Source: a virus (taxonomy: Duplodnaviria; Heunggongvirae; Uroviricota; Caudoviricetes). From it: 64,000 nt of DNA. Each line of letters starts with the position of its first letter. Positions within the stretch are counted from its first letter, which is position 1. The notes beneath the pieces are model-generated. The model made no database searches. It saw nothing but the letters and a program-made list of their open reading frames with translations, and was not told where the DNA came from. Positions 1 to 64,000 of the stretch are shown here, one piece after another. Both the position numbers and the translations under genes were made by a program. The stretch is taken from IMG/VR virus record IMGVR_UViG_2675903278_000002. The stretch is one strand, 5' to 3'.

Positions 1-2256
1 CGCGTCGTAATGTATGGCGTAGAAGGCATTCGTGGTGTAAGCGCATCCGCTGTAGCAATGGGAGCTGCGGCCAGCATTTTTGATGGGATTACCACCAGCC
101 AGTTGCATGAGGCTTTGGTTAAATCTGCCGCTGATTTGATCTCACCAGAAGCACCAAATTACTCACAGGTGGCTGCCCGCCTGAACATTTTTAAAATCCG
201 CAAAGATGCCTTCGGTCGTTACGACTATCCGAACTTCTACCAACACATTGTCAAGAACGTTAACAAGGGCGTTTATGACAAGGATTTGCTGACACATTAT
301 TCGTTTGAAGAGATCGAAGAACTCGGCAATTACATTAAGCCGAAACGTGACGATCTTTTTGGCTATGCAGCTACGGTGCAGTTGCAAAGCAAATACCTCG
401 TTCAAAACCGTGTTACTGGTGAGATTCATGAGGGGCCGCAACATATCTATATGCTGGTAGGCATGTGTCTGTTCCAGAATTGGGAAGACGACTGCGCTGG
501 CAAAACACGTATGGAGATGGTCAAAGGTTTCTATGACGTTACAAGTACGTTCAAACTGTCTCTGCCCACACCAATCATGGCCGGCGTCCGTACTCCAACC
601 CGTCAGTTCTCCAGTTGTGTGCTGATTGAGTCTGGCGATAGTCTGAAAGGGATTAGTGCAGCTTCAGCCGCAATTATCGACTACGTTTCACGTCGTGCTG
701 GAATTGGTATTGGTTTTGGCCGTATCCGTGCGCTGGGCAGCGAGATCCGCAATGGTGAAGCCACCCATACCGGAGTTATTCCATTCCTGAAGCATTTCCA
801 GACGGCTGTTAAATCTTGTTCGCAAGGTGGTGTTCGTGGTGGCGCAGCAACAGCGTTTTACCCGATCTGGCATCTTGAAGTTGAAAGTCTGCTGGTGGTG
901 AAAAATAACCGTGGTATTGATGAAAACCGCGTTCGCCATCTTGATTACGGCGTCATGAGTAACCGTCTAATGTACCGTCGACTCGTCAGAAGCGAGAACA
1001 TCACTCTGTTCAGCCCGCATGATGTGCCTGATATGTACGAAGCCTTCTTCACAGACCAGGAGCTGTTTGAAAAGCTGTACCATAAATACGAAGCCGATGA
1101 TTCAATTCGCAAGAAGTCAGTACCTGCCATTGAGCTGTTCTCATCTCTGATGCAGGAACGAGCGTCCACGGGCCGAATTTATATTGCGAACGTCGATCAT
1201 ATTAACGAGCATGGCGCTTTCATTCCTGCTCTTGCACCTGTTCGCCAGTCAAACCTGTGCATGGAGATCACTCTACCCACTCGTCCACTGGCATTTACCG
1301 ACGACCCGAACGGTGAGATCGCGCTATGCACTTTATCCGCTTTTAACCTCGGAGCCATCCGTTCACTGGAGTCTCTTAAAGAGGTGGCGTTCTATGCCGT
1401 TGCTGCACTGGATTCGTTACTGGATTATCAAGACTATCCGATGGAGGCAGCCGAAGTGCCTGCCAAAGCTCGTCGTAGCTTGGGAATTGGTGTAACCAAC
1501 TTTGCTTATTACCTGGCAAAGAATGGCGTTCGTTATTCTGATACCGCTGGCAATAAACTGGTGCATGAAACGTTCGAAGCTATCCAGTATTACCTTCTTG
1601 ATGCCAGCTGCCGACTTGCTGAAGCAAAAGGTGAGTGTGACTGGTTTGAGCAGACCAAGTACGCAATTGGTCAGTTGCCGATCGACCATTACCGTTCTTC
1701 ATTAGACGAAAGTGGCGAAACCAACTTTGAGTTAAAGATGCCGTGGGAAGAACTGCGTGAACGTATTGCAAAATACGGCCTTCGCAACTCCACACTGACG
1801 GCACAAATGCCATGCGAGACTTCCAGCCAGATCACTAATTCCACCAACGGCATCGAACCGCCTCGTGGACCGGTGTCGGTGAAATCTTCTAAGGACGGCA
1901 TCGTTAAGATGGTCGTGCCTGAGTTTGAAAAACTGAAGGAACAGTATGAATACCTGTGGGATATGCCGGACAACCGCGGCTATCTGACAAAGGTGGCGAT
2001 CATCCAGAAGTTCTTTGACCAGGCTATTTCAGCCAATACCAACTATGACCCTTCTCGCTTTGAAGGCGATAAAGTCCCAATGATGACGCTACTGTCAGAT
2101 TTGCTTCTCGCCTACAAGATGGGAGTTAAAACGCTTTACTACCACAACACCAGAGATGGGGCAGGAAAGCGTGATGACGACGAACCGCAGAATCCACTGA
2201 CGCAAGCTGTAGCCGTCGAGCCAGAAGATGAGTGCGACGGAGCCTGCAAAATCTGA
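1..2256 (+). CDS. nrdA: ribonucleoside-diphosphate reductase alpha subunit (class Ia NrdA), 5' end outside window
   Basis: Frame open from base 1; NrdA-like along its length (QSKYLVQNRVTGEI, PTRQFSSCVLIE, RVRHLDYGV, C-terminal DECDGACKI tail); N-terminal ATP-cone region missing upstream. Confidence 0.95.
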   Translation, partial: RVVMYGVEGIRGVSASAVAMGAAASIFDGITTSQLHEALVKSAADLISPEAPNYSQVAARLNIFKIRKDAFGRYDYPNFYQHIVKNVNKGVYDKDLLTHYSFEEIEELGNYIKPKRDDLFGYAATVQLQSKYLVQNRVTGEIHEGPQHIYMLVGMCLFQNWEDDCAGKTRMEMVKGFYDVTSTFKLSLPTPIMAGVRTPTRQFSSCVLIESGDSLKGISAASAAIIDYVSRRAGIGIGFGRIRALGSEIRNGEATHTGVIPFLKHFQTAVKSCSQGGVRGGAATAFYPIWHLEVESLLVVKNNRGIDENRVRHLDYGVMSNRLMYRRLVRSENITLFSPHDVPDMYEAFFTDQELFEKLYHKYEADDSIRKKSVPAIELFSSLMQERASTGRIYIANVDHINEHGAFIPALAPVRQSNLCMEITLPTRPLAFTDDPNGEIALCTLSAFNLGAIRSLESLKEVAFYAVAALDSLLDYQDYPMEAAEVPAKARRSLGIGVTNFAYYLAKNGVRYSDTAGNKLVHETFEAIQYYLLDASCRLAEAKGECDWFEQTKYAIGQLPIDHYRSSLDESGETNFELKMPWEELRERIAKYGLRNSTLTAQMPCETSSQITNSTNGIEPPRGPVSVKSSKDGIVKMVVPEFEKLKEQYEYLWDMPDNRGYLTKVAIIQKFFDQAISANTNYDPSRFEGDKVPMMTLLSDLLLAYKMGVKTLYYHNTRDGAGKRDDDEPQNPLTQAVAVEPEDECDGACKI

Positions 2257-2362
2257 CATATGGTGGGGGATATCCCCACCTTCTCTTTGATTTGTAAGCC
2301 TTGTTTAAACACATAAGATAACAACTTGTTTAAACGCACCAAAAAAGAAAAAGGAAAAACAC

Positions 2363-3505
2363 ATGTCATATTCAACGTTCCGTTTGGGTGCTAATGATGC
2401 AACCAAAGAGCCTATGTTCCTCGGACAATCTGTCAACGTGGCACGTTACGATCAGCAAAAATACCGTGATTTTGAAAAGTTGATTGAACGTCAATTGTCT
2501 TTCTTCTGGCGGCCGGAAGAAGTTGATATTTCGAGCGATCGTATCGACTTCAACACGAAGCTGCGGGACCACGAACGTCACATTTTTCTGAGCAATCTCC
2601 GTTATCAAACGTTACTCGATTCAGTTCAGGGACGTAGTCCAAATGCAACGCTGCTGCCGCTTATCTCTATTCCTGAACTGGAAACGTGGGTTGAAACGTG
2701 GTCTTTCTCTGAGACTATCCATAGCCGCAGCTACACCCACATTATTCGTGGCATGGTGGACGATCCGAGCATTGTTTTTGACGGTATTGTTACGGATGAA
2801 GAAATCATCAACCGAGCGATCAGTATCTCTGCTGAATATGACAGGCTTTATGGGATGACCTGCGAGCGCCAGTCGTTAGGTGAGAAGGAATTTGAGCGTC
2901 TGTACGTAAATGAATATGGCTGGGAGCCATACCCTTTGCACCGTCAGCTTTTCCGCACGTTGGTGTCCATTAATGCGCTTGAGGCGATCCGTTTCTATGT
3001 AAGTTTTGCATGTACGTTTGCCTTTGGCGAACGGAAGTTGCTTGAGGGTAACACCAAAATTATGCGCTTTATTGCCCGTGATGAAGCTCTGCATTGCGAA
3101 GGAACTGAACGCATGATCCGCTTCATGCGTACCGGTCGCGAAGGTTTATTGTGGAAAGAGATTGCTGCTGATGAAGAAAACGTCATTTACGACACCATGA
3201 AATCAGTCGCCGAACAAGAAATGAACTGGGCAGACTATCTCTTCAAAGACGGTTCGATGATTGGTTTAAACGCGGATATTCTCAAAACCTATGTAAAATA
3301 CCGCACCAATCTGGCTATGAATCGTCTTGGCCTGAAGGCTTTATTTCCAGAGGTTACCACCGATCCGCTGGTCTGGATGAACAAGTGGTTGTTAACCGAC
3401 ACACTGCAAATTGCACCACAAGAGGCAGAGCAAAGCACATATCTGGTAGGTCAGATCGATTCTACCGTGGATAAGGCTTCTCTAAGCCAGTTTGCAGACC
3501 TGTAA
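2363..3505 (+). CDS. nrdB: ribonucleoside-diphosphate reductase beta subunit (NrdB)
   Basis: 380 aa; [48 protein letters not shown] as in class Ia NrdB; directly downstream of nrdA; RBS-like GGAAAAACACATG. Confidence 0.96.
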
Positions 3506-3582
3506 ACCGATACAAAGCATTATGTGGCCTGGCAACGCTGGGCCACAATGGATCACAAGAATTAAGAAGGAACAAAACTAGC

Positions 3583-4452
3583 ATGAACTTTACCAAACTG
3601 ACTGACCACCTGAAACTTGCCACCGATCGACTCATTGGATTTAAGCCAGAACCATATGAGTTGCATGAAGGCCATGGTGTAGCCACTGAAAGTATTTACA
3701 AGATGGTCGATCAGTTTCATGAACTCTTCCAGCATCCGAGACGCGTTATGCCGACACCAGAGCTGCTTCGTCTCCGTGCAAGCCTGATTCATGAAGAAGC
3801 TGTAGTGGAAGGTATTCCAGCCGCAATGAATGGGGATATTGAGCAACTGCTGGATGCAATGGCCGACTTTTTATACGTTGGTGTTGGTACGATGGTCGCC
3901 ATCAAAGGTGGTATTTCTACCGGCATGACCTATTACACGCAGGAACAGAGCATTGATCGCTTTATGCAGACAATTTTTGTGCCCGGTAACACTGTTTTCG
4001 ATGATATGGCAATGCCATTTCAGGAAGCTCGTGAGGCGTCATGTATGCTCGAAGAGCTGGCAGATAAACTTGAGAACAAGACTGTTAAGGATTCTGAGCT
4101 GATTCAGGAACTGCGCCGTGTCATGAACAAAATCTATGTGGCGTGCATGATGACCTATCGACTGGCTGATTTCCTCGGTATCAATGTAGTCGAGCTGGTT
4201 GGCGAAATTCATCGGTCTAACATGACAAAATTATGGCCTGCTGATGTTGAGGAACGTCGCCAGGCTGTGGCCAACTGCAAATACGACTCTTCAGATCTGG
4301 GATTCCGCCATGCTGATGGCACCGATAAGATGATCGGTTTTCGAATTTCCGATGGAAAGATTCTGAAGTCTCCAACCTATAGTGATGTCGATTTATCCTC
4401 CTTTGTTGAGCAAGCTAAAGCCTCAGCAATGTACGGAATGATCAAAAAATAA
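3583..4452 (+). CDS. hypothetical protein, possible MazG-like nucleotide pyrophosphohydrolase
   Basis: 289 aa ORF with RBS (AAGGAAC) in the nucleotide-metabolism module; acidic helical segments with E-x-x-E/D spacing; function is a guess. Confidence 0.7.
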   Translation: MNFTKLTDHLKLATDRLIGFKPEPYELHEGHGVATESIYKMVDQFHELFQHPRRVMPTPELLRLRASLIHEEAVVEGIPAAMNGDIEQLLDAMADFLYVGVGTMVAIKGGISTGMTYYTQEQSIDRFMQTIFVPGNTVFDDMAMPFQEAREASCMLEELADKLENKTVKDSELIQELRRVMNKIYVACMMTYRLADFLGINVVELVGEIHRSNMTKLWPADVEERRQAVANCKYDSSDLGFRHADGTDKMIGFRISDGKILKSPTYSDVDLSSFVEQAKASAMYGMIKK

Positions 4453-4620
4453 TTGTAGGTAGTTATCTATCTGTGTATATTGCGTTGGCGCGTTAAATTT
4501 CTGAAACAACTATTCGTTTTTGGTGGCCTATGGCCACCATTTTTTTATCTGTCTGGTCTTGTTCTCTCAATAAATGTAAACTCACGCAATGAATAAGTGG
4601 TTACTTATCTTTGTGAGGTT

Positions 4621-5727
4621 TTTGTGTCACTCCTTTTGAATCGTGAGCATACGAACGGTCAGGTAACAAACGCATCGTATGCAAAAGTTATTGAGACGGT
4701 GCTTAAAAGCGGCGTGCAGGCTGATGATCGCACAGGCACTGGTACTTTAAGCACCTGCTACGTTCCCTCTTACTACATGCTTACTGGTGGGACTGTGCCG
4801 CTTATTTCTGGAAAGGCGGTAAATCTTAAGCCACTGCTTGTCGAACTTGAGTGGTATCTGAAAGGCACGGGCAACATCCAATTTCTCAAGGATAACGGCG
4901 TTAAGATTTGGGATGCATGGGCCGATGAGAATGGCGATTTGGGGCCGGTTTACGGTAAGCAGTGGCGTCGATGGGAAGATACCCGCATCGTGAGCCATAG
5001 TGAATATCTGAGCAAGATCGCTACTTTCCGTGAACGCGGGTACAAAGTCGAGGGATACCTGGGTATCAGTGAAGATCGCGTAGTGCTGTCCCGTGAAATC
5101 GATCAGCTACAGCGTATTGTCGATACACTGCGCACGAACCCTACCGATCGTCGCATCATGCTTAACGCATGGAACGTAGGCGAGCTTGAGGATATGAAAC
5201 TGCCACCTTGCCACTTTGTCTTCTCTTTGTGGAGTCGTGAGCTGGATTTTGAAACCCGTTTAACGATGGCAACTGACATTGGTCTTCAACACAGTCGCCT
5301 CGGTTATGAGTCTATCTACACCAAGATGCTATACGATCTGGAGATGGACGGCAGTGTTACTGAAACTGAACTGGATGAACTTGGAATCCCCAAACGCATC
5401 CTCAACTCCTGCCTCGTACAGCGTAGCGTAGACACTTTTGTTGGTATGCCATTCAATATTGCTGGCTATGGCATTCTCACTCATTTTCTCGCGAAGATTA
5501 CGGGTCACATGGCCGGTGCATTTGTGCATTTTGGCTTTGACGTGCATTTATACAATAACCACATGGAAAGTGTGTGTGAGCTAATGAAACGACAGGCTCC
5601 AGAGCATTCAGATCCGGTCGTTATTTTCCCTCATGAATGGTCTGAGCTGGATGATTTCAAATGGGACGATATTCTGATTCTTGGCTATGACCCTCTACCG
5701 TGGATCAAGGTTCCAGTGGCGGTGTGA
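4621..5727 (+). CDS. thyA: thymidylate synthase family protein (ThyA-like) with ~100-aa insertion
   Basis: DRTGTGTLS, GDLGPVYGKQWRRWE, catalytic LPPCHF, insertion before it; adjacent DHFR favours a true thymidylate synthase; track ORF starts at GTG 4597, GTG 4621 with GAGG upstream preferred. Confidence 0.85.
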   Translation, partial: FVSLLLNREHTNGQVTNASYAKVIETVLKSGVQADDRTGTGTLSTCYVPSYYMLTGGTVPLISGKAVNLKPLLVELEWYLKGTGNIQFLKDNGVKIWDAWADENGDLGPVYGKQWRRWEDTRIVSHSEYLSKIATFRERGYKVEGYLGISEDRVVLSREIDQLQRIVDTLRTNPTDRRIMLNAWNVGELEDMKLPPCHFVFSLWSRELDFETRLTMATDIGLQHSRLGYESIYTKMLYDLEMDGSVTETELDELGIPKRILNSCLVQRSVDTFVGMPFNIAGYGILTHFLAKITGHMAGAFVHFGFDVHLYNNHMESVCELMKRQAPEHSDPVVIFPHEWSELDDFKWDDILILGYDPLPWIKVPVAV

Positions 5728-5728
5728 T

Positions 5729-6142
5729 ATGGCAAGAGGTATGTATGTCTTATGCGAAATTGAAGGTGTGCTGGCAAATGCCAGCCATCGTAAATCAGTA
5801 TCTGACGCGGATGCAGGCCAGCTCATTGCCGGTGATGAACTCATTTTCCCCACCAGCCGTATGTTGCGTGGTTTTGCTCGCTCAGGGGCTGAAGTGGTGC
5901 TTATCAGTAGCCGCTCTGAAACTCTTGAAGCGCCAACTAAACGATGGCTGAAAGATTTTGGCGTTGATTATGACTGGCTTCATCTCGTACCGAATGGCAC
6001 CAGTTATGAGAAGCATATTAAGCGCACATTAGCGGAGCATAAAGGCGATCTGCTTATCGCTGCGCTGGTGCACGATCCTCGACTCCGTGCCGCTTTAGCC
6101 GACTCTCACCATCGACCGGTCATCTATGAGGTGAGCAAATGA
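5729..6142 (+). CDS. hypothetical protein
   Basis: ATG one codon after thyA stop, in frame with track ORF 5681..6142; overlaps DHFR start by 4 nt (translational coupling). Confidence 0.55.
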   Translation: MARGMYVLCEIEGVLANASHRKSVSDADAGQLIAGDELIFPTSRMLRGFARSGAEVVLISSRSETLEAPTKRWLKDFGVDYDWLHLVPNGTSYEKHIKRTLAEHKGDLLIAALVHDPRLRAALADSHHRPVIYEVSK

Positions 6143-6615
6143 AGATGATCGCTGCTGTTGGCCGTAACTATGAGATCGGCATAGCGAATGAACTCCCCTG
6201 GCGTTGTTCTACCGATCTGAAGCTATTTAAGAGACTCACCAAAAACGCCACTGTCGTTATGGGGCGTAAAACGATGGAAAGTCTCAAACGCCCTCTTCCA
6301 GAGCGTCATAACCTCGTTTTGACGCGCTCTCATGGCTTTGTACCAAATGGATTCTACCCTGCTGGTGTGGATGATGTGTTGCGATTACCAGAGCCTGTGT
6401 GGGTGATTGGCGGGGAACAAATTTACTCGCTATTCATGCCGCATGTTGAAGAGATTTGGCTCTCCCACATCGGCGTTGATGTGCCAAACGCCGATGCATT
6501 CTTCCCGGCAAGCATGATGCGTAATTTAGGCTTTGTGCCTGTTGAAACAGCTTATACCCAACGAGCCAGCGAGGAAGAGCCTGGCTTTTCGCAGATCGTA
6601 TACAGAAGGTCGTAA
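6139..6615 (+). CDS. folA: dihydrofolate reductase
   Basis: 158 aa; MIAAVGRNYEIGIANELPW and VMGRKTMESL are typical type I DHFR; coupled to flanking genes. Confidence 0.92.
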   Translation: MKMIAAVGRNYEIGIANELPWRCSTDLKLFKRLTKNATVVMGRKTMESLKRPLPERHNLVLTRSHGFVPNGFYPAGVDDVLRLPEPVWVIGGEQIYSLFMPHVEEIWLSHIGVDVPNADAFFPASMMRNLGFVPVETAYTQRASEEEPGFSQIVYRRS

Positions 6616-7259
6616 TGGATTACCGGATTGGGATCACTGGTGCTCAGGGCAGTGGGAAAACAACCCTGGCTAAATATATCGACAAACATTACGGAATCCC
6701 TTACGTGGATGCTGGTGTCGGAAGTTTGATGAGCCGCCTCGGTGTTCGAGTAGGTGATTCTATGCCTCTATATGAGCGGCTTCAGATTCAAATGGAAATA
6801 GCAAAGCATATAGAGCTACTTACGCGTGGTGTTGAAGGCTTTGTTATCGATCGCACACCTGCTGATGTTATGGCCTACACGTTGGATTTGGTCGGCCATA
6901 CAAATGAAGATCGGTGTATTGAGTTAGCCCTCGATATCGAAAAGTTTTGCCACAAAACTGCTATTTCAAACTTTAACGCCATTGCTGGCTTACGCCCGGG
7001 AGTCGCTCTCTCAGAGCGAGATTACTTGCGATCACAACGAGCATCATTAGACCGTCTGTATGTCGCTCGTATTGATGCGTTGATGTGCGGGGAACTGACA
7101 AAAATTCACCTGCATCCGCAAAGGGGAGATCTGCAAACCTTCGTCGTTTCCAACCGATATCGCACGGTTGAAGCAAGAGCCAGATCAGTGATGAGAATGC
7201 TAGATAACGCTGTAGAAAAGATAGAAAACCGGTTCTGTGGCCGAGTGACCGTTCATTAG
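6615..7259 (+). CDS. P-loop NTPase, putative (deoxy)nucleoside monophosphate kinase
   Basis: 214 aa; Walker A GITGAQGSGKTT near N-terminus; position next to thyA/folA suggests dNMP kinase. Confidence 0.75.
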   Translation: MDYRIGITGAQGSGKTTLAKYIDKHYGIPYVDAGVGSLMSRLGVRVGDSMPLYERLQIQMEIAKHIELLTRGVEGFVIDRTPADVMAYTLDLVGHTNEDRCIELALDIEKFCHKTAISNFNAIAGLRPGVALSERDYLRSQRASLDRLYVARIDALMCGELTKIHLHPQRGDLQTFVVSNRYRTVEARARSVMRMLDNAVEKIENRFCGRVTVH

Positions 7260-7320
7260 AAATTGTTCGCCTCTTCGACATTGCGACAATAAAACTCTCA
7301 AAATGGGTTAAGGATAAAAA

Positions 7321-7740
7321 ATGTTTAGTGAAATGTTGCTTGAAGATGAACTGGATCGGAAAACAACAGAGGCTTTGATTCGTGTAGCGGACGAACATTC
7401 CCGGTCGCTTATGAGCGATCGAGAGGCTCGTCTGGCTATTCGTGCCATATTCGAAACTGCGCAGGGGCTTGTTGGTACACAAGTGGGTGAAGCCATTAAC
7501 ATCGCCATGTCTCAGTTCAGTGAAGGCAGTAAAAAGCCTCTGTTTCCTATGCATTTGATGCTGGCTGGTGGCTCGGTGCTTTATATCTCTGTTTGTCTGG
7601 ATAGCAACCAAATCAATATTCTCAACACTGTGTCAGGTAAGTGGAAAGATCCGATTGTCTGTGAAACCAGTGAAGAAACTTTGAAAAAAGCGGCTCAATT
7701 TGTACGTAGCGCACTACTTAAGGGCGCTAAGAAGTTGTAA
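7321..7740 (+). CDS. hypothetical protein
   Basis: 139 aa ORF, ATG preceded by A-rich RBS region; no recognisable motif. Confidence 0.65.
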   Translation: MFSEMLLEDELDRKTTEALIRVADEHSRSLMSDREARLAIRAIFETAQGLVGTQVGEAINIAMSQFSEGSKKPLFPMHLMLAGGSVLYISVCLDSNQINILNTVSGKWKDPIVCETSEETLKKAAQFVRSALLKGAKKL

Positions 7741-7749
7741 GGAGTTCTG

Positions 7750-8307
7750 ATGACAACGATTGTTGCAGGCATCGATATCGAGTCTACGGGACTGGATTTC
7801 CTTGCTGGTCATAAAATTATTGAAATCGCAATTACCCGCTATGAACTGGAGACACAGAGACATATTGATAGTCTGGAGATGCGTTTTAACCCTCGCAGAA
7901 ACATAGATCCGAAAGCTCAAGCCGTTCATGGCATTTCATTGGAACAGCTCGCAGCTGAACCTTTGTTGTCAAATCATGCCAGCGAAATTGGCGCTTATAT
8001 GGGGGCATGTAGTGTGTGGGTTGCTCATAACGGCGAAGCATTTGATATACCATTTATTCGACACGAGTTTTCAGGGTATGGAGTAAGACTGCCAGAAGTT
8101 CCTGTTATAGATACTATGTTATCGGGATTGTGGGCCACAGAAGACGGTAAACGTCCCCGCCTTGAAGAGTTGGCCTTCTCTCTTGGCTTTATATACGATC
8201 ATGCCAAAGCACATAGTGCCTTATATGACACAAACTTAATGATGCAATGCTTCTTTAAGGCACGTAATAAGTACGGATTTTTTAAATTACCCTCTGAAAT
8301 TGTGTAA
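7750..8307 (+). CDS. DnaQ-like 3'-5' exonuclease (DEDDh family)
   Basis: 185 aa; Exo I GIDIESTGLD, Exo II VAHNGEAFDIPF, Exo III HSALYDT; RBS AGGAG; hairpin terminator follows. Confidence 0.85.
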   Translation: MTTIVAGIDIESTGLDFLAGHKIIEIAITRYELETQRHIDSLEMRFNPRRNIDPKAQAVHGISLEQLAAEPLLSNHASEIGAYMGACSVWVAHNGEAFDIPFIRHEFSGYGVRLPEVPVIDTMLSGLWATEDGKRPRLEELAFSLGFIYDHAKAHSALYDTNLMMQCFFKARNKYGFFKLPSEIV

Positions 8308-8311
8308 AACA

Positions 8312-8349
8312 AAAGCCTACTTTAAAAAGTTTAAAGTAGGCTTTCTTTT
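8312..8349 (+). terminator. rho-independent terminator
   Basis: 13-bp stem AAAGCCTACTTTA/TAAAGTAGGCTTT, loop, then CTTTT tract directly after exonuclease gene. Confidence 0.75.
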
Positions 8350-8465
8350 AAAGAACAGTCGCCTTTCAATCATTTCCTGCCTGTATTTAATACTTTTCCG
8401 CCTGATAGGTTTAGTCAAAATGTAGCCATCGAAACGCAAATGTAACCAAACAGAAGGAGACTTAC

Positions 8466-9275
8466 ATGAGTTCGGTTGAAAATGTAATGACAAATGATGA
8501 TCTGGACGAGCTGACAGCCATGTTGCAATCACTTGATGAACCAGTAAAAAAAGCTGCACAGGTTGAAAATACTGATGATATTGACGATCTGCTGCTCGGC
8601 CTAGATGCTGGCGTAGCCATGAGTTCTGATGATGTTGCCGAAGAACTGTTCAATGAAGAAAAAGCAGGTGATTTCAGCTCTGCTTTAAATGAGTTGGAGT
8701 TAGCGCATGAGCCTATAAACGTAATTAACGCTGAAAGTGTTGAAGCTGCCGAAAACGAGCCAGAACAATTGGGATTTATTGAGGTTGAAGAGTGTGTTGA
8801 GGTTAATGATGAATTAAAAGTTCAACAGTCAAATGATAGCAATACAAATAAAAAAGCTCGTGCTGCAAGAGGTCCTCGTTTTACTTTAAGTGATAAAGAT
8901 GATTCGTTTTTCAATAAAGCGGGCTTAGAAAAAGATATTTTCTTAGACGCTTACGATAACGCGCCTGTCAAAGCAAAGGATAAGATATTAAACCTTCTTA
9001 ATTGGTTTAGCGGAGGTCCAGATATTAGTGTTTACACGGTAATTTCCATGAGACACCTTCTCACAGAAAAGAAGGCTACAAGTAATAGTATTAAGATTGC
9101 TTTAATGAGCAATCCAGAAAAACCGTATCCGCTTAACACTGCGTCAACTCAGGCTGGGCAAATGATGGCTGTATTTCCAGCGACAGGAATTGCCGTTAGA
9201 GGCGGTGGAAATCTAACATTGAACGAAGAATCACCGATCGTTAAGAAGTTTGTCGCGGAGTACACTATTGGATGA
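8466..9275 (+). CDS. hypothetical protein with strongly acidic N-terminal half
   Basis: 269 aa; RBS AAGGAG; first ~120 aa very rich in D/E; upstream of Dam-like gene. Confidence 0.7.
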   Translation: MSSVENVMTNDDLDELTAMLQSLDEPVKKAAQVENTDDIDDLLLGLDAGVAMSSDDVAEELFNEEKAGDFSSALNELELAHEPINVINAESVEAAENEPEQLGFIEVEECVEVNDELKVQQSNDSNTNKKARAARGPRFTLSDKDDSFFNKAGLEKDIFLDAYDNAPVKAKDKILNLLNWFSGGPDISVYTVISMRHLLTEKKATSNSIKIALMSNPEKPYPLNTASTQAGQMMAVFPATGIAVRGGGNLTLNEESPIVKKFVAEYTIG

Positions 9276-9428
9276 CGTTCCCCTACTGAAAATAAAGCCC
9301 ATAGAGAGCTTTATAGTGCTGGGTAAGCCAATCACATACCCAGCACCACAAAAACGCGCCAGAGAGCTTCTCGTTTGCATTTCTGGCGCGTTTTATTTGA
9401 TTGCCAGACATAAAATCAAATGCAAAAA

Positions 9429-9448
9429 TAGGTATTTACTTACCTATC
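9429..9448. repeat. class-B palindrome (ATAGGTAnnTACTTACCTAT family)
   Basis: ATAGGTATTTACTTACCTAT just upstream of the Dam-like gene; same family at ten other intergenic sites. Confidence 0.6.
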
Positions 9449-9458
9449 GAGAAAGAAG

Positions 9459-10052
9459 ATGATTGCAGCCGAAAAAATCAAACAGCGAAAGCGCGACAAC
9501 TCTCTTCGTGACCTCTGGAGAACACCTGACTGGCTGTTTTCTGCCATTCAACGTTATCTTGGAGTGACATTTGATGTTGACGTTGCCTGCAACAAGGACA
9601 ATGCAAAGCTGCCTAATTTCATAGGCGTTGAGCGTGATGCTTTGAAATCTGAATGGGGACAGCCAGGTACAATTGCCTTCCTCAATCCACCCTACTCCAA
9701 AATCTCCCCCTGGATTGATGCGGCTATACGTGAGCAGGCTCGCGGAGTTACAACAGTGATGCTAATTCCTCAATCCCTAGATACAAAGTGGTATGAGCGT
9801 GCAACAGAGTGTGCGAATGAGACGATTATTCTGTCTGGTGGCCGCGTAGCGTTTGTCGAGCCTGACGTCAATCTGGGTCAGGTAGAAGTAAACATCAACC
9901 CAGGTGGCAGTATGCTCGTTGTTTTTCGAGGATTCTGTCAGGACGCTGGGCACTCTATAAGCAAGATCCCTTTGGACGTCATGAAAAGTCTGGGAGGGTA
10001 TGATCCTGCGAATGTGATCAGGAAAAAAAGACCATCAAAGAAGGCTGCTTAG
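9459..10052 (+). CDS. dam: DNA N6-adenine methyltransferase (phage Dam-like)
   Basis: 197 aa; catalytic NPPYS (AFLNPPYSKISPW); size and motif order fit small phage Dam enzymes. Confidence 0.8.
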   Translation: MIAAEKIKQRKRDNSLRDLWRTPDWLFSAIQRYLGVTFDVDVACNKDNAKLPNFIGVERDALKSEWGQPGTIAFLNPPYSKISPWIDAAIREQARGVTTVMLIPQSLDTKWYERATECANETIILSGGRVAFVEPDVNLGQVEVNINPGGSMLVVFRGFCQDAGHSISKIPLDVMKSLGGYDPANVIRKKRPSKKAA

Positions 10053-10074
10053 TTTGTTCTGGCGTCTGTAATTA

Positions 10075-10131
10075 GCCTGCTTCTGTATATATAAATAACT
10101 ACATATTAATTATTAATATACGGAAGCAGGC
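10075..10131. repeat. long AT-rich hairpin element, copy 1 of 2
   Basis: GCCTGCTTCTG ... CGGAAGCAGGC inverted arms around an AT-rich loop; near-identical element at ~39561-39616. Confidence 0.7.
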
Positions 10132-10213
10132 TGTTTTGTATCAGAGACTCCAGACCTGAACATCACTACAGAATCCACTAGAACCCCTTCCCAGACGCTT
10201 TAAAATCGATTTT

Positions 10214-10468
10214 ATGAATCACTTTAAGGAAACTAACATGTCATACCCGACTAATGTCGTTGCGCTCGTAGAGAGCGATTTTCTGGCCCAGGCCCGTGAA
10301 ATGATGAAAGATCGCGAGCAGGCTTTCAACTTGTACGAATGGGCAATTAAGTGCTTGCATCTTGGGGAGCATCGCGAACTTGTTGAACAGCTTTTAGGTG
10401 AGTTGATTAACGAGGTGTTTGCCTTGAATGTTCAACTACATGGTCGAGAAAATAATCAATCGAAATGA
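10214..10468 (+). CDS. hypothetical protein
   Basis: 84 aa ORF; alternative start at internal ATG ~10238 with AAGGAAAC upstream. Confidence 0.55.
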   Translation: MNHFKETNMSYPTNVVALVESDFLAQAREMMKDREQAFNLYEWAIKCLHLGEHRELVEQLLGELINEVFALNVQLHGRENNQSK

Positions 10469-10469
10469 T

Positions 10470-10998
10470 AGATAAGTACAAACTATTCATAAAGTGAATT
10501 GTAAGTGCTAAGATCTGATAGTTTCCAGTCGTAGACTGGAGACTCGACCTGATGGGTGGGGGTAAGCGTCACTGGCGTCAGGTTTAAAAAAGCTCACTAC
10601 CAGCGTAGAACCGGTGCCGTTTAGGTGTCGGGGAAGGGGGAACCAAAGTGAGCGGAGACAAGGGTCACTTTATGATTGTCGAGTCTGGGGTGTTTCGAGA
10701 GGTTGAATCCAGTACTCCCCTTCATAAAGTGTGGGAAGATCTCGGTTCTGGGGTGCTGTCATCCATAACTTCCCAAGTCTAAGCTGGCAGTAGACTTAGG
10801 CCATAACTTTTCAGGTTATGAAACGACCAGGTTGGTGAGGGATTTTTATACTCACCTCCCTGGGAGAGTATTACCTGAAAAGACAACCTCTCACTTCGTT
10901 CGAGGTGAACTTCACTCACTTCGTTCGTTCAGTTCAGGTTTATAAAAACCTGTTCTGGGAAGTAATTTGTTTATTTTAATAATTATTAACACGCACGC
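10470..10998. other. ~0.5 kb non-coding region with multiple hairpins and short direct repeats
   Basis: No ORF >60 aa; complementary segments (GTAGACTGGAGACTCGAC ... GTCGAGTCTGG), TCACTTCGTTCG x2, GC palindrome CACGCACGCGTGTGCGCACGCGCG at the 3' end; no tRNA cloverleaf found. Confidence 0.4.
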
Positions 10999-11052
10999 GT
11001 GTGCGCACGCGCGAGGAAAAAAATCGGCGCGGCGCTTGATTCAGGAGTTTAT

Positions 11053-11646
11053 ATGACGACGAAGACACCAGCCCGATCGCAAGAAAAAACTCGCAAAAAA
11101 GCCAAAAACAAAAATTCTCCCCGCACCAATTCCACAACGCCTGTCGTAGAGTTCAATCCCCAGCTTAAAACCGTGAAAATCTTCAGTGATGGCTCTTGCC
11201 TTAAAAATCCGGGTGGCCCGGGCGGTTACGGTATAGTTCTCCAGTATCGTGGTGAGGAACGCGAGTTCTCAGATGGTTTTCATAGCACCACCAATAACCG
11301 CATGGAGATGATGGGGGCACTTATCGGGCTGGAGCGTTTGAAATATCCATGCAACGTTATTTTGCACTCTGATAGCCAGTATCTGAAAAACGGCATGACA
11401 CAGTGGATGAAATGGTGGAAACGCAATGGATGGGTGACTTCTGACAAAAAACCGGTAAAGAATGTTGATCTGTGGAAGCGTCTGGATGAGGCTGCAAGTC
11501 GACATAATGTTCGCTGGAAGTGGGTTAAAGGTCACGCCGGGCATCGTGAAAATGAAATATGTGATCGACTCGCGAAGATCGCAGCTTTTTCCGCAGCAGA
11601 TATGCCTCACAAGAAAGATATTGGTTTTGTTTACAACAAGCAGTAA
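11053..11646 (+). CDS. rnhA: ribonuclease HI
   Basis: [51 protein letters not shown] match RNase HI catalytic regions; basic N-terminal extension; in frame with track ORF 10999. Confidence 0.9.
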
Positions 11647-11791
11647 GTAAGTGTTTACCTATCATTTTAAATCATGTATCTTATCAGCGTCAGGATGACA
11701 ATGTGTCGGTAAGACACAGTTCCAGGATGGAACGAGAAAGGCGGCTGGCAATCGCCAGCCGCAACTCTTTCTGACACTGGATGGAGTCCAC

Positions 11792-12286
11792 ATGGCACGT
11801 CAAACCTATTTCACTTCTGCAACTAAACGTCCTCGTTCACTACGTCAAATTTTGGCCGAATTATTTAGCGGTCGTGTTCTGTCACGTCTTGATGAACTAG
11901 AGACTGCCGTTCGGTTGCTGAATGAACGTTTAGATAAGCAAGCGTCAGTTGTTGCGAACGTGGGGGCGATTGTTACCTCTGGTTCTTCACGCGAAGCGAA
12001 AAGTACACGGCCTTTAGTGAAGGAGAAAAACAACAAGGACAGTTCGAATGGAAAATTTTCAAAGAAAGAGGCTGAAACCAATGGCCTACGTTCTCATTAT
12101 AGTTTCACTGGCGACGATAGCCGTTCCAGCCGGCCAGAGCCTTTTGATGCCGGGTTCATCCATCACCACACCTCCGTCGACGACAATTACCACCACTCCA
12201 GTAGAGCGTCCTGTCACTCTGGATGGGATGACGGTGGATGCGATACCTCAAGTTCATCCAGTTACTCAGGATCATGCTGTGACTAA
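11792..12286 (+). CDS. hypothetical protein (Ser/Asp-rich C-terminus)
   Basis: 164 aa ORF; no recognisable domain. Confidence 0.6.
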   Translation: MARQTYFTSATKRPRSLRQILAELFSGRVLSRLDELETAVRLLNERLDKQASVVANVGAIVTSGSSREAKSTRPLVKEKNNKDSSNGKFSKKEAETNGLRSHYSFTGDDSRSSRPEPFDAGFIHHHTSVDDNYHHSSRASCHSGWDDGGCDTSSSSSYSGSCCD

Positions 12287-12295
12287 GGCGGTTGT

Positions 12296-12484
12296 ATGAA
12301 CTGGTTTTCAAATCACTTTGGAAAAATTTGGCTGGCAATTCTTGCCCTCATGGCCGCCGGTTGGGTATCGAACATTATAAAACTTGTTTGCTCTGGCGAT
12401 CTCCAGTTTCAGGCTGGTATGACCTTGGCTCGTGTTGTTGGGATTTTTGTTTTTCCAGTTGGTTCGGTACTTGGTTATTTCTGA
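12296..12484 (+). CDS. small hydrophobic protein, putative membrane protein
   Basis: 62 aa; two hydrophobic stretches (LAILALMAAGWV, VVGIFVFPVGSVLGYF). Confidence 0.45.
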   Translation: MNWFSNHFGKIWLAILALMAAGWVSNIIKLVCSGDLQFQAGMTLARVVGIFVFPVGSVLGYF

Positions 12485-12538
12485 CGGCTGTTAGTGCATA
12501 TGCATTGACCATCTCTGCGTAAGCAATTTATGTAATTA

Positions 12539-12554
12539 GAAAACAACTTGTTTT
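12539..12554 (+). promoter_or_regulatory. class-A palindromic promoter/operator-like motif (GAAAACAAnnTGTTT)
   Basis: GAAAACAACTTGTTTT ~25 nt upstream of RBS GGAAAACACATG of the TerB-like gene; recurs before many small genes. Confidence 0.6.
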
Positions 12555-12577
12555 GACAAATAATAAAAGGAAAACAC

Positions 12578-13003
12578 ATGTTAGGTTTCTTCAAAAAGAA
12601 AACTCGTAAAGCTGTTATCGAAGTCAAAAAAATGGAGAACCGTGATGCGGTTGAGGCCACCGTGTGGGGCGCGTACATGATCTCCTATGCCGACGGCACA
12701 TGTGACGCAAAAGAAATTGCCATTCTTGAGAAGACAATTGCAGCTCTGCCTGCGTTTTCTCCGTTTGCTGGTGAAATTGCCCAAATGAGCGCCAATATCC
12801 GTGCTCGTTACGAAGCGTCCCCTCGTTCTGCTAATGCACAGGCTATTCGTGAGCTGTCTGATATTGCGGGTACTCCAGAGGCGGTCGATGTTCTGTGTCT
12901 GTGCCTTGATATTGCCGACCAAGACGGTATTGGCGAACAAGAAGAGCTGGCCCTGAAAAAGATCGCACAGGCGCTTCAGTTGTCACTGGATGCTTATCTC
13001 TAA
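12578..13003 (+). CDS. TerB-like (tellurite-resistance TerB domain) protein
   Basis: 141 aa; two helical halves each with acidic DG...EE pattern (ISYADGTCDAKEIAILE; DIADQDGIGEQEELALKKIA) resembling TerB; motif-level only. Confidence 0.6.
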   Translation: MLGFFKKKTRKAVIEVKKMENRDAVEATVWGAYMISYADGTCDAKEIAILEKTIAALPAFSPFAGEIAQMSANIRARYEASPRSANAQAIRELSDIAGTPEAVDVLCLCLDIADQDGIGEQEELALKKIAQALQLSLDAYL

Positions 13004-13161
13004 TGCTTGAGAGATTCCGGCTTGTGACCGTCATTGCTCTTCTGGTGATGGCGGTGTTGGTGGATTTTACGGGAAAGATGATGTCTGTCATTTCTGATGG
13101 CGTCCTCATTGGTCTGGCGATCTACTTCGCTTATCCGCTAGTCCGTAAAGCAACGTGTTAA
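13003..13161 (+). CDS. small hydrophobic protein (52 aa)
   Basis: ATG overlaps stop of the TerB-like gene (TAATG); predicted product MLERFRLVTVIALLVMAVLV..., below track cutoff; terminator follows. Confidence 0.4.
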   Translation: MLERFRLVTVIALLVMAVLVDFTGKMMSVISDGVLIGLAIYFAYPLVRKATC

Positions 13162-13163
13162 TG

Positions 13164-13191
13164 ACAAGGGCCAAATGGCCCTTGTGTTTCG
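13164..13191 (+). terminator. rho-independent terminator
   Basis: ACAAGGGCC-AAAT-GGCCCTTGT hairpin followed by GTTTCG. Confidence 0.65.
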
Positions 13192-13267
13192 TTGACCGAA
13201 ATAGAGAGTTTGCACCTTTACGTTTAGCTTGCTCCCCTTTTATGCCACATCACAATAAAGCCAATAA

Positions 13268-13283
13268 GAAAACAACTTGTTTA
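13268..13283 (+). promoter_or_regulatory. class-A palindromic motif
   Basis: GAAAACAACTTGTTTA, then RBS GGAAAAACACATG of gene at 13301. Confidence 0.6.
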
Positions 13284-13300
13284 AGCATTAGGAAAAACAC

Positions 13301-13870
13301 ATGTGCAAGAAATGCAAAGCGATAGCTGATGAACAAAACGCCTTATTCGAAGAAATGGATGCTAATGAACTGGTCAAAATGTTAGCCATTCTTCGAGGAA
13401 TAGAAGACGTTTCCATATTTGAGAGAGTGGTTACAGCACTTAATTTTGAGTCCACCTTTGAAGAGCCAACTCAGGTTGTAGCTTTAGCACATCATTTCGG
13501 TGTTCATTATCTTGCTGAAAAAGAGCGCGCTGATAAGTTGCAGGCGACTTTGGATATGGTGAGCGAGACTCAACGAACTGATGACACTAACAAGAGTGAG
13601 GCGATTATTGCCAGCAAAGATCGTGAAATTGCTGGGCTTAAATCCTCTCTAACGATGTTGATGTCTGCGTTCAATCTTATGTCTTCTCAGGCGGGTTATA
13701 AAATGCCATCACTAAACAGCGATGATCCGATGGCCGTTCGTCAGCTTTTGGGAGCAATGGCCGACCAACTCGACGACACAAAGAGTCGGCTTGAAGACAT
13801 GATGCGTGAGTTAAGCCATCGACATAACCTCGCAACACAGCCACACAAAGCCTTTCAAAGCTCTAATTGA
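13301..13870 (+). CDS. hypothetical protein
   Basis: 189 aa ORF with conserved upstream motif and RBS; helical, no enzymatic motif. Confidence 0.65.
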   Translation: MCKKCKAIADEQNALFEEMDANELVKMLAILRGIEDVSIFERVVTALNFESTFEEPTQVVALAHHFGVHYLAEKERADKLQATLDMVSETQRTDDTNKSEAIIASKDREIAGLKSSLTMLMSAFNLMSSQAGYKMPSLNSDDPMAVRQLLGAMADQLDDTKSRLEDMMRELSHRHNLATQPHKAFQSSN

Positions 13871-13925
13871 TCTGATATGGCCGCATGATCGGCCATATTG
13901 TGTTGATAAAAAACAAGGATGAAAA

Positions 13926-14207
13926 ATGGCATACGGTACAGGGATTTACAACAATAAAGGAATTAACGTTACTGGCTTCCTTACTCCTATTTTTTTTCTT
14001 GATCGATTTACTGCGTCATCAGGCTCTAAGACGTACTCCAATCCGCCACCGGGTAAATCGCTACATGCCGTGTGGTCATTGATGCCTCTTAACAACGACA
14101 ACTACATTAATTTACCTGTTCCAACAGTTACTATTAATGGAAATACGGTTAGTTGGTCAAATTTATATACGGGGCTTGGTTCTTACATATACACATACTG
14201 GGGATAA
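13926..14207 (+). CDS. hypothetical protein
   Basis: 93 aa ORF; tightly followed by next ORF. Confidence 0.45.
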   Translation: MAYGTGIYNNKGINVTGFLTPIFFLDRFTASSGSKTYSNPPPGKSLHAVWSLMPLNNDNYINLPVPTVTINGNTVSWSNLYTGLGSYIYTYWG

Positions 14208-14209
14208 TT

Positions 14210-14824
14210 ATGTTCGGGATGTCAATTACTCAATCAGATGGAAGTTTGTGGATGAGTCCAGAATTTACTCCGCAAAATCTGATTAATAAAGGGACAATGT
14301 CTACATCTAAAGGTTCTGTTTTTCAAACATCAATCCCATCAAACAAATCATGCTTTTTCTTCATAAAAAGCAGTAATAAGGCGAACATGATGTTTATTCA
14401 TGAGCATAGTAACGGATACAATGCTCTCAGATTGCATCAGGTAAATGGTAGCCCCGGAACAATAACAGTTTATGCTTTTTCTGATATGGTGTTACCACAT
14501 TCTGGCTATGGCATTGCCATGTATAACAGCGCAGGCGCAATGGTGTATCACGGTGAGATGATGCCCCTTGATGCGAAACTTATCACTATTTCTGACCCTC
14601 AATTTACAATAGATATGGGGTATCCATGTGCGGTAATGCCTGCTATGGTTGGGGTATATAACTATAGACGAACCGATTACGACAGACCTGTCTATGTAAC
14701 AATGACAGGTGCAACTGGAAACCAAGTATATAACGGTCAATGGTATTCCGGTAATGTCACATGGGATATTAAGAAGATTTATACAAACAAAATTCTGGTG
14801 ATAAATACCTCCAAGTATGATTAG
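14210..14824 (+). CDS. hypothetical protein
   Basis: ATG 2 nt after previous stop, in frame with track ORF 14153..14824; ~204 aa. Confidence 0.5.
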   Translation: MFGMSITQSDGSLWMSPEFTPQNLINKGTMSTSKGSVFQTSIPSNKSCFFFIKSSNKANMMFIHEHSNGYNALRLHQVNGSPGTITVYAFSDMVLPHSGYGIAMYNSAGAMVYHGEMMPLDAKLITISDPQFTIDMGYPCAVMPAMVGVYNYRRTDYDRPVYVTMTGATGNQVYNGQWYSGNVTWDIKKIYTNKILVINTSKYD

Positions 14825-14927
14825 CCAATGCCTTTATTTGAAGGATTGCCTGTTTATTTCTATTTAGTACCTTTTCATTTTTGAAATAATTGCACCATTA
14901 AACAAATCACTTCTTAATGGTGCAATT

Positions 14928-16613
14928 ATGAATACAGCCCTTTCCATCATCGACGATGCCAACTCAAACACTGCTATCGACTATCGGCAGGAAATGAACG
15001 TCATCCACGAAATTGTGGCCGAGTGCGAGAAAGAGATCGCCTTCATGTATCAGGTACACGACTTCGTTTATGGCGACGAACGCCACAACATGATTAATCG
15101 CCTGCTGAGACTAAACCATCGACCAGATGAAGATCGCTCGCGTTTAAATCGAGGTTGGTTGGATAAAGTCGATCTGGAATGGGTGAAACAGAATATTTGG
15201 GCCGAGTACTGGAGGAAGGTCACGGACATGACTAACGTTTTGCTGATCATGCCAGCTTCCCGTCGAGATGAGTGGCGCGAGCAGTTTATAGAGGGCAAAC
15301 AGGAAGTCATCAAAACTGACAGAACCGGCTACCAGATGAAGGTTAAAGAGTTCGTTGGTGTACCGGAGTTCAAAGCAGAAACGGTCATACCCACGATGCT
15401 TAATTTGCTGAATGACAGGCACAAATATCTCTCTGAGCGCGTGTATGGCTTGTTTAAGGCGCTGAGTCCTGCGCACAAGACAAATAAGACAAACGGTTTC
15501 AGCGAACGTCTGATAATCGCTGACTGCATTTCTGATTTCTGGCGGGACAGCGTTAGTGTGAACTATCGCAAAGAGGACTATATCGACGATCTGCGTGTCT
15601 TGCTTCATTTCTTCGCGCACAAAGAATTTATTACCATCAACCGCACTGCTGAGGTGCTATCAGCTGCGTATCGGGCAAACGACTGCCAGACCGGTGACTG
15701 GATGAACGTCGATGGAAATCTAATGCGCGTGAAGATGTTCAAGAACGGCAACGTTCACTTTGAAATACATCCTGACGTGGCCTGGAAGTTGAATGAGGTG
15801 CTGGCTTACAGTATGCCTGCTGCAATCCCCGCGCCATGTCGCACCGCGCCAAAAACACGGGCACCAAAGCAGTTCGGGTTAATCCAGAAGACGATCTCCG
15901 TGCCGGTTCGCACTGCGCTTCGTGACGGGCGATTAAGCAAAGACAAAGGCGTATGGTACTTCTCTGATTCAGCTCTCCAGAAGTCGCAGGTGGAAGAGCT
16001 TGAGCGCACACTGAGCTTCATTGGCGGCGTGCAGGAGAAAAAGCACTGGCAGTTCCCGTATGAGATCGGCCATACGCTAAATACGATTGTGGCTACCGGA
16101 TTAATACCGGATACAAAATCACACCAGTTCTACCCTACCCCACGCTTGATTGCTGAGTACGTTGCCAGAGCCACTGAATTGAAGTCTGGTGAGAAGCTGC
16201 TGGAGCCTCAAGCCGGACGTGGGGATCTTCTGGCCTATATCAACGCCGATCTGGAAGATGTTACCTGCATAGAAATCGCACCTCTCTTCGCTGATATCCT
16301 GCGCGGAAAAGGGTATACGAACACGATTTGCTGCGACTTCATAAAGTGGTCTGAGGACAACGTAGGTTATCAGTTCGACAAAATCGTTATGAACCCGCCG
16401 TACTCGCTTGGTCGTCATAGAGAGCACACGCTGGCTGCGCTGGGGCATCTGAAAGTCGGCGGGCGTCTTGTAGCAGTATTGCCGGGCACTGCGCCAATAC
16501 TGGACTGGATGACGATGGATAATTACGTTTATGCCAGAGGGAAGTCGTTTACCAACGAGTTTGAAGACACAGGGATCACAGTCAGCGTATACGTTTTCAA
16601 ACGCGTTAAATGA
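14928..16613 (+). CDS. putative DNA methyltransferase with large N-terminal domain of unknown function
   Basis: 561 aa; C-terminal third has SAM-binding-like LEPQAGRGDL and catalytic IVMNPPYS; first ~330 aa unrecognised. Confidence 0.75.
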   Translation: MNTALSIIDDANSNTAIDYRQEMNVIHEIVAECEKEIAFMYQVHDFVYGDERHNMINRLLRLNHRPDEDRSRLNRGWLDKVDLEWVKQNIWAEYWRKVTDMTNVLLIMPASRRDEWREQFIEGKQEVIKTDRTGYQMKVKEFVGVPEFKAETVIPTMLNLLNDRHKYLSERVYGLFKALSPAHKTNKTNGFSERLIIADCISDFWRDSVSVNYRKEDYIDDLRVLLHFFAHKEFITINRTAEVLSAAYRANDCQTGDWMNVDGNLMRVKMFKNGNVHFEIHPDVAWKLNEVLAYSMPAAIPAPCRTAPKTRAPKQFGLIQKTISVPVRTALRDGRLSKDKGVWYFSDSALQKSQVEELERTLSFIGGVQEKKHWQFPYEIGHTLNTIVATGLIPDTKSHQFYPTPRLIAEYVARATELKSGEKLLEPQAGRGDLLAYINADLEDVTCIEIAPLFADILRGKGYTNTICCDFIKWSEDNVGYQFDKIVMNPPYSLGRHREHTLAALGHLKVGGRLVAVLPGTAPILDWMTMDNYVYARGKSFTNEFEDTGITVSVYVFKRVK

Positions 16614-16633
16614 TAGGTAAATACTTACCTAAT
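16613..16633. repeat. class-B palindrome
   Basis: ATAGGTAAATACTTACCTAAT, near-perfect palindrome directly after the methyltransferase stop. Confidence 0.6.
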
Positions 16634-16674
16634 TTGTGTAAGAATGTAGTTACTAAACGATAAGAGAAAAACAC

Positions 16675-17379
16675 ATGAACAACCTCCAGTTAGAGCATTT
16701 TAACGTCACAGGCCATTCTGATTTTCCTTTCAAGTTTACATTGAAAGGTTATGCAGAGGATGCGGTAGGCCAGATCATTATTGATAAAGGCATCGTTAAG
16801 TTTGAGGGGGATTTTGATGAATCCGCGAAAACATTCATAGACTTCGTTGCCAAACGTTGGAGCGAGCAATGGAAAAACCTGGAAAAGCGCGCCAATGAGT
16901 TTGATCGGTTCATGGATGCAATGGATACAGCAAAAGAGGCTCTTGATGCCGGGACTCCGTTAGATCTGGAGTCACTTTTCAACGGCGAAGTGGCCTCTGC
17001 GATGTTCGCCACCATGTTCGCGGGTGAGTTCGTCCGCAGCGGTGCCAAAAACTACCTTGAGCTGGATTACAACGTCCCTGCAATTGGCGATTTCGTCGTT
17101 ACCATCCAACGCAAAGAAGGTAAGACGCCAGGTGAACGCGTCGCAGAACTTGAGGCTGTTGTGGATCAGCGTAACGGAGAGTGTGACCGTTTGATCAACG
17201 AGCTTCATGCACTTCGGGAAGAAAGAATATGCGCGGGTAGCAATACACGTAATGCAGCGGATATCTACTTCCAGTTAGTTGAGGAATGCCAGATTCCACC
17301 AGGCGGCTCTCTTGTCGATTACGTCAGACATTTAATGACGGAAGTTAACTCCAGCCATAAAGATGGTGAGGTGCGCTGA
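16675..17379 (+). CDS. hypothetical protein
   Basis: 234 aa ORF with RBS GAGAAAAACACATG. Confidence 0.65.
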   Translation: MNNLQLEHFNVTGHSDFPFKFTLKGYAEDAVGQIIIDKGIVKFEGDFDESAKTFIDFVAKRWSEQWKNLEKRANEFDRFMDAMDTAKEALDAGTPLDLESLFNGEVASAMFATMFAGEFVRSGAKNYLELDYNVPAIGDFVVTIQRKEGKTPGERVAELEAVVDQRNGECDRLINELHALREERICAGSNTRNAADIYFQLVEECQIPPGGSLVDYVRHLMTEVNSSHKDGEVR

Positions 17380-17759
17380 TGTTTGGCATTGACGCACAGC
17401 GTATAGCCGCTTTTGCAAAAAGCCCTCTTGATAATCCCTTGTCTCGTAGTGAGCAAATGGAGCTGGCAAGGCTTTTTCTTCACATTCAAAAACAGGCAGA
17501 CGTTTTCAATAACATGCCTGATCAACCTATTCTGGATGGTCACATCCAGATGGTCATTAACAGTCATGAGAAAGGCTGGGCTGCAATCGTCCCCTGCACA
17601 ATTACATACAAGTTGGCGAAAGAGGTTCAAGAGTTTCGAAAAGTCAGCGTCGAATCAGAGTCTACCAAAGCCGCAATAAACACTCTTATTCGCATGGGGT
17701 TCACATGGGACGGTGGAGCTTACTGGCAAGCGCCTCAACCCATTTTATACGGCAATTAG
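17379..17759 (+). CDS. hypothetical protein
   Basis: 126 aa; start overlaps previous stop (TGATG). Confidence 0.6.
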   Translation: MFGIDAQRIAAFAKSPLDNPLSRSEQMELARLFLHIQKQADVFNNMPDQPILDGHIQMVINSHEKGWAAIVPCTITYKLAKEVQEFRKVSVESESTKAAINTLIRMGFTWDGGAYWQAPQPILYGN

Positions 17760-17897
17760 GCGCTACAAATCCTTCTGCATGAATAAATAAAGGCCATAAC
17801 TTATGGCCTTAAATAAATTGTTTTCTACATTTTCTTATTTGTGAAAATAAACCAGCACTTGGTAGTGCTTATGTAACAGCAAAGAAGAGAAAAACAC

Positions 17898-18353
17898 ATG
17901 AGTAACAAAATCGAAAATCCCGTAGTTCTCATTCACAAGCGCGAGAACCACGACTCCTATGCGGTGGCGATCACCAATGGGAGTCACGATTTTTACGATG
18001 GCCTGCTAATGGCCTCAGTGTCGCCTGATGAGGCAGACAACTCTTTTGCCGTCTTCGCTATGGTTGGTTACTACATGGCTGCTGAAATTGAGAAGTTGCG
18101 GGCGCAGAGAGACGCATTAGCGGCGGAGAATGCAGCCCTGAAAGAATCTGAGCGAGCATTCGATGCGATGTGTGCCGAGGAACACGGAGATAATTGGGTT
18201 AGCGAATTAACGGAGACTCCAGCCACCGATGCTTTTCTGGCTGAAGTACGTGCGCAGGGCGTGGAGATGTTTGCTGAGTGCGCATACACACTTGAACATC
18301 ATGATCACGCAGTAGCTTTTGCCGCTGAGCTTCGTACAGGAAATAAACAGTGA
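17898..18353 (+). CDS. hypothetical protein
   Basis: 151 aa; RBS GAGAAAAACACATG. Confidence 0.65.
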   Translation: MSNKIENPVVLIHKRENHDSYAVAITNGSHDFYDGLLMASVSPDEADNSFAVFAMVGYYMAAEIEKLRAQRDALAAENAALKESERAFDAMCAEEHGDNWVSELTETPATDAFLAEVRAQGVEMFAECAYTLEHHDHAVAFAAELRTGNKQ

Positions 18354-18916
18354 ATGAGATTTACTACCTGACGTTACGTGAACGTTATTCACCAAAACCA
18401 GCGCCTAAATGCTCTGTTTGTGGCGAGGAAATGTCAATACAGCGCATATCTGGAGCACATGTTGTTTATGCCTGTTCCGGTGAGAGTGATGACGGATATT
18501 TTAAGATAGGGCGTACTTTTGCAGATGAACATTATGAAAAATCACGCGTAACAGTAGTTGATGATAGTGATCCCGATGTGATTGCACTGCTGGACGAACT
18601 GGATAAAAGACAGCAACACATCCGACGTCTTGAGCAGGAGAACGTAGAGATGGCCCTAACGCTTGAGAAACTGCGTGTTGAGCTGGAGACCGTTAAACAG
18701 CGGGAAAAGGATCTGTTTATGGAAAATGTTCGACTTAAGTCAGGTATAGCAGGTCTGATACACCTCGGTATTCGATATGCGAATGTCGAAGTCATGAAAA
18801 TAGCTGGAGATGCCCAGCTTTCTACTCCCTGTACTGACAGCATCATAAACAGTATTGCATCAGGCGTTTTCACCAAAGAGGGTCAGCATTATGAGAACAG
18901 TAGAAGTTCGCGCTGA
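18350..18916 (+). CDS. hypothetical protein (Cys pairs, coiled-coil segment)
   Basis: 188 aa; CSVCGEEM ... YACSG suggests small zinc-ribbon; overlaps previous stop. Confidence 0.6.
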   Translation: MNEIYYLTLRERYSPKPAPKCSVCGEEMSIQRISGAHVVYACSGESDDGYFKIGRTFADEHYEKSRVTVVDDSDPDVIALLDELDKRQQHIRRLEQENVEMALTLEKLRVELETVKQREKDLFMENVRLKSGIAGLIHLGIRYANVEVMKIAGDAQLSTPCTDSIINSIASGVFTKEGQHYENSRSSR

Positions 18917-19076
18917 AGATGTAACCCCAGGTGATGTGGTCATAACATCTAAAGGCAAACGATGTGCGGTTAAATCTTTCTGGATGGAAGGTGACAAAGT
19001 GACTCTGTTCGGTACGGATGGTTCCGAAACGGATTATGACTACGACGAATTGCTTGTTGTTGAGAGAGCTGCCTAA
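18891..19076 (+). CDS. hypothetical small protein
   Basis: Internal ATG of track ORF 18855..19076 with AGAGGG RBS; ~61 aa. Confidence 0.45.
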   Translation: MRTVEVRAEDVTPGDVVITSKGKRCAVKSFWMEGDKVTLFGTDGSETDYDYDELLVVERAA

Positions 19077-19834
19077 TGACCACCTTAACCAAAGAACAGT
19101 TAATCTCCCATGCACGCGAAAGCGTTAGTTATCTGGAAGACTTGAAAGGACGTGTTAGTAAAGAAGGTGCGGACTGCAAAGTTGTTATTGAGATGGTTGC
19201 ACGAGATCTAAAACTGGCACGAATTGCACTGGCCTCGCTTGAGGCAAAACCAATAGGTGCATTCCACATTGCAGAACAGCAAGTTGACGGCACAAGTGAC
19301 TACCTCAAGGATGGAGAATGGCCTATTGATAATGGGACAATTGAAGTATACGCCGCCCCTCCAGTGCCAGTAGTACCGGAAGAAAAACCAATGCCTAACG
19401 CTCTAAGCATGCTTGAAAGAGAGATCACACAACTGATTGGTGATGCGCAGGAAGCCACTGTTACTGGCTATGAGTTAATCGCTGAAGCTTGGCGTTTGAT
19501 GGATGGACAAGACCCTAAAACCAGCGATTGGCATAGCAAGGCTTCGAAGTATTTAAATTCCAATATTGTAGAAAAAGTTGATGATGACCGTATTGAGGCT
19601 GTTAAGGCCGTTTTGCGTAGACTGGCTGGCAACCATCCGGATTTTCCGGATAGTTCCCAACAATCGCCCAAGAAAAGCGTAAAAACCACTCTGGAAAGAG
19701 GCTATCTTGAGGCCGCATTAAAGATTAAGCCGGGCCATACGCTAGGCGTCATTGATGCCATGTTGGTTCATGAAATGGCGAAGGCTTTATTGCCGCTGGT
19801 GGCTGATAAAATTCCGAATAAGGCCGATATCTGA
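19076..19834 (+). CDS. hypothetical protein
   Basis: 252 aa; start overlaps previous stop; strong hairpin terminator follows. Confidence 0.65.
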   Translation: MTTLTKEQLISHARESVSYLEDLKGRVSKEGADCKVVIEMVARDLKLARIALASLEAKPIGAFHIAEQQVDGTSDYLKDGEWPIDNGTIEVYAAPPVPVVPEEKPMPNALSMLEREITQLIGDAQEATVTGYELIAEAWRLMDGQDPKTSDWHSKASKYLNSNIVEKVDDDRIEAVKAVLRRLAGNHPDFPDSSQQSPKKSVKTTLERGYLEAALKIKPGHTLGVIDAMLVHEMAKALLPLVADKIPNKADI

Positions 19835-19844
19835 TCACCATGCT

Positions 19845-19876
19845 AAAATCCCCTCAATTCACAGAGGGGATTTTTG
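19845..19876 (+). terminator. rho-independent terminator
   Basis: AAAATCCCCTC ... GAGGGGATTTTT hairpin plus T tract; closes the left + strand gene block. Confidence 0.8.
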
Positions 19877-19879
19877 TAT

Positions 19880-20146
19880 ATGTTGCATAGAGTTTTATGG
19901 AAAAGCGTTATTGTCGGCGCGATACTGGCTATATCTGGGTGTGCAATGGTGCAATACAACGACGGTGAAAAGGTAAGCATACAGTCAGATGGTTGGTATG
20001 GCCTGGATAGCCTGCAAAAAACCGCAGATAAAGCCTGTCAGCAATATGGGAAGTCTAAAGCAGTATATCAGCATAGCGCGAACGCTAACCCTAATCTTGC
20101 GCCCGGTTCGGGTGTTCAGAATACCATCTGGAAATGTGAGCCTTAA
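19880..20146 (+). CDS. putative lipoprotein
   Basis: ~88 aa; signal peptide with lipobox LAISGC; origin (phage or host) unresolved. Confidence 0.65.
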
Positions 20147-20148
20147 AT

Positions 20149-20400
20149 ATGAGCGACTGGAATATTGCAGCTAAAAGTCAGGAAGAACGGGATAAGGTTA
20201 ACGTTGATCTGGCTGCCAGCGGTGTGGCGTACAAAGAGCGATTGAACATACCTGTCATAGCTGAACAGGTAGCCCGCGAGCAACCAGAGAACCTGCGCAC
20301 CTATTTCATGGAACGGTTACGGCACTACCGGCAGTTAAGCCTCCAGTTGCCAAAAGGAAGCCATCCGGTGTATCAGAACGAGGATGCACCAAGAAAATAA
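20149..20400 (+). CDS. hypothetical protein
   Basis: 83 aa; ATG 2 nt after lipoprotein stop. Confidence 0.55.
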
Positions 20401-20776
20401 CGGCAAGATGGGGAAGACATTAAACATGCTTAACTATCACGACAACACGCGTTCTATGCAGACAATCCGCACCAATACAGCGGTGGTCGATAGCTTTCCT
20501 GTACATACTCAAGGCCGTGAAGATACCGTGGAAGTGCGACGCATGTTGTGTCGCCGGTCACCAGGCCACCAGCACTTCATCGTAACGTTTAAAAGCGATG
20601 TAGAGCGCGCCGAGAAAATCTCTAACTCCACATCTCTGGTTAGTCCGTTGGCGGAGGTTATTGTGCGCAACAATAAGGCGCGCTTTGTCCTTGAGGAGCA
20701 TCATTCTGATTTTAATGAAAAAATTGAGTCAAGCATTTTGCAATATATGAATGGCAAGTTCACGCCACCAATGTGA
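20384..20776 (+). CDS. hypothetical protein
   Basis: 130 aa ORF overlapping previous gene end; start uncertain (internal ATGs at ~20408, ~20426). Confidence 0.5.
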
Positions 20777-20837
20777 TTAGCCCCCAGCGTGGCGCGCCTG
20801 CAAACCCCGCTTTCACAAACTATGCCTTTTCAATGTA

Positions 20838-20857
20838 TACTGTATGAATAAACAGTA
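20838..20857 (+). promoter_or_regulatory. LexA (SOS) box
   Basis: TACTGTATGAATAAACAGTA: CTGT-N8-ACAG in AT-rich context, ~20 nt upstream of the UmuD'-like gene. Confidence 0.75.
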
Positions 20858-20875
20858 TCATTGAGGTAAAACGCT

Positions 20876-21265
20876 ATGGGCTTCCCTTCTCCTGCGGCGG
20901 ATTATGCAGAGAGCCGTATTTCTCTTGATCAGCAACTAATCAGACATCCTTCAGCGACCTACTTCATGCGGGCAGCTGATAGTCATCATCGTGAGGGAAT
21001 ATTACAGGGTGCATTGCTGGTGGTCGATTCCTCACTTACCCCGGTTGATGGTTCTCTGCTTGTATGCGCTCTGGATGGGGAATATCGCGTAAAAAGATAC
21101 CGGAAGTACCCACGTCAGCATCTGGAGGATTTAAGAACCGGTAAGAAGGAAGCATTGCCAAAGGATGACGATGGATGCACGGGCAGCAATGCCGTGTTTG
21201 GTGTGATCACTCACATTATCAACGACGCAAGAAGTGGCGAGTTTGATGATTGTCCCGTGATGTAG
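20876..21265 (+). CDS. UmuD'-like protein (S24 peptidase fold, lacks LexA-like N-terminal arm)
   Basis: 129 aa; begins GFPSPAADYAE...HPSATYF, i.e. where processed UmuD' begins; C-terminal ~35-aa extension. Confidence 0.8.
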   Translation: MGFPSPAADYAESRISLDQQLIRHPSATYFMRAADSHHREGILQGALLVVDSSLTPVDGSLLVCALDGEYRVKRYRKYPRQHLEDLRTGKKEALPKDDDGCTGSNAVFGVITHIINDARSGEFDDCPVM

Positions 21266-21277
21266 GAGAACTGATTA

Positions 21278-21301
21278 GGCGGTGCATTGCACCGCCTTTT
21301 T
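21278..21301 (+). terminator. rho-independent terminator
   Basis: GGCGGTGCA/TGCACCGCC hairpin followed by TTTTT, between the UmuD'-like gene and the convergent apbC stop. Confidence 0.7.
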
Positions 21302-21302
21302 A

Positions 21303-22403
21303 TCACACTGCGCGGAATGCGATTTCGCCAGGTATTACTTCACCTTGCCAATACATTTGGGCAGCAACGCGATCTGCGAGGTCACGATAAATAGCCGTAA
21401 ATTCGCTATCTGGACGACTAATAACGGTTGGTGTTCCGTTATCCAGATCTTCACGAAGAGAGATATGAAGTGGCATTTGGCCTAACAACTGCGTGTTGTA
21501 TTTCTCGGCCAGTTTCTGTGCGCCACCGGTGCCAAAAATTGGCTCGTGATGACCGCAGTTACTGCAAATATGCACACTCATGTTTTCGACGATACCCAGT
21601 ACCGGCACTTCGACTTTTTCGAACATCACAATGCCTTTCTTCGCATCGATCAGCGCGATGTCTTGCGGCGTAGTTACCACAACCGCACCAGTTACAGGAA
21701 TGTTCTGCGCCAGCGTCAACTGAATATCACCAGTGCCCGGCGGCATATCGAGAACGAGATAGTCCAGATCAGGCCATAGAGTTTCCTGCAACATCTGCAT
21801 CAGCGCCTTGCTGGCCATCGGTCCACGCCACACCATTGCATTGTCGTCGGTGACCAGATAACCAATAGAGTTGGTTGCCAGGCCATGAGACATGATAGGT
21901 GCCATGTGAGTACCGTCCGGTGAGGTTGGACGTTGGTTTTCCGCGCCCAGCATGGTTGGAATTGATGGACCATAGATATCGGCATCCAAAATACCAACTT
22001 TCGCACCTTCAGCAGCCAACGCCAGTGCCAGATTTACCGCCGTGGAGGATTTACCTACGCCGCCCTTGCCTGAGCTGACGGCGATAATGTTCTTAACGCC
22101 ATTAATGCCTGGTTGGTTTTTGACGCGCTTAAGCGTGGCAATGTTGTACGACAGCTTCCAGTCAATAGCCTTTGCGCCAGTGATACGGAGCAGATCACCA
22201 CTACATTGCTCTTTCAGGTCTTCAAAAGGCTTATTCCACACGAAAGGCATGATTAGTTCGACATGCAGTGTGTCATCCATCAACGCAACATGGTGTAACG
22301 CTTTAAGCGTAGTCAGGTTGTGTTTCAGGGTTGGGTGCTGAAAATTAGCCAGCGTACCGGCTACCATTGCTCTCAGGGCATCCGGCGATTTGGACTCGCT
22401 CAT
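21303..22403 (-). CDS. apbC: iron-sulfur cluster carrier ATPase ApbC/Mrp (host-type)
   Basis: 366 aa; deviant Walker A AVSSGKGGVGKSST, CSNCGHH motif; from recall, matches enterobacterial ApbC/Mrp closely along its length (not alignment-checked, unlike metG); divergent from metG as in E. coli. Confidence 0.95.
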   Translation of the reverse strand: MSESKSPDALRAMVAGTLANFQHPTLKHNLTTLKALHHVALMDDTLHVELIMPFVWNKPFEDLKEQCSGDLLRITGAKAIDWKLSYNIATLKRVKNQPGINGVKNIIAVSSGKGGVGKSSTAVNLALALAAEGAKVGILDADIYGPSIPTMLGAENQRPTSPDGTHMAPIMSHGLATNSIGYLVTDDNAMVWRGPMASKALMQMLQETLWPDLDYLVLDMPPGTGDIQLTLAQNIPVTGAVVVTTPQDIALIDAKKGIVMFEKVEVPVLGIVENMSVHICSNCGHHEPIFGTGGAQKLAEKYNTQLLGQMPLHISLREDLDNGTPTVISRPDSEFTAIYRDLADRVAAQMYWQGEVIPGEIAFRAV

Positions 22404-22560
22404 CCCGTCTCCTTTATTTTAATTTGCGCAATTGTCGCCTTGTAGTGTACTCCAGCTACGACATTTAATCATTTATGAGAAATGCTGTTATCACATGGCA
22501 GACATAAGGCCATTTTGTTACTATCAAGCCCCTTTTCACTACAAAGAAGTAATGCCTACT

Positions 22561-24594
22561 ATGACCCAAGTCGCGAAGAAAATTCTGGTGACGTGCGCGC
22601 TGCCGTACGCTAACGGCTCAATCCACCTCGGCCATATGCTGGAGCACATCCAGGCTGATGTCTGGGTTCGTTACCAGCGAATGCGCGGCCACGAGGTTAA
22701 TTTCATCTGTGCCGACGATGCCCACGGTACGCCGATCATGCTGAAAGCACAGCAGCTTGGTATCACACCGGAGCAGATGATTGGCGAAATGAGTCAGGAA
22801 CACCAGACTGATTTCGCAGGCTTTAACATCAGCTATGACAACTATCACTCGACGCACAGCGAAGAGAACCGTCAGTTGTCTGAGCTTATCTATACTCGCC
22901 TGAAAGAGAACGGTTTTATTAAAAACCGCACTATCTCTCAGTTGTACGACCCGGAAAAAGGCATGTTCCTGCCGGATCGTTTTGTAAAAGGCACCTGCCC
23001 GAAATGTAAAGCGCCAGATCAATACGGCGATAACTGTGAAGTCTGCGGCGCAACATATAGCCCGACTGAATTGATCGAGCCGAAATCGGTGGTTTCTGGC
23101 GCTACCCCGGTAATGCGTGATTCCGAACACTTCTTCTTTGATCTGCCTTCTTTCAGCGAAATGTTGCAGGCATGGACCCGCAGCGGCGCGTTGCAGGAGC
23201 AGGTGGCGAACAAAATGCAGGAATGGTTTGAATCCGGCCTGCAACAGTGGGATATCTCCCGAGATGCGCCTTACTTCGGTTTTGAAATTCCGAACGCGCC
23301 GGGCAAATATTTCTACGTCTGGCTGGACGCGCCGATTGGCTACATGGGTTCCTTCAAGAATCTGTGCGACAAGCGCGGCGATACCACCAGCTTCGATGAA
23401 TACTGGAAGAAAGACTCCACCGCCGAGCTGTACCACTTCATCGGTAAAGATATTGTTTACTTCCACAGCCTGTTCTGGCCTGCCATGCTGGAAGGCAGCA
23501 ACTTCCGCAAGCCGACCAACCTGTTTGTTCACGGCTATGTGACGGTGAACGGCGCGAAGATGTCCAAGTCTCGCGGCACCTTTATTAAAGCCAGCACCTG
23601 GCTGAATCATTTTGACGCCGACAGCCTGCGTTACTACTACACTGCGAAACTCTCTTCGCGCATTGATGATATCGATCTCAACCTGGAGGATTTCGTTCAG
23701 CGCGTGAATGCCGATATCGTGAACAAAGTGGTTAACCTGGCCTCCCGTAATGCAGGCTTTATCAACAAGCGTTTTGACGGCGTGCTGGCAAGCGAACTGG
23801 CTGACCCGCAACTGTACAAAACCTTTACTGATGCCGCTGAAGTGATTGGCGAAGCATGGGAAAGCCGCGAATTTGGTAAAGCTATCCGTGAAATCATGGC
23901 ATTGGCTGACCTGGCTAACCGCTATGTCGATGAACAGGCTCCGTGGGTGGTGGCGAAGCAGGAAGGACGCGATGCCGATCTGCAGGCGATTTGCTCTATG
24001 GGCATTAACCTGTTCCGCGTGCTGATGACGTACCTGAAGCCGGTACTGCCGAAACTGACTGAACGTGCAGAAGCATTCCTGAATACAGAACTGACCTGGG
24101 ATGGTATCCAGCAACCGCTGCTGGGCCATAAAGTAAATCCGTTCAAGGCACTGTATAACCGCATCGATATGAAGCAGGTTGAAGCACTGGTGGAAGCATC
24201 CAAAGAAGAAGTGAAAGCCACAGCCGCACCGGTAACTGGCCCACTGGCTGACGACCCGATTCAGGAAACTATCACCTTTGACGACTTCGCCAAAGTTGAC
24301 CTGCGCGTGGCGCTGATTGAAAACGCAGAGTTTGTAGAAGGTTCTGACAAACTGCTTCGCCTGACGCTGGATCTCGGTGGTGAAAAGCGTAATGTCTTCT
24401 CAGGCATCCGTTCCGCTTATCCAGATCCACAGGCACTGATTGGTCGTCACACCATTATGGTGGCTAACCTGGCACCACGTAAAATGCGCTTCGGTATCTC
24501 TGAAGGCATGGTGATGGCTGCTGGCCCCGGCGGGAAAGATATCTTCCTGTTAAGCCCGGATGCTGGTGCTAAACCTGGCCACCAGGTTAAGTAA
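22561..24594 (+). CDS. metG: methionyl-tRNA synthetase (host-type)
   Basis: Starts [31 protein letters not shown]..., KMSKS present, ends ...GAKPGHQVK; essentially the E. coli MetG sequence; track ORF 22432 begins upstream in frame, ATG 22561 is the conserved start. Confidence 0.96.
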
Positions 24595-24612
24595 TTAAAC
24601 AACCTCTCTTCG

Positions 24613-24641
24613 CAATGCCCGGCAACACGCCGGGCATTTTC
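24613..24641 (+). terminator. rho-independent terminator (metG)
   Basis: GCCCGGC-AACAC-GCCGGGC hairpin followed by ATTTT right after metG stop. Confidence 0.85.
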
Positions 24642-24677
24642 ATATAGACACAATCCCTTCTGATTTACACAGTACCT

Positions 24678-24692
24678 AAAACAATTTGTTTT
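24678..24692 (+). promoter_or_regulatory. class-A palindromic motif (first of a tandem pair)
   Basis: AAAACAATTTGTTTT followed by CTGCC, same as motif at ~29301. Confidence 0.6.
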
Positions 24693-24727
24693 CTGCCTTT
24701 TGTTGATGGAGATAATAAACCACATAA

Positions 24728-24743
24728 GAAAACAACTTGTTTT
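24728..24743 (+). promoter_or_regulatory. class-A palindromic motif
   Basis: GAAAACAACTTGTTTT immediately upstream of RBS GGAGTGG and ATG 24756. Confidence 0.6.
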
Positions 24744-24755
24744 GGAGTGGTTGAA

Positions 24756-25055
24756 ATGTTGAACATTACCCAAGCCTACCAGGTGGCATTGATCAGCTCA
24801 TCTCATACATCAGAGGAAGATGCTCGCCGATTCATGATCGCAAGCAATGAGCTGGATTGGGTTTCACAAATTGAGTACGGTTGCATTGTCCACGCCGGGT
24901 TACAGGACGATGACTGGAAAGATGAGTTGCGTCGATATGGTATATCCGAGGGCGCGATTGCGAACATTCAGAAAGTACTTGATGTAGGCTTTGACTCTGT
25001 ACATTTTGATTGTGGTGCACCGGTCGTTGAAGGGCTAGAGTGCTGGCAATGGTAA
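24756..25055 (+). CDS. hypothetical small protein
   Basis: ~99 aa; ATG with GGAG upstream, in frame with track ORF 24747 (GTG). Confidence 0.6.
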   Translation: MLNITQAYQVALISSSHTSEEDARRFMIASNELDWVSQIEYGCIVHAGLQDDDWKDELRRYGISEGAIANIQKVLDVGFDSVHFDCGAPVVEGLECWQW

Positions 25056-25091
25056 TCCGGCAATCGCTTCATACTAGACAACGGAGAATTT

Positions 25092-25277
25092 ATGCTTAAA
25101 GAAGACTCATATCTACTAAAGGCGCTTGAAATGCGTGGCGTTGAACCTACAGTGAAAAACGCTCACGATATCTACCTTCAGTTTTCACCGGAGCTGAAAC
25201 GGTTCATAAATCAATACGGGGTTAATGACTCAAGTGTTAAAGCAATGATAGATGATGAATTAGACCATCTCATCTAA
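25092..25277 (+). CDS. hypothetical small protein
   Basis: 61 aa; RBS GGAG 7 nt upstream. Confidence 0.5.
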   Translation: MLKEDSYLLKALEMRGVEPTVKNAHDIYLQFSPELKRFINQYGVNDSSVKAMIDDELDHLI

Positions 25278-25429
25278 TCGTTTCCTATGATAATGGTTTT
25301 CACTTTGAGATTGTTATTTTTCATAGCTAAAGCTGATGTTTGTGGAAGGTGGATTGATAAACGGATGCGTATTTAGGTTATACAAGTGAGAAAATTGATA
25401 ATATATAAACGCGATTTTTATGTGATGGA

Positions 25430-25999
25430 ATGGATGTGATGGAAACCCAGAACCAACAAACAAAACCTCTGAATAACATTTATGCGTGGATTCTAGCGTT
25501 CATGCCTTTCTTCTTTGGAGTATCGCCGGAAGAGTATACCAATTACGCTATTATAATTGGGGGTGTAACTACCATCGGTTTGTTAGTAGCTGACAGAATG
25601 GCTCTATCGGAGTCTGGCTGTGAACCACCTTCAATTCTATGGGGGGTATTCCTCCTGCCTGTCTATCTCTGGAAGCGCGCGACTATTACAAAAGGCAGCA
25701 GAGTGCCATTTATCATAATCGTTGCGTCGCTGGCTTGGATTATCTTCATCGGCATCCCACACAAGGACGAGGTTGCTCTTGAAGAAGCAGCCTGCCCTCT
25801 CGTGACAACTATTCTGAAAGAGAATAACGGTTCGACTGCACCAAAATGTATGAAGGTGACAATAGAGGACAAGGTGACGGATAAGTTCTATAGAGCAACG
25901 GCTACACTAGACAATGGTAATGACATTAACATTACTCTGGAACTTACCGGCGACAGGAACTTCTACGTCCGTGTTCCAAATGTTTATCTGAACAACTAA
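25430..25999 (+). CDS. putative inner-membrane protein
   Basis: 189 aa; three hydrophobic helices, then a soluble C-terminal domain. Confidence 0.6.
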   Translation: MDVMETQNQQTKPLNNIYAWILAFMPFFFGVSPEEYTNYAIIIGGVTTIGLLVADRMALSESGCEPPSILWGVFLLPVYLWKRATITKGSRVPFIIIVASLAWIIFIGIPHKDEVALEEAACPLVTTILKENNGSTAPKCMKVTIEDKVTDKFYRATATLDNGNDINITLELTGDRNFYVRVPNVYLNN

Positions 26000-26109
26000 C
26001 GGTTGCAACTTATTGATAATGGCGGTCACAATTTGATTCTTTTCTATAAGAACCCGTTGATCGCCACTACTCCCCTCCCATACCAGCAATCACATCATTA
26101 AATATCAAT

Positions 26110-26960
26110 AGGTTATGGTTGTTTATACAAATAAGAAAACAACTAAATAACAGATCAACGAAACGTCAACGCTTTCACCCGATTTGGTCTAAAAAATTGA
26201 CGTTTTCACACATCACTTCTTATACCCGTAACTCTACGCAGCAGACATCGCCACAGCGTCCAATTTTCACCACAGACGACCCAACACACTACCAACAAAA
26301 ACACACGCTCAAAATCGCTCCCGTTGCGTTACACAACCATATAAACAACTTATTTTCAGGCATAACAAAACAACTAAATAACACACATGCCATTTCCAAA
26401 AACAACCAACCTCTTTATGGCAGGCTACCGAAAAGACCCACCTCTTCTCCCCAGGCTACCGGACAACCAACCTAACTTTCACAGGCAATCCGAAAACATT
26501 CATACGCGCGATACCCACGACACGCCATTACCCAAACAGCGAAGAAACACCAGAATCACTGAACCCCCAACGAAGCCTGTAACCGCAAGGCTTCTCTCAA
26601 TCCCAAAAGACACGAAACAGAACAATCACGGGAAACGCCATTACCCAACACACGAATAACTACAAAAGCCCTTCACGCACTCCAGACAAACAACTCAAAC
26701 ACAATAACGAAAGGAATCGCCCACCTGCCATTACTCCATACACGGAGAAGAACAATCACCAAAACGACGAGAACACCCCATAGAAGAACCACCGCAAAAC
26801 GAACGAAACCACATACACCGACAGAGAGAACAACACACCCAATTCACCAACAGAATTAGTCGCCGTATAGAACGTTCTGGAAGGAGTGAGTGTTAACGTC
26901 CATAGAGAGGTTGAGACAGATAAAACACGAATAAAACACAACATGTATAGCGAAGAAGCC
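26110..26960 (+). ncRNA. candidate non-coding transcript, A+C-rich and G-poor on the + strand
   Basis: ~0.85 kb strongly depleted in G and T; starts after a class-A-like half motif (AAGAAAACAACTAAATAACA, repeated ~240 nt in); ends at hairpin+T terminator ~26983-27007; ORFs here are low-complexity. Confidence 0.35.
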
Positions 26961-26982
26961 AGGTATGTATAAGTGGGGAGAG

Positions 26983-27007
26983 AAGGAGGGGTGTCGCCTC
27001 CTTTTTC
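26983..27007 (+). terminator. rho-independent terminator
   Basis: GGAGG-GGTGTCG-CCTCC followed by TTTTT. Confidence 0.65.
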
Positions 27008-27059
27008 GTATTTATTCAACTCCTGATTTTACCCCCCGTAACACCCCTACGGTCAGCCT

Positions 27060-27210
27060 TCGGTCCATACAGGGAAAAGGCTGCATCCCGCTACAGAAAC
27101 GGCTGGGTTGCCTTCGGGGAACGGCTGGAGGTTTTCAGGGAAACGGTCGAGTTGCCTGTGTGGATTTCGGGAAAAGGCTCGATGCCGGTTCAGGAACGGT
27201 GGCGTACCGG
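27060..27210. repeat. array of short iterated repeats (GGGAAAmGGCT-like), ~6 copies at ~20-30 nt spacing
   Basis: CAGGGAAAAGGCTG, CAGAAACGGCTGG, GGGGAACGGCTGG, CAGGGAAACGGTCG, CGGGAAAAGGCTCG, CAGGAACGGTGGCG in series; related array at ~31085-31260. Confidence 0.6.
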
Positions 27211-27535
27211 TATAGCGTGAGGGAGAGTTGCGGCTGTCCACCTGTAATGTGCGGGAAGAAGAGAGGCGCTCACGTGCAGGCGAACTTACTTACCGCTGGA
27301 TTCCCTCTGAATGCCCAGCTACAGCGTAATTGTGCCAGACAGTCAGCGGGTCACAATCGATTTCAGTAGGTTTTCGGGGAGAAGAAAATTCTGCCCACCA
27401 GCCCTGCGGCGCGCGTAGAGCAGAATATCGTAAATACTGGTTCCGTGTCGTTCCCGGATACTCACTACCCAGCCTGGCTTTCCCGACATAAAATCCTTTT
27501 CCGCCTTTGTCTTATTGCGATAATAACACCAACAA

Positions 27536-27552
27536 GTAAACAACATGTTTAG
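27536..27552 (+). promoter_or_regulatory. class-A palindromic motif
   Basis: GTAAACAACATGTTTAG preceded by CGATAATAACACCAACAAG box, upstream of ATG 27583. Confidence 0.6.
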
Positions 27553-27582
27553 ACGTTATATAAACGAAGTGAGGATGAAGAG

Positions 27583-27801
27583 ATGATTAAGATGCCTGTG
27601 ACGGTTGAGGTGTGGGGCGTGGATTCCCTGGCTGAGTGTCTGGATGCAGTGGGGCCGGAGTTGTACCGCAAGTTGTGGTCGTTCGTCCCGGCAGAAGGGG
27701 AATCGCCCAAAGGGAAGGATATCTGGCACCTGCTGAGTGAAGATGAAAAGCGGGAGCTGGTGGACGCGGTACACAGCGAGTTCCCGGGCGACGAAGATTA
27801 A
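27583..27801 (+). CDS. hypothetical small acidic protein
   Basis: 72 aa; RBS GAGGATGAAGAG; terminator follows. Confidence 0.6.
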   Translation: MIKMPVTVEVWGVDSLAECLDAVGPELYRKLWSFVPAEGESPKGKDIWHLLSEDEKRELVDAVHSEFPGDED

Positions 27802-27806
27802 GAGTG

Positions 27807-27830
27807 AGGCCACCAGCACGGTGGCTTTTG
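27807..27830 (+). terminator. rho-independent terminator (GGCCACC...GGTGGC family)
   Basis: GCCACC-AGCAC-GGTGGC hairpin followed by TTTTG. Confidence 0.7.
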
Positions 27831-27912
27831 TCGCTATTAACCTCCGGGCAGCGCAGCACCGTAACGATATACTTTGTGGCCGTTTTCTTACTGGTATTGT
27901 TTACGCAATTCA

Positions 27913-27930
27913 GAAAACAACATGTTTAAG
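27913..27930 (+). promoter_or_regulatory. class-A palindromic motif
   Basis: GAAAACAACATGTTTAAG; ~35 nt upstream sequence nearly identical to that before the motif at ~28396. Confidence 0.6.
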
Positions 27931-27939
27931 GATTGCGTT

Positions 27940-28269
27940 ATGTTTGCAAATATCGACATCAACCAAATCAAGAAAATGACTCAAAAAGAGTTTGACCAGT
28001 TTTATGAGTTAGAAGGTTGGTCTTCCACTCTGATCAATTCGCGGTGGGTGCTTGAGCTGATGACTCGTGATGACGCACCTGCTTTGATGATTTGCGACAT
28101 GGGTGAAGATGCTGACTTTATGGATATGAGCGAATTTTGTGTGGACACATACAACCGCAGCCAGAAGTACTACTTCACATGCGATAGCGAAAATGACGTG
28201 ATTTCTAAGGTCTATCTTCACCTCGTCCAGCATTGGGACGTTCAGGAGTTTCTTGAAGTATTCGAGTAA
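27940..28269 (+). CDS. hypothetical small acidic protein
   Basis: ~109 aa from ATG 27940 (AAGGA upstream), in frame with track ORF 27874; terminator follows. Confidence 0.6.
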   Translation: MFANIDINQIKKMTQKEFDQFYELEGWSSTLINSRWVLELMTRDDAPALMICDMGEDADFMDMSEFCVDTYNRSQKYYFTCDSENDVISKVYLHLVQHWDVQEFLEVFE

Positions 28270-28277
28270 CCCCAACC

Positions 28278-28303
28278 AAAGCCAGCATTGCTGGCTTAAT
28301 TTC
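28278..28303 (+). terminator. rho-independent terminator
   Basis: AAGCCAGC-ATT-GCTGGCTT hairpin then AATTTC. Confidence 0.65.
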
Positions 28304-28395
28304 TCTATAGCCGCAGGGAAGAACCTGCATATCGCTCATGCACCTGATCAATATGCTTTGTAGCCGTTTTCTTACTGGTATTATTTACGCCATTG

Positions 28396-28412
28396 AGAAA
28401 ACAAGTTGTTTA
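28396..28412 (+). promoter_or_regulatory. class-A palindromic motif
   Basis: GAAAACAAGTTGTTTAC upstream of RBS GGAG and ATG 28423. Confidence 0.6.
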
Positions 28413-28422
28413 CGGAGTTGTG

Positions 28423-28734
28423 ATGAAAAAATCATTGGTTCTTGGTCTGGACAAAGACCAGAAGAGAAAAGAGAAGCCTGCGCTGGTTGCTCAATTAACT
28501 TTGCTGGACATCGTTGCCAATGGAACCTCTATTCGTCTGTTCCGTGAAACAGCGGTGTCTTTCGATAAAAACACCTTTACTCGTTATGTAATGAATGTTC
28601 GTCGCCAGCGTGGAAAAGGCTGGGTGGCATTTCAAAGAATGTGGCCGGAACATCAGCTCGAACTGGCTTTGATGGAAGTTAACCGCGTGGCCCAGCAAGA
28701 GATTCAGAGAGCATCAGTGATGGCAATAGCCTGA
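28423..28734 (+). CDS. hypothetical small basic protein
   Basis: ~103 aa from ATG 28423, in frame with track ORF 28393; terminator follows. Confidence 0.6.
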   Translation: MKKSLVLGLDKDQKRKEKPALVAQLTLLDIVANGTSIRLFRETAVSFDKNTFTRYVMNVRRQRGKGWVAFQRMWPEHQLELALMEVNRVAQQEIQRASVMAIA

Positions 28735-28767
28735 TAATGTGCAAGTGGTAATTAGTCGACAGTACGA

Positions 28768-28797
28768 CAGCCCCGCCATCCTTACGGGGCTTTTTTG
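28768..28797 (+). terminator. rho-independent terminator
   Basis: GCCCCG-CCATCCTTA-CGGGGC hairpin followed by TTTTTT. Confidence 0.8.
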
Positions 28798-28860
28798 TAT
28801 TGTAAGTACATACTTATGATCATAGAATATAAAAATAACCAAAACACTACGGAGAGTGAA

Positions 28861-29256
28861 ATGACCGTTAAACGCGAAAAACTGACAGTTGATGTTTACT
28901 ATGCCTCTGAAACCGCCGAAGGTAAGAATGTGGCAAAAATCACCGTTGTTACGTACAACACCGAAACTGGTGCCGAAGTCCAGGCCAGTACGATCGTGCG
29001 TAAAGGTGATGCCTCCGACGGCGAGTACGCGACTCAATACCAGTCCATTCTCGATGCAACTGACCCGCTGCTGCTGAAAATCGAGAACTACTTCCGCCAG
29101 GTTGATGAAGAGGTGTTTGAAACCATGATGAATATGGTTAACACCGTATTCGCCTCCAACCTGAATACCAACACTACCTGGATTGGTCAGTACGGCCTGC
29201 GCATTACCTCTGGCATTCCTGCCGACACCTTAATCCCTGAAAGCGTATTCGCTTAA
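28861..29256 (+). CDS. hypothetical protein
   Basis: ~131 aa from ATG 28861 (GGAGAG upstream), in frame with track ORF 28795; terminator follows. Confidence 0.6.
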   Translation: MTVKREKLTVDVYYASETAEGKNVAKITVVTYNTETGAEVQASTIVRKGDASDGEYATQYQSILDATDPLLLKIENYFRQVDEEVFETMMNMVNTVFASNLNTNTTWIGQYGLRITSGIPADTLIPESVFA

Positions 29257-29263
29257 TCCTCTT

Positions 29264-29293
29264 TAAATGGCGCGTAAACCGCGCCATTTTCTT
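29264..29293 (+). terminator. rho-independent terminator
   Basis: AATGGCGCG-TAAAC-CGCGCCATT hairpin followed by TTCTT. Confidence 0.75.
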
Positions 29294-29300
29294 ATGCCCG

Positions 29301-29318
29301 ATAACAATTTGTTTTCTG
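29301..29318 (+). promoter_or_regulatory. class-A palindromic motif
   Basis: ATAACAATTTGTTTTCTG, same variant as at ~24678. Confidence 0.6.
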
Positions 29319-29373
29319 CCTTATCTGATTTGTGAAAATGATTTCACTGAAGCAACTTAATAAGGAAACCATC

Positions 29374-29748
29374 ATGGGACTTGATATCTATATCGAGACA
29401 CAGCCTAAAAACGATCTGAATAACGAGGCATCCAGAAAGCAGGTTGCTTACTTCCGTAAGTTCAATGCGCTCGTTGGGTGGATGGAGCGCAACGTAGGTG
29501 AAGTCGAAAATTGTGAGCTTTTAGAATTAACGATGAATGACATTTGTTTTCTGAAGGCTCATTTGATGCACATAAACGAAAGTAATTGCGAAGAGTACTT
29601 GCCTACCCGGGAAGGTTTTTTCTTCGGCAGTCAGGAGTACGATGAAGGTTACTGGCATGATGTGGGGCAGTTGAAAGAGCTTGTGGAAGATCTGATTAAG
29701 AACCACGACTTTCACAATAACAGACTGACCTTCTGCGCCTGGTGGTAA
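29374..29748 (+). CDS. hypothetical protein
   Basis: ~124 aa from ATG 29374 (AAGGAAACC upstream), in frame with track ORF 29332. Confidence 0.6.
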   Translation: MGLDIYIETQPKNDLNNEASRKQVAYFRKFNALVGWMERNVGEVENCELLELTMNDICFLKAHLMHINESNCEEYLPTREGFFFGSQEYDEGYWHDVGQLKELVEDLIKNHDFHNNRLTFCAWW

Positions 29749-29750
29749 AT

Positions 29751-29894
29751 ATGGGCGATTTCAAGAAACGCCTGAAGGAAAGAGCCGAGATGGTCAGAAA
29801 GCAAAACGCCTCTTCTGTCATCAGATACGCAAGGCAGTTTAGTCGCAACAACAAATCAGTTGAGGAAAAGATCCTTAGCGTAATCGGTCGATAA
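29751..29894 (+). CDS. hypothetical small basic protein (47 aa)
   Basis: ATG 2 nt after previous stop; product MGDFKKRLKERAEMVRKQ...; below track cutoff. Confidence 0.35.
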   Translation: MGDFKKRLKERAEMVRKQNASSVIRYARQFSRNNKSVEEKILSVIGR

Positions 29895-29900
29895 TTATTA

Positions 29901-29925
29901 AGGCCACCAGCATTGGTGGTCTTAA
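29901..29925 (+). terminator. terminator-like hairpin (GGCCACCA...TGGTGG family)
   Basis: AAGGCCACCAGCATTGGTGGTCTT; near-identical hairpin at ~30373. Confidence 0.55.
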
Positions 29926-30049
29926 ATGACTTTTAATAACCGAAGGTTAGTTTGAAACCTGGCTATCAACTTCCAGAACCTTTCTTGTGTATTCAGCCTG
30001 TATTAACTTCTTTTATGCCTTATCTACACTGCGATAATTACACCAACAA

Positions 30050-30067
30050 GAAAACAACATGTTTACG
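30050..30067 (+). promoter_or_regulatory. class-A palindromic motif
   Basis: AGAAAACAACATGTTTAC preceded by GCGATAATTACACCAACAAG box. Confidence 0.6.
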
Positions 30068-30077
30068 CAGTGAGGAT

Positions 30078-30365
30078 ATGCTCATGACTGATTTCACCAT
30101 TACCCCTAAAGCACAAAATGTATTTCTTGAATCATGGCTGGACTTGCCGGAAACAGAACAGCAAGAAATGGATCATGTGGATTATGACGAGCAGGTAAGC
30201 ACGCGATTCTTCCACTTTGAGGGATGCGTTTACGACATTGCTGACTTCATGCGAGATGACCGCTTCCCTGAATGGCACGCCAGTTATCCACTAAACGCCT
30301 TTGCCATGCTGATGATCCGTGTGGATGATTCAGGGGATACCATCGACATCGGTCTGCTCCACTAA
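30078..30365 (+). CDS. hypothetical small acidic protein
   Basis: ~95 aa from ATG 30078 (GTGAGGAT upstream), in frame with track ORF 29952. Confidence 0.55.
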   Translation: MLMTDFTITPKAQNVFLESWLDLPETEQQEMDHVDYDEQVSTRFFHFEGCVYDIADFMRDDRFPEWHASYPLNAFAMLMIRVDDSGDTIDIGLLH

Positions 30366-30370
30366 AGATT

Positions 30371-30396
30371 AAGGCCACCAATGCTGGTGGCCTTAA
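30371..30396 (+). terminator. terminator-like hairpin
   Basis: AAGGCCACCA-ATGC-TGGTGGCCTT, perfect 8-bp stem, then AAATG. Confidence 0.55.
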
Positions 30397-30534
30397 ATGA
30401 CCATCCTGTTTCCCGCAGGCTAAAAACACCAACCTCTTACCTCCAGGCAACCGACAAACCCACCTGTTCCCGTCCGGCTACCGCAACTTTCCACTTTGAC
30501 GCCTTATTCGTACAACGATAATTAACACCAACAA

Positions 30535-30555
30535 GAAAACAATTTGTTATTTACG
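30535..30555 (+). promoter_or_regulatory. class-A palindromic motif
   Basis: AGAAAACAATTTGTTATTTAC preceded by ACGATAATTAACACCAACAAG box. Confidence 0.6.
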
Positions 30556-30569
30556 ATAAGGAATTAATC

Positions 30570-31052
30570 ATGAATTTTATCGCTACTGTAAACGCACCCG
30601 CACATGGCAATATCGCTGTAACGTTCTCTGACATTGAAAAACGAGTACTTGGTGCATGGCGCGACAATGAGACGGTAGAACTGTCAGCACAAGAAAAATG
30701 CATTATTGCACGCGACATCATTGGCAATCGTCGTTACTCGCGGGTATTTGAGAAAGCGTATGTGGTAAATTCTGGGTTCGGAACGTTCGTCTTTCCGGTG
30801 CGCTCCGGGCGATTCTGCCAGTCCAAGCTGATTGAGTTCGCTACGCAGATTTCTGTCTGGATTAAAACTCAATCGTCGTTCAAATTTTCCGACGATGAAG
30901 CAGTATCGCAGGGGATGCGGATCGCCAACAATGCGATTAAATGCAAAAACATTACGTATACCGCTGGCGTTGATACATGGAAACTGTTTTGCGCTAACTT
31001 TATGCTGAATGTATACGCAAGCAACCGCATCCACATCCTTGATGGCGTGTAA
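30570..31052 (+). CDS. hypothetical protein
   Basis: 160 aa; RBS AAGGAATTAATC; hairpin terminator follows. Confidence 0.65.
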   Translation: MNFIATVNAPAHGNIAVTFSDIEKRVLGAWRDNETVELSAQEKCIIARDIIGNRRYSRVFEKAYVVNSGFGTFVFPVRSGRFCQSKLIEFATQISVWIKTQSSFKFSDDEAVSQGMRIANNAIKCKNITYTAGVDTWKLFCANFMLNVYASNRIHILDGV

Positions 31053-31055
31053 CTG

Positions 31056-31083
31056 AGAAGAGGGCCAGAAACGGCCCTTTCTC
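31056..31083 (+). terminator. rho-independent terminator
   Basis: AGGGCC-AGAAAC-GGCCCT hairpin followed by TTCTC. Confidence 0.7.
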
Positions 31084-31084
31084 T

Positions 31085-31260
31085 ATAGCCACCAGCTGCC
31101 GCAGGGAAATTTTCAGAAACGGCGAGGAACGTATTCATAAGCCGACGGGAAACGGCCAGGATTTTTTCGGGAAACGGCTGCATTCGCCTTTATGTAGAAA
31201 AAAACATCGGGAAGCTGGTGGAATCCAACCAGCGGTTGTCGGACAGGCGAGCGGGGAAAA
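31085..31260. repeat. second array of GGGAAACGG-like iterated repeats
   Basis: GCAGGGAAATT, CAGAAACGGCG, GACGGGAAACGGCC, TCGGGAAACGGCTG, ATCGGGAAGCTGG, GCGGGGAAAATT; begins with CTCTATAGCC box also seen after the terminator at ~28303. Confidence 0.6.
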
Positions 31261-31289
31261 TTATGATGACTTTCGTCGCCTGAGACATC

Positions 31290-31360
31290 CAGATTTCTTT
31301 CGTAGCATAATCACATACGTGATTAAGTGGTGTGATTATGTGAAAAATCACGCGCACATA
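31290..31360. promoter_or_regulatory. cluster of TCACA/TGTGA half-site palindromes
   Basis: AATCACATACGTGATT, GTGTGATTATGTGA, AATCACGCGCACATAAT within ~70 nt of AT-rich non-coding DNA. Confidence 0.35.
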
Positions 31361-31635
31361 ATACGCGAGCGGATACGGAACAAAACAAAATGCCGATCCG
31401 CGCCGACAAATAAACGCGGATCACATAGCAAGAATAAAAGCCAATGATTAGCCATACGTTATAGCGCAATATAACGCATTTTAAGCGCGTTAATGTGCTA
31501 AGTAATGGGTATGTACTGGTAAGGATATAAAAGCGCGTCTATGGCGTTATTTTGGCGCTTATTTTTATGTTGTTGGAGTGAGTTAAAGACAATAAAAAAC
31601 GCGCCATCATTGGCGCGCTATGGTGGGAGTATTGG

Positions 31636-31662
31636 AAACGAAAAAAGCGCCCATAGTGGGCG
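31636..31662 (-). terminator. rho-independent terminator for minus-strand cassette
   Basis: AAGCGCCCATAGTGGGCGCT hairpin with A-run on + strand; same 20-nt hairpin in inverse orientation at ~32139. Confidence 0.65.
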
Positions 31663-31669
31663 CTCGATT

Positions 31670-31900
31670 TTATTTGTGTAAACTGATTTTAAATCCCATT
31701 TCTACAAACGCTTTTAACATTAAAAATATATCAGCGTCGTTGATTCCAATATCCGAACGCTCAATATCATTTAATAAATCAATTTTACGCGTTGTTTCAT
31801 CGATAAACTCGACTGAGCGCCCAGCGTAACCAGCGATCCCAGCGATGCGATTAACAAAATATTCATTGCGCACGTTAACGCCAGCGATAAGAACAAACAT
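31670..31900 (-). CDS. hypothetical small protein
   Basis: 76 aa; minus-strand AAGGAG RBS 7 nt before ATG; AT-richer than flanking DNA by eye. Confidence 0.55.
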   Translation of the reverse strand: MFVLIAGVNVRNEYFVNRIAGIAGYAGRSVEFIDETTRKIDLLNDIERSDIGINDADIFLMLKAFVEMGFKISLHK

Positions 31901-31921
31901 GATAAAGCTCCTTAAAAAAAA

Positions 31922-32125
31922 TTAAATAGAATTTTGAAGTTTTCCGATTAATGCGCTTAAACGTAAGTATTCACGTTTGCGCTTGCAATCTCGCTTGCTG
32001 TTGAGCAAATCAGAAAACGTAAAATTTAATTGGTCGCGTTGCGCGATCAAATCATCGATTAATTCCAGTTTATAAGCGCGATACTTTGCGCGATATTCCG
32101 CGCGGATCTTGTCATAGCTGACCAT
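31922..32125 (-). CDS. hypothetical small basic protein
   Basis: ~67 aa from internal Met (MVSYDKIRAEY...) of track ORF 31922..32170, with AAGGAG RBS. Confidence 0.5.
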   Translation of the reverse strand: MVSYDKIRAEYRAKYRAYKLELIDDLIAQRDQLNFTFSDLLNSKRDCKRKREYLRLSALIGKLQNSI

Positions 32126-32138
32126 TTTTAAAGCTCCT

Positions 32139-32162
32139 TTAAAGCGCCCACTATGGGCGCTT
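32139..32162 (-). terminator. intercistronic hairpin (attenuator-like)
   Basis: AAGCGCCCACTATGGGCGCTT between the 216-aa gene stop and the next RBS. Confidence 0.5.
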
Positions 32163-32173
32163 GATTCCATTAA

Positions 32174-32824
32174 TTACGCTTTGAAAGCATCAGCTAAATA
32201 ATTGTAGAAATCATTTTTAATGAAGCGATATTGCTGAGTACCAGCTTTCGCGCTCCCAGCTCCTTTGACTTTTTCAACAAGTCCAAGACGTTCGCAAAGA
32301 TTGATCAACTGGTTGGCTTGAGTATAGCCAGCGTCCAATTTAATTTCGCACGCTTTTTTCGCTTCATTCATTAAATCGAAAACAGCGCCATTGGTGAACG
32401 TGTCGATCTCGTCGTTAATCATATCGATTAATGCGAATACACGAGATCCGGACATATCAGCGACGGAATAAACACACTTTCCAGCTTTAATGGATTTAAC
32501 CAGATAAACCAGTTTTTCCAGAGAATAACTATTAGTCATTGCATCACGGAAAAATACTTCTGGCGCTTGTTTGCTTGCTTTGATCGCATAGTAGAAAACA
32601 GAGCACAATTTTTCGTCTTCTACAGCGTTTACAACGTTGTTGATGAAGTAAGCAAGTTTAGTGGTTGCAGCTTGCATATTTGCTTTGTCTGCTTTGGTGT
32701 GCGTGCCATTTTTATAATGTTCGTTATATGTTTGAGTTGCCAGATCTGCTTTTTCGCGCAGTTCATCGGATACAATGGAAGCAGCTTCAATGATGGATTT
32801 TTTAGAAATGATAATGTTAGCCAT
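32174..32824 (-). CDS. hypothetical protein (216 aa)
   Basis: Long minus-strand ORF, AT-richer by eye, AT-rich promoter-like region upstream (32825-33070); no recognisable domain. Confidence 0.7.
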   Translation of the reverse strand: MANIIISKKSIIEAASIVSDELREKADLATQTYNEHYKNGTHTKADKANMQAATTKLAYFINNVVNAVEDEKLCSVFYYAIKASKQAPEVFFRDAMTNSYSLEKLVYLVKSIKAGKCVYSVADMSGSRVFALIDMINDEIDTFTNGAVFDLMNEAKKACEIKLDAGYTQANQLINLCERLGLVEKVKGAGSAKAGTQQYRFIKNDFYNYLADAFKA

Positions 32825-33069
32825 GATAATTTTTCCTTATGTAAATTTAAAATTTATTGTCGTTAGCGTCTTCGCTTTCGACGAGTTCAATTATCGATAT
32901 GCGAAAAAAGATTGCAAGTGTTTTTTTTAAATTTTTTGCAGGGATGAAAGTCCTAGAAATAAAAGCGAGATCGTCGAAGGTGTTCCCTAAATAAATAATT
33001 GATTGCGGCTTTAGACCTTATATATATTTAGGTTATTTGATTTGTAGATATAAAGAAGTGATGTGAAAA

Positions 33070-33098
33070 ATAATAACCGGACTTAGCCGGTTATTAAC
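33070..33098. terminator. bidirectional hairpin terminator
   Basis: AATAACCGG-ACTTAG-CCGGTTATT between the two minus-strand cassettes. Confidence 0.6.
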
Positions 33099-33107
33099 CT
33101 TATAGAT

Positions 33108-33416
33108 TTATTGAACAGACTCTACAGCCTTACGATTGGTGTCAAATAGCGCATCAACGAACTGTGCCGATGACTCGCTAGATTCGCAATCCAACATTGC
33201 CCGTTCTTCATTTGCCACTTTCTTACACAGTTCCACATTCTCACCTATCGCTTTTCCTGCTTTTACGGCTGCCGAAAATTGATACATGCAAACTGATACA
33301 TTCTGAGACGTTGAGCACACGTCATTCATCAGCGACTGAATGACAGGCTTATAGTCCATTGCATTTGCCGCAACTGAGCAAAGTAAAAATAATGGTGGTA
33401 ACAATATCGATTTCAT
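33108..33416 (-). CDS. putative secreted/periplasmic small protein
   Basis: 102 aa; N-terminal signal peptide MKSILLPPLFLLCSVAANA; several Cys. Confidence 0.6.
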   Translation of the reverse strand: MKSILLPPLFLLCSVAANAMDYKPVIQSLMNDVCSTSQNVSVCMYQFSAAVKAGKAIGENVELCKKVANEERAMLDCESSESSAQFVDALFDTNRKAVESVQ

Positions 33417-33419
33417 AAC

Positions 33420-33944
33420 TCAAAAAGGCAAAATTCGTTCAACCCAATCGAACAAAACAACTATTTTTCTACCGTTCTCGACACGTAGTGTAACCTGACA
33501 AGCATCTGCGCCTGCTGACACCCCCTCAATTTCACGGCCATCCGCCATGTACACCCTTATAGATTTGTTTGCTTTGTAGGCTTGGTTGCAAATTGCAAAA
33601 AAATCGCGGCGTGATGGCCGATTATCGACATAATCAGGGTGAACTGTTAGTCGACCTTTGAAATCGTGAGCGATACTGTCAACCACACCTGATTCAATTG
33701 TACTAATGCGTTCAAGTGGGAGCCTTATACGATTTTCTTTGTCAAAAGGGGCTGGGCAAAGGTCAACTTTGTTACGAGATGGCATGAGGCCATAAACGTA
33801 CATGCAAAACGCCTGGCCATCTTCGAGAGTGACCCTTACAGGAATTTGTTCTCTGCGCCAGAACATCAGTAGTTTTTCAACGTTAGTGTAATCTCGCGGC
33901 CAGAGTTCAGCTTGGATACCGTAGGTAATATCTTTGGTTGTCAT
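33420..33944 (-). CDS. hypothetical protein
   Basis: ~174 aa from internal Met (MTTKDITYG...) of track ORF 33420..34022; ATG 1 nt after the upstream lipoprotein gene stop. Confidence 0.55.
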   Translation of the reverse strand: MTTKDITYGIQAELWPRDYTNVEKLLMFWRREQIPVRVTLEDGQAFCMYVYGLMPSRNKVDLCPAPFDKENRIRLPLERISTIESGVVDSIAHDFKGRLTVHPDYVDNRPSRRDFFAICNQAYKANKSIRVYMADGREIEGVSAGADACQVTLRVENGRKIVVLFDWVERILPF

Positions 33945-33948
33945 ATCA

Positions 33949-34371
33949 TCACAGAGTTGTTGGCAGAATGTCGATGTCACCAGAATTGCTGGTAAACACC
34001 CTGAACGCTTTTGTGTCTCCATTCTTCAGAGTCGTTTCTCGCTCTTGACGAGCGGGGTTTAGAGCACATAAACCTGCACCTTCAAGAGATGCACCCACAA
34101 TTAATTCTCCGGCATTTAAATGGAAAGTCGCTTTTTCGCCTGTAGCCAGTTTTGCGACAGTTTCGCCGTTGATGAAAATGGAAGCATCACATCCAGCTCC
34201 TACAAAACCTGTGTCTCTCATTACCACCAACGTAGCTGGCGCTGCGCTTTGATACTTGAACACTTTGGCCTGCGGTGCTGGTTTGGCGTCATGGATTGAT
34301 ATTGGGTGTGATTGGCACGCGGCAAGCATCAACACTGGTAACGTTAGTAGAGGGAGAAGCGAGTATTTCAT
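33949..34371 (-). CDS. putative lipoprotein (candidate superinfection-exclusion protein)
   Basis: ~140 aa from internal Met (MKYSLLPLLTLPVLMLAACQ...); lipobox LAAC; function inferred by analogy. Confidence 0.6.
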   Translation of the reverse strand: MKYSLLPLLTLPVLMLAACQSHPISIHDAKPAPQAKVFKYQSAAPATLVVMRDTGFVGAGCDASIFINGETVAKLATGEKATFHLNAGELIVGASLEGAGLCALNPARQERETTLKNGDTKAFRVFTSNSGDIDILPTTL

Positions 34372-34439
34372 GATAGTTTTAGAACAGAAAGTGAACAGTA
34401 TGGGAGACTTCATCTTTGTCTCCCTAATTGATAGCGTGA

Positions 34440-34718
34440 TTATTTTAATCTGCTTAATAGCGTTTCGAGATCTTCCTTTGTCATATTAGAGTTCTCATAG
34501 ATACGCATGATTTTCTCACGAGTCTTAGCGGAAGCCCCGACAGAAGATATAACCTTGTCAAAGTCGGCCATTGTCAATTGTTCCAGAATGGTATTTATGA
34601 CTTCAGCCTTAGACATTTTGATATTTTTTTCTTTTAGTTTCACTTGAAACTTTCCAAGTTTGTCATTGGCCTTATCAGACAATGCTACCTGACAGTAAGT
34701 TGTTTTCTTTTCACTCAT
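34440..34718 (-). CDS. hypothetical protein
   Basis: 92 aa ORF immediately downstream of the helicase gene on the minus strand. Confidence 0.55.
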   Translation of the reverse strand: MSEKKTTYCQVALSDKANDKLGKFQVKLKEKNIKMSKAEVINTILEQLTMADFDKVISSVGASAKTREKIMRIYENSNMTKEDLETLLSRLK

Positions 34719-34720
34719 AA

Positions 34721-36280
34721 CTAATCTCGTTTCAGAACTCCAAAATCGAATGCTCCATCAATAGGCAATACACCTTCTGCAAAGCCAGGTGTGGTGTCGA
34801 TGATGTGTTTTCGCTCATAAGAGTGAGACAACAGGTATTTGTTGCTAATGTCAATGAAATCAGTGATAAAACACACGTTTGCCTGATTTTTTTTGGCTCG
34901 TAAGCCACGACCGACACGCTGCCTCATTTCAACTTCTGCTTTTCCACCACCAGCCAGAATGACCGCACCAACGCTTGGCACATCAACACCGACATCCAGA
35001 ATAGTCGAGCCTATTAAAACATCTATTTCGCCAGACGCTAAACTGTTCAGCTTTGCTTGCCTTGTCGCCTGGTTCGATTCCCCATAGATGAAGTCAACTT
35101 TAAGACCTGACTCCTTCATCATCTCCATCAGGATTTGCCCGTGGCGTTTAAGACGAACCAGAGTCATGCAATTGAGAGAATGTTGCTTATAGAGCAATGC
35201 TTCGCGCACAATGGCCTCGTTACGTCCCAAATTATACACGATCCCCAACTGATAAGCCTTTTGGTAGGCTGTGCTCATACCTACTCTAAAATTAAGGTGT
35301 TTGTTGGCAAGTTCCGCCTTGATTCTGACCTCGTCTGGCTTGTAAGCAACTTTATGATAAAGGAAGTACGGTTTTGCCAGAATGCCTCGATCAATCAGGT
35401 ACTTTTCTGTGACTTTAATTTCAATTCGACCGGCCACAGCCATCAGACGCATGTTGGCTTCTGTAGAATCCTTCATGAACGGCGTGGCCGTAAGCGCCAG
35501 ACGATAGTCTGCGTTCACACATAATCTGGCAATGTCATAGAAATTAGAGCCTGAAGACTCATGCGCTTCTTCCAGAATAAGCAGAGACACACTTGAAAGG
35601 AAGCGTTTCACCAACTCCCGACGTTTGAGGTGGTAGCTTTTCTTATCTGGTGTTGCATCGCGTGGTGGTTCTTCGAGGAAACTTGCAAGAGTTTGAACTG
35701 TAGCGACGTTGATATGTCGTGATACCTGGAACTCACCCGAGCCAATGACTCCAACCTTTTGGTCTTTTAACCACGGTTCGCCATTTTCGGCGCGGTAGTC
35801 GATGGATCTCTGGAAGTTTTCGGCCATTTGAAACATCAGAACAGAGCGGGTTGTTAAAAATAATGTCATTCGACCGATACGTGCAGCTGCTTTGCAGGCA
35901 ACGTTAGATTTCCCGCCACCAGTAGCGATCTGCGCAATCATCATTCCCTCTCGAACCAGTGTTTCCACAGTCTGATCCTGATACGCATAATCAGGATTGT
36001 ATGGGAATGGGTTAACCGCCGGATTTGGTTTACCAAGCGCCGGGGCTTTGTCTTTGCGGATATGAACACATTTGATGCCCGCCTTGTTCAAGTTCGCCGC
36101 TACAGGCTTGGCAAAGCCAGCAGGGAACGAGTTTTTACTCCAGTTGAACATCGTGCTTGTGCCCTTCCAGTCGCCAGTCTCGACTTCGTAGCTCAACATT
36201 TGCTGCACCAGTTGCTTTACCTTGTCATCTGCGCCAGAAATAAGCGCATTTACTGCGTTAGATACAATCCGAACAGTCAT
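34721..36280 (-). CDS. SF2 DNA/RNA helicase (DEAD/DEAH-like)
   Basis: 519 aa; Walker A IATGGGKS, motif II LILEEAHE, C-terminal domain with QRVGRGLR arginine finger. Confidence 0.88.
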   Translation of the reverse strand: MTVRIVSNAVNALISGADDKVKQLVQQMLSYEVETGDWKGTSTMFNWSKNSFPAGFAKPVAANLNKAGIKCVHIRKDKAPALGKPNPAVNPFPYNPDYAYQDQTVETLVREGMMIAQIATGGGKSNVACKAAARIGRMTLFLTTRSVLMFQMAENFQRSIDYRAENGEPWLKDQKVGVIGSGEFQVSRHINVATVQTLASFLEEPPRDATPDKKSYHLKRRELVKRFLSSVSLLILEEAHESSGSNFYDIARLCVNADYRLALTATPFMKDSTEANMRLMAVAGRIEIKVTEKYLIDRGILAKPYFLYHKVAYKPDEVRIKAELANKHLNFRVGMSTAYQKAYQLGIVYNLGRNEAIVREALLYKQHSLNCMTLVRLKRHGQILMEMMKESGLKVDFIYGESNQATRQAKLNSLASGEIDVLIGSTILDVGVDVPSVGAVILAGGGKAEVEMRQRVGRGLRAKKNQANVCFITDFIDISNKYLLSHSYERKHIIDTTPGFAEGVLPIDGAFDFGVLKRD

Positions 36281-36322
36281 AAACCTCTTTCCTTAGTGCC
36301 TTTTGTATGTTATTTGGCTATT

Positions 36323-36347
36323 ATAATAAGTAAGTGATTACTTAGTG
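36323..36347. repeat. class-B palindrome in divergent intergenic region
   Basis: TAATAAGTAAGTGATTACTTAGTGG between helicase (-) and ParB-like (+) starts; overlaps a TATAAT hexamer. Confidence 0.55.
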
Positions 36348-37043
36348 GATTGTAGCAATAAAATGGATGTAAAAATCACGATTTTGCAGGTTGATGTTGC
36401 CAACCTTCGCCCGAATACCTGGAACACCAATTCGGTTGGTGCGCAGAATTTTGAAAAACTGAAAGGTTCTATCGAAAAATTGGGCTTTTTTAAGCCAATT
36501 TTGGCTCGTGAACTTGAAGATGGATTTTTTGAAATCCTCGGCGGTGAACATCGCTGGCGTGCTGCTATTGAGCAAGGAATTTCAACGGTTCCGGTGCTTT
36601 CTGTGGGCAAAATTAGCGATGTCGTAGCTAAACAGATGTCACTGGTGGACAACGAGCGATACGGTGAAGACGACCAAATCGCATTGCAACGCTTCATTGA
36701 AGAAATTCAGTCAGAACTTGACTATCAACTGTCTGAAATCGCCCCGTATGACGACGAAATCTCGATGGTTTTAGCAAAAGAGGCGGCAATCGACCTTGAA
36801 GCACTGGAGGCGTTGTCTCGTGGTAGTGATGAGCCTGTCGATACCGACAAACGAGAGAAAACCGAACGTGTGGGTGCGGAACATCAGACCATGCGCTTCA
36901 AAGTAACTTTCGATGCGTCAGATCGTGTTGCAGAAACCATAAAAAACATCATCAAAGAGCAGGCTATTAACACCGGTAATGAAATGGAGAACGCTGGTGA
37001 GGCTCTGGTGTGGCTGGTCGACTACTACAAGGAGCGTATGTAA
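36345..37043 (+). CDS. ParB-like nuclease domain protein
   Basis: 232 aa; ParB/Srx-like N-terminal motif FEILGGEHRWRAA; track start is GTG 36345, ATG at 36363 also possible. Confidence 0.8.
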   Translation: MDCSNKMDVKITILQVDVANLRPNTWNTNSVGAQNFEKLKGSIEKLGFFKPILARELEDGFFEILGGEHRWRAAIEQGISTVPVLSVGKISDVVAKQMSLVDNERYGEDDQIALQRFIEEIQSELDYQLSEIAPYDDEISMVLAKEAAIDLEALEALSRGSDEPVDTDKREKTERVGAEHQTMRFKVTFDASDRVAETIKNIIKEQAINTGNEMENAGEALVWLVDYYKERM

Positions 37044-37711
37044 TGACCAAAAAGTTTGAAATCGTATATCGCGACCCGGCAGATCTTATTCCCTATGAGA
37101 TGAATGCCAAAAAGCATGATGAACAGCAGATCAGAGATTTGGCCGCAGCCATTAAAAAGCGCGGATTTGACCAGCCAATTACGGTCGATAAGAACGACGT
37201 AATTATTACTGGCCACGGCCGCCGTGAGGCTGCAATTTTTGCTGGACTTGAGCGCGTACCGGTTATTGTTCGTGATGATCTGAGTGATGACGAGGTTCGT
37301 GCGAAGCGCCTTGAAGATAACCGACTTGCCAGCATTGATTACGATGCAATTAAGCTACAGAAAGAGCTTGAGTCGCTTGTTCTGGACGATATTGAGGTTT
37401 TCGGCTTTGAAGAGCGTGAGTTGAATGTTCTCGTTGGCAGTATGACAGAAGAAATGGACACCGACTCGCTAGTTATCGATCTTGGCGAAGAAACTAAACG
37501 ACAGAAGGATGAACACACCGAGATCAGTCGTGAAGTTGCAGCGGAAGAAGTACGTGTTGTCGACGTATTGGGCTTTAAAACGCTCCCTGCTGGCTCTGCC
37601 ATTGTTGTTGGTGATTTGCTTGCCCATATGGAAGAAATGACGGGAGAAAGCGGGGTAGACGCATTTGTGGCATATGCGGAGAAGATCTCTTCCGGGGAGA
37701 TGGCTGCATGA
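37043..37711 (+). CDS. ParB-like nuclease domain protein (second paralogue)
   Basis: ~222 aa from ATG overlapping previous stop; ParB-like ITGHGRREAA; acidic C-terminal half. Confidence 0.8.
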   Translation: MTKKFEIVYRDPADLIPYEMNAKKHDEQQIRDLAAAIKKRGFDQPITVDKNDVIITGHGRREAAIFAGLERVPVIVRDDLSDDEVRAKRLEDNRLASIDYDAIKLQKELESLVLDDIEVFGFEERELNVLVGSMTEEMDTDSLVIDLGEETKRQKDEHTEISREVAAEEVRVVDVLGFKTLPAGSAIVVGDLLAHMEEMTGESGVDAFVAYAEKISSGEMAA

Positions 37712-38373
37712 GCAAATACATCATCAACGTATCGTTTCAGACACGCGTAAATAAAACCACGCGCACGTTGGAAATCGCTGAGTCGTTCGGGCTTGGCCTG
37801 GACGAAAAAGAGTGGACGCTTTACGACAATCTGGAGCTGGAAGTGAAGCAGGGCGATGTGGTGTACATCACCGGCCAATCCGGTTCCGGCAAATCCGTTG
37901 TGCTGCGCGAGTTGCAACGACAGATGAAGGATGAAGGGCTGTCTGTAGCCTCCATCGATGATTTTACCTTCGATAATGAGGTTAACGTCATCGATCAGTT
38001 GGGCAAAACGACCAGTGATGCGCTTGGGTTGTTATCTATGGCTGGTCTGAACGATGCATATCTGTTTGTTCGCAAGCCTTCTGAAATGTCAGACGGCCAG
38101 AAATATCGTCTCAAGATTGCCAAACTGATTGAGTCAGGCGCTAAAGTATGGGCTGCTGACGAGTTCGGCGCTGTTCTCGACCGTGTAACCGCTCAGGTTG
38201 TGGCGTCTAACCTCCAGCGTGCCGCTCGAAAGGTTGGTGCGACGGTAATGGTGGCGACGACTCACGAAGACCTGAAGAACGCGCTGCGCCCTGATATGCA
38301 GATCACCAAGCACTACAAAGAACGCGTGAAGGTGGAATATCACAATGGTAGTCATGATGAGGTCCATTCATGA
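37708..38373 (+). CDS. ABC-type ATPase
   Basis: 221 aa; Walker A ITGQSGSGKS, signature-like MSDGQKYRLKIA, Walker B VWAADEF; coupled to ParB-like genes. Confidence 0.8.
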   Translation: MSKYIINVSFQTRVNKTTRTLEIAESFGLGLDEKEWTLYDNLELEVKQGDVVYITGQSGSGKSVVLRELQRQMKDEGLSVASIDDFTFDNEVNVIDQLGKTTSDALGLLSMAGLNDAYLFVRKPSEMSDGQKYRLKIAKLIESGAKVWAADEFGAVLDRVTAQVVASNLQRAARKVGATVMVATTHEDLKNALRPDMQITKHYKERVKVEYHNGSHDEVHS

Positions 38374-39260
38374 CGGACATCATCATTAAACGCTACCGCC
38401 CTGAAGAGTTTCCGCGTCATCTGGACTTTCTGGAGCGAATGACTGTTACAAAGGGAACTGTAGAGGACTGGCACGCTCTTAAGTCGCTTCACTACAAAAC
38501 AGACGGCAAACCTTTCGCGCCAACTTACTATCGCTGCGAACTTGATGACCGTCTGGTGGGCGTCGTGGTTATGGCTTACCCGAAACTACTGTTGGCACCT
38601 CGCCACCGCATGTTTCCTAAGTTGAAACCAACCACTAATACCACCGTGGCTAACCAGTACTGGGGTCGGTACGTGAATAACAACTTTGCGGTGATCAGTC
38701 GCTCAGTTGTGGATACTCAGTATCGTGGCGTAGGCGTCTCTTATAGAATGATTAACCTGGTTAGCAGGATGCATGACCGGCCAATCATTGAGATCCAGTC
38801 CTCGATGAGCAAATACAATCCCTTCGCCATGAAAGCAGGGTTTAAGTTCATCCGCCCTGAGCGACCGAAGAGCTATGAAAGTGCACTGCGTGTGTTCCAG
38901 CGCCATTTCCGCTCCGACCCGGGTGATAACGAGGCGATCGTCAAAGAGTTGTTCGCTATGAGCGAGTCTCGTCGTCGCCGTGCGCTGCGCGATTTGGTGG
39001 CGGACTACCATAAGAACAGTTCCCTGGCAAAAGCTGGGCGGAATCGTGGCACGACGATTCAGGACATTGCCGACAGTCTGGTGGACGAGGCCAGCATTGT
39101 GAAGCTGCTCAAGGACATTCACAACCTGAGCTTTACGTCTCCGTTGTATGGTGTGTACCGAAACCCTGACTTTGGCCGTCGACTGCCTGACACGCTGCCA
39201 CTGCTGGCATTCGACAAACAACCTTTGGATAAACCGTTAGAAATTGCTTTACCGGCATAA
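38370..39260 (+). CDS. hypothetical protein, possibly acetyltransferase-like
   Basis: 296 aa; overlaps previous stop; QYRGVGVSYRMINLV loosely resembles a GNAT acyl-CoA site; low confidence on function. Confidence 0.65.
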   Translation: MTDIIIKRYRPEEFPRHLDFLERMTVTKGTVEDWHALKSLHYKTDGKPFAPTYYRCELDDRLVGVVVMAYPKLLLAPRHRMFPKLKPTTNTTVANQYWGRYVNNNFAVISRSVVDTQYRGVGVSYRMINLVSRMHDRPIIEIQSSMSKYNPFAMKAGFKFIRPERPKSYESALRVFQRHFRSDPGDNEAIVKELFAMSESRRRRALRDLVADYHKNSSLAKAGRNRGTTIQDIADSLVDEASIVKLLKDIHNLSFTSPLYGVYRNPDFGRRLPDTLPLLAFDKQPLDKPLEIALPA

Positions 39261-39269
39261 GGATTTGCC

Positions 39270-39536
39270 ATGACGTTAACCGACAAACAAAAGGACATCA
39301 TCAAAACGCTCAATCTCGGTTATGAGCGAGGTCATCTACTTGACCTGGACGAATTGCTTGAAGTTTTGCCGTACAAGACAACCAAGCAAAGTATCCAGTT
39401 CTCAATTCGCGCTCTGATAAAAAAGGGGCTGGTGGAGAAAGGGCATACGCGCCAACGCAGTGACAATCGCTATCACCGCCGGACTCTTGGGTTAACCACT
39501 TTAGGTCGAGCCAAAGCGAAGTTACTGGTGATGTAA
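39270..39536 (+). CDS. small basic protein, possible DNA-binding
   Basis: 88 aa; lysine/arginine-rich with helix-turn-helix-like segment; immediately upstream of packaging genes. Confidence 0.6.
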   Translation: MTLTDKQKDIIKTLNLGYERGHLLDLDELLEVLPYKTTKQSIQFSIRALIKKGLVEKGHTRQRSDNRYHRRTLGLTTLGRAKAKLLVM

Positions 39537-39560
39537 TCGGTCTGGGAGCTTATTTAAAGA

Positions 39561-39616
39561 CCTGCATCTGTATATATAAATAATAAGTAACTTATTAAAT
39601 ATATACGGAAGCAGGC
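39561..39616. repeat. long AT-rich hairpin element, copy 2 of 2
   Basis: CCTGCATCTG ... CGGAAGCAGGC around AT-rich loop; homologous to element at 10075-10131; ~115 nt upstream of terminase small subunit. Confidence 0.7.
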
Positions 39617-39650
39617 TTCGTAAGACATGCCAGACCTAATTAAACACCCC

Positions 39651-39693
39651 AGAAAACAAGTTGGTTAGCAGATGCAGTAAACAAGTTGTTTTA
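39651..39693 (+). promoter_or_regulatory. tandem class-A palindromic motifs plus hairpin, upstream of packaging operon
   Basis: AGAAAACAAGTTGGTTA and GTAAACAAGTTGTTTTA ~10 nt apart, followed by AGAGCGC-ATGGAC-GCGCTCT hairpin. Confidence 0.6.
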
Positions 39694-39731
39694 GAGCGCA
39701 TGGACGCGCTCTGTGTGTTTTAGAGGGATCT

Positions 39732-40364
39732 ATGACGGTCGAAAAAGACGAGGTAAAAACTCGCCTGACACCAGCGGAGTGGGCCGAAGCTGAAGCCAAA
39801 TGGACGTCAGGCGAATATACACTCTCAAAGCTGGAGGAAGAGTACGGCATTCGTCGTGAAACACTCTCCAGACATTTCAAAAAGCGAGGATTAGAGAAAG
39901 GCGCGGACTCTGTTGGGAAGATGGTTCGTGAGTCTCTTAAATCTGACGCAGAGCTTCGCGCTAAAGCCCGTGCGGAAAAGATAGAAGAACGTCGTACACG
40001 TTATGACGGCTGGGCGTATGCGTTGGGGCAGATGGTGATGGTCGAAGTCACTACGGCCAAACGTGAGGGTAAGCCTTTAGGGGCGATTGAGGATTCTCTC
40101 AAGAGCTTACAGAGAGCCAGTAATACCCTTGCAAAATGCTTTGAAGTTTCGTCCAAAGCATTGGGCATGGATCATGCGGAAAATGACGAGGAAGAAATTC
40201 CGAACCTGGTATTTGGTGAGCTTACGCCTTCCCAGGTGGCGAAATTACGTCAGGAAGACGACGAGCCTGAAATCATCGATGACGAATTGCTTGAGACGTT
40301 GGAAGAAGAAGCTCTAAGCGAATTTGATGCGACAGATGATGGAAGTGAAGGGGAGGACGAATAA
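39732..40364 (+). CDS. terminase small subunit (putative)
   Basis: 210 aa; helical N-terminal region, highly acidic C-terminal tail; directly precedes and is coupled to large subunit. Confidence 0.7.
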   Translation: MTVEKDEVKTRLTPAEWAEAEAKWTSGEYTLSKLEEEYGIRRETLSRHFKKRGLEKGADSVGKMVRESLKSDAELRAKARAEKIEERRTRYDGWAYALGQMVMVEVTTAKREGKPLGAIEDSLKSLQRASNTLAKCFEVSSKALGMDHAENDEEEIPNLVFGELTPSQVAKLRQEDDEPEIIDDELLETLEEEALSEFDATDDGSEGEDE

Positions 40365-41620
40365 TGGCAATCCCGTCCTCGCTCAGTCTTGTGCAACTGC
40401 ATTCTGGACAGATGAAAGTCTTCCAGTCTCCGCATCGATTTAAAGTTGTTTGTGCTGGTCGACGCTGGGGAAAATCCCGGTTGTCGATCTCCACTATTAT
40501 TCGTGCGGCGGCAAAGGAAAAAAAGCAAAGAGTCTGGTATGTCGCTCCTACTTACCAGATGGCTCGCCAGATTTTGTGGGACGATCTACAGGAAGTTCTG
40601 CCTCGTAAGTGGGTTAGGAAAAAGAACGACACCACGATGACAATCGTGTTGAAGAACGGTTCGGAGATCGCCCTCAAAGGTGCTGATAAGCCTGACACTC
40701 TGCGCGGCGTAGCGTTGCATTTTGTAGTGCTTGATGAATTTCAGGATATGAAGGCTGACACCTGGTACAAGGTGTTACGACCTACTCTTTCATCGACACG
40801 CGGCGGTGCACTGATCATTGGTACGCCAAAAGGCTTCTCGGAATTTCACAAACTGTGGACTATAGGCCAGAACGTAGAGCTGCAAACAAAGGGACAGTGG
40901 AAGAGCTGGCAGTTTGTAACTGCCGATTCTCCGTTTGTACCTACGGCGGAAATTGAAGCTGCTAAGAACGATATGGACCCGAAATCGTTCGCTCAGGAGT
41001 ACCTGGCGAGCTTTGAGAACATGTCCGGGCGCGTTTACTACCCGTTCGATCGTAACGTGCATGTAAAACCGCTTCAGTTCAACCCTCGGTTGCCTATATG
41101 GGTAGGGCAGGACTTCAACATTGACCCGATGTCTTCAGTAATTTTGCAACCTCAGCCAAATGGTGAGCTATGGGCAATTGATGAATTGGTGCTCTTTTCC
41201 TCTAACACGGCAGAGGTTTGTGATGAGCTTGAGAGACGCTTCTGGCGCTGGAAATCACAGATAACGGTATTTCCAGATCCGGCAGGTGCTTATCGCCAAC
41301 ATGCTCGCGGGGAGTCTGACGTCGACATATTCAAAGAGAAGGGATTCTTACGTGTCGATTATTCGAAAAAGCACCCGCCAATTGCGGATCGTGTTAATGC
41401 TGTTAACCGAATGCTGATGACCGCATCTGGAGATATCCGGCTGTATATCGATCCGAAGTGCAAGCATTTGATTGATTCACTGGAAAAAGTCATCTACAAG
41501 CCTGGAACACGAGATATGGATAAGACAGGTGGCATTGAGCATAGTGCAGACGCATTGGGCTATCCAGTACATCGTAGGTATCCAGTCAAAAACCGTGTTA
41601 TTCTTGGTGGTTCTCGATAG
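40364..41620 (+). CDS. terminase large subunit
   Basis: 418 aa; Walker A VVCAGRRWGKS, Walker B VVLDEFQD, C-terminal nuclease-like acidic motifs (GQDFNIDP, FPDPAG). Confidence 0.85.
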   Translation: MAIPSSLSLVQLHSGQMKVFQSPHRFKVVCAGRRWGKSRLSISTIIRAAAKEKKQRVWYVAPTYQMARQILWDDLQEVLPRKWVRKKNDTTMTIVLKNGSEIALKGADKPDTLRGVALHFVVLDEFQDMKADTWYKVLRPTLSSTRGGALIIGTPKGFSEFHKLWTIGQNVELQTKGQWKSWQFVTADSPFVPTAEIEAAKNDMDPKSFAQEYLASFENMSGRVYYPFDRNVHVKPLQFNPRLPIWVGQDFNIDPMSSVILQPQPNGELWAIDELVLFSSNTAEVCDELERRFWRWKSQITVFPDPAGAYRQHARGESDVDIFKEKGFLRVDYSKKHPPIADRVNAVNRMLMTASGDIRLYIDPKCKHLIDSLEKVIYKPGTRDMDKTGGIEHSADALGYPVHRRYPVKNRVILGGSR

Positions 41621-41635
41621 GTAAGTAATTATCTA
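41618..41635. repeat. class-B palindrome
   Basis: TAGGTAAGTAATTATCTA overlapping the terminase stop, before portal gene. Confidence 0.55.
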
Positions 41636-41646
41636 AGGTTATTCAA

Positions 41647-43221
41647 ATGGAATTGAACGACAAACAAATTAAGGATCTGGTGGCGCGACGCCACCCGGAA
41701 TACGAAAAGAAAAAAGAACATTGGGACTTCCTCGCCAGCACTTACGCTGGCGGGCGTGGTTGGTTTACAGACAATATCTTTCGTTACTTTAAAGAGGGAG
41801 ATCAGGAGTTTAAGGAGCGAGTTGAACGTGCTTATCGCTTCAACCACACTCGTGAGGTGGTAAACCTCATCAACAAATATCTCTTTAAAGAAGACATTCA
41901 TAGAAATATCGAAGAGGCACCAGAGCAGATCCGCAATTTCTGGAAACGTGCGACTCGCCAGAATGCCTCTATTGACTCATTTATGGCCGCTATTGATTTG
42001 CAGTCGTCTATTTACGGTCGCATATGGGTTGTTGTCGATAGCACGATGAGTGGTGATGTTGAGTCAGTAGCTGACGAGAAAAAGAAAGATGCTCGCGCCT
42101 ACGCCTACTGGATTTCACCTCAGCAAATGCTGGATGTGGCATGGGACGACGACGGGAATATGTTGTGGGCGTTAATTGTGGAAGTCGCTCGTGATGACGC
42201 AGATCCTTTTACTTCTACAGGTCAGGAATACCAACGTTATCGTCTGTGGACACAAAACGAGTGGTATCTGTTCCGTGAGGAAGTGAAGAAGGGCGCTGGT
42301 GGAGCAGGTCGCCGTCAGGCAAAAGTTATTTTAGAGGATAGCGGTGAGCATAATCTCGGCGTAGTTCCTGTGTTTCCTGTTGATTGTATTGGAGAAAGTG
42401 AATCACCGTATTTCAGCCCATCGTTGATCGATGATATCGCTTATCTTGATCGTGCGGTTGCAAACTATCTGTCAAACCTTGATGCCATTATTCAGGATCA
42501 GACATTTAGCCAGTTGGCTATACCGGTACAGTCGCTTTTACCTGGTGATGAAAACCACACTAAAGTGCTTGAAATGGGCACAAAGCGAGTATTCACCTAC
42601 GATTCTGAAGGTGGAAACCAGCCGTTTTATCTGTCACCAGACCCGAAACAAGCTCAGATGATCATCACTACGATTAAGACGGTGATTAACGAAATCTACC
42701 ATTCAGTTGGTGTAGCTGGTGAGCGAACGAAGCAGGACAACGCACAGGGAATCGATAATTCATCTGGTGCCGCAAAAATGTATGACTTCCAGCGTGTAAA
42801 TAGCTTGCTTGTCACAAAAGCAGAGCGTCTGGAAAGGGCTGAACGCCAAATCATGCTACTGGTTGCGAAATGGATGGGGGTAGATCTGGACGAAGACCAC
42901 TCTTTAATTGCGTATCCAGAAAGTTTCGATATTCGTGGCCTTACTGATGAATTTTCTGTTGCCGAGAAACTGTCATTACTTCAGGCACCGGACTCTGTAC
43001 GTCGTCACCAGATGGAAATGCTTATTGAGAAGATTTTCCCGAACATTACTGAGGCGATGAAAAAGGAATTTGATAAAGATCTCTTGAATTTTCCTCCAAA
43101 AAATGATCTAAATACCCTTGAAAATAAGTCAGTACTTACTTATGATCGTGGTGCAGCCCAAGAAAGCGGGCAAGATCAACCCCGAGGGAATGGGGACTCA
43201 TCTACTCAAGAGAACGAGTGA
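41647..43221 (+). CDS. portal protein (putative)
   Basis: 524 aa; assignment by size and position between terminase and scaffold/capsid. Confidence 0.7.
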   Translation: MELNDKQIKDLVARRHPEYEKKKEHWDFLASTYAGGRGWFTDNIFRYFKEGDQEFKERVERAYRFNHTREVVNLINKYLFKEDIHRNIEEAPEQIRNFWKRATRQNASIDSFMAAIDLQSSIYGRIWVVVDSTMSGDVESVADEKKKDARAYAYWISPQQMLDVAWDDDGNMLWALIVEVARDDADPFTSTGQEYQRYRLWTQNEWYLFREEVKKGAGGAGRRQAKVILEDSGEHNLGVVPVFPVDCIGESESPYFSPSLIDDIAYLDRAVANYLSNLDAIIQDQTFSQLAIPVQSLLPGDENHTKVLEMGTKRVFTYDSEGGNQPFYLSPDPKQAQMIITTIKTVINEIYHSVGVAGERTKQDNAQGIDNSSGAAKMYDFQRVNSLLVTKAERLERAERQIMLLVAKWMGVDLDEDHSLIAYPESFDIRGLTDEFSVAEKLSLLQAPDSVRRHQMEMLIEKIFPNITEAMKKEFDKDLLNFPPKNDLNTLENKSVLTYDRGAAQESGQDQPRGNGDSSTQENE

Positions 43222-43242
43222 TAAGTAACAAAAGGAATTTTT

Positions 43243-44130
43243 ATGAATCTGTGGCAAATGCTTTTGGCCCGTCGTGGTCTGATGGATGTCGCTGAAGCGC
43301 ATGAGCGTGGAGGCGCTGGCGGTGTAGCTGCTGATAATGAGCAGAGTACACAAGATCCTGACAAACAGGGTGAACAAAAAGAGCAGCCGAAGGGCGATGA
43401 CGAATACGCTGGCATGACTCAGGAAGAGTTACTGGCCGAACTTCGTAAAACCAAGAAAGCTGGTGCTGAACTGCTGAAGGAGAACATGAAGCGCAAAGAG
43501 AAAGAGCGCACATTGGCCGATCAGCTTGCTCAGTACGGTGATATCGATCCGGCTCGTGCTCGCCAGCTTTTAGAAGCTGAACAGGCCGCAGAAAACGCAC
43601 GTCGTGAGGCGGAGCAAGCTGAACTGGAGCGTCGTGGTGAGTTCGATGCTGTTAAAAAACAGATGATCGAAGCACACCAGGCAGAGCTGGCACAGCGTGA
43701 CGAACGTTATGCAGCACTGGAAAGTGAAAACGCATCACTGAAATCTCAATTAGTCGAGATGACCGTGGGCGCTTCCTTCAGTAACTCTCTCTTCCTACGT
43801 GACAAAGTTCTGATGACCCCGGCAAAAGCCCGCGTGATCTACGGTTCTCATTTTGAAGTGGGTGAAGACGGTAGCGTAGTGGGTTATGACAAACCGGCAG
43901 GTCACAAAGAACGAGCTGTTCTGGTTGACGGTGAAGGTAAGCCGTTGCCGTTTGAATCCGCGATTGAACGCATTGTGCGGGCAGATCCGGAAGCTGACGC
44001 ATTGATGCGTAGCGAAGCCAAGCAGGGTGTAGGCTCACATTCCAAATCGACCTACACAATATCCCAACCGAAGAACAAGTCGACTATGGATAAGTTGGCC
44101 TCCGGTCTGGGGAAAATTGGACTTAAGTAA
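43243..44130 (+). CDS. scaffolding protein (putative)
   Basis: 295 aa; long charged helical segment typical of scaffolds; directly upstream of capsid gene. Confidence 0.65.
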   Translation: MNLWQMLLARRGLMDVAEAHERGGAGGVAADNEQSTQDPDKQGEQKEQPKGDDEYAGMTQEELLAELRKTKKAGAELLKENMKRKEKERTLADQLAQYGDIDPARARQLLEAEQAAENARREAEQAELERRGEFDAVKKQMIEAHQAELAQRDERYAALESENASLKSQLVEMTVGASFSNSLFLRDKVLMTPAKARVIYGSHFEVGEDGSVVGYDKPAGHKERAVLVDGEGKPLPFESAIERIVRADPEADALMRSEAKQGVGSHSKSTYTISQPKNKSTMDKLASGLGKIGLK

Positions 44131-44155
44131 CATCTAAATCAAAGGGAATTGATAG

Positions 44156-45031
44156 ATGCCATTACTGCGTGAAGAAGCTGAAAAGCTGTCTAACAACGAA
44201 CTTGAACAGGGTGTGATCGAAACTATCATCGATCGCGATGACCTGTTTGCCATCCTGCCTTTTATGAAAATTAATTCAAAGGCATATCTGTACAACCGTG
44301 AAAAAACGCTGAGTGAAGCTACCTTCATCGACGTTAACGACACCATCCCTGAAGGTGCAGCAACCTTCGAAGAATGCGTTGCGAAACTGCGTATTCTGGC
44401 TGGTGACGTAGACGTTGATAAATTCCTGGCGACCACTATGGCCGACACCAACAACCAGTTGGCTATTCAGGTTCGTCAGAAAGTTAAAGGTCTGGCTCGT
44501 GCGTTCCGTCGCAACCTGATTTTGGGTGACTCCAGCTCCAACAACAAGGCGTTTGACGGCATTCCACGCCTGATGCACGCAGATCAGAAGATCGATATCG
44601 CCGGTGCATCTATGACTTTCTCTATGTTCGACGAACTGGTCGATGCGGTGAAAGATCTTGGTGCTGACTGCATCATGATGCGTTCAGAGCACCTGCGTGC
44701 TTACCGTGCGCTGCTGCGTACAGTAAACGTAGGTCCGTCTGAAATCATGATGGAGAACTTCGGTCGTCCGATGCTGTGTCATAACGGCGTTCCGTTCATC
44801 ATCAACGACTTCATCCCGACCGATTCTGGCAAAGCAAGCATCTACTGCCTGCATCTGTCAGAAGAGAACGGCGTTACTGGTCTGTATGGCGGCGACAACG
44901 CAGGTATCGTTGTTGAAAACATTGGTACTGTACAGAACAAAGACGCAGTACGTACCCGTGTGAAGTGGTACTGCTCTCTGGCGAATAAGCACGATAAGGC
45001 TATCGCTGCACTGACCAATGTAAAAATTTAA
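44156..45031 (+). CDS. major capsid protein (putative)
   Basis: 291 aa; position after portal and scaffold; strong RBS; terminator follows. Confidence 0.7.
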   Translation: MPLLREEAEKLSNNELEQGVIETIIDRDDLFAILPFMKINSKAYLYNREKTLSEATFIDVNDTIPEGAATFEECVAKLRILAGDVDVDKFLATTMADTNNQLAIQVRQKVKGLARAFRRNLILGDSSSNNKAFDGIPRLMHADQKIDIAGASMTFSMFDELVDAVKDLGADCIMMRSEHLRAYRALLRTVNVGPSEIMMENFGRPMLCHNGVPFIINDFIPTDSGKASIYCLHLSEENGVTGLYGGDNAGIVVENIGTVQNKDAVRTRVKWYCSLANKHDKAIAALTNVKI

Positions 45032-45039
45032 TCAGTGTA

Positions 45040-45059
45040 GTAGATAAGTAGTTATCTAT
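45040..45059. repeat. class-B palindrome
   Basis: GTAGATAAGTAGTTATCTAT after capsid gene. Confidence 0.55.
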
Positions 45060-45062
45060 GTT

Positions 45063-45092
45063 AAAGGGTGGGCTATACGCCCACCCTTTTTG
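45063..45092 (+). terminator. rho-independent terminator
   Basis: AAAGGGTGGGC-TATAC-GCCCACCCTTTTT after capsid gene. Confidence 0.8.
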
Positions 45093-45104
45093 TAGGAGCG
45101 AGAA

Positions 45105-46025
45105 ATGCCAGAACAAAAGATGAAGATTACGGAAGAGGCATTTTCGGATTTTACGGGGCATATGTGCCGTGCCGGATTTACCAATTCTATCTCCGATCAA
45201 CCTTTAACTGAGCGGCAACAAAGTCAGCTATCTGCTTGTTTGCAGGCGGTTCCCCTCTCCCAATCCGTAAACATAACCCCGGCTTCACCGTCAGTTTTGG
45301 TTGGGAAAACTGTTCAACTTAGTGCAGGTATTAGTATGGGTAAGAGTGCCAGTTCATTCACCTGGAAGTCAGCCAATGACCAAATTGCAACCGTTAACGG
45401 CACTGGATTAGTAACTGGCGTAGCACCAGGCAAAGTAAAAATTACTGCAACTGATCAGGAAACCCAGCTTTCCGCTTCAGTGGAAGTCACCGTAAATCCG
45501 GTAGCCGTTCAATCCGTAACGGTAACGCCAGAATCAACGTCTGTTGAGAAAGGGAAATCAGTCAGTCTGAAAGCGAATGTTCAGCCGTCAAATGCGACGA
45601 ATAAGGCTGTTACCTGGTCTTCCAAAAATGAAGATAAGGCAACGGTAGACCAGAGCGGGAACGTTACTGGTGTAGAAGTTGGCACTGCGACGATTGAGAT
45701 CGTTTCCCAAGATGGCAGCAAAAAGGCAACTGCAACGGTGGAAGTAACTGCGCCTGTTGTGGCTGTTACCGGCGTCGAAATCGACCCAAATAGCACAACC
45801 GTTGAGGCAAACAAAACTGTTCAGCTGACCGCAAATGTCGAGCCGGCAGGAGCAACAAATAAAACCGTTACTTGGGAATCCAAAAATACCGAGTTTGCAA
45901 CGGTGGATAGCGAAACCGGTGTTGTAACTGGCGTTGCGGCTGGTACTGCCACAATCGAGGTTACTACCCAAGATGGTAGCCACAAAGCGACAGCGACCGT
46001 AGAAGTCACTGCTGCACAGGAATAA
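45105..46025 (+). CDS. Ig-like (Big_2-type) repeat protein, putative head decoration/accessory protein
   Basis: 306 aa; three ~85-aa repeats each ending ...ATATVEVT; short hairpin follows. Confidence 0.75.
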   Translation: MPEQKMKITEEAFSDFTGHMCRAGFTNSISDQPLTERQQSQLSACLQAVPLSQSVNITPASPSVLVGKTVQLSAGISMGKSASSFTWKSANDQIATVNGTGLVTGVAPGKVKITATDQETQLSASVEVTVNPVAVQSVTVTPESTSVEKGKSVSLKANVQPSNATNKAVTWSSKNEDKATVDQSGNVTGVEVGTATIEIVSQDGSKKATATVEVTAPVVAVTGVEIDPNSTTVEANKTVQLTANVEPAGATNKTVTWESKNTEFATVDSETGVVTGVAAGTATIEVTTQDGSHKATATVEVTAAQE

Positions 46026-46069
46026 TCAATATTGGGCGGCGAAAGCCGCCCATGTAGAGAGAATGCGTT

Positions 46070-46504
46070 ATGAAACCAGCAAAAATTGTTTTATTAGAAC
46101 CGCAATTTTCCGGTTATTCGGGAATGTTGTGCGGCGTTCAGTTCGAGAACGGGGTGTCCGTAGCGGAGTTGCCTTTTATCGATCAGCAAAGGATTTGTGC
46201 CTCAATGCGAGCATCAACAGTCGAGGGCAAAAATGTTTCTCCGTCTGCCGCATACAGTGATCGTGGCGAGTTGACCGCAGACCTGATTACCGAGCCAGCA
46301 GCACCTGACATTGTGCCAATGAAACGTGGGACACCAGATGAACCGGCCAAACAGATCCAGACTTTCACACGAGAAGAGTTGGAGTCAATTGCAGACAATG
46401 AAGGCATTGCCGGTCTACGTGTGATTGGTAATCAGGTTGGTGTCAAAGCGAAAGGAATTGTCGAGATGATTGAAGGCATCCTGAAAGCACAAGGCGGTGA
46501 GTAA
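46070..46504 (+). CDS. hypothetical structural protein
   Basis: 144 aa ORF in morphogenesis block. Confidence 0.6.
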   Translation: MKPAKIVLLEPQFSGYSGMLCGVQFENGVSVAELPFIDQQRICASMRASTVEGKNVSPSAAYSDRGELTADLITEPAAPDIVPMKRGTPDEPAKQIQTFTREELESIADNEGIAGLRVIGNQVGVKAKGIVEMIEGILKAQGGE

Positions 46505-47337
46505 TGGCGCAGATCGACTCGTATCGTAGCGGTGAAGCTGTTTCCCTTTCATTTGCCTTCAACGTGCTGGATATCGAATCTGCTACCTACACAGTAAAGG
46601 ACAGCACCGGGGCTATTCTCGTTGATGGCGAGCCGCTAGAAATTACCAGCGGTCAAATGTCGATTCCGGTTGTCGTGTCGGCTGAATATAACCAGCTCTC
46701 TGAGAAAGAACGCGATCTGCGGTACGTCATTGTGAAGGCTGTTGCATCGGGTCTGACGCATGAAGAGCGGCAAATGTATGTTCTGCTGAATAGTTTTGAA
46801 CTGTCGATACCAGAACAGTCGTTTGCAACTGTCGCTGATGCTCAAATGCAAGCGATCGATATGCTGAATGGGGACACTTTGCTGTCGGATGGTGAAGGCT
46901 TAATGCGCAAGCGTCTCATTGAGGCTACCAGACGAATTAAAACTTTACCGTTCTCAATCCGCAAAATTCTACGTATCGACTTTGACCGATACGATCGCCC
47001 TCAAAATATGCTGAATGTGTATGACATTCCGTGGGGAGCAGATGGAGCGTACCGGCATGATTTAGTCGATTGGGAAAAGATGACGCAGGAGAAGTTTGAA
47101 GAGTTCCCTGACTACTTCAAAGAAGCGTTGATGCTTGCCGTTGTCAACGAAGCGTGTGAGATCGCAAATGGCAATGATGTTGCCGCAGCACGAGAGGATG
47201 GCATTTTGTCAGAGTCAATCGGTGAAACAACCAACATGTACCGTACCGGTAAAGCTGCAAACGTGCATGTGGCTCGCAGTACCTGGCGCTTGCTGGTCAG
47301 TTACATCAACAACCGTATGATTGTTCGCCGTGCGTAA
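46504..47337 (+). CDS. hypothetical structural protein (possible head-tail connector)
   Basis: 277 aa; start overlaps previous stop; position between capsid and tail genes. Confidence 0.65.
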   Translation: MAQIDSYRSGEAVSLSFAFNVLDIESATYTVKDSTGAILVDGEPLEITSGQMSIPVVVSAEYNQLSEKERDLRYVIVKAVASGLTHEERQMYVLLNSFELSIPEQSFATVADAQMQAIDMLNGDTLLSDGEGLMRKRLIEATRRIKTLPFSIRKILRIDFDRYDRPQNMLNVYDIPWGADGAYRHDLVDWEKMTQEKFEEFPDYFKEALMLAVVNEACEIANGNDVAAAREDGILSESIGETTNMYRTGKAANVHVARSTWRLLVSYINNRMIVRRA

Positions 47338-47416
47338 CGCCAGTCGCATTATTTACTTTTGGTCGAAAGGGTTTTTGGCCAGTAATGAGAGCGACCGACA
47401 ACAACAGAGAGAGAGC

Positions 47417-47761
47417 ATGAATATTTCGTGGCAAACAGAAATTGCGATCTACCGCTTTGGCGCAAAGAACGTTTACGGCGAGGCGCAATTACAATTCGTC
47501 AGGAAGACGAATGTCGGCGTGGTTAAGTTCGAACAGAGTAATGAGAAATCGTCAGTTCGTGCTGATAGCTCTGGTAGTCGTGGTAAGGCGAGTCTGGAGC
47601 TGTTTGATGCTGTGTTAGTTGTCCCTTTAGAAGCGGCTGTACAACTTGATGATGTGCTGATCCTTGAAGGTCAAAAATTAAAGGTGTCCAGTGTTCATCG
47701 CCGCTGGGGGCTACGAGGAAGACCTGGGCATCTTGAAGTAGGGGCGAATATATGGGTCTGA
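47417..47761 (+). CDS. hypothetical structural protein
   Basis: ~114 aa from internal ATG (MNISWQTEIAIY...) with AGAGAGAG RBS, in frame with track ORF 47321. Confidence 0.55.
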   Translation: MNISWQTEIAIYRFGAKNVYGEAQLQFVRKTNVGVVKFEQSNEKSSVRADSSGSRGKASLELFDAVLVVPLEAAVQLDDVLILEGQKLKVSSVHRRWGLRGRPGHLEVGANIWV

Positions 47762-48225
47762 AATACGATGCGCATCAGTTCAAACGTGCGGGGAATCGAC
47801 TCAACAACAGCCAGAAAGCATTTAAGCGATATCTTATCCGGGACATGGAAAAGCTGGCGCGTTTGGTTGAGCGTCTCAGCCGTGCAATGGCCCCGCTGGA
47901 AACCGGATCTCTGGAGACAGCCATCTTTGCCAGGGTGATTAAAGAAGGTTATTCAGGGCTGCGTATTGAGCTTTCTGTGTCTGGAGCAAAACCACGTCAG
48001 GGGCATCCGGGCGTAGAAGTAGGTGACTATGCTAAGTACATGGAGCTGGGTAAATACCGACTCGGTTATCTTTCTCGAATGAAGAACGTGACAAACCCAC
48101 CAATTGCCGGTGTTAAACCCCGTGTTGGGCCACACTTTCTGGAAAGAGCGGTGGAAATTAGCGAGAAGCAGTTCTCAGAAGCGATTCTTGAGGCTGCCAG
48201 AAAAGCCGGATTTACGAGAGGTTAA
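47752..48225 (+). CDS. hypothetical structural protein (possible tail completion)
   Basis: 157 aa; overlaps neighbours. Confidence 0.6.
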   Translation: MGLKYDAHQFKRAGNRLNNSQKAFKRYLIRDMEKLARLVERLSRAMAPLETGSLETAIFARVIKEGYSGLRIELSVSGAKPRQGHPGVEVGDYAKYMELGKYRLGYLSRMKNVTNPPIAGVKPRVGPHFLERAVEISEKQFSEAILEAARKAGFTRG

Positions 48226-48226
48226 T

Positions 48227-48610
48227 GTGTTTATTGAAGCGTTTGCAAGTTTGATGCAGAAGGCAAAGATTGGCACGGTCGGGACTGACATTTTCTGTCA
48301 CTACTTGCCTGCCAATGTGAAATCTGGCGTCCTGCTTATTAACCCAAATACCGGCATCAGCATCGATCATGAGCTACAGGGCTTTTATCACGAATCATTC
48401 ACAATCATTGTGCGTGGTTCGTCAATTACTACGACGGTTGAGAAAGCCCATAAAATCATTGAGATGTTTCCAGTAGAGGAAACGGAATCTGGTGGTGTTT
48501 ATTTTCGACTTGTACGACCGATGGCGATGCCAATCATTTATCCCAAAAATGATGGGGCATTAATAGAAGCAGGCATTCCTGTTGAATTTGCTGGCTATTT
48601 ATTGAATTAA
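48227..48610 (+). CDS. hypothetical structural protein (possible tail terminator)
   Basis: ~127 aa from GTG just after previous stop, in frame with track ORF 48104; ATG at ~48254 also possible. Confidence 0.5.
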   Translation: MFIEAFASLMQKAKIGTVGTDIFCHYLPANVKSGVLLINPNTGISIDHELQGFYHESFTIIVRGSSITTTVEKAHKIIEMFPVEETESGGVYFRLVRPMAMPIIYPKNDGALIEAGIPVEFAGYLLN

Positions 48611-48616
48611 CTCAAT

Positions 48617-48638
48617 TGGTAAGTATATACTTACTATT
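48617..48638. repeat. class-B palindrome
   Basis: TTGGTAAGTATATACTTACTAT before major tail protein gene. Confidence 0.55.
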
Positions 48639-48684
48639 AGCGCAATGAATGCGTAGAATTAACGGAAAAAGGAGTTTTCCATCA

Positions 48685-49431
48685 ATGTCTAATACCCATG
48701 TAAAAAACATCAAACTTGGTGCCTGTAAGGTGTCGTTTGGTGGTGTGGATTTGGGTTACACCAAAGGTGGTGTTCAGGTTGAAGTAGCCACTGAAACGCT
48801 GAAAGTCACCGTCGATCAGTTGGGGCAGACCGTAATTTCCGAATTAGTTCAGGGGCGCAACATTACCATCACCGCGCCTCTGGCTGAGTCTGTACTCCAA
48901 AACATGGTTGACCTGATGCCTGGTTCTACTCTGAGCGAAGATGACAACTCTGTCACGATCACATCTGCACAGGGCGTTAACCTGATTGATGTGGCGAAGG
49001 AGCTGGTTCTGACTCCGCAGGACACCACCGACTATGTGTTGACCATCCCGAAAGCGGCAACCGCGGGCAACTTCACTATGACCTACCAGTCTGATGATGT
49101 TCGTGTGTTCTCTGTTCAGTTCAGCGCATACCCGGATGATGAAGGCGTTCTGGGCAAAATGAGCGGTCCTAAACCGGTAAAAACTGTGTCGATCTCACCG
49201 GAATCTCCAACCGTAAAAGCTGGAGAAACTGTGCAACTGACAGCCGAAATCACTCCAGCTGATGCCGCAGACAAAACCGGTGTTTGGGAATCCGAAGACC
49301 AGGAAAAGGCCACGGTAGATCAAACGGGTCTGGTACGTGGTGTGGCGCAGGGTTCTACAAATATCTCCTTCACCAGCAATAGCGGTGGTAAGAAGGCAAC
49401 TAAGTCAGTAACGATTAACCCCGCAGATTAA
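48685..49431 (+). CDS. major tail protein with C-terminal Ig-like (Big_2) domain
   Basis: ~248 aa from ATG with AAAGGAG RBS, in frame with track ORF 48649; C-terminal ~80 aa repeats the Big_2 pattern; lies before G/GT chaperones and tape measure. Confidence 0.75.
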   Translation: MSNTHVKNIKLGACKVSFGGVDLGYTKGGVQVEVATETLKVTVDQLGQTVISELVQGRNITITAPLAESVLQNMVDLMPGSTLSEDDNSVTITSAQGVNLIDVAKELVLTPQDTTDYVLTIPKAATAGNFTMTYQSDDVRVFSVQFSAYPDDEGVLGKMSGPKPVKTVSISPESPTVKAGETVQLTAEITPADAADKTGVWESEDQEKATVDQTGLVRGVAQGSTNISFTSNSGGKKATKSVTINPAD

Positions 49432-49442
49432 TCAGTAATTAA

Positions 49443-49471
49443 GCAGAGGCTCAGGATGGGCCTCTCTTTTA
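49443..49471 (+). terminator. rho-independent terminator/attenuator
   Basis: AGAGGC-TCAGGATG-GGCCTCT hairpin followed by CTTTT. Confidence 0.65.
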
Positions 49472-49486
49472 AAAGGATTTTAACCA

Positions 49487-49804
49487 ATGACCAAATTACT
49501 CGATCTCGATTCCATTCTGCCTCCGAAGAAAAGCATCAAATTTGGCGGTCAGGAATATCCCATCGTTGAAATGACGGTAGGTCTGTTCGTTTCCATCAAG
49601 CAGATGGAAGGCAAAGATCTCATGAACATGTCTCCTGTTGAGCAAGTGACAGCTTATGCAGATCTGGTTCGTAAGGTTATCCCTTCAGTACCTGACGAAG
49701 TTCTTGAAAAACTGACTGTTCCGCAACTCCAGCAGATCTTCACCTTCGCTATGGAAGTGATTGATGAAGAAAACGAAAAAGCGGCTGGCGAAGGGGCAAA
49801 GTAA
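49487..49804 (+). CDS. tail assembly chaperone (lambda gpG-like)
   Basis: 105 aa acidic protein between major tail protein and tape measure; overlapped at its 3' end by a -1 frame ORF. Confidence 0.65.
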   Translation: MTKLLDLDSILPPKKSIKFGGQEYPIVEMTVGLFVSIKQMEGKDLMNMSPVEQVTAYADLVRKVIPSVPDEVLEKLTVPQLQQIFTFAMEVIDEENEKAAGEGAK

Positions 49805-50154
49805 TTTCCCGCGATGAATCCGGGACAAGGACCGTCTCAATAGATCTCGGATTCTATTTCAGTCGTGTAGTTGCTCACTACGCCGTGTCGCCATTAGAGC
49901 TACTGAACGTTCCTCTCACGATGTTCTGGATGCTCAGTCGCAATATAGACCGTCTGCGTGCGGAAGAGGATGTCCGCAACTTACAAGTCGCTCGTGCGTC
50001 CCAGGCGGATGGCGAGGCTGTGAAGGCGTTCATGGAGGGTTTGCAACTCAGGATTGGAAGACCAGTCGTAACAGATAAAGTCTACGATCCAAGCCAGGAT
50101 AAGGCAGACCCTGACGCCAAAGAGCAACTGATGCAAATATTTGGCAGAGGATGA
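49768..50154 (+). CDS. -1 frame extension of the tail assembly chaperone (gpGT-like frameshift product, C-terminal part)
   Basis: -1 frame open from ~49768 to 50154, overlapping last ~12 codons of the G-like gene; A-run GAAAAAG at ~49775-49781 in the overlap; track reports only 49885..50154. Confidence 0.5.
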   Translation, partial: RKRKSGWRRGKVISRDESGTRTVSIDLGFYFSRVVAHYAVSPLELLNVPLTMFWMLSRNIDRLRAEEDVRNLQVARASQADGEAVKAFMEGLQLRIGRPVVTDKVYDPSQDKADPDAKEQLMQIFGRG

Positions 50155-53100
50155 CAAGGGAATGTCACAAAACGTAGAGTTTATCCTGTCGCTGGAAGAC
50201 AAACAGTTTACAGCGTCAATCGATCGTGCGGGGAAACTGCTTACTCGATTTGGTGAGCAGGTAACAAAGCCTGCTCAAAAAATCCAAACCTTTGAACGCT
50301 CTTTGGGTTCGGTCGCCCGTATCATTGGCGTTCTGGAAAGCAAGCTCGATTCTACGGCAGATAAACTACAGGATGTAGCTGCCGGTTTTGAGCTTGCTTC
50401 AGATGCTACGCGTAAAATGCGTGGCAACATCACCAGCCTCAATTCTGGTCTTAAAGCCCTGATTGAGCGCGTCGATACGACAACTTCTTCAGTAGATAAA
50501 CTCACCGCGTCATTACGTAAAGTGCAATCAGAGCTAAATGATTTCTCTGATTGGGCGACCTATGCAAGCAAAAGCGCAAGCCGCTTTGGTACGGAGGTCA
50601 AAGAAGCCTCTGCGTCCGTGAGTGGCATGAATACGCGCCTTAATACCACGACGAAGCGACTCAGTAATTGGGGTGTCACAACGAGTCAGGCTGCCGAGGG
50701 ACTGAAAAAGGTTCGTGAGCAGATGGACGAAGTTATCGGACGTCAGCAACTGATTAGCAAGCCGGTACGCGTTCGTACATCTGGAAGTGGCGATGGTGGT
50801 AGCGGGCGGCGTAGCGGCGCTTCTGGCCATAGCGGTAAAAGTAACGAAGGAGGTATGTTCTCTGGCCTTCGTGGCAACATTTTCCTGCTTGGCGAGATCG
50901 GAGATGCAGCCAGAACGGTTACTGACATCATGTTTGGGTGGCAGAAGCCTATTGTTGAAGCTGCGGCCGAAATGGAACGTATGCGGGTGATGCTTCGAGG
51001 GTTGAATAAGGAGAAGTCCAACCCGGGCCAGGCTGCCGCTGATGATATGAAGTACATCGTAGACATGGCGCAAAATGCGCCGTTCGCGATGCAGGCGTTA
51101 ACAGATTCCTTCGTGAAGTTTCGTTCTGCTGGCTTAGATCCAACCGATGGTTCTCTGAAGGCGCTGGTGGACTCCGTTGCTCGTTTTGGTGGTGATAGTG
51201 AGCTGTTGAAACGTGCGGCTGTGGCCGTTCAGCAGATGTCCGGTAAGGGCGTTGTGTCAATGGAAGAGCTACGTCAGCAATTAGGTGAAGCCGTTCCTAA
51301 CGCGATGCAGGCAATGGCAGACGCCGCAGGCATCACTATGGGGGAACTGACTAAAGCCGTTGCCAGCGGTACGGTTGAGGCAAAACAGGCGTTGTCTCTG
51401 ATGTTTGTTGGTCTGCGTGCGGAGAATGAGAACGCAGCGAAAGACATGATGCAAACCTACACAGGTGCGCTGGCGCAACTTCAGACGTCATTCACGTTAT
51501 TTGCTGATCGGGTTGGTCAGGCCGGATATCTGGATTCTCTATCGAAGGGGATGAAAGAACTGGCTTCAATCATGAATAGCGCCGAAGGGATTTCGTTTGC
51601 CAATTCTTTAGGCTCGGGGTTAACGACGGCAATCGATGGGTTGCGTCAGCTTGCTCAATGGTTAGCAAAGAACCAAGAGCTGGTAATTAATCTCGGTAAG
51701 GTCGTGGCCGCGATGGTTGCGTTCAAACTGATGCGAGCAGGGATCATGGGGGTAGTTGGCGCAGGCAGCCAGATGGTTAGCACCTTTGCCACGATGGCGA
51801 CCGCCATACAGACCCCATTTAACCTCGGCGCTACAGCAGTAACCCGATTCAATCGTGCGGCACGTATGGGGCTGGCTCCGATCCCCTCTCTTATTTTCGC
51901 CATCCGTGGGGCGATTACGGGGCTTAAAGGCGCTTTTGCTGGATTAACGGCGTTCATTGCGGCAAACCCTATAGGGGCAGCATTTACAGTCGCCACTGTA
52001 GCTGTTGCTGGCCTAATCACGTACATGACCATGCTCCGCAGCGAAACTTCAAAGGTCGTTGACGAGATTAGGAAAATACCAGAGGCGATGACGGCGGCCA
52101 AACGTGCACAAATGGCCGACCGCGCAGAAAAGCTCGAAAAGCAGATTCTTGCTGATCAACGAGCATTAAAAACTGGTGAGGGTGTTAATTACGTATCTAA
52201 CTCTGCCGGTGTTATTACTCACAAAGAGTCGAAGGCTGACATCGAAGCACGCCTGAAAAAAAATCAGGAAGAGTATCAAAAGATAACCGGCACGATAGCT
52301 CTTGGTGACGGCGCTGTAGCAAAGCGTTTGGCTAAAGAGGCTGCCGAATCTCAGATTGAGAAAATTCGAGCGGAAAACCAGATTTTCGCGGCAACATTCG
52401 TGAAAGCCCGGCAAGAGGCTCTGGATAAGATCCAGAAAATCAATGATGACGGTTCACTTTCAGATGACGAAAAGAACAAGCTATTGGCACCGTTACGTGA
52501 AACGGTAAACAAAAGCTATCTGGAGCCTGCGCAAAAACTGGTTGATTCACTTTCTTCTCGTAAGAATGCGACCGAGAAGCAAATTGCGACTCTTAATGAT
52601 CAGCTTGAAAAAGCCAAAAAGGATGGAAATACCGAGCAGATCCAGAAACTGCAAGGCAGTATTCGTGGTTATCAGGAGCATTTGGAAGCCGTTGCTCAGG
52701 AGCTGACTCAGGCAGAGTTCGAGAGAGATAACGCGGCCAAAACTGGTAAGGGCGTAATGTCAAACCAGGGGACTGTTCTTGGGTTAGGTACAACTGATAA
52801 AGCTGCTCAGAAGGCGTTGGCGCAATATATGCGAAACCAGATGGATTCTGCGACTTATCAGCGTACTTTGCCTGACGGCACTCCGATGATGGACTTCGAA
52901 GGTAAGCCGATTATTGGGCCTAAACAACTCAAGACGCAGCTTAATTTGCAGAAAGCATCCAGTGCCAGCTCTCTGGAGAAAATGAGCGATGAAGAGCGTG
53001 CCGCAGCCATTGCCGCACTTACTAAAGCTCGTGAACAGGATGCAGCAGCTGCCGAGAAAGCAGCCCAACGATCAGCTAACGCCTCGCAGCGTGCGGCCAA

Positions 53101-54733
53101 GAAGGAACAGGCAGCGCAACAGAAACTGGCAGCCGGATACCAGAAGGCTCTGGACAAAGCTGATCAGCTTATGGGGCAAATGGGTGAAAGCTCTAAGGCT
53201 ACGGTATCGTTTGATCAGTCTCTTCGCGATACAACGAAATCGCTGACAGATTTGGCTAATGCGGTACCTAACGAGTTCATCACTCAAGAGATGATCGACA
53301 AGGCGAAAAAACGTCTTGAAGACCTCAAAAATGCGACACCTGAATATCGCGAGATGTTTAATCGCCGCAATGTTGAGCAGATGATCTCCACTTGGGCACC
53401 GGAGGCGGATTCCATTATTAGTGCTGGCTATACGCCGTCTCGCGAAGAGAAAGTTGCTGATTTCGAAGACACCTACAACCGCAATCTCAAAGCGTTGATA
53501 GAACTTCGTGATAAGGCGTCTGATCCTAAAGTTGTGGCGCTTTATACAAAGAAAATCAATCAACTGATTGCTGCTGGCAATACCGCGCTTATTAAAGAGA
53601 CGGGGACTGCGACGCAGAAGTTGGCACTGGAATACGAAAATCTGGCAGAGCAGATCGAAAGCACCTGGACTGATTTGTTTAGTGGCTTAACTGATGTCCT
53701 GACTGATTTCGTTATTAACGGGAAGATGAGCTTCTCCAGCCTATCTCAGTCCATTTTGAAAGATATCACCAATATGGTCGTGAAGTCGCAGATCACGCTG
53801 CCTCTAATGAACATGTTGGGGATGGGAACCACCGCAGCTGGTAGTTCACAGAGTGGTAATTTGCTCACCGGGGTTGCTTCCGCAGTTGCCAATCAAGGTG
53901 TGCGCATAAGCAACACTGTTAATGGCGACAAGTCGGTAGGAGAAGCCACGAAGGAGACGTCCAGTTCGGTAACTGGATTGGGGCAAACGACACAGCAGAC
54001 CACCAGCGCAATTGGCACAGCAACAAATGCGATTGGTAGCTGGGTATCAGGGCTATTTAATAGCACCGAAGCCAAAGATGCTGAGACAAAAGCAGTGAAG
54101 GACTCCATCTTCTCGATGCAGAACCTCAGCTCTGTTACCGGCGCTCTGTCTGCCGCGTTTGCAATGCTTGGAGCTAATGCTTCCGGCTCTGGTAATAAGT
54201 GGTTGAATTTCGGCGCGACAGTTGCATCTGGTTTGGTTTCAGTATGGGCTGGTGGTGGATTCGATGGATTGATGTCCGGTTCTTCTGGCTCAACTTCCGG
54301 GTTCAACAATCTGACCAGTTCTGCTGCCGATGGCACGAATGGTATTCCTGCAATTCCGAAGTTTGCAAATGGTGGCATATTCGGAAAAGACGGCGTGATC
54401 CCGCTCCGGGCATACCAGAAAGGCGGTATCGCCAACTCACCTCAATTGGCGTTGTTTGGGGAAGGCGATATGAATGAGGCGTATGTTCCATTGCCTGATG
54501 GTCGAACAATCCCTGTAACGCTCAGTACCGATGGTATGAGTGGAGGAGGAAATGTTCTTTCTCCGGTATCAATTGAGATCAACGTCCATAGTGACGGTAG
54601 CACAACTGAATCCGGCGATACAGAAAGCATATGGAACAATGCCGCTCAACGGATGAAAGCAATCGCGCTTGAGACTATCGCTCAAGAGAAACGCCCTGGC
54701 GGATCACTCAACCCAAACACTCAACGTAACTAA
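50141..54733 (+). CDS. tail tape measure protein
   Basis: 1530 aa; long helical N-terminal two-thirds, Gly/Ser-rich C-terminal part; canonical position after G/GT and before tail-tip genes. Confidence 0.9.
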   Translation: MAEDDKGMSQNVEFILSLEDKQFTASIDRAGKLLTRFGEQVTKPAQKIQTFERSLGSVARIIGVLESKLDSTADKLQDVAAGFELASDATRKMRGNITSLNSGLKALIERVDTTTSSVDKLTASLRKVQSELNDFSDWATYASKSASRFGTEVKEASASVSGMNTRLNTTTKRLSNWGVTTSQAAEGLKKVREQMDEVIGRQQLISKPVRVRTSGSGDGGSGRRSGASGHSGKSNEGGMFSGLRGNIFLLGEIGDAARTVTDIMFGWQKPIVEAAAEMERMRVMLRGLNKEKSNPGQAAADDMKYIVDMAQNAPFAMQALTDSFVKFRSAGLDPTDGSLKALVDSVARFGGDSELLKRAAVAVQQMSGKGVVSMEELRQQLGEAVPNAMQAMADAAGITMGELTKAVASGTVEAKQALSLMFVGLRAENENAAKDMMQTYTGALAQLQTSFTLFADRVGQAGYLDSLSKGMKELASIMNSAEGISFANSLGSGLTTAIDGLRQLAQWLAKNQELVINLGKVVAAMVAFKLMRAGIMGVVGAGSQMVSTFATMATAIQTPFNLGATAVTRFNRAARMGLAPIPSLIFAIRGAITGLKGAFAGLTAFIAANPIGAAFTVATVAVAGLITYMTMLRSETSKVVDEIRKIPEAMTAAKRAQMADRAEKLEKQILADQRALKTGEGVNYVSNSAGVITHKESKADIEARLKKNQEEYQKITGTIALGDGAVAKRLAKEAAESQIEKIRAENQIFAATFVKARQEALDKIQKINDDGSLSDDEKNKLLAPLRETVNKSYLEPAQKLVDSLSSRKNATEKQIATLNDQLEKAKKDGNTEQIQKLQGSIRGYQEHLEAVAQELTQAEFERDNAAKTGKGVMSNQGTVLGLGTTDKAAQKALAQYMRNQMDSATYQRTLPDGTPMMDFEGKPIIGPKQLKTQLNLQKASSASSLEKMSDEERAAAIAALTKAREQDAAAAEKAAQRSANASQRAAKKEQAAQQKLAAGYQKALDKADQLMGQMGESSKATVSFDQSLRDTTKSLTDLANAVPNEFITQEMIDKAKKRLEDLKNATPEYREMFNRRNVEQMISTWAPEADSIISAGYTPSREEKVADFEDTYNRNLKALIELRDKASDPKVVALYTKKINQLIAAGNTALIKETGTATQKLALEYENLAEQIESTWTDLFSGLTDVLTDFVINGKMSFSSLSQSILKDITNMVVKSQITLPLMNMLGMGTTAAGSSQSGNLLTGVASAVANQGVRISNTVNGDKSVGEATKETSSSVTGLGQTTQQTTSAIGTATNAIGSWVSGLFNSTEAKDAETKAVKDSIFSMQNLSSVTGALSAAFAMLGANASGSGNKWLNFGATVASGLVSVWAGGGFDGLMSGSSGSTSGFNNLTSSAADGTNGIPAIPKFANGGIFGKDGVIPLRAYQKGGIANSPQLALFGEGDMNEAYVPLPDGRTIPVTLSTDGMSGGGNVLSPVSIEINVHSDGSTTESGDTESIWNNAAQRMKAIALETIAQEKRPGGSLNPNTQRN

Positions 54734-54775
54734 CTATCGACTGCCCCGACCGGGGCAGTCTCACAAGGATGTGAG

Positions 54776-55111
54776 ATGGAAAGACAAACGTTTAATTGGT
54801 ATCCAGATTACGAATCTGAAAAGAGCGTAAAACCGAATGTAACGGTACTTAATTTTGGTGATGACTACGAGCAGCGACAGGCTCAAGGTCTTAATCGTAT
54901 TAAAGAAGAATGGTCGTTAACCTTTACCAGATCATACAACGAAATTAATGCAATCGATGACTTCCTGACTGAGCGAGCAGGCGTTGAGTCGTTCTATTGG
55001 GTTAATCCAAGAGGAAAACGGATTGTAGTTGTATGTGACAGTCATACGGTCAAGCGATATCAGGGGTACTGTGTCTTAACTGCTACATTCAGACAAGTAT
55101 TTGAGGCTTAA
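54776..55111 (+). CDS. minor tail protein (lambda gpM-like)
   Basis: 111 aa; size, position and pattern (FGDDYEQRQ..., ESFYWVNPRG, VVCDSHTVKR) resemble lambda M. Confidence 0.8.
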   Translation: MERQTFNWYPDYESEKSVKPNVTVLNFGDDYEQRQAQGLNRIKEEWSLTFTRSYNEINAIDDFLTERAGVESFYWVNPRGKRIVVVCDSHTVKRYQGYCVLTATFRQVFEA

Positions 55112-55117
55112 GTATCT

Positions 55118-55140
55118 GGATAAGTAAGTACTAATTTACT
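55118..55140. repeat. class-B palindrome
   Basis: GGATAAGTAAGTACTAATTTACT after gpM-like gene. Confidence 0.5.
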
Positions 55141-55193
55141 ATCATTGTGGCGCTGACAGGATGTTAGCGCCTACTTATTTCAAGGATGAAACA

Positions 55194-55892
55194 ATGGGAA
55201 TTAAAGCTGATATTCAGAGCTTATCTCCCTCTGCACTCATTGAGTTGTTCGTACTGGATATGTCGAACACAACTTCAGGGGGGAAGTTATTCTTCCACGC
55301 CGGAACAAACGAACTGATGCAACCTGTCGTCTGGCAAGGAGTGACATACGAGCCGTGGCCAATCAAAGCATCAGGCTTTGACAAAACTGGCCAGGGAACG
55401 TTGCCACGTCCAAAAATTCAGGTATCGAACTTTGCCGGAACCGTCTCTGCGGAAGTTCAGGCGAACGACGATCTTGTTGGCTGCCGCATTATTCGCAAGA
55501 TGACGCTGGCTCGCTTCCTCGATGCCGTTAATTTTAAAGACGGCAACCCAACAGCAGATCCAAACCAACATTTCCCGGATGAAATGTGGTTTATCGAACA
55601 GAAAACTCTCGAAACTCATCAGGTTGTCGAGTTTGAATTGTCCAGTGTGTTCGATTTGATGGGGGTGCAACTGCCGTATCGTCAGATCATTAAAAACACC
55701 TGCCCGTGGAAATACCGAGGGCCAGAATGCGGCTATACCGGTCCATATTTCGACAAAAATAACCAGCAGACGTCTATGTCTGGTGCTGATTACTGCACAA
55801 AACGTTATGACGCCTGTAATGCGCGTCGGAATTATTTTGCCAACGGAGTGATCCATTTTGGCGGGTTTATTGGAGCTACGCGATATGGGTAA
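55194..55892 (+). CDS. minor tail protein (lambda gpL-like)
   Basis: ~232 aa from ATG with AAGGATGAAAC RBS; WQGVTYEPWPIKASGF, ARFLDAVNF, NTCPWKYRGPECGYTGP match lambda L including the Cys cluster. Confidence 0.85.
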   Translation: MGIKADIQSLSPSALIELFVLDMSNTTSGGKLFFHAGTNELMQPVVWQGVTYEPWPIKASGFDKTGQGTLPRPKIQVSNFAGTVSAEVQANDDLVGCRIIRKMTLARFLDAVNFKDGNPTADPNQHFPDEMWFIEQKTLETHQVVEFELSSVFDLMGVQLPYRQIIKNTCPWKYRGPECGYTGPYFDKNNQQTSMSGADYCTKRYDACNARRNYFANGVIHFGGFIGATRYG

Positions 55893-56682
55893 TAAAGCAA
55901 TCCCTGAGCTTGGCTCTGATGTTATGCAGCAAATCTATCTCTGCGCCATAAATCGCTACCCTAATGAAGCGTGTGGCTTTCTGGTGAGAACTAATGGCGA
56001 CAAATATCGCTTTATGGAAGCGCGAAATGTTTCGGAGAACCCGCAGAACACTTTTGTAATGCACGTTGACGACATTATGGCGGCAGAGGATGCAGGTGAC
56101 GTAATCGCAATCTGGCATTCACATACTGATGAATCAGCAGAAGCATCTGATGCCGATCGTGCAGGCTGTGAAGCGACGGAAGTTCCGTGGATGATTCTGG
56201 CTATTCGCAAGAATGTTGAGGGAGATGCCCCTTTCCATTTTAGCGAGATGAATGTGATCACACCTGATGGTTTCGAAATGCCATACCTGGGTAGACCGTA
56301 TGTATTTGGCGTATTCGATTGCTGGATGTTGTGTCGGGACTATTTGAAGCGTGAGTTTAACGTCGAGCTTAACCCGAACGCACACCTGCATATTCCATCG
56401 TGGTACACCGGCGATAACGACATTCTCGACCAGAACTACCGAAACGAGGGATTGGTACGGCTTGCGCCTGGAACAGAGCCTCAACGTGGGGACGTCTTCT
56501 TTATTCAATACGGGAAAATGCCAGATCACTGCGCGGTTTATATCGGCGATGGAATGATTCTTCATCACCAGATCGACCGTCTTAGTTGTCGTGCTTATTA
56601 CGGCGGAATGTATCAGAAACATACGACGCATCACTTGCGTCACAGAGACTTGCTCAAGGGAGATGAGACGTGTCTGAGTTAG
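55885..56682 (+). CDS. tail assembly protein (lambda gpK-like, JAMM/MPN plus NlpC/P60)
   Basis: ~265 aa from ATG overlapping L stop; IWHSHTDESAEASDAD (metalloprotease-like) and GVFDCWMLCRDYL ... H (NlpC/P60-like). Confidence 0.8.
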   Translation: MGNKAIPELGSDVMQQIYLCAINRYPNEACGFLVRTNGDKYRFMEARNVSENPQNTFVMHVDDIMAAEDAGDVIAIWHSHTDESAEASDADRAGCEATEVPWMILAIRKNVEGDAPFHFSEMNVITPDGFEMPYLGRPYVFGVFDCWMLCRDYLKREFNVELNPNAHLHIPSWYTGDNDILDQNYRNEGLVRLAPGTEPQRGDVFFIQYGKMPDHCAVYIGDGMILHHQIDRLSCRAYYGGMYQKHTTHHLRHRDLLKGDETCLS

Positions 56683-57263
56683 TTCATGTGCAGCTTGGCG
56701 GCCCTATGGCCAAACATTTTGGCCGCCACTGGCATCTAAAGGTGCGCAATACAAAACAGGCTCTGGATTTAATTGAGGCCAACAAGCCTGGGTTTAAAGC
56801 ATGGATGAAGCGCAATATCAAAACCTATGACCGTTACCACATCCAGATCACCAATAAACAGGGCCACAAGTGGTCTGTTGACGAAAGTGAATATCAGATG
56901 ATGGGGCAGTCTGACAACATTGCCAAAATCCGCATTACACCTGTTCCGCGAGGAAGCGGTGGATCTGCTTTTGGGTGGTTTCAGACGGTAGTAGGGGCCG
57001 CTTTGTTGGTTGTATCGGCGGTAGTGATGCCTGCTTTAGCACCTCTCGGTTTGTCACTGATGATGGGCGGCATATCACAAATCATATCGCCGCAAGCCAC
57101 TAACGAAAGTGTGAGACAGGCAGATAACTCGAACTCTTATTATTTCGACGGCCCTCAAAATACAGAAAACCAGGGCAACCCAGTACAACTTATCTATGGC
57201 GAGGAAATTCTGGTTGGCTCACAGGTTGTGAGTTCTTCAATCACGATTGACCAGCTAATGTAA
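56670..57263 (+). CDS. tail assembly protein (lambda gpI-like)
   Basis: 197 aa; hydrophobic central segment; between K-like and J-like genes. Confidence 0.75.
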   Translation: MSELVHVQLGGPMAKHFGRHWHLKVRNTKQALDLIEANKPGFKAWMKRNIKTYDRYHIQITNKQGHKWSVDESEYQMMGQSDNIAKIRITPVPRGSGGSAFGWFQTVVGAALLVVSAVVMPALAPLGLSLMMGGISQIISPQATNESVRQADNSNSYYFDGPQNTENQGNPVQLIYGEEILVGSQVVSSSITIDQLM

Positions 57264-57280
57264 ACAAGGATTTTTTGAAC

Positions 57281-60200
57281 ATGGAACAGTTCAAGAAGAA
57301 AAAGCTACCGCTGTTTATTGCCGGTGCGGGTGGTAAAAAAAGCAGCAAAAGCTCCAGCCGTACACCGGTTGAAGCCGACGATACCGTAAATTCTCGTGCA
57401 ATGGCCGCTATCCTCGATCTTCTTGGGGAAGGGGTAATTGGCGGCTTAGTAAATGGCGCAAGATCTATTTTTATCGACGATCTGCCGATTGTAAATGAAG
57501 ACGGTTCCTCCAACTTCAGCGGAATCACATGGGATTTTCGCGACGGTTCACAAGACCAGACTCCAATGTCTGGCTTTGATTTCGTTGAAACGCCTAAATC
57601 CGTCAATATCCAGTTAAAAAAAACACATTATGTAACGGTTTCAATCGATAACGATGAAGCTGATCGGGTTCGTGTCATCATGAAGTTTCCTTCTTTGCGA
57701 AGCATAGATAAAAAAACTGGTGACACGAACGGTACGACTGTTGAGTACAAGTTCCAGATAGCAAATGGCGACTCAACATTTGTAGATGTGGTCGCTGAAG
57801 GTGAAAAAAGCGTTGGCATTAAGCTAACAGCAAAGAAGACCGGCGTTTATTACCGTAGCTATGAGCTGAAGCTGCCTAAGCCTGGACGAGCATACAAGGT
57901 TCGTGTGGTCCGTATTACCGATGATAACAGTAGCCAGTATCTCTATAACGATACATGGGTGGATTCAATCGGGGAAATTGTCGATACACCGATGAACTAT
58001 CCAAACTCTGTTTTGGTTGGATTGAAGGTAAACTCTGAGCAATTCGGCAGCACCATGCCATCTCGCTCTTATCTGGTGCGTGGCCTAAAAATTCGAGTAC
58101 CTTCAAACTATAACGAGTCCAGTAACACTTACGCTGGGGTATGGGATGGCACTTTTAAGCTGTTGTCTTCTTCGAACCCCGCGTGGATTCTCTTTGATTT
58201 GCTGACCAATGCTCGATATGGCCTTGGTCAGTATGTGTCGGAATCTATGATTGACCTTGGCCAGTTGTACCAGATTGGTCGATATTGTGACGAAGAGGTC
58301 GATGATGGCTTTGGTGGCAAAGAGAAACGCTTTGCAATCAATACGCAGATCACCAGTCGACAGGACGCATACCGGCTAATTCAGGATATTGCCGGAGCAT
58401 TCCGCGGCATGGTGTTTTGGGCTGGTGGGATGGTTAACATCATGCAGGATAGCCCATCAGATCCGGTAATGATGTTTACCAACTCTAACGTCAAAGATGG
58501 ATTGTTTACCTATAAAGGTTCTGCGCGTAAAGATCGCCCATCCGTTGCGCTCGTAACCTACAACAACAAGGAGGACGGTTATAAGCAAAACATCGAGTAC
58601 GTCGAAGATCAGGACGCAATGCGCCGTTATGGTGAGCGTAAAACAGAAGTCGTAGCATTTGGCTGTACAAGCCGAGGGCAGGCTCACCGAGTTGGTTTGT
58701 GGCTTTTATATACCGCCAGAATGGAGTCGGATGTAATTACATTTACTGCCGGCTTAGACGCGTCATTTCTGATGCCTGGTGAAACCGTTCTGATTCAGAA
58801 CAAATATCGCGCAGGCAAACGTAACTCAGGTCGAATTGTGGCGTTTACCAAAAACAGCGTCACACTCGATGCGCCTGTGTCGTTAGCCAAAGGCGGCTGC
58901 TTTATTCGAATACTGAATCAGGAAGGCAAAATCGTTGAACGCGATGTTCTTGAAACTGGCGAAAATATAACAAAAGTTACGTTTTCAAAAGCCCTGTCTT
59001 CGGCTGAAACGCCTGTTTTGAACGGCGTCTGGACTATTACAGAACCAGACCTCGAACCTATGCGCGTTCGCATCGTTAACATCGCGCAGGGGGAAACGCC
59101 GGGTAGCTTTGACATCACCGCTGTTGAGAACAATCCGTCTAAATATGAGGCAATCGACAATGGTGCAACGCTGATCCCGCAGAATACGACGGTATTGGAC
59201 CCAACTTACTCCAAGCCATCTAATTTGCAAATCACTGAAGGGACTTATCTCTCAAGCCCGGGCAACCTGTCAGTAAAACTGACTGCAACATGGGAAGGGA
59301 AATCTCCAGAGTATTGGATCAGTTGGCGACGTTCTGATGAAAACAATGTATCGAACTGGCAATCGGCGCGTGTAACCGAAGAGCAATACGAAATCGTTAA
59401 TGTCGCGGAGAATGGACGCTACGACTTCCAGCTGTATGCGGTTTCATTCAACGGTAAAAAAACAGAGATTATCAGTGCCGTTTATCAGGTGTTGGGCACA
59501 ATGACACCGCCGGATTCCCCAACGTCATTAACGGCCGTTGGAGACTATCGTAATGTGATACTGAATTGGGTTAATCCAGATTCGGTAGACCTTGATCACA
59601 TTAATGTTTACGCATCCCAGACCAACAATCTGGATACGGCGAAACTGATCGCAGAGTCTGCAAGCACCACCTTTACACATGCTGGTCTTGGGGATAGCGA
59701 AACGTGGTATTACTGGGTTCGAGCATCGAACAAGCGAGGTATGTTAAGTCCTCCGAACTCAAACTTGGGTACAGAGGCGACAACTCGCGATGTACTGTCG
59801 TTCCTGACTGGCAAAATTACATCTTCCGAGCTTGGTCAGGCTCTGCTTGAGGACATCAACAGCAAAGCCTCTCAAGAAGCAGTTGACGAGTTAAATGAGC
59901 ATATCAACCAGAGCGTCGAATCTTTGGAGGGGGCGGTAAACGACGTTAAGGAAGATATAGCTGAATTAGATCAGCAGTTCAGCGATAACCTCGCGGATTT
60001 TGAAATAAAATTCAACGAGCGTAGCGATGCTTTGGAGAACGCACAAACCGAGCTTAAAGGTGAGGTTTCGGCAACGATCGACAAGGTCAATGAAGCGTTT
60101 GAAAAAATTGATGCTACTGATGCTGCAATTGTTGAAATCGAAAACACCGTATCTGAACACGATAAAGCTCTCGCTAATACAGTCGAGGCAATAAAGGCTG

Positions 60201-62008
60201 CAAGAGATGAAGCGGCGGCTCTTATTGCTAAGGAAAGCGAGGCTCGTGTTGAAGGCGATGCTGCAAACGCTAAACAACTGGAAGTGTTGCAGTCAACGGT
60301 AGAGGAAAGCTCCGCTGCCGTTGAAGAAATGAAAAAGACGGTTGCAGAGGTCGATCGTGCCAGTGCAGAACTGACTACGAACATTGAGGCGTTAGCCAAA
60401 ACAAATATTGACCTGGCTCTTCGTCAAGATGAAGACCAGCACAAGCAGATGGTCAATAACGCGAAGATCGCAACAACACAGAAAACCTTTGCTGATGATA
60501 TGTCTGCAATGGCCACGAAGGTTGAGGAAATTCGCGTAGAAATTGGCGAAGACATTAAGGCCAGTATTCTGGAAGAGTCCACCGCTCGTGCCGATGGCGA
60601 TGAAGCGTTGGCAAAGCGTGTCACTCAGCTGCAATCTAAGTTTGAAGGAGATATCAGCGCGGCGATTAGTACAGAGCAGGAGGCTCGTACATCTGCCGAT
60701 GAAGCTCTGACGACACAGATCACTCAGCTTGAGTCGAAAGTAAGCAACGATATCGTCGCAGCTATTAAGGAAGAGCAAGAAGCCCGAGCAACGGAAGATT
60801 CGGCTCTGGCAAGCCAGATCACCCAACTTCAGGCAAAGGTTGATGATGATATTTCTGCTGCAATACGTAGTGAGCAGGAGGCCCGAGCAAGCGGGGACTC
60901 TGCGTTAGCCAAACAAATAAACCAGCTTCAGTCAAAGGTTGACGGTGATATATCCGCTGCCATCACTCAGGAGCAGGAGGCCAGAGCAAGTGCTGACCAG
61001 GCGCTCTCACGAGAAATTAACAGCCTGCGAGCACAAACCGGAACTGATATTGCCGCAGCGGTTGCTGTAGAGACAAAAGCAAGGACTGATGCCGATAGTG
61101 CATTGTCTACCCAGATTACGTCTCTTACAGCAAAAGCTAATGATCTCGAGGCGTCTCTTGCCAGAGAAACAACGGCTCGTGCAGATGGTGATACCGCTTT
61201 AACAAAAGAGGTTTCAAGTTTAAAAGCACAGACAGCGAAAGATATTAGTGCGGCCGTTGCAGTTGAAACGCAGGCTCGAACTGATGCTGACTCGGCGTTG
61301 TCGTCTCAGATCACCAAGCTGACCTCTCAATACAAAGAGGATATTAAAGCGGCTGTAGCAACCGAAACGAAAACGCGTACAGAGCAAGATGCTGCATTGG
61401 CGACTCAAATCACAAACTTAGAGTCTCAAACGGCAGCCAACATTTCCGCGGCGGTAACAACTGAAACGACAGCGAGAACGCAGGCAGATAATGCTCTGAG
61501 TGGGCGAATCGATACTCTGAAAGCAGAGGTGGATGGAAATACCGCGACAATTCAACAGCAGGCAACAGCTATTGCTGATACCAACAAAAAAGTATCAACC
61601 GCGTGGACGTTGAAAATGGAGACTTCAACGAGCGGAGGGCAGAAGTATGTTGCCGGTATTGCGCTTGGTATTGACACCACTGGGCTATCTCAGTTTTTGG
61701 TTCAGGCGGACAGGTTTGGTTTGGTCAACTCTGTTAACGGGAAGATCACAACGCCATTTGTTATCGAAAACAGTATCGCCTATATGAATGGAGCGTATAT
61801 CAAGGATGGCACAATCACCAATGCAAAAGTAGGCGATCTGCAATCTACCAATTTTGTTAGCGGTAGATCTGGATGGCGGTTCGGCAAAAATGGAACGCTT
61901 GAGATCAACGGTAATAGCGGCGGCAATGGGCGATTGGTTATAAATGGTCAGCGGATTGACGTTTATGACGATAACAACGTCCTACGAGTAAGAATTGGCC
62001 GTCTGTGA
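57281..62008 (+). CDS. central tail fibre / host specificity protein (lambda gpJ-like) with internal tandem-repeat array
   Basis: ~1575 aa; YPNSVLVGLKVNSEQFG, AFGCTSRGQAHRVGLWLLYT, GQKYVAGIALGI, GRLVINGQRIDVYDD follow lambda J order; ~0.55 kb-equivalent run of ~33-aa helical repeats inserted before the C-terminal domain. Confidence 0.9.
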   Translation: MEQFKKKKLPLFIAGAGGKKSSKSSSRTPVEADDTVNSRAMAAILDLLGEGVIGGLVNGARSIFIDDLPIVNEDGSSNFSGITWDFRDGSQDQTPMSGFDFVETPKSVNIQLKKTHYVTVSIDNDEADRVRVIMKFPSLRSIDKKTGDTNGTTVEYKFQIANGDSTFVDVVAEGEKSVGIKLTAKKTGVYYRSYELKLPKPGRAYKVRVVRITDDNSSQYLYNDTWVDSIGEIVDTPMNYPNSVLVGLKVNSEQFGSTMPSRSYLVRGLKIRVPSNYNESSNTYAGVWDGTFKLLSSSNPAWILFDLLTNARYGLGQYVSESMIDLGQLYQIGRYCDEEVDDGFGGKEKRFAINTQITSRQDAYRLIQDIAGAFRGMVFWAGGMVNIMQDSPSDPVMMFTNSNVKDGLFTYKGSARKDRPSVALVTYNNKEDGYKQNIEYVEDQDAMRRYGERKTEVVAFGCTSRGQAHRVGLWLLYTARMESDVITFTAGLDASFLMPGETVLIQNKYRAGKRNSGRIVAFTKNSVTLDAPVSLAKGGCFIRILNQEGKIVERDVLETGENITKVTFSKALSSAETPVLNGVWTITEPDLEPMRVRIVNIAQGETPGSFDITAVENNPSKYEAIDNGATLIPQNTTVLDPTYSKPSNLQITEGTYLSSPGNLSVKLTATWEGKSPEYWISWRRSDENNVSNWQSARVTEEQYEIVNVAENGRYDFQLYAVSFNGKKTEIISAVYQVLGTMTPPDSPTSLTAVGDYRNVILNWVNPDSVDLDHINVYASQTNNLDTAKLIAESASTTFTHAGLGDSETWYYWVRASNKRGMLSPPNSNLGTEATTRDVLSFLTGKITSSELGQALLEDINSKASQEAVDELNEHINQSVESLEGAVNDVKEDIAELDQQFSDNLADFEIKFNERSDALENAQTELKGEVSATIDKVNEAFEKIDATDAAIVEIENTVSEHDKALANTVEAIKAARDEAAALIAKESEARVEGDAANAKQLEVLQSTVEESSAAVEEMKKTVAEVDRASAELTTNIEALAKTNIDLALRQDEDQHKQMVNNAKIATTQKTFADDMSAMATKVEEIRVEIGEDIKASILEESTARADGDEALAKRVTQLQSKFEGDISAAISTEQEARTSADEALTTQITQLESKVSNDIVAAIKEEQEARATEDSALASQITQLQAKVDDDISAAIRSEQEARASGDSALAKQINQLQSKVDGDISAAITQEQEARASADQALSREINSLRAQTGTDIAAAVAVETKARTDADSALSTQITSLTAKANDLEASLARETTARADGDTALTKEVSSLKAQTAKDISAAVAVETQARTDADSALSSQITKLTSQYKEDIKAAVATETKTRTEQDAALATQITNLESQTAANISAAVTTETTARTQADNALSGRIDTLKAEVDGNTATIQQQATAIADTNKKVSTAWTLKMETSTSGGQKYVAGIALGIDTTGLSQFLVQADRFGLVNSVNGKITTPFVIENSIAYMNGAYIKDGTITNAKVGDLQSTNFVSGRSGWRFGKNGTLEINGNSGGNGRLVINGQRIDVYDDNNVLRVRIGRL
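60500..61600 (+). repeat. in-frame tandem repeat array (~99-nt period) inside the J-like gene
   Basis: At least ten consecutive units of pattern DIxAAIxxEQEARxxADxALxxQITQLxSKV; boundaries approximate. Confidence 0.75.
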
Positions 62009-62037
62009 TGGTGGAAAAAAAATTTTATATCGGTAAA

Positions 62038-62058
62038 AATAGGTAAGTATTTACTTAA
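62038..62058. repeat. class-B palindrome
   Basis: ATAGGTAAGTATTTACTTAAT between J-like gene and tail fibre gene; GGCGGG...CCCGCC hairpin follows. Confidence 0.55.
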
Positions 62059-62101
62059 TGGCGGGCAAGGATAACCCGCCAAATCAAGGAGCATATTCAA
62101 C

Positions 62102-64000
62102 ATGTGGTACAGGGAAGGTACTATCACATTTACACAGGGTAGCAATACTCTGGTTGGGGCAGGGACAGCCTGGAACGTAACAGCTAATGGTGTGTTGCCG
62201 GGGATGATCGTCATTGGCCCCGACAATAAGCTGTATGAGATCAAGCGCGTAATAAGCGATACGAATATTGTTCTCTCAGAACCTTATACCGGCGAAACTC
62301 AGTCTGAGGTTCCGTGCCGAATCATTACGACCTATGAAGGCGACTTAACACAGTTTAGCGCGCGCTTTACAGCACTAATGTCGCGTATGTCGGCTGATTC
62401 CAAGTCTATGCGCAGTTGGTTGACTGCTCTGGATGAGGTGACAATCGAGCGTGAAGACGGTACAGAAGTAACCGTTAAGCCGCTAATGCAGATCGTCAAC
62501 GAGCACAACGAAAACGTTGAGTGGTATAAAAATAACACTGACGCGATTGATGCTGCTGGCGACAAAGCTCGTGAGGCGGCGGCCAGTGCTGCCGCAGCAG
62601 CAGAAAGCGCCAATACCGCTGGAGAAAAAGCCTCTCAAGCGTCTCAAAGTGCATCCGCTGCGGCATCCTCACAAAGTGCCGCAAGTGCGAGTGCAACTGC
62701 TGCGAAAAAATCTGAAACGAATGCCGCAGCGTCACAACAATCAGCAGCCACTTCTGCATCCACCGCGACCACGAAAGCGTCAGAAGCTGCCACCTCAGCC
62801 CGGGATGCGGCGGCCTCAAAAGAGGCAGCGAAATCATCAGAAACGAACGCATCCTTGAGCGCCAGTAGCGCAGCTTCCTCGGCAACGGCGGCAGGAAATT
62901 CCGCGAAGGCGGCAAAAACGTCCGAGACGAACGCCAGGTCTTCTGAGACGGCAGCGGGACAGAGCGCCTCAGCTGCGGCAGGCTCAAAAACAGCGGCTGC
63001 GTCGTCTGCCAGTGCCGCGTCAACAAGTGCCGGGCAGGCCTCAGCCAGTGCCACCGCCGCCGGAAAATCGGCAGAAAGTGCCGCATCGTCTGCTTCAACA
63101 GCCACAACGAAGGCTGGCGAAGCCACTGAACAGGCCAGCGCAGCAGCGAGGTCTGCTTCCGCAGCGAAGACATCCGAAACGAACGCGAAAGCGTCGGAAA
63201 CCAGCGCAGAATCATCAAAAACGGCTGCCGCATCGTCCGCCAGTTCGGCGGCGTCATCGGCATCATCTGCGTCTGCTTCAAAAGATGAGGCGACCAGACA
63301 GGCGTCAGCAGCGAAGGGCAGTGCCACGACGGCATCCACGAAAGCAACAGAGGCGGCAGGCAGTGCGACGGCAGCATCTCAGAGCAAAACTACTGCTGAA
63401 TCCGCTGCGACCCGTGCGGAAGCTGCTGCTGATCGTGCTGAAGAGATTGCCGGTGCAGTTGCGATGGAAGACGCAAGCCTTACAACTAAAGGTGTTGTGA
63501 AACTTAGCAGTGCTGTTGATAGCACCAGTGAATCGCTGGCCGCAACGCCAAAAGCAGTTAAAGCAGCCAATGACAATGCGAATAGCAGGGTGCCATCTAA
63601 CCGAAAAGTTAACGGAAAAGCATTGACTGCGGATATAACATTAACGCCGAAAGATATTGGTACTTTAAATTCAGTAACGATGTCTTTCTCTGGCGGGGCT
63701 GGGTGGTTCAAACTGGCTACGGTTACCATGCCACAAGCGAGTTCCATCGTTTACATCGCATTGATTGGTGGCGCTGGTTACAACGTCGGTTCCCCACATC
63801 AGGCAGGCATTTCAGAACTGGTTCTACGAGCAGGCAATGGAAACCCCAAAGGAATTACCGGGGCTTTGTGGAAGCGTACAGCCGTCGGATTAACGAATTT
63901 CGCCTGGATCAACACATCCGGCGATACATATGATATTTACGTTGAGATTGGCAATTATGCGACGAGTGTAAATATCCATTGGGATTGTACTGCAAATGCG
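62102..64000 (+). CDS. side tail fibre protein, 3' end outside window
   Basis: ATG after AGGAG; frame open to window end so absent from track; Ala/Ser-rich repeats (SETNA...SASAA) then conserved fibre block KGVVKLSSAVDSTSESLAATPKAVKAAND; track ORFs here are other frames. Confidence 0.85.
   Translation, partial: MWYREGTITFTQGSNTLVGAGTAWNVTANGVLPGMIVIGPDNKLYEIKRVISDTNIVLSEPYTGETQSEVPCRIITTYEGDLTQFSARFTALMSRMSADSKSMRSWLTALDEVTIEREDGTEVTVKPLMQIVNEHNENVEWYKNNTDAIDAAGDKAREAAASAAAAAESANTAGEKASQASQSASAAASSQSAASASATAAKKSETNAAASQQSAATSASTATTKASEAATSARDAAASKEAAKSSETNASLSASSAASSATAAGNSAKAAKTSETNARSSETAAGQSASAAAGSKTAAASSASAASTSAGQASASATAAGKSAESAASSASTATTKAGEATEQASAAARSASAAKTSETNAKASETSAESSKTAAASSASSAASSASSASASKDEATRQASAAKGSATTASTKATEAAGSATAASQSKTTAESAATRAEAAADRAEEIAGAVAMEDASLTTKGVVKLSSAVDSTSESLAATPKAVKAANDNANSRVPSNRKVNGKALTADITLTPKDIGTLNSVTMSFSGGAGWFKLATVTMPQASSIVYIALIGGAGYNVGSPHQAGISELVLRAGNGNPKGITGALWKRTAVGLTNFAWINTSGDTYDIYVEIGNYATSVNIHWDCTANA

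Follow-up and report, generated by a model that had tools for sequence, protein, structure and literature searches.

What is encoded by a half kilobase that lacks a credible open reading frame (ORF) and lies in a block of phage genes for nucleotide metabolism and replication? The 64-kb stretch of DNA that contains this locus, referred to here as the window, is an SSU5/pHCM2-type phage-plasmid. Its identity is 97 to 98% with the Escherichia phages CMS-2020a, Cyrano, and PhiR41_1 and drops to ~80% with Salmonella phage SSU5 and Klebsiella relatives. The surrounding gene block is on the + strand, and the locus itself is flanked by ORF76 and the gene for RNase HI. An earlier note had described positions 10470 to 10998 as a structured noncoding region that perhaps encodes RNA, and this description is supported by a transcript, a conserved structure, and the absence of a tRNA. 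The note had further assumed that this slot often carries tRNAs or small RNAs; an RNA is indeed present, but the locus is a single large RNA gene that has a promoter of its own, not several small ones. That the locus is a structured RNA gene is, in our judgment, very probable.

Predicted limits, putative promoter, and coding potential of the locus

Positions 10486 to 10985 of the + strand look like a single gene for a noncoding RNA of ~455 nt. The predicted limits of its parts, as well as the coordinates of flanking and related features, are compiled in Table 1.

Table 1. Features of the RNA locus in the window and of the related loci discussed in the text
Feature	Sequence	Position	Strand	Description
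ORF76	Window	10238-10468	+	76 aa, three helices, PHROG 5343; not part of the RNA
Predicted RNA gene	Window	10486-10985	+	RNA from ~10521 to ~10975-10985
Putative sigma-70 promoter	Window	10486-10514	+	-35 TTCATA (10486-10491), 17-nt spacer, TGc (10506-10508), -10 TAAGAT (10509-10514)
5' terminal hairpin	Window	10521-10543	+	GUUUCCAGUC-GUA-GACUGGAGAC, at the predicted transcription start; folded computationally
Conserved structured core	Window	10543-10967	+	~20 predicted helices
44-aa ORF (CYRAN_81 in Cyrano)	Window	10648-10782	+	GTG start
Twin CUCACUUCGUUCG motifs	Window	10890-10902, 10915-10927	+	One per hairpin, located in its loop or upper part
U/A-rich tail and spacer	Window	10968-10989	+	Likely 3' end region; sharp drop in conservation past 10967
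GC palindrome	Window	10990-11013		24 nt, perfect, alternating purine/pyrimidine; followed by GAGGAAAAAAA
RNase HI gene (rnhA)	Window	11053 (start)	+	ATG
Mosaic locus	L138	2775-3240		Klebsiella-type promoter and 5' hairpin on an SSU5-type core
Locus with betT	L009	1965-2835		betT replaces rnhA downstream of the RNA
Locus with hypothetical gene	L007	1826-2788		Hypothetical gene replaces rnhA downstream of the RNA
Locus with UvrD-like helicase gene	L172	2395-3231		Helicase gene downstream of the RNA, on the opposite strand
A2 locus	L163	3329-4416		Unrelated 200-aa gene, then a weak Tad2-like (anti-Thoeris family) gene
Family B element	L084	2735-3250		K. oxytoca pCAV1099-111; also in L085, L141-149, and L152-161; found in a total of 30 Klebsiella plasmids
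More distant B2 and B3 versions	L166, L162 (B3-type)	2755-3215, 2785-3300		
Repeats after the B3-type RNA	L162	3287-3624		Between the RNA and the next gene
Noncoding blocks, Moellerella-type	L086	3393-3761, 3876-4089		75 to 77% identical to L150
CYRAN_40	L175 (Cyrano 24000-68500)	15022-15269		Overlaps three opposite-strand tRNA genes
CYRAN_43	L175	16269-16823	-	555 nt

As proposed in the earlier note, the locus contains no credible ORF: the longest ones comprise 44 to 46 aa, and none starts with ATG. A frameshift or stop codon interrupts the 44-aa ORF in 20 of the 72 distinct relatives, and inspection of the alignment showed that the other + strand ORFs (30 to 37 aa) cross positions with indels of 1 or 2 nt, frame-breaking having been tallied for the 44-aa ORF only. 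We found no conserved reading frame in the RNA locus. ARAGORN predicted neither tRNA nor tmRNA genes in the whole window, in agreement with the lack of a cloverleaf reported previously; the tRNA genes of this phage-plasmid are located elsewhere (39.0 to 39.3 kb in Cyrano). The stem-loops and long-range complementary segments that had been noted correspond to 15 inverted-repeat pairs, and the clearest of the short direct repeats is CTCACTTCGTTCG, which occurs twice at the positions of the twin motifs.

A weak sigma-70-type promoter with an extended -10 element is strongly supported by three observations. (i) In an alignment of an otherwise divergent stretch, T10509, A10510, A10513, and T10514, plus G10505 and T10506, are invariant. 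(ii) The arrangement of a TTTAC-like -35 element, 17 nt, and TAnnAT is common to the A2-, B-, and B3-type loci described below. (iii) The RNA-seq signal increases by a factor of at least 11 from CYRAN_80 to CYRAN_81 (see below). Only 8 of the 12 positions match the consensus, which is why a consensus scan did not report this promoter. In the E. coli-type sequence, the promoter region (10486-10516; TTCATAAAGTG...GCTAAGATCT) resembles a partial duplicate of 10721-10742 (TTCATAAAGTGTGGGAAGATCT) and is also complementary to 10665-10675; the other clades possess neither feature.

The 5' hairpin starts 7 nt past the -10 element. Its stem is kept among clades with a wholly different sequence (CCAGTC/GACTGG, CCGGA/TCCGG, GATTTCGA/TCGAAATC, and GCTGGCAGAT/ATCTGCCAGC), and it may stabilize the RNA, the role expected of such hairpins. 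At the 3' end, a terminator scan did not identify a canonical intrinsic terminator, and the stable species could therefore be a processed fragment of a longer transcript. The 24-nt GC-rich palindrome mentioned in the earlier note is real, but it extends 15 nt beyond position 10998, where the region had been thought to end. This palindrome is conserved in the family of the window RNA (family A), the A2 relatives retaining just the core CGCGCGAG, and accompanies the RNA at loci where other genes replace rnhA. It lies outside the RNA body and may not form part of the RNA gene.

Two further features of the window were recorded. Between the methylase gene and ORF76, a long, near-perfect AT-rich inverted repeat (10057-10148; GCCTGCTTCTGTATATAT...ATATACGGAAGCAGGC), which draws miRNA-like Rfam noise with E values down to 0.0035, is probably a terminator or hairpin. 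Positions 26001 to 27000 differ from the remainder of the window by a GC skew of -0.31 and an AT skew of +0.35 in a single 1-kb bin, in which a weak 16-nt repeat (26129-26163) was the sole repeat found.

Conservation and covariation of the predicted fold

The core is 89 to 95% identical between the window and its SSU5-, Klebsiella-, and Cronobacter-type relatives, whereas the methylase, ORF76, rnhA, and next genes share just 71 to 81% identity, and the flanking genes 73 to 81%, in the same relatives. The noncoding core is thus more tightly constrained than the neighboring proteins. The 70 nt directly 5' of the core cannot be aligned among relatives, and one mosaic locus (L138) indicates recombination at this 5' edge. 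Recombination among phage-plasmids could account for part of the extreme conservation.

The RNA stretch was detected in 687 of the 72,556 plasmid records of PLSDB (~1%), the carriers being Klebsiella, Escherichia, Enterobacter, Salmonella, Citrobacter, Cronobacter, and Shigella, as well as in 12 phage records and in 232 of 5,426 complete E. coli genomes (~4%); a search of species-representative genomes yielded 2 extra loci only. A copy of the RNA belonging to the host was considered and rejected, since the blastn matches in the 5,426 E. coli genomes were the phage-plasmids themselves alone. The stretch carries no annotation in the matching records other than CYRAN_81 in Cyrano. One candidate divergent homologue (L171; 79% identity) was discarded because nearly every C reads T, which suggests that the assembly was made from bisulfite-converted reads that mimic a divergent homologue and are unfit for comparison.

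The predicted folding energy of the + strand was -169.6 kcal/mol (z = -5.4 with respect to 100 dinucleotide shuffles), and that of the - strand was -138.3 kcal/mol (z = -4.5). To score the 133 predicted pairs, we used controls in which the pairing partners were slid by 1 to 3 columns. In the set of 87 distinct close relatives, standard pairs occupied 99.5% of the cells, compared to 38 to 48% in the slid controls, and changes on both sides of a pair were found in 8 pairs (126 cells) versus 1 to 3 pairs (1 to 5 cells) in the controls. More distant copies, reached through homologues of ORF76, share 82% (L170), 90% (L172, Buttiauxella), and 68% (the A2 group, L163 to L165 and L169) identity. In a diverse set that includes A2, 95.9% of the cells were paired, as opposed to 33 to 51% in the slid controls, and both sides had changed in 40 of 125 pairs, distributed over ~15 helices, as opposed to 2 to 10 pairs. 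Taken together, these alignments strongly support the maintenance of ~20 predicted helices by compensatory substitutions; the fold anticipated from the window is kept across its relatives. The many invariant G-U pairs and the lower folding energy place the RNA on the + strand.

Constraint is also seen in segments predicted to be unpaired. The blocks GAUGGGUGG, UACCAGCG, GGGGA.AGGG.GAA.CAAAG, AGAGGUUG, AUCUCG.UUCUGGGGU, ACAACCUCUCAC, and UUCUGGG are constant even in A2. Both copies of the CUCACUUCGUUCG motif persist in the A2 relatives with minor substitutions only, and the stem of the second CUCACUUCGUUCG hairpin covaries from UGAACU/AGUUCA to GAAACC/GGUUUC.

Expression, gene neighborhood, and a second RNA family

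A transcript of this locus has been published, in RNA-seq data for E. coli LF82 lysogenic for Cyrano, which is 97.6% identical to the window here (PMC9928086, Table 1 and S1 table). CYRAN_81, which lies inside the RNA, is listed in that study as an expressed "moron" with a level 12-fold over the prophage background. Its log2 FPKM values were 6.8 to 6.9 in LB, 9.0 to 9.3 (B1) and 6.9 (B6) in bacteria-only samples, and 8.2 to 9.0 at 1 h and 10.3 at 6 h in macrophages (overall maximum, 10.35), with values of 3.1 to 5.8 for CYRAN_80 (ORF76) and 2.6 to 5.0 for CYRAN_82 (rnhA) (PMC9928086). In these gene-level data for one strain, CYRAN_81 exceeded both neighbors, which were at background, by 11- to 40-fold in lysogens; the signal rose at least 11-fold from CYRAN_80 to CYRAN_81 and fell ~14-fold before rnhA. 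Across five conditions, CYRAN_81 followed the putative repressor CYRAN_45, at about the level of the latter, and the integrase profile paralleled it likewise. CYRAN_81, although listed as a protein, is most likely this RNA. Because the methods of PMC9928086 are silent on library strandedness, the assignment to the + strand is based on covariation and the promoter. Two other Cyrano genes were noted in this context: the moron CYRAN_40 overlaps tRNA genes, so its expression signal is probably tRNA, and CYRAN_43 reached 723 times the background.

ORF76 is found directly 5' of both types of RNA described here and is the sole strictly syntenic neighbor. ORF76 is not coexpressed with the RNA in lysogens. 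Its three-helix model (pLDDT 80) produced no PDB fold match with an E value below 6, and sequence profiles returned noise only; the possibility that ORF76 resembles Rop or another known partner protein that binds RNA was rejected, as neither fold nor profile matches were informative. The gene 3' of the RNA is rnhA in most loci, but betT, a hypothetical gene, a UvrD-like helicase gene, or an unrelated 200-aa gene is found in others (Table 1). This variation shows that the RNA is linked to ORF76 and that its adjacency to RNase H is incidental; the slot between a small ORF and RNase H that the earlier note had pointed out thus exists in the window without characterizing the family. The 3' side of the RNA is a hotspot of cargo exchange. 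The protein encoded downstream in the window has the RNase_H Pfam domain (PF00075) only, and no neighboring protein matched a PADLOC model, so that membership in a defense system was rejected.

In 30 Klebsiella plasmids, a different noncoding element of ~480 nt (family B) occupies the same slot, following an ORF76 homologue of only ~50% identity. It has a promoter (-35 TTTACT, 17 nt, TAnnAT), a covarying 5' hairpin, 12 compensatory pairs among 127 predicted ones, and, internally, a hairpin that precedes seven U residues; more distant B2 and B3 versions also occur. Homology between A and B was not detected by blastn, by nhmmer, or with a covariance model of the A 5' domain; this model retrieved A2 and L170 (E values of 1e-17 to 1e-27) and nothing in B loci. 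We infer that the family B RNA is a functional replacement for the family A RNA. Following the B3-type RNA, L162 carries iteron-like (GAAACGT)x5 and 13-mer (x2.9) repeats as well as an apparently duplicated segment of ~100 nt and an AT-rich stretch, and purine repeats of the CAGCGAAA type occupy the corresponding position in L084 and L085. Moellerella-type relatives are devoid of both RNA families and contain instead an ORF of 113 aa, preceded by a similar TAAGTA motif and a -10-like sequence; the noncoding blocks downstream (Table 1) could represent a third element.

Known RNA classes and possible roles of the RNA

The locus combines covarying structure, a transcript, and a lack of coding potential, as expected of a structured noncoding RNA gene in general, and we compared it with specific classes. 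(i) None of the 4,227 models of Rfam 15, which include GOLLD, ROOL, OLE, raiA, C4, RNAI, 6S, RNase P, group I/II introns, and riboswitches, matched at the gathering score anywhere in the window, and matches at E values of up to 10 were miRNA-like noise only, mostly outside the RNA element; B-type loci had no Rfam match either. (ii) No reverse transcriptase gene is annotated in the neighborhood, as would be expected for a retron msr-msd. (iii) ToxI-like RNAs of type III toxin-antitoxin systems are tandem arrays of ~36-nt repeats upstream of an endoribonuclease toxin gene; the locus contains two-copy short repeats only and no tandem array. (iv) An mRNA for a type I toxin (hok/sok-like) is not indicated, as there is no conserved ORF and the ORFs are not hydrophobic by inspection. 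(v) As for immunity RNAs of the c4/CI type, the best matches of the RNA to the remaining 108 kb comprise 11 to 12 nt, which is at chance level (E value of ~1 or higher). Literature searches retrieved no published description of this RNA.

The last of these comparisons merits detail. Like the c4 RNA of P1/P7, CI of P4, and CA of N15, the RNA is a plasmid-prophage noncoding RNA present in lysogeny and coexpressed with the repressor, and the alternative A and B types at one locus resemble the heteroimmunity of prophage immunity RNAs. Those RNAs, however, measure ~70 to 200 nt and base pair with targets in their own operon, whereas the present one measures ~455 nt and, unlike c4, has neither an Rfam C4 match nor significant complementarity to the phage-plasmid. 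An antisense regulator of phage-plasmid genes was therefore rejected: neither the window nor the remainder of Cyrano contained complementarity above chance. This result speaks against regulation by a classical long antisense RNA, while leaving room for short seed pairing to phage-plasmid targets.

We consider it likely that the locus is a stand-alone gene for a large structured RNA. In the plasmid-prophage state, this RNA would function as a trans-acting scaffold or decoy. Taken by itself, the scaffold or decoy mechanism is put forward tentatively: the RNA would serve a conserved protein or RNA partner, to which it would present repeated invariant single-stranded motifs, namely, the twin CUCACUUCGUUCG, three YCUGGG, and G-rich tracts. 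This reading is favored because the RNA is expressed independently in lysogens, because almost all of its nucleotides are under extreme constraint from host to host, and because it displays repeated motifs. The display of a short repeated motif in hairpins (twin CUCACUUCGUUCG and several YCUGGG) is reminiscent of CsrB/RsmZ and 6S RNA; unlike these, the RNA contains no array of GGA motifs, does not mimic an open promoter, and has no Rfam match. GOLLD, ROOL, OLE, and raiA are similar in that they are stand-alone genes of several hundred nucleotides with many conserved helices and invariant unpaired nucleotides, and GOLLD and ROOL are often phage borne like this RNA (PMC12286853). The RNA differs from these four classes in lacking a match to an Rfam model and in its range, which is that of Enterobacteriaceae phage-plasmids.

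A bolder reading, possible but slightly less probable than a scaffold or decoy, is that of a ribonucleoprotein or RNA-only machine of the dormant state, which would govern the choice between lysogeny and lysis, keep out rivals, or manipulate the host and which would exist in at least two interchangeable, nonhomologous folds at one locus, A and B.

The RNA is unlikely to be a cis-acting leader or attenuator, that is, a structured 5' region that sets read-through to rnhA and early genes, with a stop in lysogeny and read-through in the lytic state. In most loci, the next gene is co-oriented and starts 70 to 100 nt downstream of the RNA; in lysogens, the RNA-seq signal decreases sharply from the RNA to rnhA; the C-rich, G-poor 3' part of the RNA could load Rho; and the internal hairpin of family B precedes seven U residues. 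The gene that would be regulated, however, is not conserved (rnhA, betT, a hypothetical gene, a UvrD-like gene, or the 200-aa gene), ~450 nt with ~20 conserved predicted helices far exceed the needs of known attenuators, and no riboswitch or leader family of Rfam matched.

Marginally less probable still is a replication RNA, in which a persistent RNA-DNA hybrid, as for ColE1 RNA II or T4 oriF/oriG, would prime or activate a lytic origin and be processed by RNase HI. The locus is situated in a replication and nucleotide metabolism block beside RNase HI, and the phage-plasmid encodes T4-like UvsY, a gp32-like single-stranded DNA-binding protein, a RecA-type recombinase (annotated RecA), a helicase, and a primase. 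This RNA resembles RNA II and the T4 transcripts in its size class of ~450 to 550 nt, its elaborate fold, and its position beside an RNase H gene in a replicon with T4-like replication proteins; furthermore, the RNA has G-rich tracts and is followed by an AT-rich spacer and repeats, and a B-type relative contains iteron-like (GAAACGT)5 and 13-mer repeats downstream. Against this hypothesis, RNase H is an inconstant neighbor, and the RNA is constitutively expressed in lysogens, whereas plasmid replication uses RepA, which is encoded ~17 kb away in Cyrano. There is no known origin at the locus, there are no DnaA boxes nearby, the GC skew of the RNA is modest (0.07 to 0.17) with no inflection at the locus, and no RNA I-type antisense promoter faces into the RNA, the sole promoter-like site on the - strand (10527 to 10498) facing away. 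Covariation along the whole RNA also goes beyond what a simple primer would require.

A DNA-level element without a functional RNA, such as a recombination, packaging, or protein-binding site or a sequence homogenized by recombination, is very improbable. Sharp conservation edges, mosaic 5' junctions, the change of cargo directly downstream, and a GC palindrome prone to form Z-DNA or a cruciform would fit such an element, but the compensatory changes, including G-U pairs possible on the + strand only, are unexpected for a site in duplex DNA, and the region is transcribed. Moreover, pac sites are often within the small terminase gene, and the small terminase, ParA, and RepA genes are all located elsewhere in Cyrano. 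Least probable of all is a small protein, either the 44-aa CYRAN_81, annotated in Cyrano and listed as an expressed moron (PMC9928086), or a type I toxin-like peptide, given the GTG start and broken frame of the former and the indels in, and nonhydrophobic nature of, the 30- to 37-aa ORFs.

We therefore describe an RNA gene that had not been annotated before and that establishes a new family widespread in clinical Enterobacteriaceae, with high confidence as to a structured RNA gene and low confidence as to any mechanism. RNAs that are both large and heavily structured are rare; where their roles are known, as for rRNA, RNase P, tmRNA, and group I/II introns, the tasks are fundamental, whereas what several others, such as OLE, GOLLD, ROOL, and raiA, do is, to our knowledge, still open. 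Phage-plasmids are known to spread resistance genes, and among the hosts of those studied here are clinical strains of Klebsiella, E. coli, Salmonella, and Enterobacter. The RNA is found in Enterobacteriaceae, in which genetics and biochemistry are easy. Its expression in lysogens and rise in macrophages offer a tractable entry to phage-plasmid dormancy and to the roles of large noncoding RNAs, and the replacement of A by B at a single locus is a natural swap experiment. If the reading as a ribonucleoprotein or RNA machine were true, the RNA would represent an undescribed class of large, ornate RNA in a very well-studied group of bacteria.

Follow-up and report, generated by a model that had tools for sequence, protein, structure and literature searches.

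The best-described relatives of the genes discussed here are tciA, tciB and tciC of phage P1, which lie on one strand between the C1-controlled Pban promoters and ban; statements on P1 gene order and naming rest on the GenBank record AF234172. A genome-wide CRISPRi study found all three P1 genes to be non-essential (PMC10695390). tciABC is dispensable for P1 plaque formation, and the cassette is accessory. TerB proteins are also encoded by the terZABCDE(F) clusters, and the structure of the Klebsiella protein has been solved by NMR (2JXU). An association of ter-cluster TerB with the inner membrane and with TerC has been reported, with mention of a TerC-TerB complex and of membrane attachment of TerB (PMC11003894, citing Turkovicova 2016; bioRxiv 10.1101/2022.05.11.491447, citing Alekhina 2011). 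TerB domains appear in several validated anti-phage systems; 'membrane surveillance' has been proposed for them in the defence literature (bioRxiv 10.1101/2022.05.11.491447). In Shango (SngA), Bunzi (BnzA) and Dionysus (DinB), a TerB domain occurs together with membrane-embedded components, as in the tci cassette; however, these systems are encoded by the host, comprise several genes and have effectors of the helicase/ATPase or pore-forming type. For the Ter genes of phages, superinfection competition was proposed in the jumbo-phage review of Iyer et al. Our search of the literature on TciA/TciB, DUF3927 and SSU5 superinfection retrieved no functional study. Imm and Sp of phage T4 are small, early inner-membrane proteins for superinfection exclusion, which are dispensable for plaques and protect the already infected cell. 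They have no sequence relationship to tciAB and no TerB partner, and the likeness is functional speculation.

The stretch of DNA analysed here (the window, 64,000 nucleotides) is part of an SSU5/Cyrano-like phage-plasmid of E. coli. A region of 1.7 kb is 98-99% identical to Escherichia phage-plasmids of about 105-125 kb, including Cyrano (pLF82; 98.4% nucleotide identity), a relative of the Salmonella phage SSU5 (PMC9928086). The three ORFs highlighted by a sequence-only reading of the window were confirmed at the same coordinates, all on the plus strand, and two of them are almost certainly the tciA-tciB pair of P1-type and SSU5-type phages. The locus has the following features:

12296..12484, plus strand: 62-aa ORF (phrog_6006), a neighbour with two hydrophobic segments, outside the tciAB module
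12541..12553, no strand assigned: palindrome AAACAAcTTGTTT, 25 nt ahead of the tciA start codon; copy of a repeated element, putatively of promoter/operator type
12567..12571, plus strand: AAGGA, similar to a Shine-Dalgarno sequence, 6 nt ahead of the ATG of tciA, read from the sequence
12578..13003, plus strand: tciA, encoding a soluble TerB-family protein of 141 aa, basic in its N-terminal tail and acidic in its all-helical body
13003..13161, plus strand: tciB, encoding a DUF3927 membrane peptide of 52 aa, its ATG overlapping the tciA TAA (TAATG)
13164..13185, plus strand: terminator-like hairpin with a 9-bp stem, ACAAGGGCC-AAAT-GGCCCTTGT, followed by a T-rich tail

In the Cyrano record, the two genes are labelled 'P1 TciA-like' and 'P1 TciB-like', and the product names among the E. 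coli records listed are 'tellurite/colicin resistance protein' and 'DUF3927 family protein' (PGAP). Of 5,426 complete E. coli genomes, 209 (about 4%) contain the core from palindrome to terminator at a nucleotide identity of at least 90%; 211 of the 213 core sites are plasmid-borne. tciA-tciB is an already known and routinely annotated gene pair with hundreds of records and, as a sequence feature, tciAB of the window is ordinary and without new architecture. Four points are added here: TerB and DUF3927 are coupled almost universally across temperate and virulent phages, TerC occurs as an alternative partner of TerB in one Vibrio phage, the 62-aa ORF does not belong to the tciAB module, and tciAB is linked to published data on its silence in a lysogen.

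The pair resides in the RNase H, ThyX and DHFR region of the window and is surrounded by ORF164, the 62-aa ORF and ORF189. Pfam and PHROG annotation of ORF164, the 62-aa ORF, the DUF3927 gene and ORF189 revealed no Ter domains and no other ter genes, and no helicase, ATPase or pore-forming gene adjoins tciAB in the window. The three ORFs and the two larger genes beside them were also scanned with PADLOC and NCBIfam models, with no useful result; TciA, TciB and the 62-aa protein matched none of the PADLOC models at E<=1. Thus, in contrast to the ter clusters, the window has no other ter genes, and the partner of TerB is a 52-aa peptide rather than a TerC of about 340 aa. Unlike Shango, Bunzi and Dionysus, tciAB is phage-borne, has no effector gene, matches no PADLOC model and is silent in a lysogen. 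In comparison with P1, the products are accessory and unassigned in function in both elements, and TciA (79% identity over the full 141 aa), TciB (38% identity) and the overlap of stop and start codons are shared. The two differ in backbone, the window being an SSU5-like siphovirus phage-plasmid, and in upstream control, which is exerted in P1 by C1-controlled Pban with tRNA genes, whereas the window carries the palindrome element. They further differ in tciC, which is present in P1 and P7 only; a tciC-like third ORF was looked for after tciB of the window and is absent, and the hairpin follows directly.

Judged by sequence profiles, TciA is a true, full-length TerB homologue. The Pfam model TerB (PF05099) matches with 28.8 bits (gathering threshold 24.4, E=1.6e-6, profile positions 9-109 of 118), more distant members of the clade reach 41-64 bits, and the match to phrog_632 'tellurite resistance' has an E-value of 2e-62. 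A single-sequence phmmer search with TciA against the PDB found no TerB; a profile built from 64 family members, however, aligned with Klebsiella TerB (2JXU) at E=9.2e-26 (positions 9-142 on 15-149), covering 134 of 143 positions. TciA therefore resembles 2JXU over its full length, in size and in its all-helical structure, but the similarity is detectable by profile only. The sequence-only reading had proposed a TerB-domain protein to be verified by an HMM search, and these matches bear it out; no homologue with a different established function was encountered. Among 1.84 billion cluster representatives, all of which were searched, there are only 175 relatives at E<=1e-3, and these are mainly stand-alone proteins of 140-150 aa. 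The AF2 model of TciA (pLDDT 91.2, pTM 0.83) consists of six helices, and its fold matches TerB-like structures. Two acidic 'DG....E' motifs (D39-G40...E46 and G117...E122) are 88-98% conserved among the 64 family members. TciA has no hydrophobic segments; residues 1-18 (MLGFFKKKTRKAVIEVKK) carry a net charge of +6 and the remainder of the protein one of -11. The dN/dS of 0.024 in comparison with Klebsiella indicates that the protein is under strong purifying selection. Further acidic positions are also conserved in the TciA family.

TciB matches Pfam DUF3927 (PF13064) with 47.4 bits (threshold 25) and phrog_1470 'TciB-like' with 7.8e-21. In a set of 54 unique sequences, conservation reaches at least 90% at R6, D21-F22-T23, S28, D32-G33 and P45, and the D-F-T / S..S-D-G / P signature is common to TciB of the window and of P1. 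TciB diverges much faster than TciA: it is only 31-48% identical to the window protein where TciA is 84-88% identical, and its dN/dS in comparison with Klebsiella is 0.23. The two hydrophobic segments and the basic termini suggest that TciB may adopt an N-in/C-in hairpin topology, which would leave very little of the peptide facing the cytoplasm for TciA binding. An AF2 monomer model, obtained with nine near-identical rows, shows one continuous helix instead (residues 2-51, pTM 0.52).

The junction between the two genes reads ctcTAATGctt, with the ATG of tciB overlapping the TAA of tciA. An overlap of the tciB start with the TerB stop is found in 96 of 98 loci (TAATG or TGATG in 63, GTGA or ATGA in 33), although the 98 loci carry 54 distinct TciB sequences and are non-independent samples. 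The earlier suggestion that the downstream peptide is translationally coupled to TerB thus agrees both with this junction and with its conservation. A TciB homologue directly 3' of TciA was identified in 79 of 80 viral contigs, a set obtained with a single-protein query and skewed to close relatives (at least 84% identity), in all 11 genome loci of diverse Enterobacterales, and in P1 and Cyrano. More distant phages were examined individually. P7 (1e-25), Klebsiella pJN2-26 (4e-11) and the virulent N4-like Salmonella phage FSL SP-076 (6.6e-12) each carry a DUF3927 gene behind TerB, and the match in an Erwinia jumbo phage is weak (0.053) and below the threshold. The virulent Pseudomonas phage ZY21 also has DUF3927 after TerB; the annotated start of its DUF3927 gene is placed too far downstream, and the real ORF begins 3 nt past TerB. 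Every tblastn match of TciB in annotated phage records has TerB beside it. In one database protein, seen on a single contig, TerB is fused to DUF3927, apparently through the slip of one base where the two genes meet; this fusion may be a frameshift artefact. The pairing of TerB with a membrane partner is not universal, since PMBT3 has TerB without an adjoining small membrane protein. In the Vibrio phage vB_VpaP-MS02, a TerC-family gene (PF03741, 3.6e-41) is located directly upstream of a TciA-like TerB, which matches the TerB-TerC pairing of the ter operons.

The hosts of the cassette comprise P1-like, SSU5-like, lambdoid, N4-like and Pseudomonas phages, and its neighbours differ from element to element. 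Prophages of the lambdoid type carry it ahead of two holin genes, whereas it precedes a DnaB-like helicase gene in P1, P7 and a Pantoea element (ban in all three) and is located beside DNA methyltransferases in other elements. These differing neighbours show that TerB and DUF3927 behave as one cassette that moves between unrelated phage backbones. TerB homologues were found in 92 phage records, and TerB is encoded beside ThyX and MazG in PMBT3 and beside a dUTPase in FSL SP-076. It had been supposed that TerB is unusual in a nucleotide-metabolism module; as it recurs near replication and nucleotide genes, its setting in the window is a recurrent pattern and not an anomaly. A toxin-antitoxin or holin-like function of TciB was considered with regard to the adjoining holins of some prophages and was set aside, as the pair is also present in early regions and in virulent phages.

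The two-gene unit is bounded by its own upstream palindrome and its downstream terminator-like hairpin, which directly follows tciB according to a consensus scan and the sequence and thereby closes the unit. The 14-mer AAAACAACTTGTTT has 26 strand-matches with at most two mismatches on both strands of the window, compared with 0.82 expected. There are 19 core sites, most of which lie 10-45 nt upstream of plus-strand ORF starts; roughly 14 distinct plus-strand sites occupy such a position. In the best copies, an extended -10 (TGnGATAAT) precedes the palindrome by about 12 nt, so that the palindrome would lie just past the likely transcription start. Copies of the palindrome precede many other transcription units of the element, including that of the next gene (13301), and the copy upstream of tciA is kept in Klebsiella pJN2-26. 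The palindrome is a putative regulatory element and presumably the site of a binding factor. A consensus scan and the sequence revealed no convincing -35/-10 for tciA itself.

Transcriptome data are available for the Cyrano lysogen of strain LF82 under five conditions, all uninduced. After overnight growth in LB, the tciA and tciB homologues CYRAN_85 and CYRAN_86 have log2(fpkm+5) values of 2.32/3.18 and 2.32/2.32, respectively, on a scale on which 2.32 equals zero reads; the putative repressor gene CYRAN_45 reaches 6.75/6.39 (PMC9928086 S1 Table). The values for CYRAN_85 and CYRAN_86 remain low throughout the five conditions; they increase slightly (to about 5.4-6.0) one hour into 'B1', as do those of their neighbours and of the repressor gene (PMC9928086). 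The lysogen expresses 13 Cyrano genes, which include neither of the two (PMC9928086 Table 1). Hence, tciAB is essentially silent in this near-identical lysogen, and any role is likelier to be exerted in lytic growth than as a standing function of the lysogen. In P1, the tci genes are placed downstream of Pban, and the module is also present in strictly virulent phages (Salmonella FSL SP-076 and Pseudomonas ZY21). Taken together, silence in the Cyrano lysogen, placement at Pban and virulent carriers lead us to infer that tciAB is probably expressed in the lytic phase, and they argue against a standing role in lysogenic conversion.

We narrowly favour a model in which TciA and TciB would form a membrane-tethered TerB complex that is made during lytic growth and shields the envelope. 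Coupled translation would ensure that both proteins are made together. TciB would reside in the inner membrane and tether TciA to its cytoplasmic face, and the basic N-terminal tail of TciA may help in membrane attachment; the tethered complex as such appears reasonably probable. TciA-TciB could then correspond, in minimal form, to the TerB-TerC pair of the ter operons, whose association has been reported in the sources cited above and which has its parallel in the Vibrio phage. Membrane-bound TerB might sense or buffer a membrane-associated signal in lytic growth via its two acidic 'DG....E' motifs, and the envelope of the infected cell would be protected against the entry of superinfecting phages, colicin-type pore formers or membrane-acting abortive-infection effectors. 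A role in exclusion or envelope protection is drawn from analogy and is proposed only tentatively. It is likewise rather doubtful, though conceivable, that tciAB is a self-contained, phage-borne minimal TerB-TerC module that is switched on in lytic growth and shields the inner membrane. With regard to the protective analogy, the phenotypes of ter operons need other ter genes. If a minimal TerB-TerC shield were correct, it would provide the first function for DUF3927 and for the most widespread phage TerB clade. It would also give a two-protein handle on the role of the TerB domain, the shield acting through superinfection or colicin exclusion or through neutralised membrane-acting abortive-infection effectors. 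tciAB is the simplest natural context of TerB, with one TerB protein and one 52-aa membrane peptide, and, being simple, strongly conserved and widely spread, it offers a convenient experimental entry point.

The sequence-only reading had raised the idea that a phage TerB could mimic or interfere with bacterial defence. In such a scenario, TerB would be a decoy or inhibitor of host immunity based on TerB or on membrane surveillance (the Ter cluster, Shango, Bunzi or Dionysus), and the presence of TerB domains in validated defence systems, the occurrence of the module in virulent phages and its silence in the lysogen would be compatible with it. The very strong purifying selection on TciA across backbones is also what is expected of a protein engaging a conserved host partner. 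However, neither TciA nor its neighbours match a PADLOC model, and the closest solved relative is the TerB of a ter operon and not that of a defence system. To our knowledge, a ter cluster is missing from most of the E. coli strains that carry these phage-plasmids, which also counts against it. The idea has gained no specific support and is considered unlikely.

A second explanation, to which we assign a slightly smaller chance, is that the unit of TerB and membrane peptide adjusts Mn, Ca or Zn for phage replication and nucleotide enzymes, as TerC-family proteins do. The recurrence of TerB beside replication and nucleotide genes (the window, P1, P7, Pantoea, PMBT3 and FSL SP-076), the TerC/Alx metal-homeostasis protein accompanying TerB in the Vibrio phage and the conserved acidic motifs of the TciA family would all fit. 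A peptide of 52 aa, however, is unlikely to be a transporter alone, and lambdoid prophages place the cassette before holins, so that the association with replication genes may be no more than a consequence of a location in early or moron regions.

It was also considered whether TciAB blocks septation during phage development, which would account for the 'i' in Tci as cell-division inhibition or takeover. In Y. pestis and E. coli, filamentation requires terZAB, which is also sufficient to cause it (PMC4633105), the possibility is named in the P1 record (AF234172), and an RNA-seq preprint on P1vir places tciA/B/C in one group with icd and kilA, which control division. The preprint, however, made this grouping by annotation and not by assay, terZ/terA account for filamentation and lethality no less than terB does (PMC4633105), and P1 already has Icd for septation control. 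Overall, such a role is improbable.

Constitutive expression of tciAB in the lysogen could make the host resistant to tellurite or colicins, or could provide it with a standing exclusion of phages. The database product name 'tellurite/colicin resistance protein' points in this direction, and the ter cluster does confer resistance to tellurite, phages and colicins (PMC11003894); however, tellurite resistance is not expected from terB alone, because terCDE is required (PMC4633105). Moreover, tciAB of the Cyrano lysogen is essentially untranscribed in LB and stays at a low level throughout the five conditions, it is not on the list of lysogen-expressed Cyrano genes, and virulent phages carry the module too. 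Lysogenic conversion is therefore disfavoured and regarded as very improbable.

The sequence-only reading had further described TerB as bracketed by two small membrane proteins. Both flanking proteins indeed have two hydrophobic segments; the bracketing does not hold as a single unit, though. The 62-aa ORF, which encodes a conserved protein and matches phrog_6006 with 2.1e-25, belongs to an upstream unit with ORF164 (11792-12286) and is coupled to the ORFs upstream of it, and it is separated from tciA by a spacer of 93 nt carrying a copy of the palindrome. Among the 80 viral contigs, it is present in 49, exactly those that also bear the backbone neighbours ORF164 and ORF189, and the other 31 keep tciAB and lack it. 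It is also absent from P1 and from all 11 bacterial genome loci (0/11), and it accompanies TerB on the SSU5-like backbone only. A membrane unit of three genes, in which the 62-aa protein would join TerB and its 52-aa partner and for which the adjacency of all three genes on one strand and the failure of a consensus scan to detect a terminator between the 62-aa ORF and tciA could be cited, was rejected as having hardly any probability, as every non-SSU5 locus that keeps tciAB lacks the 62-aa ORF, this ORF is coupled to its upstream genes instead and a separate palindrome element intervenes. All homologues of the 62-aa ORF are on contigs of about 106-113 kb, where the contig is long enough to judge. 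Klebsiella pJN2-26 has an unannotated homologue with 53% identity at the equivalent position.

The gene for ORF164 shares its 3' half with a second open reading frame, which extends into the start of the gene for the 62-aa membrane protein upstream of tciA.

11792-12286, + strand: ORF164, phrog_10411
12048-12299, + strand: 83-aa ORF, in a different frame from ORF164 and covering its 3' half

The N-terminal part of the ORF164 protein is coiled-coil-like, and its C-terminus is rich in serine and cysteine (...CHSGWDDGGCDTSSSSSYSGSCCD), a feature that is kept in the Klebsiella relatives. The sequence of the 83-aa ORF begins with MENFQRKRLKPMAYVLIIVSLATIAVPAGQS..., with a basic N-terminus followed by a hydrophobic stretch, and its end is joined to the start of the 62-aa ORF by an ATGA overlap. 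In all 51 SSU5-like loci examined, which fall into three divergence groups, this frame is open for 88 to 166 codons and is closed by the identical ATGA overlap. In the comparison with Klebsiella, amino acid identity is no lower in the frame of the 83-aa ORF (43/85) than in that of ORF164 (35/91). The ORF at 12048-12299 is a candidate overlapping gene.

Homologues of the small genes in this region are unannotated or annotated too short in the records of two other phages, and a Vibrio phage has a TerC-family gene next to its TerB gene.

L014 (locus of Klebsiella phage pJN2-26, MZ779062) 2210-2398: homologue of the 62-aa membrane protein, unannotated in the record
L099 (locus of Pseudomonas phage ZY21, OM140839) 986-1174: small gene 3' of TerB, encoding a DUF3927 protein
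L100 (locus of Vibrio phage vB_VpaP-MS02, OR102882) 75-1623: gene of a TerC-family membrane protein and TciA-like TerB gene

The pJN2-26 homologue is conserved, and its position matches that in the window. In ZY21, the annotated start of the small gene lies too far downstream, giving 39 aa; the full-length gene is a 62-aa ORF that begins 3 nt past the TerB stop. The TerC-family gene of vB_VpaP-MS02 immediately precedes that for the TciA-like TerB, and together they form a phage-borne TerC-TerB pair with a parallel in the ter operon. A fusion of P1-type TciA to TciB was found in a single database protein, P0104 (196 aa, one Logan contig); the junction between both parts is altered (...LEQLYLMVIKA...), and the fusion is probably not natural but due to an indel of one base or to misassembly.

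Many small + strand genes of the window are closely preceded by a palindrome.

2319, 12541, 13270, 24679, 24730, 26343, 27538, 27915, 28399, 29302, 30052, 30537, 39654, 39679, + strand: AAACAA-N-TTGTTT copies

At up to two mismatches, the 14-mer has 26 strand-matches in the window versus 0.82 expected, and the best copies carry an extended -10 (TGnGATAAT or TGnTATTAT) about 12 nt upstream. The palindrome looks like a putative operator or 5'-leader element common to early genes of the phage-plasmid. Going by the annotation of Cyrano, the phage-plasmid would also carry genes for a methionyl-tRNA synthetase, a MinD-like protein and a LexA-like S24 peptidase close to where the small genes with palindromes cluster.

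about 22990-25020 and neighbours: predicted position of these genes, from correspondence with Cyrano CYRAN_100

A MetRS-like peptide context is found at window position 23446.

Follow-up and report, generated by a model that had tools for sequence, protein, structure and literature searches.

What does a 561-residue protein that joins a methyltransferase motif to a long N-terminal extension do for the mobile element encoding it, and on what substrate does it act? The gene lies at positions 14928-16613 on the plus strand of the 64,000-nucleotide stretch of DNA analysed as a whole (the window), and all features of the gene given below are on the same strand. It is a complete open reading frame with an ATG start and 561 codons followed by a stop, exactly as the earlier note on this DNA had called it. 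The protein contains the sequence IVMNPPYS, with the NPPY tetrad at residues 489-492 (16392-16403). When every stop-to-stop frame of 120 residues or more in the window was scanned for [DNS]PP[YFWH], a single further site appeared outside this gene, at nucleotide 9684 in a 197-residue ORF (9459-10052) identified as a Dam enzyme by Pfam (PF05869, E=2.5e-38). The description of the gene as a second NPPY methyltransferase was thus right, the other motif-bearing long ORF being the Dam-type one.

The 4 kb surrounding the gene match Escherichia phages CMS-2020a and Cyrano at 98-99% identity, and the gene itself is 88.6% identical to its counterpart in Salmonella phage SSU5. From this near-identity and the SSU5 ortholog, the window is assigned to an SSU5/pHCM2-like phage-plasmid, of which it forms a part. 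The orthologs are labeled as a "DUF4942 domain-containing protein" in Cyrano and as a "DNA methyltransferase" in SSU5 (SSU5_095), and an identical protein is listed at NCBI as [quoted passage not shown], found on 659 contigs. Of 5,426 complete E. coli genomes, 251 (~5%) carry the gene, and 247 of the 256 places where it occurs in E. coli are SSU5-like plasmids of about 106-112 kb. PHROG 6263 ("DNA methyltransferase") matches from end to end (E=7.1e-300, residues 1-561 against profile positions 1-548 of 548) and Pfam DUF4942 (PF13708) matches residues 140-295 with 74 bits against a gathering cut-off of 25. The N-terminal domain is therefore not unrecognized, as had been supposed, and the gene is an already catalogued database entity of a known family, not a novel one.

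The fusion, too, is widespread. A profile of the N-terminal 395 residues, searched against 1.84 billion cluster representatives, matched 1,517 proteins at E<=0.001 and 417 at E<=1e-30; among the 150 representatives listed, almost all are 510-580 residues long and carry the module at the N terminus, at residues ~10-390. DUF4942 was found in 75 of 75 sampled diverse members, 44 of which also reach the Pfam MTS model. By these profile matches, a DUF4942 module joined to a methyltransferase is the standard architecture of a large mobile-element family and not a peculiarity of this phage, so the N-terminal domain is a known fusion partner, the outcome that the earlier note had itself named as speaking against its proposal. 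In the literature searched, no functional data were found on DUF4942, on the SSU5 or pHCM2 methyltransferases, or on the methylomes of phage-plasmid strains, nor any experimental work on a family member, m6A formation on DNA included.

The C-terminal part of the protein (residues 396-561; 16113-16610) forms a minimal seven-stranded class I SAM-dependent amino-methyltransferase domain, which is modeled with confidence (pLDDT about 90). Three motifs follow one another along the chain: the motif X-like sequence QFYPTP (residues 400-405; 16125-16142), motif I, which is the SAM-binding loop LLEPQAGRG (residues 424-432; 16197-16223), and motif IV, the catalytic NPPY tetrad. Conservation was assessed in a set of 25 homologs of 34-92% identity and in 75 broader representatives of ~30% identity. 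Across these homologs, Q400 of motif X is invariant with Y402, P403, and T404 at least 90% conserved; E426, P427, and G430 of the SAM loop are invariant with L425, S428, A429, and G432 at least 90% conserved; and in motif IV, P490 (at least 90% conserved) stands between the invariant N489 and P491, with either Y or F following at position 492. Elsewhere in the domain, H500 is invariant and E449, D470, F471, and F545 are at least 90% conserved. A loss of conservation among the catalytic residues had been named in the earlier note as the mark of an inactive relic; the near-complete retention of NPP(Y/F), the SAM loop, and motif X gives the opposite result. That Pfam methyltransferase models stay below threshold on this sequence could be taken as a sign of decay, but Q400, E426, P427, G430, N489, and P491 are invariant at ~30% identity and the model of the domain is confident. 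Since its catalytic and SAM-binding residues are invariant, the domain is apparently active, and the idea of a relic is scarcely credible.

A linear X-I-IV motif order, an NPP(Y/F) tetrad, and a TP-capped helix define the EcoKI/TaqI-like gamma-class adenine methyltransferases of mobile elements (PMC5512222). The order and the tetrad are as described above, and the cap is seen in the AF2 model, where T404-P405 is followed by a helix at residues 406-416. The catalytic domain is read as a minimal EcoKI/TaqI-like gamma-type N6-adenine methyltransferase, with adenine-N6 the probable target atom. It does not reach the cut-off of Pfam N6_Mtase (PF02384), scoring 13.7 against 20.4 bits, and just two of the 75 homologs match that model at E<=0.001. 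Because only ~70 residues follow NPPY, and these complete the Rossmann fold, the C-terminal target-recognition domain of the M.TaqI type is absent.

A long N-terminal extension is real, as the earlier note had it; its length is ~395 residues and not 330, because the catalytic domain starts at the motif X-like QFYPTP. Similarity to a unit that occurs in larger phage proteins as well (PHROG 9133) sets in at residue 328. A separate AF2 model of residues 1-395 is confident (pLDDT 82.6, pTM 0.72) and divides the module into four parts. The N-terminal helical region (residues 1-122; 14928-15293) has helices at residues 20-48, 52-62, 83-102, and 110-121, with residues 1-16 disordered in the model, and PHROG 16000 covers residues 1-157; within the family this region is among the variable ones. 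It is followed by the DUF4942 core, an α/β domain (residues 123-296; 15294-15815), and by a basic, proline-rich linker (residues 297-334; 15816-15929) with a pI of 11.6, a net charge of +6, and a lowered model pLDDT of 65-82. A small α/β domain (residues 335-395; 15930-16112), delimited from the AF2 secondary structure, directly precedes the methyltransferase core. This last domain is variable apart from an invariant G366, and it travels with the methyltransferase core in PHROG 9133 proteins, which match residues 328-560 (E=3e-50).

The most conserved part of the protein is the DUF4942 core, above the catalytic domain. Over the 75 homologs, mean pairwise identity is 47% with 13 invariant positions for the core (residues 123-296), 43% with seven for the catalytic domain (residues 396-561), 31% with two for the N-terminal helical region (residues 17-122), and 27% with one for the small α/β domain (residues 335-395). 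Among the invariant positions of the core are S180, H183, T185, N186, D221, W258, D262, H277, and N289, the first four of which are on or beside a low-confidence loop (residues 183-186). The N-terminal module as a whole is not basic (pI 6.9), and no DNA-binding fold is recognizable in it. Classical DNA target-recognition domains evolve fast; the conservation of the core departs from this and suggests that the substrate is engaged in a constant way or that the target itself is constant, any variable specificity then lying in the flanking parts. A core conserved above the catalytic domain could also point to a target that is constant and possibly not DNA, or to a second activity.

Since the catalytic domain has no target-recognition domain and no HsdS-like gene is present among the neighbors of the methyltransferase gene, we infer that the N-terminal module would hold and present a nucleic-acid substrate. 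A tentative extension of this idea, given a low probability, is that DUF4942 is a new nucleic-acid-engaging module without a solved structural relative, giving the enzyme a very short, degenerate, or structure-dependent specificity. By analogy with M.EcoGIX or M.EcoGII, the latter a non-specific methyltransferase, such relaxed specificity might be directed, for example, at single-stranded or replicating DNA, and this version is put forward just as tentatively. The unusual conservation of the DUF4942 core over about 1,500 clusters would be in keeping with a single way of engaging the substrate that is shared by the family and independent of sequence.

An independent activity of the N-terminal module would make the protein bifunctional, with the module acting either as a nuclease, as in a Type IIG-like restriction-modification fusion, or as a binder or inhibitor of host defense proteins. 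The invariant H183, N186, D221, D262, H277, and N289 do resemble an active or binding site, and some depositors have labeled homologs "RE endonuclease" or "restriction alleviation protein". A weak Type IIG match from PADLOC falls over the methyltransferase part only, and the N-terminal PD-(D/E)xK nuclease and C-terminal recognition domain of the Type IIG/IIL fusions (Eco57I, MmeI) are not found here. A bifunctional protein of this kind is considered improbable.

Evidence on the substrate comes from the affinities of the catalytic core and from the places where its homologs reside. PHROGs annotated as "DNA methyltransferase" and as giant polyvalent proteins match residues 397-520 with E values of 1e-15 to 1e-19, and PADLOC returns mad2 (E 5e-15) and Type II methyltransferases (E 2.8e-10). 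The core is found at 37% identity inside a 3,782-residue PLxRFG protein of a Pseudomonas Hollowayvirus and a 3,066-residue Vibrio phage protein, and polyvalent proteins of this sort have been argued to act on incoming DNA (PMC5512222). These affinities, as judged by sequence comparison, favor the DNA enzymes of mobile elements.

Full-length homologs of 30% identity are carried by IncHI2 plasmids, near a Dam gene and repHI2, and a Cereibacter MOBP conjugative plasmid has one between DUF932 and parAB/mobC/relaxase. The Cereibacter match was considered as a case of permuted order, with the methyltransferase first and DUF4942 second; this was ruled out, the order being the usual one. In lambdoid prophages of Variovorax and of an Enterobacterales strain, the homologs lie just downstream of the repressor/Cro switch or of replication genes and adjoin other orphan methyltransferases of N6_N4 and C5 types. 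Pseudomonas phage vB_Pae_U7 has its homolog in the nin region, and further homologs are found in virulent and temperate phages of Aeromonas, Vibrio, Marinomonas, and Pseudomonas, where the genes are always called methylases. Two prophage loci (L007, 6948-14320, and L005, 10001-12936) hold clusters of two or three different orphan methyltransferases in the early-right operon, the partners of the DUF4942-methyltransferase being of the N6_N4_Mtase and C5 DNA_methylase (699 residues) types. Clusters of this kind look like a stacked arsenal of protective methylation.

Among plasmid proteins, the nearest relative of the core by itself is a 187-residue methyltransferase of IncF leading regions (33% identity), which has antirestriction and DUF1380 genes close by. 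In IncF plasmid NZ_CP145670.1 (L004, 7506-9477) it is annotated as a "class I SAM-dependent methyltransferase" and lies directly after a 453-residue DUF3560 gene and before ssb/psiB; this enzyme is also without a recognition domain, and DUF3560 is unrelated to DUF4942. The possibility that the DUF3560 neighbor represents a split-off N-terminal module was rejected on an hhalign probability of 0.4%, and YfjB/HerB was likewise dismissed as a related leading-region protein, being ParB-like. No report on the target of the 187-residue enzyme was found in the literature searched. For leading-region orphan methyltransferases in general, protection of entering DNA from restriction has been proposed (PMC11541004), and it has been demonstrated for M.EcoGIX (PMC7736820).

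Structure comparison of the catalytic domain places METTL5, an rRNA m6A enzyme, as the best match, with M.BseCI (17.7), M.TaqI (17.4), HsdM (17.0), and CamA (16.6) as the matches among DNA enzymes. NPPY-type sites also serve m2G-RNA and protein-glutamine methylation, and the fold alone cannot decide between DNA and other substrates. The enzyme might then modify RNA (adenine or guanine in rRNA or tRNA) or a glutamine residue in a protein, reprogramming or protecting the host translation machinery, with DUF4942 recognizing that constant target. The likeness to METTL5, KsgA, and Erm is at the level of the fold only, however, and sequence similarity is negligible: NCBIfam equivalogs of rRNA methyltransferases score 12-17 bits against cut-offs of 171-350 (E>=0.002), the KsgA model giving 15.7 bits against 171 and the Erm models 11.7-13.2 against 212-350. 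Neither a TRMT112-like partner nor an rRNA-binding C-domain is found here, and the genomic context is one of mobile-element DNA functions. Similarity to the DNA methyltransferases of mobile elements is stronger by many orders of magnitude, EcoKI/TaqI-like DNA enzymes typically have the TP-capped helix, the homologs cluster with other DNA methyltransferases and replication genes, and the core also forms part of polyvalent virion proteins that are believed to work on injected DNA. Methylation of RNA or protein is accordingly regarded as unlikely.

Within the window, the methyltransferase gene ends a co-directional DNA-metabolism arm that encodes the large and small subunits of ribonucleotide reductase (RNR), a thymidylate synthase, an epsilon-like exonuclease, Dam, RNase H, and a TerB/TciA-like protein, and it is followed downstream by Ead/Ea22- and Eaa-like genes. 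The thymidylate synthase homolog (4597-5727, plus strand), which belongs to the RNR/ThyA nucleotide-metabolism module (10-5727), is unusually long, at 376 residues against a 266-position Pfam model that is matched in two stretches. A 519-residue SF2 helicase with ResIII, DEAD, and Helicase_C domains is encoded on the minus strand at 34721-36280, with no positional connection to the methyltransferase locus. A full-length class I methionyl-tRNA synthetase is encoded at 22432-24594 on the plus strand (720 residues from a TTG start; Pfam tRNA-synt_1g, E=5e-166, with anticodon-binding and tRNA_bind domains), adjoined by a ParA/MinD-like ATPase gene on the minus strand (21303-22403). Between positions 13800 and 17500 there are no sigma-70 promoter-like sites on either strand, where shuffled sequences lead one to expect 6.6 +/- 2.6, and no terminator on the coding strand, as would fit a long co-directional operon transcribed by read-through. 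The two small ORFs directly upstream of the gene (14006-14782) have ~78% DNA identity to genes of JenP1, JenP2, and BRET, unrelated ~60-kb coliphages, where the counterparts are called membrane associated or outer membrane protein genes; they are missing in SSU5, which has an Ant anti-repressor at that site. Positions 14006-14782 are a mosaic cassette insertion.

A perfect 16-bp inverted repeat with a 12-nucleotide spacer (14886-14929, plus strand; arms 14886-14901 and 14914-14929) runs up to and into the start codon of the gene; its 3' arm spans GGTG together with the codon's first two bases (AU of AUG). Folded as RNA, the repeat has a predicted energy of -20.6 kcal/mol (z=-6.3), and GGTG and AU would be occluded. 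The repeat is common to the window and Cyrano, survives in SSU5 and GArcari only as CACCA/TGGTG, 5-6 bp long, and is absent from more distant orthologs. The hairpin was considered as a trait conserved among the orthologs, which was ruled out as it is not kept past close relatives; it is therefore lineage-specific and not a family trait, and possibly a translational control element or an operator.

A hairpin of this kind suggests controlled expression, and by analogy with Dam and CcrM the enzyme could be a DNA adenine methyltransferase that mainly serves epigenetic self-regulation, for instance of replication timing, the lysis-lysogeny decision, or packaging. An orphan gene kept in a plasmid-prophage that resides in its host for long periods would suit such a role, as would the presence of a Dam-type enzyme in the same element and the strong conservation of the N-terminal module, which suggests a single conserved target motif. 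The occurrence in virulent as well as temperate phages, the leading-region-like plasmid sites, and the multi-methyltransferase clusters nevertheless fit a protective arsenal better, and no conserved repeated motif or regulatory site linked to the gene was found. Self-regulation as the main role would thus seem doubtful.

Taken together, the reading we prefer, with a probability of roughly 0.55, is that the protein is an active orphan gamma-type N6-adenine DNA methyltransferase whose N-terminal module binds the substrate and which protects or marks the element's own DNA. Counted in its favor are the conservation of the motifs, the EcoKI/TaqI-like features, the sequence affinities, the contexts in the window and of the homologs, the IncF relative, and the obligatory fusion; counted against it are METTL5 as best structural match, the service of NPPY-type sites in RNA and protein methylation, the sub-threshold N6_Mtase score, the conservation of the DUF4942 core, and an N-terminal module with a pI of 6.9 and no recognizable DNA-binding fold. 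In the preferred mechanism, a solitary SAM-dependent enzyme would consist of a minimal 166-residue catalytic domain always fused to the ~395-residue DUF4942 module, which would hold the nucleic acid and present it for catalysis. The phage-plasmid's own DNA would be methylated at entry or during replication, and this methylation would add to the protection that the Dam-type enzyme gives against host restriction, aiding establishment in new hosts.

As a gene, this is an ordinary catalogued orphan methyltransferase of SSU5-like phage-plasmids. What interest remains lies in its family, which is large and restricted to mobile elements, where it sits in early or establishment regions; in its members, a DUF4942 module of high conservation accompanies a minimal catalytic domain. 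SSU5-like phage-plasmids are vehicles of resistance genes in Enterobacterales, and the target of the enzyme would reveal how they pass restriction barriers. If relaxed specificity were true, the family would represent a broad-spectrum anti-restriction device common to phage-plasmids, prophages, and conjugative plasmids, and could provide a useful addition to the few promiscuous adenine methyltransferases.

Among known systems, the Pfam DUF4942/PHROG 6263 family, with SSU5_095 and "YdiA" of pHCM2, supplies full-length orthologs of 86-100% identity that occupy the same place in SSU5-like phage-plasmids with the same domain order; no difference is seen and the family is the same. M.TaqI, M.BseCI, CamA, and HsdM differ in that the present protein has neither a C-terminal recognition domain nor an HsdS and has the 395-residue N-terminal module instead. 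DarB-type and PLxRFG polyvalent proteins of 3,000-3,800 residues share a related core and, like the DUF4942-methyltransferases, are found in invasion-phase settings of mobile elements. In contrast to these, the present protein is a stand-alone chain of 561 residues, ends 70 residues after NPPY without the C-terminal SF2 (SWI2/SNF2) helicase of the DarB-type methylase-helicase dyad (which has LPD36 at its N-terminal side), and is not encoded at a virion-protein gene position. Phage P1 gave no tblastn match at E<=1e-5; the Escherichia phages with a match comprise four records, all of SSU5-like elements. M.EcoGIX was weighed as a homolog and set aside, since it and M.BceJIII are beta-class enzymes with DPPY and no DUF4942 (PMC7736820), whereas the present protein has the gamma-type motif order and NPPY; the relation to M.EcoGIX is one of functional analogy alone. 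M.EcoGIX and M.BceJIII, single-strand-specific m6A enzymes of plasmid leading regions, are also orphan adenine methyltransferases of mobile elements with the same proposed role, the protection of incoming DNA, and relatives of the present core are encoded in the same IncF leading regions.

Follow-up and report, generated by a model that had tools for sequence, protein, structure and literature searches.

A predicted LexA-controlled gene for HumD, a ready-processed UmuD′ homologue, on an SSU5-like phage-plasmid of Escherichia coli

The window, by which we mean the whole 64,000-nucleotide stretch of viral DNA that was analysed (IMG/VR record IMGVR_UViG_2675903278_000002), carries on its plus strand an ATG-initiated gene, humD (20876–21265), whose 129-residue product is recognized by NCBIfam model NF051876, by Pfam PF00717 and by its similarity to UmuD′. 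The open reading frame is preceded at a distance of 18 nt by the LexA (SOS) box TACTGTATGAATAAACAGTA (20838–20857, no strand assigned), which fits the pattern TACTGTAT-N6-ACAGTA with 0 mismatches, so that the perfect SOS box described in an earlier note on this DNA is indeed in place. A sigma-70-like promoter is predicted on the plus strand at 20812–20841, with a −35 element TTCACA (20812–20817), an 18-nt spacer, and a −10 element TATACT (20836–20841) that overlaps the LexA box; with 10 of 12 consensus matches in a scan whose yield on shuffled sequence is similar, this is a weak prediction. A Shine-Dalgarno motif GAGG, read from the sequence (20863–20866, plus strand), stands 9 nt before the ATG. 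Downstream of the gene, an intrinsic terminator is predicted on the same strand (21277–21305), consisting of a 9-bp stem with 7 G-C pairs (21277–21297) followed by TTTTAT, and terminators are annotated at the equivalent position in N15 and phiKO2. Promoter/operator, ribosome-binding site, gene, and terminator together make humD a compact single-gene cassette.

The box is well beyond what chance would be expected to supply. In dinucleotide shuffles of the window, with two mismatches allowed, LexA boxes arise at a mean of 0.26 sites, and the observed count was reached in 0 of 100 shuffles. Within the 64-kb window, TACTGTATGAATAAACAGTA is the sole CTGT-N8-ACAG site with an A/T spacer; a second match to CTGT-N8-ACAG, at 28537, has a GC-rich spacer and was judged to be due to chance. 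Compared with the consensus TACTG(TA)5CAGTA, 17 of the 20 positions agree, and all three differences fall in the central spacer. The box is placed at −36 relative to the ATG, at a distance matching that of the E. coli K-12 umuDC operator TACTGTATATAAAAACAGTA (−37). [quoted passage not shown]

The protein matches the HumD family over its entire length. It scores 219.7 bits against the NCBIfam equivalog NF051876 (“HumD family translesion DNA polymerase”, cut-off 120), with residues 1–129 aligned to positions 1–129 of the 129-position profile, and 38.2 bits against PF00717 (Peptidase_S24, gathering score 23.3). The best matches in a search of solved structures are UmuD′ (1UMU, E = 3.5e-23), UmuD′ (1I4V), and UmuD (8GMT). 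When aligned to these three, HumD, whose N-terminus reads MGFPSP, has its residue 2 opposite Gly25 of UmuD, which is the first residue of UmuD′. In a multiple alignment that includes UmuD of K-12 and six homologues from phages, HumD lacks the 24-residue UmuD arm with its cleavage site and has a 4-residue internal insert relative to UmuD. The absence of the arm cannot be attributed to a misplaced start codon, as an in-frame TAA (20867–20869) lies three codons (9 nt) upstream of the ATG; the frame is therefore closed, no N-terminal arm can be encoded, and a longer product from an upstream start is ruled out. The observation that the protein begins where processed UmuD′ begins thus stands, and it applies to the family at large, because exactly one residue precedes GFPSP in 106 of 120 HumD family representatives. 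A comparison of the window humD with P1 humD gave a dN/dS of 0.05 (dS 0.73), and the gene is therefore under strong purifying selection. The fold assignment is based on sequence similarity to solved UmuD′. An AlphaFold2 model built from a 54-sequence family alignment was unusable (mean pLDDT 41.5, pTM 0.29), probably because all sequences in the alignment are at least 67% identical to HumD.

The earlier note had proposed aligning the protein with its relatives to see whether the catalytic Ser-Lys dyad is conserved. Both residues are present, with Ser36 and Lys73 of HumD corresponding to Ser60 and Lys97 of UmuD. Together with the Peptidase_S24 match, and with the names that relatives carry in databases (“LexA family transcriptional regulator”, “S24 family peptidase”), this could be taken to mean that HumD is an active self-cleaving S24 protease or a LexA-like repressor. 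We regard this as very improbable. HumD possesses neither an N-terminal DNA-binding domain nor an arm with a cleavage site, and its frame is closed upstream. It scores 27.9 bits against the LexA model TIGR00498, far below the cut-off of 110.95, and only the C-terminal domain is matched (profile positions 91–166). A LexA-like repressor identity was rejected on account of this score and the missing DNA-binding domain. The model for the autoproteolytic UmuD subfamily (NF007621/PRK10276) likewise gives a score below its cut-off (87.9 versus 110 bits). Moreover, the dyad itself is not constant. In a set of 121 aligned sequences, comprising the window protein and 120 cluster representatives, the lysine column holds Lys in 118, and the nucleophile column holds Ser in 79, Thr in 40, and Ala in 2; the homologue from HK639 has Met at the position equivalent to Lys73. 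The 42 of 121 sequences with Thr or Ala as the nucleophile, and the Met of HK639, suggest that the need for catalysis is relaxed. The HumD family thus appears to tolerate loss of the dyad, as would be expected of a protein that has nothing left to cleave.

HumD has close relatives on many mobile elements of enterobacteria. Among phage records searched by tblastn, CYRAN_98 of the phage-plasmid Cyrano is 99% identical, and the HumD proteins of P1, P7, SJ46, RCS47, and D6 are 92–93% identical. N15 gp26 and phiKO2 gp23 follow at 69–73%, and the homologues of HK140 and HK639 at 65%. A protein search returned 578 relatives at E ≤ 1e-5, many of them already named as members of the HumD family, with the top matches coming from Escherichia, Salmonella, Citrobacter, Klebsiella, Enterobacter, Kluyvera, and Trabulsiella. 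In a library clustered at 50% identity, just 10 representatives fall below 1e-30, which makes the close HumD group a small one. The MGFPSP start is also found in 21 of the listed representatives, which indicates that pre-truncated UmuD′ homologues extend beyond it. The placement among UmuD′/HumD-like proteins that had been suggested for this gene is therefore supported by the family model, by the identity to P1 and P7 HumD, and by a box position that is the same as in P1 humD.

The carrier of the gene can be named with some precision. A 701-nt query covering humD and its flanks (20700–21400) is 100% identical to plasmid p2 of E. coli E03, a circular molecule of 109.8 kb, and most of the window is about 99% identical to p2 in five colinear pieces. 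The p2 copy of the gene encodes WP_053272004.1, which RefSeq names “HumD family translesion DNA polymerase”. Plasmid p2 combines phage genes (terminase, portal, capsid, tape measure, and tail genes) with nrdAB, thyA, dfrA51, and tRNAs, and it has the replication genes dnaE, recA, repA, and parB, as well as a DnaB-like helicase, a ligase, and a 3′-5′ exonuclease, whose counterpart in Cyrano is CYRAN_77, labelled Pol III epsilon. Cyrano (pLF82) has been described as an SSU5-like phage-plasmid that makes virions and is induced by ciprofloxacin. From these sequence matches, we identify the window as an SSU5-like E. coli phage-plasmid related to Cyrano.

The earlier note had placed the gene at the edge of a host-like block and left its origin open. 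That block consists of apbC (21303–22403, minus strand) and metG (22561–24594, listed without strand), and since a match to the pair occurs in 5426 of 5426 E. coli genomes, where both are core genes, one could suppose that humD is a normal host chromosomal gene adjoining them. Several observations make this hardly conceivable. The window pair is just ~90% identical to the chromosomal pair, and of the 5,639 records that match apbC–metG, just 216 do so at ≥95% identity; plasmids account for 223 of 5,653 matched places. The chromosomal apbC has yehE as its neighbour, and humD is absent from that locus. DNA resembling humD occurs in 720 of 5426 complete E. coli genomes (~13%), with 650 of its 763 places being plasmid-borne; a full-length match on a chromosome, the only one inspected, belongs to a P1-like element with the gene order hot-humD-phd-doc-lpa. 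The window itself combines repA and parB with structural genes of a phage, and its identity to p2 is ~99%. A standard chromosomal gene is thereby refuted by the apbC–metG identity, the yehE neighbour, and the plasmid location. By the same sequence evidence, humD is borne by the element, as had been suspected, and the seemingly host-like apbC–metG block is cargo of the phage-plasmid.

Upstream of the cassette lies hot (20149–20400, listed without strand), a homologue of the theta subunit (Pfam DNA_pol3_theta, 116 bits), 476 nt before humD, and between the two stands an open reading frame of 130 residues assigned to phrog_2594 (20384–20776, plus strand). At the DNA level, the window and P1 have in common both hot (20147–20403, 93% identical) and humD with its operator (20823–21264, 86% identical). 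A P1-like element is 89.5% identical to the window from 20770 onward, with an identical LexA box. In Cyrano and most other SSU5-like plasmids, similarity to the window begins only at ~20829, 9 nt before the box, and the operator is therefore located at a mosaic junction.

The association of the box with the gene is conserved. LexA boxes precede humD homologues in all nine distinct contexts examined, namely seven phages or phage-plasmids and two chromosomal-prophage contexts, the latter sampled as eight near-identical loci. In P1, Cyrano, N15, phiKO2, and HK639, 32 to 62 nt separate the box from the start codon, and the spacer of the Cyrano box is not the same as that of TACTGTATGAATAAACAGTA. 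In HK140 and the Citrobacter prophages, it precedes a small upstream open reading frame, and in the Salmonella prophages it is found in the intergenic region shared with the divergent dinI. The depositors themselves annotated a LexA site in P1 and phiKO2.

Published RNA-seq data, re-analysed for Cyrano (PMC9928086, S1 Table), provide a view of how the nearly identical gene CYRAN_98 is expressed. Its log2 fpkm values are 7.44 and 6.94 in LB, 9.56 and 9.89 (B1) and 9.14 and 9.03 (B6) in the bacteria-only samples, and 11.37 and 11.30 (MB1) and 12.12 and 12.31 (MB6) in the samples from macrophages. The rise from LB to macrophages at 6 h amounts to ~5 log2 units, or ~30-fold, and the Cyrano neighbours do not follow it, as the apbC homologue goes from 6.7 to 5.9 and the metG homologue from 4.0 to 3.1. 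The macrophage is described in the same work as a genotoxic, SOS-inducing setting for this strain (PMC9928086). The profile fits an independently controlled, damage-inducible gene, although the data set, which has no lexA(Ind-) control, is not specific for lexA. In LB, CYRAN_98 is expressed at ~15 times the Cyrano background, from which it follows that repression may be leaky.

These features closely resemble those of known systems, and humD is indeed already known: the family was characterized in 1999, a curated NCBI equivalog model exists for it, and the identical RefSeq locus carries its name. HumD of P1 and P7 (P1 gp103, YP_006569) is the same in its length of 129 residues, its MGFPSP start, its C-terminal tail, and the distance between LexA box and ATG. 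P1 humD also has no adjacent umuC, is carried by a phage that lives as a plasmid, and has hot just upstream, and the DNA of humD and its promoter region is 86–89% identical to that of P1 and the P1-like element. The differences lie in the surroundings. The carrier here is an SSU5-like siphovirus phage-plasmid, whereas P1 is a P1-like myovirus; the hot–humD gap holds the phrog_2594 open reading frame on the plus strand in the window and lxr on the minus strand in P1; and humD is followed by the captured apbC–metG pair in the window but by phd-doc in P1.

E. coli UmuD′, the accessory subunit of Pol V, is ~43% identical to HumD over residues 2–118 and agrees with it in the Gly25 start and in the positions of the Ser/Lys dyad. 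UmuD′ arises by RecA-stimulated cleavage of a 139-residue precursor, whereas HumD is made directly, and umuD is in an operon with umuC, whereas the window humD is not; UmuD′ also lacks the 10-residue conserved C-terminal tail of HumD and its 4-residue insert. N15 gp26, phiKO2 gp23, and the UmuD-like proteins of HK140, HK639, and enterobacterial prophages are 65–73% identical to HumD and have the same truncated start and tail, and their genes, likewise orphans without umuC, are preceded by a LexA box and followed by a terminator. They differ in their genomic position, the tail-fibre end of a lambdoid or N15-like genome, where dinI is often their divergent neighbour, and in having Thr at the nucleophile position where the window HumD has Ser. 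The Pol V-type operons of plasmids and ICEs (mucAB, impAB, samAB, and rumAB) are also mobile and encode SOS-controlled accessory proteins of the UmuD family, but they supply a full-length cleavable UmuD homologue together with their own UmuC-type polymerase, in contrast to the window, where HumD is pre-truncated and there is no polymerase gene beside it. Indeed, a tblastn search with E. coli UmuC found no umuC on the window or on the whole 109.8-kb sister plasmid (best E = 0.7), the annotation agrees, and umuC is likewise absent in P1, N15, phiKO2, HK140, HK639, and the Salmonella and Citrobacter prophages.

We therefore consider it likely that humD of this SSU5-like E. coli phage-plasmid is a LexA-repressed single-gene unit for a ready-processed UmuD′ homologue that acts with the host UmuC. 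In an undamaged cell, host LexA would sit on the box, covering the −10 element and the transcription start, and would keep humD expression low. Upon DNA damage, RecA would be activated, LexA would cleave itself, and humD would be transcribed. Its product would need no RecA-mediated self-cleavage, as it would begin, once Met1 is lost, at the equivalent of Gly25 of UmuD′; removal of an initiator methionine in front of glycine is expected from the methionine aminopeptidase rule and would here give the exact N-terminus of UmuD′. HumD could then dimerize at once and join host UmuC, giving a Pol V-like translesion polymerase that skips the delay of UmuD processing. The likely benefit would be replication of damaged element or host DNA, and the cost extra mutagenesis. 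This scheme agrees with what is known of P1 HumD, which was reported to be a functional homologue of the UmuD′-like proteins, able to stand in for UmuD′ and to promote SOS mutagenesis (McLenigan et al. 1999, J Bacteriol 181:7005), and which PMC7092418 describes as an “already activated, shorter version of UmuD”. Host UmuC would be needed because the element has no UmuC homologue and because of these reports on P1 HumD, and we infer the partnership on that basis.

The real partner of HumD might nevertheless not be host UmuC, considering that the element has its own DnaE, theta, epsilon-like exonuclease, and RecA. One alternative is that HumD acts mainly on the replisome of the element itself, as a damage-induced brake or manager that binds the alpha, epsilon, or beta subunit of Pol III, a behaviour reported for UmuD and UmuD′. 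This would explain why humD travels with hot, to which it is also linked in P1 and P1-like elements, and it is in keeping with the gene content of an element that encodes DnaE, a DnaB-like helicase, ligase, RecA, and a 3′-5′ exonuclease without umuC. Furthermore, umuD products are reported to bind the alpha-beta complex (Silva et al. 2012 NAR). The linkage is not universal, however. Cyrano and most SSU5-like plasmids share humD but diverge upstream of 20829, and in N15, phiKO2, and chromosomal prophages, humD occurs without hot and without a dnaE of their own, usually beside dinI. In addition, the function reported for P1 HumD is in SOS mutagenesis, a process that depends on UmuC. A primary role at the element's own replisome thus seems rather unlikely to us.

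The proximity to dinI raises a different possibility, namely that HumD is an inhibitor. By pairing with host UmuD or UmuD′ in heterodimers, or by tying up UmuC or RecA filaments, it would damp host Pol V or the SOS response instead of promoting translesion synthesis. The product of dinI binds RecA filaments. In chromosomal prophages, humD is divergent from dinI with one LexA box common to both, and the conserved tail, being absent from UmuD′, could confer a different activity on the protein. We find this improbable, as the work on P1 describes HumD as a functional UmuD′ homologue that facilitates SOS mutagenesis, and the window protein is 92% identical to it. Cooperation with host UmuC accordingly remains the reading that we prefer.

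The tail deserves separate consideration, because it is the only part of the humD finding that lacks an existing explanation. In the alignment, HumD outruns UmuD by 10 C-terminal residues, which substantiates the extra C-terminal extension seen in the earlier note. The tail (residues 120–129) reads SGEFDDCPVM, and the C-terminus as a whole, NDARSGEFDDCPVM, fits a family pattern NDARxGEFDDCPV(M/I/L) that is absent from UmuD′. Among 54 sequences, the stretch from E122 to V128 shows a conservation of at least 90%, and EFDDCPV(M/I/L) is present in about 100 of 120 HumD representatives; homologues at 40–52% identity carry the variants EFDDVPVM, EFDDTPF, EFDEIPCI, and EFDERPCI. Counted from the C-terminus, EFDDCPVM (122–129) is in register with the tip of E. 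coli SSB, DFDDDIPF. On the strength of this likeness, a post hoc observation, one may speculate that the tip of HumD-family proteins is a functional copy of the C-terminal docking peptide of SSB, an idea to which we give a low probability. If it were true, HumD would bear its own address tag for replisome and repair proteins that bind the SSB tip, or would compete with SSB for them, and phage Pol V complexes would gain a recruitment route that is lacking in host UmuD′.

The SSU5-like phage-plasmids and the P1-like elements thus have in common a predicted SOS-controlled humD module, which in this window also includes hot. A large phage-plasmid survey preprint makes no mention of UmuD, SOS, or LexA. 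The neighbouring metG and the dfrA51 cargo are linked to antimicrobial survival and trimethoprim resistance, and such elements are clinically watched for these genes. A putative mutagenesis factor, damage-induced and pre-activated, is here carried on a replicon together with resistance cargo, and the gene is therefore relevant to studies of antibiotic-driven SOS induction and of the evolution of resistance.

As in phage P1, hot, which encodes a homologue of the theta subunit of DNA polymerase III, is found a short distance upstream of humD, the gene for the pre-truncated UmuD' homologue. The window gene (20149-20400, + strand) matches Pfam DNA_pol3_theta with 116 bits and is 93% identical to P1 hot at the DNA level. 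The two elements differ in what lies between these genes: where P1 carries lxr on the opposite strand, the window has a 130-residue ORF on the + strand (20384-20776), which overlaps the 3' end of hot by 17 nt. This ORF is assigned to phrog_2594, and a Pfam search with it returned no match. Further gene products of the element are DnaE, RecA, a ligase, a DnaB-like helicase, and a 3'-5' exonuclease; in the SSU5-like phage-plasmid Cyrano, this exonuclease carries the label Pol III epsilon.

We also observed a mosaic junction at about 20829, only 9 nt on the 5' side of the LexA box. P1-like elements can be aligned to the window from about 20770-20823 onward. For Cyrano and the majority of the other SSU5-like plasmids, by contrast, the alignment begins no earlier than 20829, and their -35 region is unlike that of the window. 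A second match to the CTGT-N8-ACAG pattern, CTGTTCCGTGAAACAG, is located at 28537-28552 and has a GC-rich spacer. It is probably a chance occurrence, because at least two matches were reached in 14 of 100 shuffles.

At the other end of the gene, the C-terminal tip of HumD, SGEFDDCPVM (residues 120-129; 21235-21262), is near-invariant in the family. Counting from the C-terminus, the tip of E. coli SSB, MDFDDDIPF, is in register with it, and distant pre-truncated homologues end in EFDDTPF or EFDEIPCI. Members of the family also occur at the tail-fibre end of chromosomal prophages in Salmonella and Citrobacter (loci L014-L021, at about 3440-4390). There, a dinI homologue is divergent from the HumD-family gene, and the intergenic region that the two share contains a LexA box, which in the Citrobacter prophages is separated from humD by an 80-residue ORF.

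Elsewhere in the window, an ORF (6139-6615, + strand) belongs to a nucleotide-metabolism block that also contains nrdA, nrdB, and thymidylate synthase; its counterpart on the sister plasmid, E. coli E03 plasmid p2, is a dihydrofolate reductase annotated as the trimethoprim-resistance gene dfrA51. The window departs from p2 in a single stretch (32129-34465), which is 91% identical for about 1 kb, the next ~1.35 kb being unmatched.

The phage-plasmid carries apbC and metG as cargo, in a second copy (21303-22403, - strand, and 22561-24594, + strand). Its DNA identity to the chromosomal pair, which is present in all 5426 of 5426 E. coli genomes, is approximately 90%, and only 216 of 5,639 matching records reach at least 95% identity to the window copy. 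Plasmids are the site of 223 matched places. In Cyrano lysogens, expression of the apbC copy is about 9-fold above background. A link between metG on phage-plasmids and the survival of Shigella sonnei under antimicrobials has been reported by Tam et al. (2024, medRxiv), as cited in PMC12452169.
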